Positions 1-26,478 of a DNA stretch of 26,478 nucleotides are shown here, in pieces. Below the pieces are notes generated by a model. That model ran no database searches and was not told the origin of the DNA. It was given only the letters and a program-made list of their open reading frames with translations. A program made the translations under genes and the position numbers. Each line of letters opens with the position of its first letter. Position 1 is the first letter of the stretch. Origin of the DNA: a virus (taxonomy: Duplodnaviria; Caudoviricetes). Where the stretch lies: positions 1 to 26,478 of the IMG/VR virus record IMGVR_UViG_3300016265_000156, one strand, 5' to 3'.

Positions 1-1
1 A

Positions 2-880
2 GACTCGGTAAACCTGCAGAACCTGCCATCGCGCACGGCTAACGCAGGCAAGATCAAGAAAGCGATCAAGGCTCCGCCGGGGTACGTGGTCATCGACTCG
101 GACTCTTCACAGATCGAAGCGCGGACGCTGGCGTGGCTGGCTGGGCAGGACGACTTAGTAAAGGCATTTGAGAATGGCGAGGATGTTTATAAGATCATGG
201 CGTCGGCAATATACGGTAAGCCGGTCGCTGCTATCACAACGGATGAGAGGTTCGTTGGTAAAACTACGATCTTGGGGTCGGGGTATGGCATGGGTGCTGC
301 GAAGTTCCAAGCACAACTTAAAGCCTTCGGAGTTTATCTTGAGCTTAAAGAATGCCAGCGCATCATCCATGTGTACCGTGAAACCTACCCAAAGATCGCA
401 GCGTTTTGGAAAGCGGCAGGTAAAGCTCTGGAGCATATCCGCGACAATCAAACAAGTACACTGGGGCGCGACGGAGTGCTGAAGGTAGAAGGCACTAAAG
501 GCATCAAGCTACCGAACGGTATGTACATCAAGTATCCAAACATCAGGATGATACAAAAGGATGACGGCTCCACAGAAATGGTGTACGATACAAAGAGGGG
601 TAAAGCCACTGTACCGAATAGGATATATGGCGGCAAGGTAACAGAGAATGTTTGCCAAGCCCTAGCGCGTATTGTCATCGGGAAACAGATGCTGATGATC
701 GCTAAGAAATACAAGGTAGTCATGACGGTACACGATGCTATTGCATGCGTAGTGCCCTACGATGAAGTTGACGCAGGGAAAGAGTTCGTCGAGCTTTGCA
801 TGAGGCTGCGCCCCGAGTGGGCACCGGACTTGCCCCTTAACTGTGAGGCTGGATACGGAAGGAGCTACGGAGAATGTTAG
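2..880 (+). CDS. polA: Family A DNA polymerase, C-terminal polymerase domain (5'-truncated by window edge)
   Basis: Frame is open from base 2 (DSVNLQNLPSR...). Motif A DSSQIEAR, motif B RFVGKTTILGSGYG, motif C VHDAI; ENVCQALAR is typical of phage PolA. Confidence 0.95.
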   Translation, partial: DSVNLQNLPSRTANAGKIKKAIKAPPGYVVIDSDSSQIEARTLAWLAGQDDLVKAFENGEDVYKIMASAIYGKPVAAITTDERFVGKTTILGSGYGMGAAKFQAQLKAFGVYLELKECQRIIHVYRETYPKIAAFWKAAGKALEHIRDNQTSTLGRDGVLKVEGTKGIKLPNGMYIKYPNIRMIQKDDGSTEMVYDTKRGKATVPNRIYGGKVTENVCQALARIVIGKQMLMIAKKYKVVMTVHDAIACVVPYDEVDAGKEFVELCMRLRPEWAPDLPLNCEAGYGRSYGEC

Positions 881-1218
881 AGACAATTGCATGGACTGGT
901 GTAGGGATATTTTTTGGGATGGCAATAGGAGGTTTCGCCCTAGGGTTTATGGATGCACGTAAAGAGCATAAAGTTAAACGGGGGGCGTTGTTTGCCGTAA
1001 CGGAGCGAGACGGCAGCCCTCACAACGTCAATCCTGAAATTATGGTGAAGTTGATAAACGCATCCAACGGTAGGCTATTAGAAGTAAGTACCAAAAAAGC
1101 GGTCAACATAAACCATAACCACTTCGAGTGGGAACATGAGATGTACATAGTCCAAGAAGGTCAAAAGCTAAGTGAAGCTGTGTCTATGGTCATGTTGCTG
1201 AAAGGGCTAGAGAAATGA
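874..1218 (+). CDS. Hypothetical protein with N-terminal transmembrane helix
   Basis: 114 aa; hydrophobic IAWTGVGIFFGMAIGGFALGFM; RBS GAAGGAG at 858-864; overlaps polA stop; ATGA overlap with next gene. Confidence 0.75.
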   Translation: MLETIAWTGVGIFFGMAIGGFALGFMDARKEHKVKRGALFAVTERDGSPHNVNPEIMVKLINASNGRLLEVSTKKAVNINHNHFEWEHEMYIVQEGQKLSEAVSMVMLLKGLEK

Positions 1219-1418
1219 TAGTAGACGCTATTGACTTCAAAAAAATCTGGGCGTTCATTAATGCTGTGTGGGCAAGGTCACTCGTAGCTGTGGTGTTGTT
1301 CGTGCTCGGCCTGTGGATAGGCACTGTAAATACTGAGAGCAGCATCGCTGCTGACTGCAAGTTTGCTGGCGCGTTCCGTGTAGACATTCAAGCGTTTGTC
1401 TGTCAGAGGAAGATATGA
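1215..1418 (+). CDS. Small hypothetical membrane protein
   Basis: 67 aa; hydrophobic SLVAVVLFVLGLWIG; two C-terminal Cys; ATGA overlaps on both sides. Confidence 0.7.
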   Translation: MIVDAIDFKKIWAFINAVWARSLVAVVLFVLGLWIGTVNTESSIAADCKFAGAFRVDIQAFVCQRKI

Positions 1419-2086
1419 ACCTAGCGTGGTCGTACAGCAGCCTCAAGACTTTCGATCAGTGCCCGAAGAAGTACTACCATCTGCGAGTACTAAAGGATGT
1501 AAAAGATGCGGACTCTACGGCAACCATATACGGCAAGGAGTTGCACTCAGCTGCTGAAAACTTTATCAAAAGTAATGAAGCCATCCCGCCAAAGTTTAGC
1601 TTTATCGCGCCGACACTGGAAGTTCTCCGTAATATTGATGGAGAGAAGTTCTGTGAAATCAAACTCGGTGTGGCGAAGAGGGATGGTAGGTTCGTCCCGT
1701 GCGACTTCTTTGCTAAAGACGTTTGGTGGCGAGGAATAGCAGACCTGCTGATTGTTAACGAAAAGAAACAACAAGCTTGGCTAGTTGACTATAAGACAAG
1801 TAAGAACGCGAAGTATGCTGACACGAAGCAGCTAGACCTGCTGGCCGGTGCTGTGTTTACACACTTCCCAAAGGTAGTTAATATAAAGTCAGCCCTGCTC
1901 TTTGTAGTGAGTAATGAGATGGTTAAGAAGGAACATGAGTACATCATGAAGTCCTCGTACCTGAACTGCATGGAGCCTGAGCTAACCAGACTAGAAGGTG
2001 CTATGCAAAACAACGTCTGGAACCCGAACGCTGGGCCGCTATGCAAGTTTTGCCCGGTTACTGAGTGTGCACATAATCGGAGTTAG
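1415..2086 (+). CDS. PD-(D/E)XK Cas4/RecB-like exonuclease
   Basis: SYSSLKTFDQCPKKY N-terminal motif, GxELH, GIADLL, VDYKT catalytic motifs, QLDL; C-terminal CKFCPVTEC gives 4 Cys as in Fe-S binding members. Confidence 0.9.
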   Translation: MNLAWSYSSLKTFDQCPKKYYHLRVLKDVKDADSTATIYGKELHSAAENFIKSNEAIPPKFSFIAPTLEVLRNIDGEKFCEIKLGVAKRDGRFVPCDFFAKDVWWRGIADLLIVNEKKQQAWLVDYKTSKNAKYADTKQLDLLAGAVFTHFPKVVNIKSALLFVVSNEMVKKEHEYIMKSSYLNCMEPELTRLEGAMQNNVWNPNAGPLCKFCPVTECAHNRS

Positions 2087-2088
2087 CT

Positions 2089-2373
2089 ATGCCATACACA
2101 AAGACACCTAGGCCATACAAGAAAGAATATCAACAGCAAAAAGAGCGTGGCGAGCTAGCTGATCGCATGGAACGTCAACGTGCTAGACGTGCGTTAGACA
2201 AGAAGGGTGTAGACCGCAGCGGTAAAGACGTTGCACATACTAAGGCGCTGTCTAACGGCGGCACTAACAAAGACGGCATCAAGCTGGAGTCGCCCGGTCG
2301 CAACCGTTCATTCCGTCGTAACGCAGGGCATGACCTTGTGTCGGAGACTAGCAAGCGCGAACGTAAAAAATAA
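2089..2373 (+). CDS. Small HNH(HNN)-like endonuclease-fold protein
   Basis: KDVAHTKALSNGGTN...NRS resembles the DHxxPLSxGGxN...N beta-beta-alpha motif; basic N-terminus; SD GGAG at 2079. Confidence 0.7.
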   Translation: MPYTKTPRPYKKEYQQQKERGELADRMERQRARRALDKKGVDRSGKDVAHTKALSNGGTNKDGIKLESPGRNRSFRRNAGHDLVSETSKRERKK

Positions 2374-3929
2374 TGCAAATAATAGATAACAAGGTACTCG
2401 TGATAAGAACAAGACGACCACACCTTGTCACGGAGAAAATTAAAAAGAGCAAGATCATCGGCTGGCTACCAGACGGGTTGCACGATGTTGCTGTTTTCTT
2501 CGGACTCAAGGAAGCGCAAGAGCTAGCGCAACTAAAGATAAAGAACGTACCGAGTACGATCAATAGAGACTATGACTGGCCGGGGCTACACAAACCGTTT
2601 GCGCACCAGAAAGAAACATCAGCGTTCTTAACGCTACGCAGGAAAGCCTTCTGCTTTAACGAGCAGGGTACAGGCAAGACGGCGGCGGTCATCTGGGCGG
2701 CTGACTATCTGATGAAGCTAGGGCTAGTACGCAGGGTGCTAATCATCTGCCCCCTGTCCATCATGAAGTCGGCATGGCAAGCTGATCTGTTTAAGTTTGC
2801 TGTGCACCGCACGTGTGACGTAGCCCACGGTAAGAAAGACCAGCGCATCAAAGTCGTGCTAGGCGATGCAGAGTTTGTCATCATCAACTTCGATGGTGTG
2901 GACATTGTCAAAGATCAAATAGCGCACGGTGGCTTTGACCTTATCGTAGCTGACGAGGCTAGTGCATATAAGAACATGCAGACTAACCGTTGGAAGGCGC
3001 TTAAGAGTTTAGTAACACCAGACACATGGCTGTGGATGCTGACAGGCACTCCTGCTGCGCAGTCGCCAGTGGATGCGTATGGTCTTGCCAAGCTAGTAAA
3101 CCCTGACGGTGTACCTAAGTTCTTCGGTCAGTTCCGTGACAAAGTCATGGAGAAGGTAGGGCAGTTCCGCTGGATACCACGGCAGAACGCAGAGCTAACA
3201 GTGCATAACGCACTACAACCAGCCATACGGTTTGAGAAGGCGCAGTGTCTGGACTTACCAGATGTAACGCATGTAGAACGAGAAGCACCACTGACCCCGC
3301 AGCAAGCCAAGTACTACAAGGTGCTGAAAGACCAGATGCTGATGGAAGCAGACGGTGAGGAAGTCACTGCGGTCAACGCAGCGGTTAAGTTAAATAAGTT
3401 GCTACAGATATCAGGCGGCGCGGTTTACTCAGATGACAAAGAGGTCATAGAGTTCGACGTGACTAACCGGCTTAACGTAGTGCAGGAAGTTATAGAAGAG
3501 TCGAGCCACAAAGTCTTGGTGTTCGTGCCCTTCACACATACTATCCAGCTTCTTAAAGAGCATCTCGCAAAGTCGGGAATTACCGCAGAGATAATTAGCG
3601 GTCAGGTAACAGTTAATAAAAGACATGACATTATCCAGAAGTTTCAAAATGAAAAGGAGCCGAAAGTTCTCATCATACAGCCACAAGCTGCATCGCATGG
3701 ACTTACGCTTACTGCTGCCAACACAGTCATCTGGTACGCACCCGTCACTAGTGTGGAGACATACCTTCAGGCTAATGCGCGAATTAATAGACCGGGACAG
3801 AAGAATGCCATGACTATCGTACATGTAAAGGGTAGCGAGGTAGAGCGCCGCATGTACTACATGTTGCAAAACAATATAACCAATCACAACAAGATCATCG
3901 ATTTATATAAACAAGAAATTAGCGGTTGA
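2373..3929 (+). CDS. SNF2-family (SF2) helicase
   Basis: Q motif PFAHQ, Walker A EQGTGKT, motif II DEAS, motif III LTGTP, motif V HGLTLTAAN, motif VI QANARINRPGQ. Confidence 0.93.
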   Translation: MQIIDNKVLVIRTRRPHLVTEKIKKSKIIGWLPDGLHDVAVFFGLKEAQELAQLKIKNVPSTINRDYDWPGLHKPFAHQKETSAFLTLRRKAFCFNEQGTGKTAAVIWAADYLMKLGLVRRVLIICPLSIMKSAWQADLFKFAVHRTCDVAHGKKDQRIKVVLGDAEFVIINFDGVDIVKDQIAHGGFDLIVADEASAYKNMQTNRWKALKSLVTPDTWLWMLTGTPAAQSPVDAYGLAKLVNPDGVPKFFGQFRDKVMEKVGQFRWIPRQNAELTVHNALQPAIRFEKAQCLDLPDVTHVEREAPLTPQQAKYYKVLKDQMLMEADGEEVTAVNAAVKLNKLLQISGGAVYSDDKEVIEFDVTNRLNVVQEVIEESSHKVLVFVPFTHTIQLLKEHLAKSGITAEIISGQVTVNKRHDIIQKFQNEKEPKVLIIQPQAASHGLTLTAANTVIWYAPVTSVETYLQANARINRPGQKNAMTIVHVKGSEVERRMYYMLQNNITNHNKIIDLYKQEISG

Positions 3930-3953
3930 TTTTCTAACGAAGTGTTGTAAGAT
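3926..3953 (+). promoter_or_regulatory. Putative sigma70-type promoter
   Basis: TTGATT (3926-3931), 16-bp spacer, TAAGAT (3948-3953) at the start of a 185-bp intergenic gap. Confidence 0.45.
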
Positions 3954-3956
3954 AAA

Positions 3957-4114
3957 GTTTCGTGCTGATGATCGAGCAACGAACGCCAAGCGGTGTGTGG
4001 CGAGTAACTACCGCAGCAGGGGCCGGGCCAAAGCCAGTATAGGGTTTGTACGTTTACCTATATATGACCTCCTACCCGGTGACCCTGCGTTTTAACCACG
4101 AAGGAGCTAAACCA
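3957..4114 (+). ncRNA. Structured 5' leader / candidate cis-regulatory RNA
   Basis: Three consecutive stems: 3957-3984; GCGGTG/TACCGC at 3990-4014; and a long stem GCAGGG-GCCGGG/CCCGGT-CCCTGC at 4016-4088 with inner GTATAGG/CCTATAT. CCTCCT lies in an internal loop. Confidence 0.55.
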
Positions 4115-4510
4115 ATGAGTGATACGTCAGTGAATCAGCTGGCCTCTATCTACCTCAAGATACGTGATGAGCGGGAAAAAATAAAAACCACGTACGAAGA
4201 GGAAGATAAAAAGCTAGCTGAGCAGATGGCTGTTGTCGAAGCCGAAATGCTAGAGGTGTTCAGGGACACCGAGTCTACTAGCATCAAGACCCCTACTGGT
4301 ACCGTCATGCGCCGTGTAGCTACACGCTACTGGACTAATGACTGGGACACCATGTACAACTTCATCCGAGACAATGATGCGTATGGTTTGCTTGAACGCC
4401 GTATCCATCAAACTAATATGAAACAGTTCTTGGAAGAGAACCCTGATCTATACCCACCCGGCATGCTCGCCGATAGCCAATATAAGATAACCGTAAGGAG
4501 AAGCAAATGA
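4115..4510 (+). CDS. Conserved-looking phage replication-region protein (coiled coil plus small alpha/beta domain), function unknown
   Basis: Strong SD AAGGAG (4101-4106) supports ATG 4115 over the TTG at 4046; 131 aa; N-terminal charged helix; ATGA overlap with next gene. Confidence 0.85.
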   Translation: MSDTSVNQLASIYLKIRDEREKIKTTYEEEDKKLAEQMAVVEAEMLEVFRDTESTSIKTPTGTVMRRVATRYWTNDWDTMYNFIRDNDAYGLLERRIHQTNMKQFLEENPDLYPPGMLADSQYKITVRRSK

Positions 4511-5412
4511 GCAACGAAGTTTCCATATTCAAGAACCGTGACGTAGCTGTCGCCGGAAAGAAAGCACCCAGCGCACTGACCCAGTCGCTGATGAAAGCAA
4601 CGCGCATGAAGCGCATCTCGCCGCGTAACGGTAAGTTTGTGCGTGTAGTCAACGGTGATGTAGCAGGTAAGTTCAACGCCCCGCTGCGTGTAGTGCTGGT
4701 AGGTGTAGCTCAAGCCACGGCACAGCGCACCTTCTATATCAAAGCCTATGACCCCAACGCCGAGGCAACCGCGCCTGACTGCTGGTCGAACGATGGTAAC
4801 AAGCCAGACGCCAGCATCAAGAACCCACAAGGCAAGACCTGCGAGACATGCCCACAGAACGTAAAGGGTTCCGGTCAGGGTAGCACCCGCGCCTGCCGCT
4901 TCGAGCGCCGCGTAGCTGTCGTGCTGCCAGACGAGGTAGGTGGCAACAACCACGGTGATATATACCAGCTGCGCCTAGCGTCGAAGTCTATCTTTGGCAA
5001 AGGTGTAGGCCAGCTGTTCCCGCTGAATGCCTACATCGACTACGTTATTGCTAACGGCGAGAACATCGACGGCGTGGTTACCGAGCTGAACTTTGACGAG
5101 GACGACAATCAGGTTGTGCGCTTCCGCGCTGTGGACTTCGTAGGTAGCCATCCTGACCTGCAAAATGTGGTCGATGAAGCTGTGGCCTCGCCAGAAGCAC
5201 TGAAGGCTGTGACGCTGACCGTTGCCGCTGTCGATAAGGGCGAGGACGACAATGAGGAATTTGAGAATGCGCCGAAGGCTGTTGCGCAGGAAGAAGAGGC
5301 TAGCCCCGATATTTCGGAGCCTACGAAGCGAGCGAGCAAGAAACCGACGCCAGCACCTACGACGGGCAAGAGTCTGGCTGACGTTGTTGATGCGTGGAGC
5401 GCTGACGACTAA
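4507..5412 (+). CDS. Putative ssDNA-binding/annealing protein with Cys4 metal site and acidic tail
   Basis: SD AAGGAG; CWSNDGNKPD...CETCPQN...RACR; acidic/Pro-rich tail ending DAWSADD; located between helicase and primase; followed by a terminator. SSB function is inferred. Confidence 0.65.
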   Translation: MSNEVSIFKNRDVAVAGKKAPSALTQSLMKATRMKRISPRNGKFVRVVNGDVAGKFNAPLRVVLVGVAQATAQRTFYIKAYDPNAEATAPDCWSNDGNKPDASIKNPQGKTCETCPQNVKGSGQGSTRACRFERRVAVVLPDEVGGNNHGDIYQLRLASKSIFGKGVGQLFPLNAYIDYVIANGENIDGVVTELNFDEDDNQVVRFRAVDFVGSHPDLQNVVDEAVASPEALKAVTLTVAAVDKGEDDNEEFENAPKAVAQEEEASPDISEPTKRASKKPTPAPTTGKSLADVVDAWSADD

Positions 5413-5442
5413 ATGACTTCTCGCGCCGCGCCATGCGGCTTC

Positions 5443-5469
5443 GGGAGGGGGCAACCCCTCCCTTTTTTT
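5443..5469 (+). terminator. Rho-independent terminator
   Basis: GGGAGGGG-GCAA-CCCCTCCC (8-bp stem, GNRA loop) followed by T7. Confidence 0.9.
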
Positions 5470-5480
5470 CCGAGTTAAAA

Positions 5481-8312
5481 ATGGCTAACTTCGACTTGTT
5501 AGATACAGTACTTGCCCCCGAGGGGTGGTACGCCGTGGTAGGTATCAAAGGCAAGAAAGTTGACCAGCACCTTGTAGAGACTAGAGAAGAGGTAAACGAT
5601 TTAGTCGAAGAGCTTATATCTCAGAATTATGATGTGTACTTTGGCTGTGCCAAATATGCAACGGGGGAGAACCGCACCAAGGACAACGCTACCTACTTCA
5701 AAGCACTGTGGGTAGACATAGATTGCGGTGAGGAGAAAGCCGCTTCCGGTGATGGCTACATAGACCAAACCACCGGGCTACAAGAGCTGCAACGCTTCTG
5801 CAAAACCATCGGGTTGCCCAGACCCGTCGTCGTAAACTCTGGGCGCGGTATCCATGCCTACTGGCCTTTTTCCGAGGTGGTGGGTAAGGACAAGTGGGTG
5901 CCGATGAGCGACCGGCTTAAAGAGCTGTGCCGCATCCATGAGCTGTTAGTAGACCCTGCATGCTTTGAACCCGCGCGCATCCTGCGGGTGCCGGAGACTT
6001 TGAACTTCAAGGACACGCCGCCCTCTCCGGTTAGCGTGATAGCTGGAGCCAACGCTACTGATCCCGGTGAGCTACACACTACGCTGGGTGTTACAGAAAA
6101 GAAATTTACCCCGCGTCGGCAGGTACAGCGCAGCGCCCTGACTATGTCTTTGATGGGCAACCGCATCTCTAAGTTCAAGACGATTATGCTGAAGTCTGTG
6201 AACGGCGAGGGCTGTAACCAGCTACTACATTGCTATCAGAATCAGGATTCTATTAGTTATAACCTATGGCGTAGCGCTCTATCCATAGCCGCGTTCTGTG
6301 AGGAAGGCACCACAGCTGCCCACAAGATGTCGGAGAACTACCCCGGCTACGACCCGGAAGAAGTAGAAATAAAAGTACAAGACCTGCAGCGCAAAGGCGG
6401 CCCACATTTTTGCGAGACGTTCGAAAAAGAAAACCCCGACGGGTGCGACGGTTGCCAGCACAAAGGCAAGATCACTACACCTATTACGTTAGGTAAAGAG
6501 ATAGCCCGTGCTGAAGAGACTGAGGAAGGCACCTACGAGGTTGAGGATGAAGAAGAGCAGGTTTCTTACAGTATCCCATCGTTCCCGTTCCCCTACTTCC
6601 GTGGCAAGACTGGCGGCATTTACCGGTCAAGCCCCGAGGATGACGAGCCCGTGCTGATCTATGAGCATGATCTGTACGTGGTCAAGCGCATGAAAGACCC
6701 AGAGATAGGGGAGGTTGCGTACATCCGGTTGCACCTGCCACAAGACGGCGTCAAGGAATTCACGATGGCCGCTAGTGCTTTGTTAGGAAAAGACGAGCCT
6801 AAGAAGTTGCTGGGGCAGCACGGTGTCATCGGGCACAAAGGGCAGATGGACAACATTGTAAGTTTTTTGGTCAGCTCCATTAAAGACATACAACTATCAA
6901 AGAAGGCAGAGATCATGAGAACACAATTTGGCTGGGCGGATAACGACAGTAAATTTATCATCGGCGACCGCGAGGTCACGGCAGACAACGTCTACTACAG
7001 CCCCCCATCTACGCACACCGCAAACATCGCGCAACACATGGTGCCCCGAGGGTCGTTAGAAAAATGGAAAGAAGTATTCAACATGTACTGCCGCCCCGGT
7101 CTGGAGGCTAATGCGTTTGCTGCACTTACTGCGTTTGGCTCCCCGCTGCTGAAGTTCATGGGGTTGAGCGGGGCCATCATCAACGTCATCTTCAAGAACT
7201 CTGGTAGCGGTAAGTCCACCACGTTGTACATGTGCAACAGCGTCTGGGGGCACCCACATAAGCTAGCCTCCATCCCTAGCGATACCATGAACGCCCGTAT
7301 GCACAAGCTGGGCGTGATGAACAACCTGCCCTTCACCATGGACGAGATCACGAACATGAAGGCTGAGGACTTCTCTAACATGGCCTACGCTATGTCGCAG
7401 GGGCGGGGCAAGGACAGACAGAAGGCGTCGGCTAACGAGCTGAGGGCGAACAACACCACGTGGGGCAACATATCTTTAACCTCAGGCAATGCTAGCTTCT
7501 ACGAGAAACTTGCCAGCTTGAAGGACAGCCCGGATGGGGAGCGCATGCGCTTGGTCGAGTACGAGATCGGCTACAGCGACGCTGTATCGCTGGGAGAAGG
7601 CAAGCAGATGTTCGACCATCAGCTACTGGAAAACTACGGTCTAGCTGGCGAGGTATACGCACAGTGGCTGGTCGGCAACAAAGAGTCTACCATTGAGCAA
7701 TTGCTGGAAGTACAAGCCAAGATCGACAAAGAGCTGCGCCTGACTCAGCGCGAGCGGTTCTGGTCCGGGGTGGTTGCATGCAACATCATGGGTGGGCTGA
7801 TCGCTAAGTCGCTGGGGCTGCATGACTACGACATGAAGGCTGTGTACCGCTGGGCATGCGAGATGATACGTGACATCCGCAAGGACAATGAAGCGCCTGT
7901 AGACGACGCGGCTGGCATCATCGGTGACTTCATCAACCGCCACATGCGCAACATTCTGGTCGTGGACGGTGAGGCTGATGCTAGGACTAAGATGGCACCT
8001 GCTCCGATCATGGAGCCCTACGGCGAGCTTATCATCCGCTACGAGCCCGACACCAAGCGCATGTACATCGTGAACAAAGCGTTCAAGAACGACTGCGTGG
8101 AGAGACAAGTTAACTACAAGCACACCCTAAGAGAGCTGCATGACAAAGGCATCTACAAGGGCAGCACCACAAGGCGCATGACTACAGGCACCAAGATTAA
8201 AGGCCCGCCTGTGCATGTGATGGAGTTTGACTGCAACACCCCTGAGTTCATTAACGTAGATACTTACGTGGAGAGCGCAAGTGAGGATAGAGGGCGTCAG
8301 CTTCCAAATTAA
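5481..8312 (+). CDS. Primase-helicase: AEP (RepB'-like) primase, Cys-rich helical domain and DUF927/AAA+ helicase
   Basis: WVDID, SGRGIHAYW and RILRVP AEP motifs; Cys cluster HFC...GCDGCQH; QFGW (DUF927-type); Walker A SGSGKST; Walker B TMDE. Start at 5481 is preferred because ATG 5433 lies upstream of the terminator. Confidence 0.88.
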   Translation: MANFDLLDTVLAPEGWYAVVGIKGKKVDQHLVETREEVNDLVEELISQNYDVYFGCAKYATGENRTKDNATYFKALWVDIDCGEEKAASGDGYIDQTTGLQELQRFCKTIGLPRPVVVNSGRGIHAYWPFSEVVGKDKWVPMSDRLKELCRIHELLVDPACFEPARILRVPETLNFKDTPPSPVSVIAGANATDPGELHTTLGVTEKKFTPRRQVQRSALTMSLMGNRISKFKTIMLKSVNGEGCNQLLHCYQNQDSISYNLWRSALSIAAFCEEGTTAAHKMSENYPGYDPEEVEIKVQDLQRKGGPHFCETFEKENPDGCDGCQHKGKITTPITLGKEIARAEETEEGTYEVEDEEEQVSYSIPSFPFPYFRGKTGGIYRSSPEDDEPVLIYEHDLYVVKRMKDPEIGEVAYIRLHLPQDGVKEFTMAASALLGKDEPKKLLGQHGVIGHKGQMDNIVSFLVSSIKDIQLSKKAEIMRTQFGWADNDSKFIIGDREVTADNVYYSPPSTHTANIAQHMVPRGSLEKWKEVFNMYCRPGLEANAFAALTAFGSPLLKFMGLSGAIINVIFKNSGSGKSTTLYMCNSVWGHPHKLASIPSDTMNARMHKLGVMNNLPFTMDEITNMKAEDFSNMAYAMSQGRGKDRQKASANELRANNTTWGNISLTSGNASFYEKLASLKDSPDGERMRLVEYEIGYSDAVSLGEGKQMFDHQLLENYGLAGEVYAQWLVGNKESTIEQLLEVQAKIDKELRLTQRERFWSGVVACNIMGGLIAKSLGLHDYDMKAVYRWACEMIRDIRKDNEAPVDDAAGIIGDFINRHMRNILVVDGEADARTKMAPAPIMEPYGELIIRYEPDTKRMYIVNKAFKNDCVERQVNYKHTLRELHDKGIYKGSTTRRMTTGTKIKGPPVHVMEFDCNTPEFINVDTYVESASEDRGRQLPN

Positions 8313-8475
8313 CTGGAAACAATTCAAGAAGGGGCACTCGTTCTTTTTACCCTGCTTAAATTGTTACACGACAACCGACATGGTGAAGAAAGTTACAAAG
8401 CGCCTGAAATACAACGTGGTAACTAAATGTGTTATCGAAGATGGTATACGGGGTGTACGTGTATGGAGAATATGA
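8281..8475 (+). CDS. Small basic protein, possible nucleic-acid binding
   Basis: 64 aa, GTG start after GGAG; F-K-K-G-H-S-F-F...GVRVWR pattern recalled from small phage proteins. Confidence 0.7.
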   Translation: MRIEGVSFQINWKQFKKGHSFFLPCLNCYTTTDMVKKVTKRLKYNVVTKCVIEDGIRGVRVWRI

Positions 8476-8481
8476 TATAAA
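8473..8481 (+). promoter_or_regulatory. Putative extended -10 promoter for the candidate sRNA
   Basis: TG-A-TATAAA overlaps the stop codon of 8281-8475 and lies 4 nt before the first hairpin; no convincing -35. Confidence 0.45.
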
Positions 8482-8485
8482 GCAC

Positions 8486-8569
8486 CTGACGGCGTTGTTA
8501 GCTCCTTCGTCGTCAGTCTCCTTTCGTGGTTACACGATAGTTCCCCCGGCTTAGTCCGGGGGTTTTTTT
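8486..8569 (+). ncRNA. Candidate trans-acting anti-Shine-Dalgarno small RNA
   Basis: Stem CTGACGGCG/CGTCGTCAG with loop TTGTTAGCTCCTT; linker TCTCCTT; hairpin TCGTG-GTTA-CACGA; terminator. 8498-8510 is the exact reverse complement of 4098-4110. Confidence 0.65.
8543..8569 (+). terminator. Rho-independent terminator ending the + strand module/sRNA
   Basis: CCCCCGG-CTTAGT-CCGGGGG followed by T7; no U-tract on the - strand side. Confidence 0.9.
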
Positions 8570-11500
8570 ATTCTTTCGCCTCGTCCAGTATTTTTTGTAG
8601 CGCCTTCTCACGCAGCTGCTCTTCCGCAATATTTTCTTCAGTAAGCTCTCTACCACGCAGCTTAATCTTGTCTAGCTTACCTTCAAACGCATCGTCTAAA
8701 GTATCAGGCGTGATCTCCCAACCTTCTCGTGGGTACATCAAATTAAATTCATAAACCCTACGCGAAGCGTTTTCTATAAGTTCCTCATCCCCGCGACGCA
8801 TAGCCTTGACCCACGCGTTTACGATAGCTTGCTTCCTATCTTCAATCTTTCGTTCTTCTTTCTTCAGGAAGGCGTTAAGGTCTTGAATTTCAGCCAGCCC
8901 TGAGGTTTTAAAGCCTAGCCCCTGCATAACTAACTGCCCCGCCGTAAACTCTTCTGCTTCACGGATAGGGTCTAGGTCTTTATCCAACACGCCTTCCGTG
9001 CTGTAGCGATATGCCACTGCGGGGGAACGAAGCATCTTCATTGGTATCCAACGCTCCATTGCTTTTAGCGTGTCGCCTTCTGACCACTCTCTATATGCTT
9101 GCGCTGTCATTTGATTAACAAGGCCAGCAAACGGAGCTATGTTATTGAACGTCATGAAGTCAGCTAGAGCGTTCATGTCAAATTCATTCGGTAAGTCACG
9201 GAACCACAGACCACCTTCAGATATACCAGACGACAGGTTTATACCCGTGAACGCGTCCAGAAGCCCGTTAGCTAGAGCATCTGCTATCCTTACATCTGTG
9301 CCCGGTATTTTTGCGTCACCAAAAGTTTCAGGTAGCCATACGTTGTTGAACCACCGTACGATGTTCAGCTGAGATATATCAACTGCTTCTGGGTCATCTT
9401 CATACAGGTTGTTAATAGCGGCTTGCAAAACACCGAACATCCACATCATTGTGCTAACACCAAACGCACCAGCCACCCCAGCGCCTAACGCGCCCATCAT
9501 CATAGAACCAAAGAAAGCATAGGCCGCGCCTTTACGTACGTCCGACGGCAGGCTGCCTGTCATCTCCTTAAAATTCATGTAGTAGTAGAACGTGGTGTAC
9601 AACGAGTATTTCTTAAACTGAAACGCCAGCCTAGCGATGGGCTGGTTAAGGAACGGTGGAGACTCGTCTGGTAAATAGCGGTATAGCGCTTCTTCAGTAA
9701 TATTTTGCGCGTTGTCCACCGCCTCCATAGGCGACATACCTTTTTGCCTAGAAAGTTTATACGCCGTCAAGAACGTAATTTCTCGGGCTATACGCTCGCT
9801 GCCTTGGTGCAAAGAACCTGATACACGTACCATAGTGTCTAGCACTACTTCAGGCGTGGACATAGTTTTAGCTTTGTTGCCAAAGTACAGGTCAGCTGTT
9901 TGCGTAGACTGGTCAGAGATTTGCCGTAAATCCATCTGTCGCACGGCGAACTGAAGCTCAGCGGGGGTAAGCCCCGTTAGAAGCTGCGCAGCTTTAGGGC
10001 TACGTGTTACCAGAGAAGAGCCAAAAGAGGGGAATGTATATTTAACATTACCTGCGCTGTCTACCCGTTTTACCCCTACCTGCGCTGGCATAGCAGCTAG
10101 CAGTTTTGTAAGCTCTTTAGTTGCTGCTACAGGACCAAAATATTTAATGAGTGTAGGGAATGATTTACCCGGTACACCCCATACGTTATTGAACACCGCC
10201 CGCATATCTGTAAGCAGATACATGAACGTAAACTTAGTCGCAGCATTTACAACCTTATCCAGCATGCCGGGTTCTTGCGGTTGCGCGTATGAACCGTTGG
10301 TACGTCTTTCTAGTTCGTTGATGAGCAGCTCTAGGCGGTCACGCTTAGGGTTGTCACGGATGTTTTCCTGTGCAGCATCAAAGTTATTGTTAACCTGCTG
10401 TAAGTACCGCATCTTTGCCAGCTGGTTTGCCATGCGCGTACCAGTCGAGATGAAGTTACGCAGCGCGTCACGAGAATAACCTGCCCGTGCTTTACGGGTG
10501 ATAAACATCTTGCGCATGCTGTTCTCAGGCAGCACAAGCAGCATAGACTGAAAAATATCATTTTTAAGCTGGTCTACAGCCGCAGTAGAACCTAGCGCAA
10601 CAGCGTCTATTTTTGAAAAAATATTACGTAACGCGATATTCTCTTTAGCAATTTTCTTACGCAGCACTTCTGCTTCGTTACCTTTAGCAGCTTCTTTAGC
10701 AATTACAAGCTCTTCGTAAGTGCGTTTGTCTCCGCGCTTGTTACGTTCTTTTATTTGCTGCTTTATGAATTTGTCCCGTTGTTTGGCGCTGTCAAACATT
10801 TGGAAGTTTACATCTTTGCCTTTACCAAACTGAGCCCAGAATTCACCGTGGCGCATCAAAGGAAAATACGGCCCCTTACCCATGTTGCGTTCATAGGTAG
10901 TCTTTAAGTCCTCCCACAGCTTACCTTTGGGGGTAGTAGGGTCGTTAATACTTCCAGCTAAGTTTGATGTAGCTATCTTCTGCTTGAGTGTAGTGAGGAA
11001 CAGCTGATAGCTTTGCTTGTAAAAGTCTCGTGCGTTTTTATAAAGCTTCTGTTGTTTGGGGTTTAACGCATTCCACATGCGGTTTAGTTCCGGCACTGTG
11101 GTGTTAACAGATGGGTCTACTTGTATGTCAGTAGACAAATTCATAATATCCGCCAGTGCGTCTTTTTCTTTCCTACCAAGTTTTGCCCATTCTGTAGCTA
11201 TAGCTGTCATAGCGTTCATGGCATTTACACGGAAGGTGCCCATCTTGCGCGTGTTATCCCTAGCGTCTTTTAAACTCTGTATGCCATTTGCAATACCTAT
11301 ACGGTAAAGCACACTAGTAGGCGCTACCTTAATAAACGACTTAAGGAACGCCATGTCCAAGTTAGGGAACGCAGCGCTGACGTAATCACCTAAAGCTTTT
11401 GGCGTACGCCCAGCACTTTGCACGGGGCCTATACGTTGAATAACCTGCCGGGCGTCCTGAGACGCTTTGAGGTCGCGTATTGCCGTGTTTACATTTTTAA

Positions 11501-14500
11501 CTTGGCGTTTAGCCTCTAGTATAGATTTAGTGATGTCCTCGCCAAAGGCGGCTTCCATCTGCTCTATGCTAGGCTGCTCAGCTTTCATAATCTCGTGCGA
11601 GATAAGCACGAGGTCTTTTAGCCCGGACTTTAGCTTAGGGTCTATACCAAATAGTTTCAGCAAGGCGTCAATAAAAATATCGAAGCCTGACTTCTTCTCC
11701 GATACGCCTTTGACTTCATTCAACAAAAACTGCTTCATCGCAGCGTTCGTCATACCGTAGGCGTAAAACTCTTGAATGTCCGTAAAAGCATCTGCTTCAG
11801 CGGCAAACTTTAGTTCTGCGTTTACGCTCTTCTTGCTGTCATACGCTGCCTTTGCGCGTACCATCAAATCTTCTAGCGCGTTCACTGCCTCGACAAGGTT
11901 AGCTTCAACCTCCATGCCGTTACTGCGCGCTGCTAGGACAAAATCTATTTTCTTACTGCCAGATACGTGCATAGCTTCATGGAGCACGATCTCGTTGTTA
12001 ATACCTTGGTTCTCGTAGCTATCCCCGCGTACATACACCGTGCCACCTACGGTGGTAGGAGAAAACATACCAACAGTGCCTTTGTTTAGCATCTGTTTAG
12101 CAGTTTTGTCTTTTAGTTTGGTGTCTCTATCTACGACAACAAAATTAACATTACGCAACGTAGGCGCGTTGTCCCGCTGCAACAGACGTGCAGCCAGCAT
12201 GGCTTCCAGCTCGTTAGGCGACTGGGCTATCTGTATCAATGCACCAGCTATTGTGTCTACGTCGTAGAAGCCCAGATCAGGTTCCATGTCTAGCTGCTGC
12301 TCAGCTAGGTACTCAGGACCTTTTCTACGGCGCGCGGGTAAAGCGCGCATACCACGGCGCTCTACCGGTTTTTCTTCTCGTATGGCGGCTACTTCTTCCT
12401 TGCGTTCTTCTTTAGGCGCTGTGGGTGGTACCTTCTCGGTCACCGTTTTTGTAACAGGCGCAACCTGCTGACGCACAATATCTTCAGCTACAGCTGCCTT
12501 GCCGTTGATAAAGTCCATGGTATGCGCTGGGTTTTCAGGCACCACAAACATTTTTGCGCCGTCTATTTGGTTTTCGTGCCCTGCTAGTAAGTTTCCGTAC
12601 ACCCCTTTAGGTACATTTATGCAGCCAAAAGAGTAACGTGAATCTAGTGGGCCGGGTTTCTCCAGCGCAGCCAGACGCTGCTTAGCATCTTTCTCTTTAG
12701 TCCATACGGAATGAAACAGCGTGACTGAGTACTCACCGTCTATGGCTTTGTCCAGCACAAACACTTTGCCGTAATCGTATGCGCCTGCTGTCTTGGCTTC
12801 GCTACCCCCACGTGCTGCGTCACGCAGCCCAAGGTTAAATAGCCCAGCAGGAGTGATACGGTTTTGTACTACCTCAGTATTACCACGGTAAAAATCACCC
12901 ATGGTTTTACCAAGCAGCACTTTACTTTGTGTAAGCAAAGAACCGTCGGGGTTAAATACGTACAGGTTAGCACTGGGTTTGTCTGTAATGATAAACAGTT
13001 TGTTAGTAGCTTTAAGCCCTTTTTCAACTGCTGGGTATATGGTGGCGTAAGCCTGACGACCACCTTCAGACATACCTACAACATCGGCAGGGACCGTAGC
13101 TCTAACTTGTACAGTGCGTGATAGCGTAGTGGGGGTGGCTACAGGTATAGTAGGCGTTATGAACGAAGTGTTTACCACCATGATAGCGGCTAACATACCT
13201 GCCTGTAGACGCTTGATAATGTCGTGCAGAACCCTAGAGACTGCATCCAGCCCCTCGTTCATTGCCTTTACTACATCTTCAACAAACTTACGTTTAGCAA
13301 CCTCGTTGTAAGATGTTTCGCCGTAGTGCTCAGCAATAACGGCCTTATCTTCGTCGTCTAGCTGGTCATGTATAGCAGCGTCTTGCAGCTCTTCCTGCGC
13401 GTCACCTACAGGCTCTTCCTCTAACATAGTTGCGGCTCTATCCGCTTTAGACATCGAGCTTCTTAGTAGCTGAGCGTTATAGTCTGTCCACCGTGTTTTC
13501 TCTTCAGGCGCTTTTTCTTTTTCACGGGCAGCTTTACCTTTTTCCTCCCACAACCCCTGATACTCAGCAAGCCATAGTGGCGTACCAAAAGCTTCCGTGA
13601 CTGGGCGAAGCACGGGTTTTAGTTCTTCTTTTACTTCTGTTTCCTTAGCTGGCCGCGCTTTCTTTACAGGTTCAGCAACAACTTCTTCTTCCGCTGCTCT
13701 TATTTTTTCTATAGCTTTTTTGCGTTGCGCAGGAGAGGACAGTGTAGTTGGTAAAGGCGGCAGCGTAGTATAGTCTTCGCGTTTCTCAGCCAGCGCTTTG
13801 GCACGTTCTTGCTCCGCAGGCTTTAAACTCTTTATGTATTTGCCAGCTTGTGCGTAAGCAACAATAGGACGAGACTTAAATTTTTGCGCTTTTTTATACA
13901 GTTCTGCGCGCAATGTTTCTATAGATAAATCCCGCAATGCTTCACGATAAGCTTTTTCTTCTGCGGTACGAGCTGCTATACCAAAAAAATCACCAGTAGT
14001 GCTACGCTCTAATTTACGTACGGCACTAATTTCGGCTAGCGTATCTCTGGTAAGGTTAATAACATCGGCAGCTTGTTCTACACGCTCTGCCCCAGTCTTA
14101 GCAGCTTCCGATACTTCACGTCCACCACCCGGAGCGCGTCTACGAGGCTCACCCGCAGCCGTAGCACCAAACTCCGCAATGAGCTGCTGCTTTAGTTTTT
14201 CAGGCGATGTTCTAGCTACGGTGTCTAAAATAGACGGGTCAACCTCTAGTTCTTCTTTACGCCCAGCTTCTAGTTCGAGGGGTGCGGCTGCCTCGGTGGG
14301 TTGCGCTGGTCTTTCCTCTTTTGCTTTGACGGCTTTAGGGGCTTCAGGGCCACGGGGTTCCTCCTTAGTGGTGGGGTATGTTTTTTCACGAGGCACAGGA
14401 AATGGAACAATATCACCTGTTTCCCCAACAAGAGTAGTAGGCCAATTTTGTTTATAGTCAGGACTTTCAGGGTCTTGTTGTTCAGACCAACGTATATTGC

Positions 14501-17054
14501 TACGCAACTCAACAGGAATAGTGGTATACCCTAGCGCTTTTAACGCACGAGCACGATGCCGCCCTTCATGCCCAGTTACTTTGGCGCTACCTTCTGAGCC
14601 AACCTCAATATATAAATATGGGACTCCAGAAAACTTCCCGTCTTCAGAAATTATCTTTTGTACCCGTGCTTCTTTATCTGGCCTTGAACCGGGAACGTCG
14701 CGTTCAGCCAACTTTAAGAACTCATCAATCGGCATTTGAACAAGCTTATTTTTGCCTTTGCGTGGCGTCACAGCTACTTTTTCAACCCCTTCAAACCAAG
14801 CTTCAACAGGTTTTTCTTTTACAGGCTGAACAGCTTTAGGAACAACAGGTGCTTCCACCGCTTCGGTAGGGGCAGCTTCAACAGCTGGCTCAACACGTTC
14901 CTCGGGTCTTTCTCCCACCATCGGAGCAGCAGGCGCGCGACGTTCAAAAGCAGGACGAGCGTCACGAGGAGGCAGTCCACCAAGTTCTTCCAGTCGAGCA
15001 TAAGCAGCCTCTTGATATGCTTCAGGTGTAGGGTTAGTAGCTAGAGTGTCTCGCACCCAGCTAGCACCAAGGGTAAGGCCAAGATCAGGGTAAGGCTCTC
15101 TAGCAAACCCACGGGATATCGCACGTTCTGCAAGTTCTTGCTGTTCTACTAGTGCAGCACGTTCCAGCTCTTCTCTTCCAGCAAGTTGTCTAACAGCGCT
15201 GCTAGCAGCACCCAGTCCTCTATCGATAGGGGTTGTAGGTAGCTCGGCGGCTCCAGCCTCTGCGCTAGGCACAAAAATGCCTCGCTCATCTGTGCTTGGC
15301 TCAGTGACAAAAGGTGGCGGCTCGGTCGTGGGAACATTGTCTCCCTCCATTTGAAGTGCGGCGCGTTCAGCCCGCCCGGCCATAGTCCGCGCTTCATCTT
15401 CAGCGGACTTACGTTGGATAACTCTACCTTCTGCCTCTGTAACAGGTGGCTGTAAAGCTTGGATATCAGTCTGTGCCTGAGTTTGAGCTTGTTCAGGCGG
15501 CATGCCTTGTTCTTGGTACGACTGCGCCAAAGCCTGCACACGAGGGTCAGTGGGCTCTATCTCTAGTTCAGGACGACGTGCTGCCTCCAGCGCGGTCAAC
15601 GGAGGACGTGCAGGTTCACCTTCTAGCTCTACACGACGCGCTTCTTCTAGCGCAGTCAGCCTAGGTCTATCTGATTGCAGGTAAGAATTTACATCCTGCT
15701 GTATAGCATCTGCCAGCGCGAAGTCAGGGCGCGCCTCTTGTATCTTCTCGATACCTTTACTGAGTACTTTAGAGCCCCCAGCCATCAGGCCAGACTGCAT
15801 CAAAGTCTGCACCGTGGTGTCGCCCACTTGCTGCAGGTAGTCGCCAAATGTGGCGTTGGGTGAAAGACCGACAGAAGATAGGTCAGTTAAGAACTGCCCC
15901 GTGGTTGTAAGGATTTCACCGGGTAGCTCGCGCTTCAGGGTATTGCCAAGCCAGCCTTTGAGCACGTCGTTAGACATACCTTGCGTAGCCTGTCTGATCT
16001 TGTCCATCTGAAACTTAAGACCAAACTTCTCTCCGACCACTTCAAAGGCGGCGTACAACCCTGCACGAGTAGCTGCTGTAGCACCTCCCAGACCTTTAGC
16101 CGTACCTTCTGCGTACTCCTGACCAAACGATTGCGCAAACATTGACGCCAGCACAAGCCCTTCAGAGCCGGTCGCTACACCCCCAACAAGAGCAGGCAGC
16201 TGTTGGGCTATGGAATTAATTGCGCCTTCAAACATGCGCCCGGCATACACCGGGTTCTCGCCCATAGACTGCACGACGTTCCGGGCTTCGGCAGCACGCT
16301 CACCAAACCTAGTAGCAAACTCATCCGCATTCAACAGGTCAGCTACAGCTTGGTTAATACCCAGTGCACCTTGCTTGTACCCCTGCCATCCAGCCATCGC
16401 GCCACGCAAAACAGGGTTAGCGTTTTTGTACTGGTTGTAAATATCAAAATCAAATTTGGTGGGTTCTAGTGCGCCTTCGGCTTGTATAGCTTGCACTTCT
16501 TTACCCGGCACGACGCCCATCTCGGCAGCGCGCTGTGCCGCAGCACGAGCAAACTCAGGCTTCTCACCTTGCTGGATAAGACGTTGTGTACGTTCCTCGG
16601 CGGCTGGGGATAGGCGCGCAGCGGCCTCAGGTGTTCGCTCTGCCCGTTTATATTCTTGTGCCCGCTGGCGTATGACATCACCCACCGCACCGGGAGCCTT
16701 CTCCATGTTGGCGCGTTTCTTGGGTGAGGCAGCATCGTATTCTGCTTCAATAGCAGCACGAACTTCAGGGCGTAGAGGGGCTTTGCTAGGAGTTTGAACA
16801 GGCGCAGCGGGAGTTTTGCCGCTCATTACGCCCAGACCTTCCCCTGCCTGACTCATGATGGCAGAACCTAAGTCCTCCCCCATAGGTGACGTAGTAGCAA
16901 AGTCTTGCCTCGGCTTCTCTGCTTTTTTAGGTTCCGGCTTAGGCTCTGCTTTTGGGGTAGGCAGCTGTTTCAGCGCAGCAGCCATGTCGTCCCGACTCAT
17001 ACCGTCGGGGAACTCTACGGTACCTACACCTTCTACCTCAACATACTGTGCCAT
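8568..17054 (-). CDS. Giant internal virion/ejection protein of large polyvalent type with ParB/Srx-like, L,D-transpeptidase and zincin-like domains
   Basis: 2828 aa; last gene of the structural module. HEGRHR at 14553-14570; H...SFGC at 12711/12621; HEAMH at 11967-11981 with downstream QEFYAY. Gly/Ala-rich hydrophobic segments near both termini; helical C-terminal region. Confidence 0.85.
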   Translation of the reverse strand: MAQYVEVEGVGTVEFPDGMSRDDMAAALKQLPTPKAEPKPEPKKAEKPRQDFATTSPMGEDLGSAIMSQAGEGLGVMSGKTPAAPVQTPSKAPLRPEVRAAIEAEYDAASPKKRANMEKAPGAVGDVIRQRAQEYKRAERTPEAAARLSPAAEERTQRLIQQGEKPEFARAAAQRAAEMGVVPGKEVQAIQAEGALEPTKFDFDIYNQYKNANPVLRGAMAGWQGYKQGALGINQAVADLLNADEFATRFGERAAEARNVVQSMGENPVYAGRMFEGAINSIAQQLPALVGGVATGSEGLVLASMFAQSFGQEYAEGTAKGLGGATAATRAGLYAAFEVVGEKFGLKFQMDKIRQATQGMSNDVLKGWLGNTLKRELPGEILTTTGQFLTDLSSVGLSPNATFGDYLQQVGDTTVQTLMQSGLMAGGSKVLSKGIEKIQEARPDFALADAIQQDVNSYLQSDRPRLTALEEARRVELEGEPARPPLTALEAARRPELEIEPTDPRVQALAQSYQEQGMPPEQAQTQAQTDIQALQPPVTEAEGRVIQRKSAEDEARTMAGRAERAALQMEGDNVPTTEPPPFVTEPSTDERGIFVPSAEAGAAELPTTPIDRGLGAASSAVRQLAGREELERAALVEQQELAERAISRGFAREPYPDLGLTLGASWVRDTLATNPTPEAYQEAAYARLEELGGLPPRDARPAFERRAPAAPMVGERPEERVEPAVEAAPTEAVEAPVVPKAVQPVKEKPVEAWFEGVEKVAVTPRKGKNKLVQMPIDEFLKLAERDVPGSRPDKEARVQKIISEDGKFSGVPYLYIEVGSEGSAKVTGHEGRHRARALKALGYTTIPVELRSNIRWSEQQDPESPDYKQNWPTTLVGETGDIVPFPVPREKTYPTTKEEPRGPEAPKAVKAKEERPAQPTEAAAPLELEAGRKEELEVDPSILDTVARTSPEKLKQQLIAEFGATAAGEPRRRAPGGGREVSEAAKTGAERVEQAADVINLTRDTLAEISAVRKLERSTTGDFFGIAARTAEEKAYREALRDLSIETLRAELYKKAQKFKSRPIVAYAQAGKYIKSLKPAEQERAKALAEKREDYTTLPPLPTTLSSPAQRKKAIEKIRAAEEEVVAEPVKKARPAKETEVKEELKPVLRPVTEAFGTPLWLAEYQGLWEEKGKAAREKEKAPEEKTRWTDYNAQLLRSSMSKADRAATMLEEEPVGDAQEELQDAAIHDQLDDEDKAVIAEHYGETSYNEVAKRKFVEDVVKAMNEGLDAVSRVLHDIIKRLQAGMLAAIMVVNTSFITPTIPVATPTTLSRTVQVRATVPADVVGMSEGGRQAYATIYPAVEKGLKATNKLFIITDKPSANLYVFNPDGSLLTQSKVLLGKTMGDFYRGNTEVVQNRITPAGLFNLGLRDAARGGSEAKTAGAYDYGKVFVLDKAIDGEYSVTLFHSVWTKEKDAKQRLAALEKPGPLDSRYSFGCINVPKGVYGNLLAGHENQIDGAKMFVVPENPAHTMDFINGKAAVAEDIVRQQVAPVTKTVTEKVPPTAPKEERKEEVAAIREEKPVERRGMRALPARRRKGPEYLAEQQLDMEPDLGFYDVDTIAGALIQIAQSPNELEAMLAARLLQRDNAPTLRNVNFVVVDRDTKLKDKTAKQMLNKGTVGMFSPTTVGGTVYVRGDSYENQGINNEIVLHEAMHVSGSKKIDFVLAARSNGMEVEANLVEAVNALEDLMVRAKAAYDSKKSVNAELKFAAEADAFTDIQEFYAYGMTNAAMKQFLLNEVKGVSEKKSGFDIFIDALLKLFGIDPKLKSGLKDLVLISHEIMKAEQPSIEQMEAAFGEDITKSILEAKRQVKNVNTAIRDLKASQDARQVIQRIGPVQSAGRTPKALGDYVSAAFPNLDMAFLKSFIKVAPTSVLYRIGIANGIQSLKDARDNTRKMGTFRVNAMNAMTAIATEWAKLGRKEKDALADIMNLSTDIQVDPSVNTTVPELNRMWNALNPKQQKLYKNARDFYKQSYQLFLTTLKQKIATSNLAGSINDPTTPKGKLWEDLKTTYERNMGKGPYFPLMRHGEFWAQFGKGKDVNFQMFDSAKQRDKFIKQQIKERNKRGDKRTYEELVIAKEAAKGNEAEVLRKKIAKENIALRNIFSKIDAVALGSTAAVDQLKNDIFQSMLLVLPENSMRKMFITRKARAGYSRDALRNFISTGTRMANQLAKMRYLQQVNNNFDAAQENIRDNPKRDRLELLINELERRTNGSYAQPQEPGMLDKVVNAATKFTFMYLLTDMRAVFNNVWGVPGKSFPTLIKYFGPVAATKELTKLLAAMPAQVGVKRVDSAGNVKYTFPSFGSSLVTRSPKAAQLLTGLTPAELQFAVRQMDLRQISDQSTQTADLYFGNKAKTMSTPEVVLDTMVRVSGSLHQGSERIAREITFLTAYKLSRQKGMSPMEAVDNAQNITEEALYRYLPDESPPFLNQPIARLAFQFKKYSLYTTFYYYMNFKEMTGSLPSDVRKGAAYAFFGSMMMGALGAGVAGAFGVSTMMWMFGVLQAAINNLYEDDPEAVDISQLNIVRWFNNVWLPETFGDAKIPGTDVRIADALANGLLDAFTGINLSSGISEGGLWFRDLPNEFDMNALADFMTFNNIAPFAGLVNQMTAQAYREWSEGDTLKAMERWIPMKMLRSPAVAYRYSTEGVLDKDLDPIREAEEFTAGQLVMQGLGFKTSGLAEIQDLNAFLKKEERKIEDRKQAIVNAWVKAMRRGDEELIENASRRVYEFNLMYPREGWEITPDTLDDAFEGKLDKIKLRGRELTEENIAEEQLREKALQKILDEAKE
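15553..15668 (-). repeat. Degenerate 60-bp tandem duplication inside the giant ORF
   Basis: RPRLTALEEARRVELEGEP / RPPLTALEAARRPELEIEP; the nucleotide match at period 60 is visible. Confidence 0.85.
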
Positions 17055-17057
17055 AGG

Positions 17058-19793
17058 TTATTTCCACGATTGTGTCTGCGGGTCCCATTTTGGTATGGCA
17101 CGAGCAGCAGGGGCAGTAGGTGCAGTAGGGGCAGGGGCAGGGGCAGCAGACGCACCTTCTCTTAATATATCGTACGCTGGTTTATTTTTAATTTCCTGTT
17201 CAAACCGCTCGCGTATAGCAGCTTTCTCCTCTTTAGTTTTACCTTTAATAGCGGCTTGGTACGCTGGGTTAGTAGCTGTTAGAGTCCTTAGCTCTTTGGT
17301 CAGTTGTTTTTGTGCGTTAATCTTAGCCTCAGACACGCGCGCTTCAGCACCGGGTTTATCTACTGTTTTTAGTTTGTCCCCCTCTAAACTAACACCAGCA
17401 TAACGCGGGCCTGTAGCAATACCAGCGGAAATAACTCCCGGCATGTCCCTTGCAGCTTGTTTAATCGCGGTTTCGTAAGTGGTAGCGTTAGCAGGCGCGC
17501 CTTGTTCTATTGCTGCTTTAAAGTAAGCATCTGCTACTTGCAGCACAGCGGTTTTATTCTGCCCCTTAGCTACTGCTAGATCGTTCTTCAACTGCTGAAT
17601 CTCTCGCTTAGTTTCGGCATCCAGCTGCTTGATAGCCAGCTGAGCTTTAATGCTAGCGAGGTCTTTAGCAACATCAAAAAAGTCTTTACCAGCTTTGTCG
17701 ATCCGGGCCTGTGCTTTGTCCATGTCGCCAACTTTGCGCAGGTACTCAGCTTCGTTAAGCGCAGCTTTGGCATCATCCAGTTGGTCAAGAGCTTTCTTAC
17801 GCTCCTTAGTGTCTGTAATGTTATTTGCTACAAGCTCACTGCCTGCCTCAATAGCGCCACGCATGGCAGAGCCCGGAGTCTGACCCCAGCGGATAAGGAA
17901 CTGACTGAGTCTGGACATAGCTAGCTCTTTAGCATCAGCATCAATCCTAGCTTTGCGTTCGTCTAGTTCTTTTTGACGCCCAGCAGTCGGGTCAACAATG
18001 CCCATTTGCTCTCGTTCACCAGCTATTTTAGTCATAATGTCGGGCACAGATGCTTTGCGTTCTTCACCTAGCTCTTTCATACGACCAGACAGCACACCTA
18101 AGTCTTGCTGCAGCGTGCTAACCGACGGCCCTTGTTCCTCGTCCACCCCTTCCTGATACTGCGCCATAGCACCGGGGGTAGTGGGGCTCAGACCACCAAA
18201 GCCTTGAACGTCAGGCGCATCAGTCTGTATGCCGCGTCCAGCAGTCGGGTCTTTCTCGCCCGACGTGTCGATCATGTCTTTAGGTAAAGATACTTTGCCA
18301 GCTTTTTTGAACGCAACGATGCCACCACCAGCCATGCCACGCAGCTTCTGACGACGCATAGTCTCAGACTGGAATATATTTTTAGTAGCCGGGTCAGTCT
18401 CTTTGTCCTGCATCTTCTTCTGCAGGTCCTCGTCCCGCATCATCTCAGCCATGTCTATCAGCTTGTCCTGATGCATACCTGTGGCTATGCCACCCGGTGC
18501 TAGCTTTACGACACCACCTTTTTTGCCGCCGGGAAACGCTTGGTTGTATTGCTGCTTTAACGCCAACCCCGTACCGGCCAGACCTAGCGCCTGACTGATA
18601 GCAGAAGGCTGAGTCTGGTAAGCCTGAGTAGTGGTAGCCTGCATCGGCAGACCGCGCAGCATGTTAGACAGCACACCCAGCTGCATGAGCGGGTACTGTT
18701 GTTGCGTAGCGTAGTTCTGGATAGCTTGGTCAATGACCCGTTGCTGCTGCGCCTGCTCCATACCACCCGCTTGCATCTTGGCTTGTAGCGCTGCCAAGTC
18801 TTGCTGGAACTCTTGTGCGCCTTGCTGACCTAGCAGCTGCGCTGCCTGCAATGTCTGGCCGTAACCTTGAATGCCTAGACCTGCGCCAAACTGGCGTGAC
18901 TGCTCCTGCAGCTGCTGCGCTGCCTGTTGAGCTTGTTGGTTCTGAATAGCGGCTTGCAGGTTGGCCTGCTGGTTTGCCTGTTGTGCAGCGAGGTAGGCTT
19001 GTTGCTCGGCGTTGAACTGACCCATACCAGCGCCGTATGCCTGTTGCAGACCCTGAGCCTGAATGTCGCCTAGTTGCTGGGCTAGGTTGCGCTGACGCTC
19101 CGCTTCAACAATAGCCTGACGGGAGCCACCAAAAGCCCCTGCACCTACAGCCTGCGCTTGCTGTTGCTGTCTAGCTATCTCAGATGCACGGCGCGCTTCA
19201 CGTTGTTGTACATTAACAACATTCTGCATATACGGCGACATATACGCACCGGATACACCGGGGGCAGTAAAGCTATCTGAGTACACCTGCTGCGGGCGAC
19301 CAAGCTGGAACCGCTCTGCGACGAGCGGCGAGTAATATCCACTGGCTGCGGAGCGCCCTGCTACATCTCCTGCGATCTGGCTAGCGGCGGAACCTTGCTG
19401 TGGTTGTACGTACGAGCCTAGGCCCATCATGGCCTGCTGCTGCAACGGACTAAATGGAGCTACCGTGGCCTGCGCCTGCTGTGTAGGAGTATTGGTATAA
19501 ACAAGGTTTCCTTGTGCATCGCGTATAGGTTTACCCTGCGCATCCATCTGGTACGTAGCACCAAACGGTACAAACTGCTGAAACCCTGTGGGTTGAAACT
19601 GACCCCCCGGCCCTGTAGTGCCGGTATAAATCTGACGCTGTGTAGCGCCTAGCATCTGCTCAACATAAGGCTGAGCGTACTCAGGAATGTTGGTCTGGTA
19701 AGAAGTGGTTTGGGTAGGAGCACCGCCACCGCCCATGCGGAACGTATAGAAGTCTGGATTAAATATCCACTTGAACAGGTTAAACAGCTTCAT
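17058..19793 (-). CDS. Putative ejection (DNA transfer/pilot) protein
   Basis: 911 aa; 19-aa leader then MGGGG; Gln/Ala-rich coiled coil with GAFGGSRQAI; charged helical C-terminal half; lies after the GNAT-like gene and before the giant ORF. Confidence 0.75.
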   Translation of the reverse strand: MKLFNLFKWIFNPDFYTFRMGGGGAPTQTTSYQTNIPEYAQPYVEQMLGATQRQIYTGTTGPGGQFQPTGFQQFVPFGATYQMDAQGKPIRDAQGNLVYTNTPTQQAQATVAPFSPLQQQAMMGLGSYVQPQQGSAASQIAGDVAGRSAASGYYSPLVAERFQLGRPQQVYSDSFTAPGVSGAYMSPYMQNVVNVQQREARRASEIARQQQQAQAVGAGAFGGSRQAIVEAERQRNLAQQLGDIQAQGLQQAYGAGMGQFNAEQQAYLAAQQANQQANLQAAIQNQQAQQAAQQLQEQSRQFGAGLGIQGYGQTLQAAQLLGQQGAQEFQQDLAALQAKMQAGGMEQAQQQRVIDQAIQNYATQQQYPLMQLGVLSNMLRGLPMQATTTQAYQTQPSAISQALGLAGTGLALKQQYNQAFPGGKKGGVVKLAPGGIATGMHQDKLIDMAEMMRDEDLQKKMQDKETDPATKNIFQSETMRRQKLRGMAGGGIVAFKKAGKVSLPKDMIDTSGEKDPTAGRGIQTDAPDVQGFGGLSPTTPGAMAQYQEGVDEEQGPSVSTLQQDLGVLSGRMKELGEERKASVPDIMTKIAGEREQMGIVDPTAGRQKELDERKARIDADAKELAMSRLSQFLIRWGQTPGSAMRGAIEAGSELVANNITDTKERKKALDQLDDAKAALNEAEYLRKVGDMDKAQARIDKAGKDFFDVAKDLASIKAQLAIKQLDAETKREIQQLKNDLAVAKGQNKTAVLQVADAYFKAAIEQGAPANATTYETAIKQAARDMPGVISAGIATGPRYAGVSLEGDKLKTVDKPGAEARVSEAKINAQKQLTKELRTLTATNPAYQAAIKGKTKEEKAAIRERFEQEIKNKPAYDILREGASAAPAPAPTAPTAPAARAIPKWDPQTQSWK

Positions 19794-20197
19794 ATTCTTG
19801 CCCCTACAATAGTGTATTTCTCTTTAAGTCCGTAACGACGTAGCATACGCACTATGGACTTTCTGCCAGCAGCTTCTATATACGTAGCCCCAAACCCTTT
19901 TACTAGCATAACTAACTGGCTATACGTATCTTCGTTGATAATAAATTTGCCGCCTACGCCTGTTACAAACGCAACCCGATCATTAGGTCGCGTTACAAAA
20001 CTTAGAGTCATAGCGCCGTGGATGTTGTTTTGTTCATCTACAGCTACAACTAACAACCACTGACCCGTTACTACAAAAGTTTTTATTTGTTCTAACGTAT
20101 AATCTTCGGGAGCATGATCTAGAGCCGTTCTAAAGTAGCCCTCGATTTGCTCCCACAACTGATGCCTATATTCTATGGCTACATGCTGTATCTTCAT
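19790..20197 (-). CDS. GNAT-like protein (positional analogue of P22 gp14 / T7 gp13)
   Basis: 135 aa with alpha-alpha-beta-beta-beta pattern, FVTGVGG and GRKSIVRMLRRYGL; ATGA overlaps on both sides. Fold assignment is by eye. Confidence 0.55.
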   Translation of the reverse strand: MKIQHVAIEYRHQLWEQIEGYFRTALDHAPEDYTLEQIKTFVVTGQWLLVVAVDEQNNIHGAMTLSFVTRPNDRVAFVTGVGGKFIINEDTYSQLVMLVKGFGATYIEAAGRKSIVRMLRRYGLKEKYTIVGARI

Positions 20198-21870
20198 GCA
20201 GGCAGATGTTTGTCTGCTTTAGAATTTACAGCCACCTTACCTTTTCCTACAGACTTCTTGCGGCCCTTTTGCACACGGTCCATCATCGCGTAAAGCTTGC
20301 GGGCACCAGCATCCGTGGAACCGTTGCCAAGCTCTGACACGATACGCGCCGGGATTACAAATTCACCATCAGCAAGACGAGCAGGCTGCCTGCCCCCAAT
20401 AGAAGCAGGAATTGAATCAGATACTCCATCGCCGGGCCCTTTCAGTAGACGACCGCCATCGGAATAGCCGCCGAGGTTGTACATGATGCCGCCACCTGCT
20501 GCGTATTCAGTATCTGCTGCACTTATATCCTGAGGCTCTTTTACTTTAGGTAGCGCAGACTTGATACCGTACTTCTTCATCATTGCAGCTAGTTCAGCCT
20601 GTGCAGCGGTGGCAGGGCTAGATAGTTGCTGCGCACGGCTACGTGGAACAATACCAAACCCACCAGCTTCTGCCGTTGCTTTAGCGCGTCTTGCATCTCT
20701 CTCCAGCTCGTCTGGAGATTTACCCTCCAGCATTTTCTTATAGTCAGGTTGATCTGTAGGGCCACCACTTGCAAACGCAGGCATGCCGGTATAGGGGTCA
20801 AGCCTCCCAGCACCGCCCACGTCTAGGACGTTCTGCGAGACAGGGTTTTGTATGCCGGGGGTAGAGTAAGCCAGCCGAGGCTGCTGCGACATCGGGTAGT
20901 AAGGGTTAGCGCCTACAGCATTCATATTAGACATGGCTTCAACGGGGCCACCGTCAGCAAAGCCAGTTTGCCCAGTGTAAGGAGAAAATGGCGATCTTGT
21001 AGGTTGGAACCCAGACATGTCTGTCGTTGACTTATATTGCTTGCGGCCTTCAGGCTGCTTCTGTTCAAACAAACCCAGCTTCTTAGCAGCTAGGCCAGCA
21101 CCAAGATATTGAGCTGCTGCAGGCGCTTTTTTGTATTCTTCCCAGCCCTTGCTGGCGAGGTCTATCGCCGTTTTGATACCACGCTGCAAGCCGTTAAGTG
21201 TGGCATCAGCAGCAGGTGCAGCCTCTAACGGAGGCACGTTAGACGCCAAGCTTGTCATGTTGCCCGGTAAACTAGCAGATTCAGGCATCACAGGACCCAC
21301 GTTACCTAAAGGCGCTTGCGATATACCTTGGGCTCGTTGAAATGTCTCAGCGGCATTCTGCATACCAGTCATATTGCCCGGCAGGTTAGTGGGGGCACCG
21401 GGGATAGAGCGAGTCAGGCTTTGTTGCATTACCTCAGCGGCGTTAGGTAATTCCCCAGCGGGCACCGGAGGAACTGCGCCTGTTTGCGCTACGGGCATAG
21501 GAAAGCCTGAGCCCGTGGACATAGCGCTTTGTTGCACAGCCTCAGGAGTCATCGCCTGCATAATGCCCGGTGCATTGCCCGAAGCTAAATTAGCCGCAAT
21601 CTCCGGGGAAGCCTGAGCCAGCGTGGATGCAGTACCAGCAATTTGAGGTGCCACACTAGCAGCTTGAGCAGCGCCTGCAGCGGGGGCAAGCGCACCTGAA
21701 CCACCCACTATGCCCGGTAAGGCAGAAGCCACAGCAGGTGTAGCGGCAGCGGCGGTTGTAGCAGCTATAGTAGGTGCGGCTGCAGTTGCAGCGGTTGCAG
21801 CGGCGGCAGCGGCGGCCTGAGCAGCGGCCATCTCAGCAGCTGTGGTGGCAAAAACAGCGAACATAGGCAT
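20194..21870 (-). CDS. Putative internal virion protein with tape-measure-like C-terminal motif
   Basis: 558 aa; Ala/Pro-rich N-terminus; repeated [FY][AS]xGG; GPGDGVSDSIPA...LADGEFVIPA; SD GAGGTG. Confidence 0.75.
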   Translation of the reverse strand: MPMFAVFATTAAEMAAAQAAAAAAATAATAAAPTIAATTAAAATPAVASALPGIVGGSGALAPAAGAAQAASVAPQIAGTASTLAQASPEIAANLASGNAPGIMQAMTPEAVQQSAMSTGSGFPMPVAQTGAVPPVPAGELPNAAEVMQQSLTRSIPGAPTNLPGNMTGMQNAAETFQRAQGISQAPLGNVGPVMPESASLPGNMTSLASNVPPLEAAPAADATLNGLQRGIKTAIDLASKGWEEYKKAPAAAQYLGAGLAAKKLGLFEQKQPEGRKQYKSTTDMSGFQPTRSPFSPYTGQTGFADGGPVEAMSNMNAVGANPYYPMSQQPRLAYSTPGIQNPVSQNVLDVGGAGRLDPYTGMPAFASGGPTDQPDYKKMLEGKSPDELERDARRAKATAEAGGFGIVPRSRAQQLSSPATAAQAELAAMMKKYGIKSALPKVKEPQDISAADTEYAAGGGIMYNLGGYSDGGRLLKGPGDGVSDSIPASIGGRQPARLADGEFVIPARIVSELGNGSTDAGARKLYAMMDRVQKGRKKSVGKGKVAVNSKADKHLPA

Positions 21871-22184
21871 TAGGACACCTCACTCAACGTCTCGGGTTCC
21901 TCTAAGCCGGTACCCCGTAAATTATGCAAGCAACATAGCACCACATTATCTGTGATGGACTGGAAGGCATGCTTCTTACCAGCAGGCACTGTGATAACGG
22001 CTGGCGCGTCGTACTGCGCAACCTCTACCCCATCCTGCCAAAATTTTACAGACCCACTTGCCAAAAGCGTAATGTGGTCATGTGTGTGTACATGCTGGGC
22101 CGCAACGGAGTGCGCTTTCTCAAGGGTGTACGCCCTGATCCACATACCGTCTACTTCAGCAAATTCTATATAGTCGTTCTTCAT
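21870..22184 (-). CDS. Cupin-domain protein
   Basis: Motif 1 QHVHTHDHITLLASGSV and motif 2 ITVPAGKKHAF. Confidence 0.85.
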   Translation of the reverse strand: MKNDYIEFAEVDGMWIRAYTLEKAHSVAAQHVHTHDHITLLASGSVKFWQDGVEVAQYDAPAVITVPAGKKHAFQSITDNVVLCCLHNLRGTGLEEPETLSEVS

Positions 22185-22229
22185 ACGTAAACAGAAGTTA
22201 TAGGGCGGATACGATTATTGTTAAATACA

Positions 22230-22889
22230 TTATGCAGGCAACCGCGAAACAAAGGTTACAGTCGTAATTACAGACGGTATGGACGGTCTGACAAACGGGC
22301 TAGATGACGCAGGCAGCGCTGCCACCTTTACGTCAGGGTGGGTTGCCGCAACCACTAGATCAAACACACTGTTAGCTTGCGCCACCAGAAAAAAGTTCCA
22401 CGCCGCTACAGCCGCACCATTACGGCTTCCATGCTTAGAAGGTATGGTTAACTGTGTTGCTGATTCATAAACATCTGTTCCATCTACCTGTGCCCAGACT
22501 TCAACATCGTGCGCCTGAGAATCAGCGTTTTCAAACTGTGCACTAAACTGATAGTTGTAGATGCCGGGGTACGTTACTTGCACACTGCCGTTAGACAAGG
22601 CCGTGCTTATTGTTGCATTAGCGTCTGTATTATTAAGTGTTAACGTAGTTACAACATTTGCGGATAATGTAAAAGTCTGGTTTGAGAAGTAAGACCCGCA
22701 CGGTAAGCTGACAAACCTACCTCCACTCTCACCTAACAGCGATCCCATAGTGGCATCCAGCTGCCGAAAGTACAGGCGCAGCACGTTGTTAAACTGATCT
22801 TGGTAAGCCCTAGCGTACATATCAGGGCCCACCGGCAACGCCGGGGCGACGGGGTTGATTAGTGTAGTAGTGATTGAAGCGTTAGCCAT
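22230..22889 (-). CDS. Tail needle/spike-like protein with C1q/TNF-like jelly-roll knob
   Basis: Short N-terminal helix (QDQFNNVLRLYFRQLD) then a beta-rich domain with VTYPGIYNYQFSAQF. ATG at 22889 is in a TGATG overlap, directly after the gp10-like gene. Confidence 0.6.
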   Translation of the reverse strand: MANASITTTLINPVAPALPVGPDMYARAYQDQFNNVLRLYFRQLDATMGSLLGESGGRFVSLPCGSYFSNQTFTLSANVVTTLTLNNTDANATISTALSNGSVQVTYPGIYNYQFSAQFENADSQAHDVEVWAQVDGTDVYESATQLTIPSKHGSRNGAAVAAWNFFLVAQANSVFDLVVAATHPDVKVAALPASSSPFVRPSIPSVITTVTFVSRLPA

Positions 22890-25024
22890 CAACGCCTACC
22901 GTCAGGACGCACGTCAATCCTAGGTACTCCCAGCTGCCACTGGCAGCCTAGCTGGTCAGAGCTAACGCGAAACGCCATCTGCCTACCACGCAACCTTGTG
23001 TACACAATCTGCGTAAACTCCTGCACCGTATAGTTGCGCAGCGTGTTGTAAGACTGAGCAGAAGTTACCAAGGGGGTATCTGCCGTGCCGTAAGGCGCAC
23101 CGGGGTTGTAGCGTGGACGCACCGTAAATGTCACCTGCGGTTTGTTAGGCGTTGCCGTGCTCGACCCGTCGAACGTAATGTCTGGGATCATCCGCCACAC
23201 GAAACCATAGTTGTGGCCGTCACCAATATCAAAGTCCGAGGACTGAATGTAAGAGCTTATGGGCAGCACAGTGCCGTTGACCTCGATGTCATCATTGCCG
23301 CTCTCATGGTACACAACGGTGTTTTGATATGTAGCACCCATGGGGTACTCACGCAGCGGGCTATCCAGCCAAGCCGTCCTGCCCATAGTGCCGTAGTACC
23401 AGACTTGGTCAAGGTAGTTATAGATGACGTAGCGGTCGATCACGTTGCTGTTGGCCGAGCAGTAGAACCACCAGACCTCGCTATAACCCTCGTTAGTCCC
23501 AGCCACGACCTGCGCCGACTGGTTCAAATTAATGTCACCAAAGACAAACTGACGCAGCGAGCAAGGCAGCGTCTCGACCCGGCCAGAGTAAGCATAGAAC
23601 TTGTCCACGCCCATCCAGTAGGTAATGTTGTTAGCTGTGGCTACTGCGTTAGGTCCTATGACGGAGATGTTGTCAGAGAGAATATTAAAGCCCCAGACGT
23701 AGGGCGGCCCCAGATACTGCATCGAGAACACCGAAGCATCCGTAAAGACCAATATCTCCTGACGGGTCTGCTGGGCTGTGATTATCTTGGAGCCCGACGA
23801 AAGTCTGAAGCTACCCGCTTGGTTTGTAGCATCCGGTGCCCAGACGCTATAACTCTCCTGATCCGACCAGCGAATGAGCAGCGGGTCTTGTGTAGTCGAA
23901 CCGTAGTCGTTAACCCCGAAGCCTATGACGAACCGGCTAGAGTCAGACACCATGACGAACGACGCCACCGACGGGCAGCTTGTATCTGTCTGATATATCC
24001 CCGCGCTGGTAGAAGAGAGCAGAGTGGCAGGGGTCGAGAAGAGCAAGCTACCCGCCGTGGTATATGCCGGGACCCACATGTACATAGCACCGTCACGTGG
24101 GTTGATGATGAGATAGTCGCCGTAGTTAGCCTCTGACCACAGACGCAGCTGCTGGGGTATGCCCGACGCCGCTGACTGCCCCCACCCGGTGTAGCTATTG
24201 GCGTTGTAGACAATAGTGCCGTTGGAGTGCGTCGTAGCTACCGTGCCGTTAGCGCCTCGCGTAGCCCCAGTAAATGTGGTCGCCGTGTTGCCGGTGTACT
24301 TGGCCAGCTCCTGATCTATTAAGACCGTACCCGTGGCATTAGAGAAGCCCGTGGTGGAGACAACAGTGATTGTCGTATTAGTGGAACTGAGGTTAGCTGA
24401 GAGCGTAGTCTGCTGAGCACCCAAGACAAAGCCACCCCACAGACCTGCACCCCAACCCGTTGCGTAACCGAACACCGGCTGACCGACGTTTAACTGGTAC
24501 TTAGCCGTGACGGTGCCTCCACCCGTTGCGCTTGATGAAGCAGCAGATGAAGCTGTGATGGTATAGCTGTTAGTGTTGACATAAGTTATCCTGAACTCAC
24601 CGTTCAAGGTGAGGCCACCCACAGCCGTAGCCCCTGAGAACGTCACATAGTCGCCGTCAATAGCACCGTGATTAATGTCCGTTACTGTGACAACTCTGGA
24701 GCCTGACGTGGTTGTGAACGGATCAGTCAGCGTCTCTGTGGCGCGTATGGGCGTGATGTCGTTGTATACACCACCACTCTCGACGTAATACTTGATATTA
24801 GTGCCGACGCCCAGCAGGTTGTAGCCGCGTAGCGTCACCCAGTTCCAGAGCGAACGCGCTACGCCTAGGTAAGTATTTGAAGAGATGGGTTGCCAGCCGC
24901 CTAACTTTTGCGGGTAGCCAGAACGAAAACGAATCTTGTCGCACTCAAACCATCCGCCCTCGTTGGCGAGTGTCGTCGATTCCCTGTTGACGCCCGGACG
25001 GAGTTGCAGCTTTTGTAAAGGCAT
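22889..25024 (-). CDS. Tail hub/nozzle (P22 gp10 / packaged-DNA-stabilization-like) protein with inserted beta domains
   Basis: 711 aa; beta-propeller-like motifs (LIRWSDQE, GSFRLSSGSKII, EILVFTD, EVWWFY, WYYGTMGRTAW); C-terminal RLRGRQMAFRV; SD AGGTGG. Confidence 0.75.
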   Translation of the reverse strand: MPLQKLQLRPGVNRESTTLANEGGWFECDKIRFRSGYPQKLGGWQPISSNTYLGVARSLWNWVTLRGYNLLGVGTNIKYYVESGGVYNDITPIRATETLTDPFTTTSGSRVVTVTDINHGAIDGDYVTFSGATAVGGLTLNGEFRITYVNTNSYTITASSAASSSATGGGTVTAKYQLNVGQPVFGYATGWGAGLWGGFVLGAQQTTLSANLSSTNTTITVVSTTGFSNATGTVLIDQELAKYTGNTATTFTGATRGANGTVATTHSNGTIVYNANSYTGWGQSAASGIPQQLRLWSEANYGDYLIINPRDGAMYMWVPAYTTAGSLLFSTPATLLSSTSAGIYQTDTSCPSVASFVMVSDSSRFVIGFGVNDYGSTTQDPLLIRWSDQESYSVWAPDATNQAGSFRLSSGSKIITAQQTRQEILVFTDASVFSMQYLGPPYVWGFNILSDNISVIGPNAVATANNITYWMGVDKFYAYSGRVETLPCSLRQFVFGDINLNQSAQVVAGTNEGYSEVWWFYCSANSNVIDRYVIYNYLDQVWYYGTMGRTAWLDSPLREYPMGATYQNTVVYHESGNDDIEVNGTVLPISSYIQSSDFDIGDGHNYGFVWRMIPDITFDGSSTATPNKPQVTFTVRPRYNPGAPYGTADTPLVTSAQSYNTLRNYTVQEFTQIVYTRLRGRQMAFRVSSDQLGCQWQLGVPRIDVRPDGRR

Positions 25025-25026
25025 TT

Positions 25027-25488
25027 TTACCCACCTGACTTGTACGGGCGCGTGCCCTTCTTGTCAATGATAAGCGCCATTTTCCTTGGTTTGGCATCTC
25101 TTGTGTTAGGAATACTAACGTGCGTCCACCCGCCGCCACGCACCGGGTCTGAGAATTCGCGGATCACCTGATCGTATGGCAATGTGGACGAGAGTATCTT
25201 TTTTACCACTTGGTCTGGAACCATCCCCGCTACGCGGATGTCTGCCGCCGTTCCATGACAGTGCTGGCTGGTCTTTGATCCTTTGATGGCCGCGTTTACT
25301 TCTGGGCTACGGTAGGCAGAGTTGATGCTAATAGGTTTGCCCAGCAGGGCACGCAAGGATTCCAAGAAAGCAGCCAGCCTGCGCAGGTTCAACAGGTGGT
25401 CGTTCTGCGGAGTGTTGTCTAGCCCGTTCCTTGCGGCGTAGTCGCTGACAGTCAGCTCCTCCAGCGTGAAGTTGGGCGAGAGCTTCAT
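25027..25488 (-). CDS. Endolysin, peptidase M15 (M15A-like) Zn peptidase
   Basis: LSPNFTLEEL, SAYRSPEVN, SQHCHGTAADI (H-x6-D) and WTHVS Zn-ligand motifs. Confidence 0.92.
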   Translation of the reverse strand: MKLSPNFTLEELTVSDYAARNGLDNTPQNDHLLNLRRLAAFLESLRALLGKPISINSAYRSPEVNAAIKGSKTSQHCHGTAADIRVAGMVPDQVVKKILSSTLPYDQVIREFSDPVRGGGWTHVSIPNTRDAKPRKMALIIDKKGTRPYKSGG

Positions 25489-25979
25489 TTCTTCATCAGC
25501 TCCTTGGTCTTGTCCTTGCTACTTTGGCTAGAACCAAAGAAGAAGTTCAGCATCGTTGACACTACCGTGCCCATGATGAAACCAAGGATTACATCTACAA
25601 ACCGCACACTCTTCTCTGGAATATCTACCAGAGTAATTACCATGATGTAAGCCACGGCAAACGCTGACCAGAACCAAGCGAACTGATACACGAACCGGCG
25701 CACCCACGGGTCGGCATTCTCCATCGCCTTCTCCTGCATATCCCGTGCATCCTGCGTGTTCTTCAGGTCAATCTCTGCCATGAACTCCGCATGTTTCATC
25801 GCAGCCATTTGTAAATCTGCGAGCTTGGAATCGTCAAGTACGCCATCTTCATTGGGCGTCAGTTTGATACCCAGCTTCTCCTCAACATGCTCAACACCCT
25901 TGTCCAGCACGGCATCAGCAACCTTCTGGAGTCCGGCACCGGCTAACTGAGACAGGATAGGGGCTAGTAACGGGATCAT
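25485..25979 (-). CDS. Putative holin
   Basis: Amphipathic N-terminus, D..DAR.MQ motif, two TM helices, ending NFFFGSSQSSKDK; immediately upstream of the endolysin with ATGA overlap. Confidence 0.75.
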   Translation of the reverse strand: MIPLLAPILSQLAGAGLQKVADAVLDKGVEHVEEKLGIKLTPNEDGVLDDSKLADLQMAAMKHAEFMAEIDLKNTQDARDMQEKAMENADPWVRRFVYQFAWFWSAFAVAYIMVITLVDIPEKSVRFVDVILGFIMGTVVSTMLNFFFGSSQSSKDKTKELMKK

Positions 25980-26392
25980 TATTTAGTCTCCGCAATTACC
26001 TTATCGTCCCCGCGCTTGACGGTAACTTTTCCATCCTCAACGTCAACCTGCATGGATGGCTCTTTACGATCCAGCCTGTCTAGCTTGTCAATTAGCTGCT
26101 TCATGACTTCAAACTCAGGCTTGTCCTGCTTGGGCGTGGCTCCGGCAATCCCGTTCAGCATGGAGATCAACGCAGTCAGCGCAGCGCCCAGCAATCCCAT
26201 GACGGCAGCAATCTTGTTCTCTTCAAGAAACACAGATGCCACAACGCCGATGACGACAATAGATGTGATGTAGGCCAGACCATGTTTGCCGATAGCCTTG
26301 CCTGCGACTTCCTTGGCTGTGCTATTAGCCTCCAGCCGGTTCAGTTCTGCTGCGGCTTGCGCTTTGAAAACAGCCAAGTCTTTGTCGTCCAT
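25979..26392 (-). CDS. Two-TM membrane protein (holin/antiholin-like)
   Basis: Start MDDKDL at 26392 follows SD GAGGTGG; TM segments LAYITSIVVIGVVASVFL and IAAVMGLLGAALTALISML. Confidence 0.7.
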   Translation of the reverse strand: MDDKDLAVFKAQAAAELNRLEANSTAKEVAGKAIGKHGLAYITSIVVIGVVASVFLEENKIAAVMGLLGAALTALISMLNGIAGATPKQDKPEFEVMKQLIDKLDRLDRKEPSMQVDVEDGKVTVKRGDDKVIAETK

Positions 26393-26400
26393 CACCCACC

Positions 26401-26478
26401 TCAAGCGGCTTGTTGTGCTTTCCATGAGGTCGTAGCCTCATCCCACGAGTACATCTGGCCGTCAGTAGGCATATCTAC
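26401..26478 (-). CDS. C-terminus of a truncated phage protein (tail-associated type)
   Basis: Open frame from the window edge: VDMPTDGQMYSWDEATTSWKAQQAA*. The Y-x-W-D-E-x-x-x-x-W ending recalls small tail-associated proteins. Confidence 0.6.
   Translation of the reverse strand, partial: VDMPTDGQMYSWDEATTSWKAQQAA

Follow-up and report, generated by a model that had tools for sequence, protein, structure and literature searches.

The window, meaning the whole stretch of DNA analysed here (26,478 nucleotides), is a 26.5-kb phage fragment with a + strand block on the replication side and a - strand late block. The + strand block carries genes for DNA polymerase A, a PD-(D/E)XK exonuclease and an SNF2 helicase, genes 4115 and 4507, a DUF927 primase/helicase gene and a gene of 64 aa, and the - strand block carries virion, ejection and lysis genes. 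Throughout, gene starts were called with a simple purpose-written script, and 'early' and 'late' were assigned by inference from strand and gene content. Gene 4115 gave weak, below-cut-off matches of the Mu Gam, Gp157 and DUF7307-like kind, and its stop codon overlaps the start of gene 4507. The initial annotation had called gene 4507 an SSB, a name that we do not retain: its matches were to unnamed PHROGs only, with no Pfam family. The conserved 64-aa gene, which ends the replication-side block, had no Pfam or PHROG match and falls in unnamed viral clusters. The features of the junction and of its predicted targets lie at the following window positions:

858-867, + strand: second label copy, matching over 10 nt, where gene 874 (114 aa) starts
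4093-4110, + strand: main predicted target site, the Shine-Dalgarno (SD) sequence of gene 4115 and its flanks
4115-4510, + strand: target gene 4115, 131 aa, phrog_13900
5481-8312, + strand: DUF927 gene, primase/helicase-like, lying between target 4115 and the small RNA within the same block
8281-8475, + strand: conserved 64-aa gene
8454-8459, + strand: weak -35-like hexamer
8473-8481, + strand: extended -10 element
8486-8516, + strand: hairpin 1
8488-8569, + strand: predicted small RNA (sRNA)
8498-8510, + strand: seed module 1, antisense to the start label of the window phage, AAGGAGCTAA
8517-8537, + strand: seed module 2, a single-stranded TCTCCTT plus hairpin 2 (8524-8537), antisense to the upstream flank TAACCACGAAGGAG
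8543-8569, + strand: intrinsic terminator, a stem (8543-8562) followed by T7
8568-17054, - strand: large virion/DarB-like protein gene, 2828 aa, of the convergent late block, ending at the junction

The 64-aa (+) and 2828-aa (-) genes converge on an intergenic gap of 92 bp (8476-8567). The extended -10 element, TG-A-TATAAA, overlaps the stop codon of the 64-aa gene, whose last codons (G-L/V-R) hold the -35 region of the putative promoter, at a spacer of 16 nt in the window phage. With +1 inferred at 8488, 7 nt after the -10 box, transcription would yield an RNA of 82 nt whose first hairpin displays seed module 1 in a 13-nt loop and whose terminator has its U-tract on the + strand only. The stem of hairpin 1 (8486-8494/8508-8516) includes one G-U pair and would be 7 bp long if transcription begins at the inferred +1; opening the loop part of module 1 costs 1.0 kcal/mol. 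The fold of the region gave a z of -4.4, and of -3.6 without the terminator. Apart from the G-U pair and the shorter stem, the gap, the -10 element, stem 1, the TCTCCTT segment, hairpin 2 and the terminator all lie where the initial annotation had placed them. The + strand promoter of the sRNA was missing from the output of a consensus promoter scan, so that relatives provide its support. As sequence motifs only, the junction has the promoter of its own, the intrinsic terminator and the 3'/intergenic position of an sRNA gene, and the unit is likely to be transcribed as a ~80-nt trans-acting sRNA.

Both pairings reported in the initial annotation were recovered. Module 1 is the exact reverse complement, over 13 nt, of 4098-4110 (duplex -21.5 kcal/mol), and 8518-8532 forms a 14-bp duplex with 4093-4106, interrupted by one bulge (-19.9 kcal/mol). 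When both CTCCTT cores were fixed and the flanks shuffled, a match of at least 13 nt to any of the 20 called window starts arose in 546 of 100,000 shuffles; the 13-nt match thus exceeds chance even with both anti-SD cores held constant. It was absent from the longest pairs of a repeat finder. The proposal that two modules act on the 4115 ribosome-binding site (RBS) stands insofar as both pair with it, but they overlap on the target (4098-4106), and they are therefore alternative seeds and not a two-point clamp. With accessibility included, the 4115 site ranks first among the 20 window starts, by a margin of less than 1 kcal/mol over three others, and the corresponding site of the relative G001 ranks fourth among 44 starts. 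The sRNA unit lies 4.4 kb downstream of 4115, its nearest main target. On the late side, the best-scoring site is a one-mismatch label at the endolysin start (25496-25505, - strand; -9.4 kcal/mol). Across 118 distinct leaders, a -10-like motif (43 motif matches) peaks 31-35 nt upstream of the start of the 4115 homolog, which suggests that the target operon has a short-leader promoter of its own; no promoter was called upstream of 4115 in the window.

Relatives were collected in two sets. The first comprised 160 locus rows found via the 4115 protein and the primase, of which 94 had the 64-aa gene as well as a 4115 homolog and yielded 76 different junctions; 2 of these junctions were discarded as truncated. 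A profile search contributed 80 more viral and 5 MAG loci, and this second set came to 68 distinct junctions once re-found, truncated and duplicate rows were removed. By estimate, the short peptide patterns of the marker gene occur in about 1600 viral stretches. Complete relatives measure ~61-74 kb, and several have direct terminal repeats; their early side includes AAA-ATPase and VWA/metallopeptidase genes. Neither a tyrosine integrase (PF00589) nor a serine-recombinase (PF07508) domain was found in five relatives (three complete, two partial), the scanned proteins gave no antirepressor or CI-type match, and the MAG contigs searched contained no prophage relative. Because the matching MAG contigs were short and their labels mixed, no host was assigned. 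The group is apparently lytic, and plasmid-like lysogeny may occur; its habitat was inferred from contig context and aquatic runs only. No close relative in culture was found: Pseudomonas phage Rollin shares 29% primase identity, and its convergent genes overlap, leaving no gap.

Defined as a -10 box just past the stop codon, a pyrimidine-rich anti-SD segment and a + strand terminator, the unit is present in 112 of the 129 related loci that form the rows of the primase tree, and 15 of the 17 rows without it form a single clade. In 86 of 102 junctions the stop is followed by a TAnAnT -10 motif (family consensus TAnAcT), compared with 30 of 1170 stops elsewhere. A TTGCGN -35 box stands at a 17-nt spacer in 48 of 96 junctions, inside codons of the upstream gene, and the Leu codon at the -35 is TTG in 59 of 78 cases against a usage of 20%; the -10 and -35 rows are mutually related, so these counts are not independent trials. 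The TG extension occurs in only 10 of 96 junctions, the window among them. The terminator with its + strand U-tract is kept in relatives, and a GC hairpin plus U-tract was found in 48 of the 68 added junctions and was absent in 20. In the window clade, the first stem begins within -3 to +3 of the inferred +1 in 15 of the 15 members shown, and the stem sequence of hairpin 1 varies around a nearly invariant loop. Anti-SD cores have an unpaired probability of 0.81, compared with 0.51 for the remaining body (n = 86), and CTCC or TCCT occurs in 101 of the 112 unit-bearing rows, both being missing in 11. Between the window phage and the relative G002, the RNA body is ~89% identical, compared with 189 of 331 primase fourfold sites (57%). 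RNAalifold, run on a MAFFT alignment of 11 clade members, returned a meaningless structure because the stems slide, and stems were therefore read sequence by sequence in place of its consensus.

The 17-nt loop matched 17 stretches in viral contigs, mostly known family junctions; the matches in L330 and L340 came without the marker gene and were set aside, and the 16 exact matches in MAG contigs were at chance level. A second recurrent loop motif, GCAGTTGC, occupies the first hairpin of 17 of 115 rows (e.g., L137, L139, L107, L159, L234, L226 and L260). One genome without the unit, G053 (L379), has a 19-bp palindrome just upstream of the RBS at five early genes and a sixth copy ahead of a terminator with no gene (L379 positions 183, 2376, 3643, 4535, 5642 and 7206). 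Found in 1 of 385 loci, this arrangement looks like an operator or leader-hairpin regulon in place of the sRNA.

The initial annotation had proposed comparing the loop with the 4115 leaders of related phages, and the complementarity proved to be conserved and to co-vary there. Ranking targets by the duplex energy of the whole body over all starts proved too noisy, and seed-limited and longest-helix measures were used instead. Across 18 sequence clusters, the RNAs pair better with the RBS of their own 4115 homolog than with foreign ones (-20.5 vs -16.6 kcal/mol, p ~1e-5), but the own 4115 site came first among targets in only 5 of these clusters and ninth or worse in 7. A replication in six clusters dissimilar to the first set (the dissimilarity filter retained 9 of 41 loci) placed the own target at ranks 1, 1, 1, 2, 1 and 1 (p = 0.0016). 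In tree-independent pairs at a distance of at least 0.3, own combinations prevailed over swapped ones in ~19 vs 4 of ~25 pairs (30 random drawings) and, by longest helix, in ~20 vs 1; at distance 0.1 the split was 20 vs 10 of 35. The perfect match to the 4115-homolog RBS is at least 9 nt long in 51 of 112 rows and at most 6 nt in 44, and an accessible seed that is conserved or co-varies with a distant RBS was found, though not in all clades.

Several of these pairings extend beyond the SD or involve a non-canonical one (L293, L221/L239, L068/L070, L299, L261/L286 and L230/L248). L293 combines an 11-bp SD helix with a 14-bp upstream helix, the RNAs of L221/L239 pair with an AGAGGTA label, and those of L068 and L299 with AAGGAAA labels. 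The claim that the sRNA is aimed at 4115 is strongly supported by conservation and covariation, but not as an exclusive assignment: there are several targets, and module 1 is invariant in L006, L008 and L111 although their 4115 leader no longer matches it. L003 and L054, near-identical phages with near-identical RNAs, differ in their 4115 leader, and L003 retains only a 9-nt match; judged from this pair of sequences, targets can be gained or lost quickly.

The seeds also match the starts of other early genes. The initial annotation had predicted a further gene with the same leader, and such a gene is the AAA-ATPase gene of G001 and G002, ~22-23 kb from the sRNA unit. In G002 the AAA-ATPase start gives the best match, 18 nt, and in G001 the leader of this gene fits both modules. 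By gene family, covariation was strongest for several + strand genes. Across the 24 first-set contigs, 45 of 662 early and 4 of 506 late starts can form a 9-nt helix with the RNA of their own phage, compared with 25.5 early and 4.6 late starts for foreign RNAs (p = 0.019); in 9 of the 24, not one early start reaches 9 nt. A second sample of 14 genomes was selected by length, excluding 4 near-duplicates and setting 3 unit-less genomes apart; here the own RNA matched 52, 35 and 20 of 545 early starts at 9, 10 and 11 nt, and foreign RNAs matched 17.4, 8.2 and 3.9 (p = 5e-5). The targets in this set were the 4115 homolog in 11 of 13 genomes, DUF3310 in 5 of 10, AAA in 4 of 13 and VWA in 4 of 13; some of its 4115 pairs overlap those of the six-cluster replication. 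By predicted pairing, the 4115 homolog is the most consistent target.

Short labels recur at early starts. In G037, 10 starts share a single label, and in G033 another label is found at 6; in both genomes the own seed matches it. G049 has no early start with a 9-nt match. GGAGCTA stands at 40 of 677 + strand starts, against 4 of 506 on the - strand. A 9-mer recurs at three or more early starts in 25 sRNA-bearing genomes; in 9 of these 25 the own RNA is complementary to the most frequent early 9-mer, with 3.0 expected. One label, that of the seed GTTAGCTCC, is common to 32 of 115 rows across distant clades. In G042 (L377), a 98% complete genome without the unit, we found seven early-gene copies of a long start label, all in early orientation and often running into identical first codons, and neither a reverse label copy nor a detectable antisense unit. 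Labels therefore need not be caused by the RNA, and the RNA may have adapted to pre-existing labels. G002 also has an early-side cluster of glycosyltransferase (GT2, GT10) and methyltransferase genes (L161:361-4149), one gene family of which showed seed covariation.

Four of 15 RNA runs (X5, X6, X7 and X1) were used and provided assembled contigs only, without strand or end information and spread as DNA would be. In X5 a 251-nt contig at depth 7.25 spans 8419-8669; X5 contigs cover 25 of 30 bins, so this one is uninformative on the sRNA.

The anatomy of the unit, its conservation, seed-label covariation across the family and an early-side bias of the matches are direct observations. From the comparison of sequences, the unit is real and widespread, and it is probably a functional sRNA gene that recognises a self-specific RBS label. 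An RNA paired over an SD keeps 30S subunits from loading. We propose that a host sigma-70-type promoter within the upstream gene would make the RNA from DNA entry onward, that transcripts reading through from the replication block may supplement it, and that it would accumulate as time passes and genome copies increase. The loop-exposed seeds would then pair with the phage-specific label at the RBSs of several early genes and block translation, occluding the SD of 4115, the AAA-ATPase, VWA/metallopeptidase, DUF3310 and other early genes; coupling from 4115 to 4507 is plausible because the stop codon of the former overlaps the start of the latter. Late genes, mostly without the label, would stay translated, and the outcome would be RNA-only negative feedback or early-to-late damping. 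We have considerable confidence in the antisense-RNA mechanism, and the balance tips modestly in favour of this mechanism and the feedback or damping purpose taken together. A lysis/lysogeny immunity role, as suggested by the initial annotation, gained no support: with no integrase or recombinase domain in the five relatives and no prophage relative found, lysogenic immunity is doubtful and feedback damping of early translation likelier. More tentatively, and with clear reservations, the system could be an 'address-label' regulon in which early genes share a private extended RBS read by one antisense RNA, a protein-free global repressor whose specificity diverges like that of immunity groups and serves both timing and kin exclusion; this would also explain the start-associated sequences of cluster K mycobacteriophages discussed below.

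Kin exclusion is the main alternative purpose. The RNA of a resident phage would silence the early translation of a same-label newcomer, and labels would diverge to escape the RNAs of relatives. Labels do differ by clade, and in G037 and G033 several genes shift together with the seed, which is hard to obtain by drift alone; but an arms race predicts more diversity than is seen in GTTAGCTCC, shared as it is by distant clades, and no integrase or prophage was found in the five relatives or the MAG contigs. A host-type promoter would fire without phage factors, and the phage antisense RNAs STnc6030 and sas are described as acting in superinfection exclusion (PMC12197685). On this evidence we regard exclusion or immunity as unlikely to be the main purpose.

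The remaining explanations are less likely. A generic anti-SD RNA directed mainly at host mRNAs (host shut-down), with secondary phage matches, would account for the CTCC or TCCT cores in 101 of 112 rows, for the many rows that match no phage start well, and for an architecture like that of ncS16 (E = 0.063, below threshold) and the double-hairpin RNAs (PMC5688073). It leaves the covariation of non-SD flanks with the own phage leaders unexplained, and we consider it improbable.

The junction could also be a mere 3' UTR and terminator in which an inverted copy of the short start repeat is held similar by recombination or conversion and serves no regulatory pairing. The labels of G042 without an antisense unit fit this neutral account; the G-U asymmetry counts, 3 v 2 in one test and 7 v 5 in a second (p = 0.13), do not discriminate between strands. 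Against the neutral account stand the -10 and -35 elements conserved at fixed spacing, stems that begin at the inferred +1 and change in sequence around an invariant exposed loop, and an RNA body that changes more slowly than synonymous sites, all of which make neutral copying quite improbable. Least probable of all is a functional - strand, the 3' tail of the late transcript acting either as a minigene or, through GGA loops, as a decoy that draws off CsrA/Rsm or a phage translational repressor: covariation alone is strand-blind, the - strand reads as RBS mimics in loops, an SD plus ATG occurs on it in 25 of 102 junctions and in 6 of 18 clusters it gives the body the better fold, but promoter and U-tract both face the + strand, no start codon follows GGAG in the window or in 77 of the 102 junctions, and the + strand folds better in 11 of the 18 clusters. 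The putative + strand assignment accordingly rests on promoter and terminator orientation.

An antisense RNA that reads early-gene labels would be a new arrangement of known chemistry. Through it, phage gene timing or exclusion would gain a post-transcriptional layer, and it offers a family-wide comparative case in apparently lytic phages, with one sRNA set against a self-specific RBS label on many genes. The natural seed-label pairs form a ready orthogonality panel and would supply natural orthogonal sRNA/RBS parts.

We further compared the element with known systems. Rfam 15 gave no match at gathering threshold in the window, in agreement with the initial annotation, which had recognised no named family; at 12 relative loci there was no match at the junction and one elsewhere, int-alpA at L068:4663-4730, just above threshold. 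The best sub-threshold match was ncS16 (20.8 vs 48 bits, E = 0.063). We found no published description of the element in the literature, and the four of nine supplementary files of the Fremin 2023 catalogue (PMC10690425) that were searched contained no match; the catalogue may list the element as an anonymous candidate. The Burkholderia double-hairpin 'toxic' sRNAs (RF02278; ncS03/05/27/62), ncS16 and Neisseria NmsR are described as chromosomal regulators of host metabolism (PMC5688073). Like the window RNA, they are reported there as 50-90 nt long, with a hairpin, one or two unpaired CU-rich anti-RBS stretches and a terminator, and ncS16 similarly has its own start within a 3' UTR (PMC5688073). 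The window RNA differs in being phage-encoded, in a seed that co-varies with start labels of its own phage, and in giving no covariance-model match.

In position, the element resembles OppZ and CarZ of Vibrio cholerae, in which an sRNA from an operon 3' end is described as pairing with its own transcript and inhibiting translation (PMC7398697). Genes 4115-8475 are likewise co-oriented and closely spaced, with the sRNA unit at their 3' end, and are inferred to be co-transcribed. OppZ and CarZ are, by the same account, RNase E-processed and operon-limited (PMC7398697), whereas the window unit has a conserved internal promoter and predicted targets up to ~23 kb away. The conserved promoter motifs argue for primary transcription over RNase E processing.

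P1/P7 c4 and P4 CI are phage antisense RNAs that silence genes of their own phage, and c4 acts via two short elements in which changes alter specificity. P22 sar is described as a further phage antisense RNA (PMC12197685). These are immunity elements of temperate phages, within or overlapping the operon that they regulate, each acting on one antirepressor transcript, whereas the window RNA is predicted to be multi-target, ends in a terminator, and comes with no integrase in the five relatives scanned and no Rfam model match; we found no temperate repressor/antirepressor circuit among the scanned proteins, and the unit neither lies in nor overlaps the regulated leader. VpdS of VP882 and PreS of lambda are phage-encoded trans-acting sRNAs, as is predicted for the window RNA; they differ in that mainly host mRNA targets or Hfq competition are described for them, in belonging to temperate phages, and in having no shared self-label (PMC12197685). 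In the part available to us, the 2025 review of phage sRNAs presents nearly all known examples as coming from a few temperate model phages, mostly with single or host targets, and describes no multi-target self-label system (PMC12197685).

The nearest likeness to the labels is the start-associated sequence (SAS) of cluster K mycobacteriophages, described as a 13-bp motif in 11-19 copies that forms a phage-specific extended RBS at non-structural gene starts in one orientation, with one reverse-orientation copy away from gene starts (PMC3203893). That account leaves the SAS binder open between RNA and protein and, as far as it is available to us, proposes no antisense RNA (PMC3203893). The labels of the window family are likewise extended RBSs repeated at non-structural starts in one orientation; they differ in being 9-13 nt long, in up to 10 copies and clade-specific, with the reverse copy inside a promoter-terminator unit. 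By sequence they are unrelated to SAS and would be an analog, not a member. The 30.8 kb of Anaya (L303) that we examined holds 15 forward copies and 1 reverse copy of SAS. The reverse copy is intergenic, and its locus (L303:29760-29990) is matched in 182 mycobacteriophage records, some of which annotate a hypothetical gene there. In seven aligned reverse-SAS loci (L303, L304-L309), a TAGACT box is invariant and a hairpin persists although its sequence has changed; three of the loci retain an intact anti-SAS, two have a degenerate one and two have lost it. By analogy, the reverse-SAS locus is a candidate for a comparable sRNA, offered as a lead only. An antisense reader of early-gene labels thereby offers a testable explanation for the cluster K start-associated sequences, and the question of their binder can be addressed in cultured phages.
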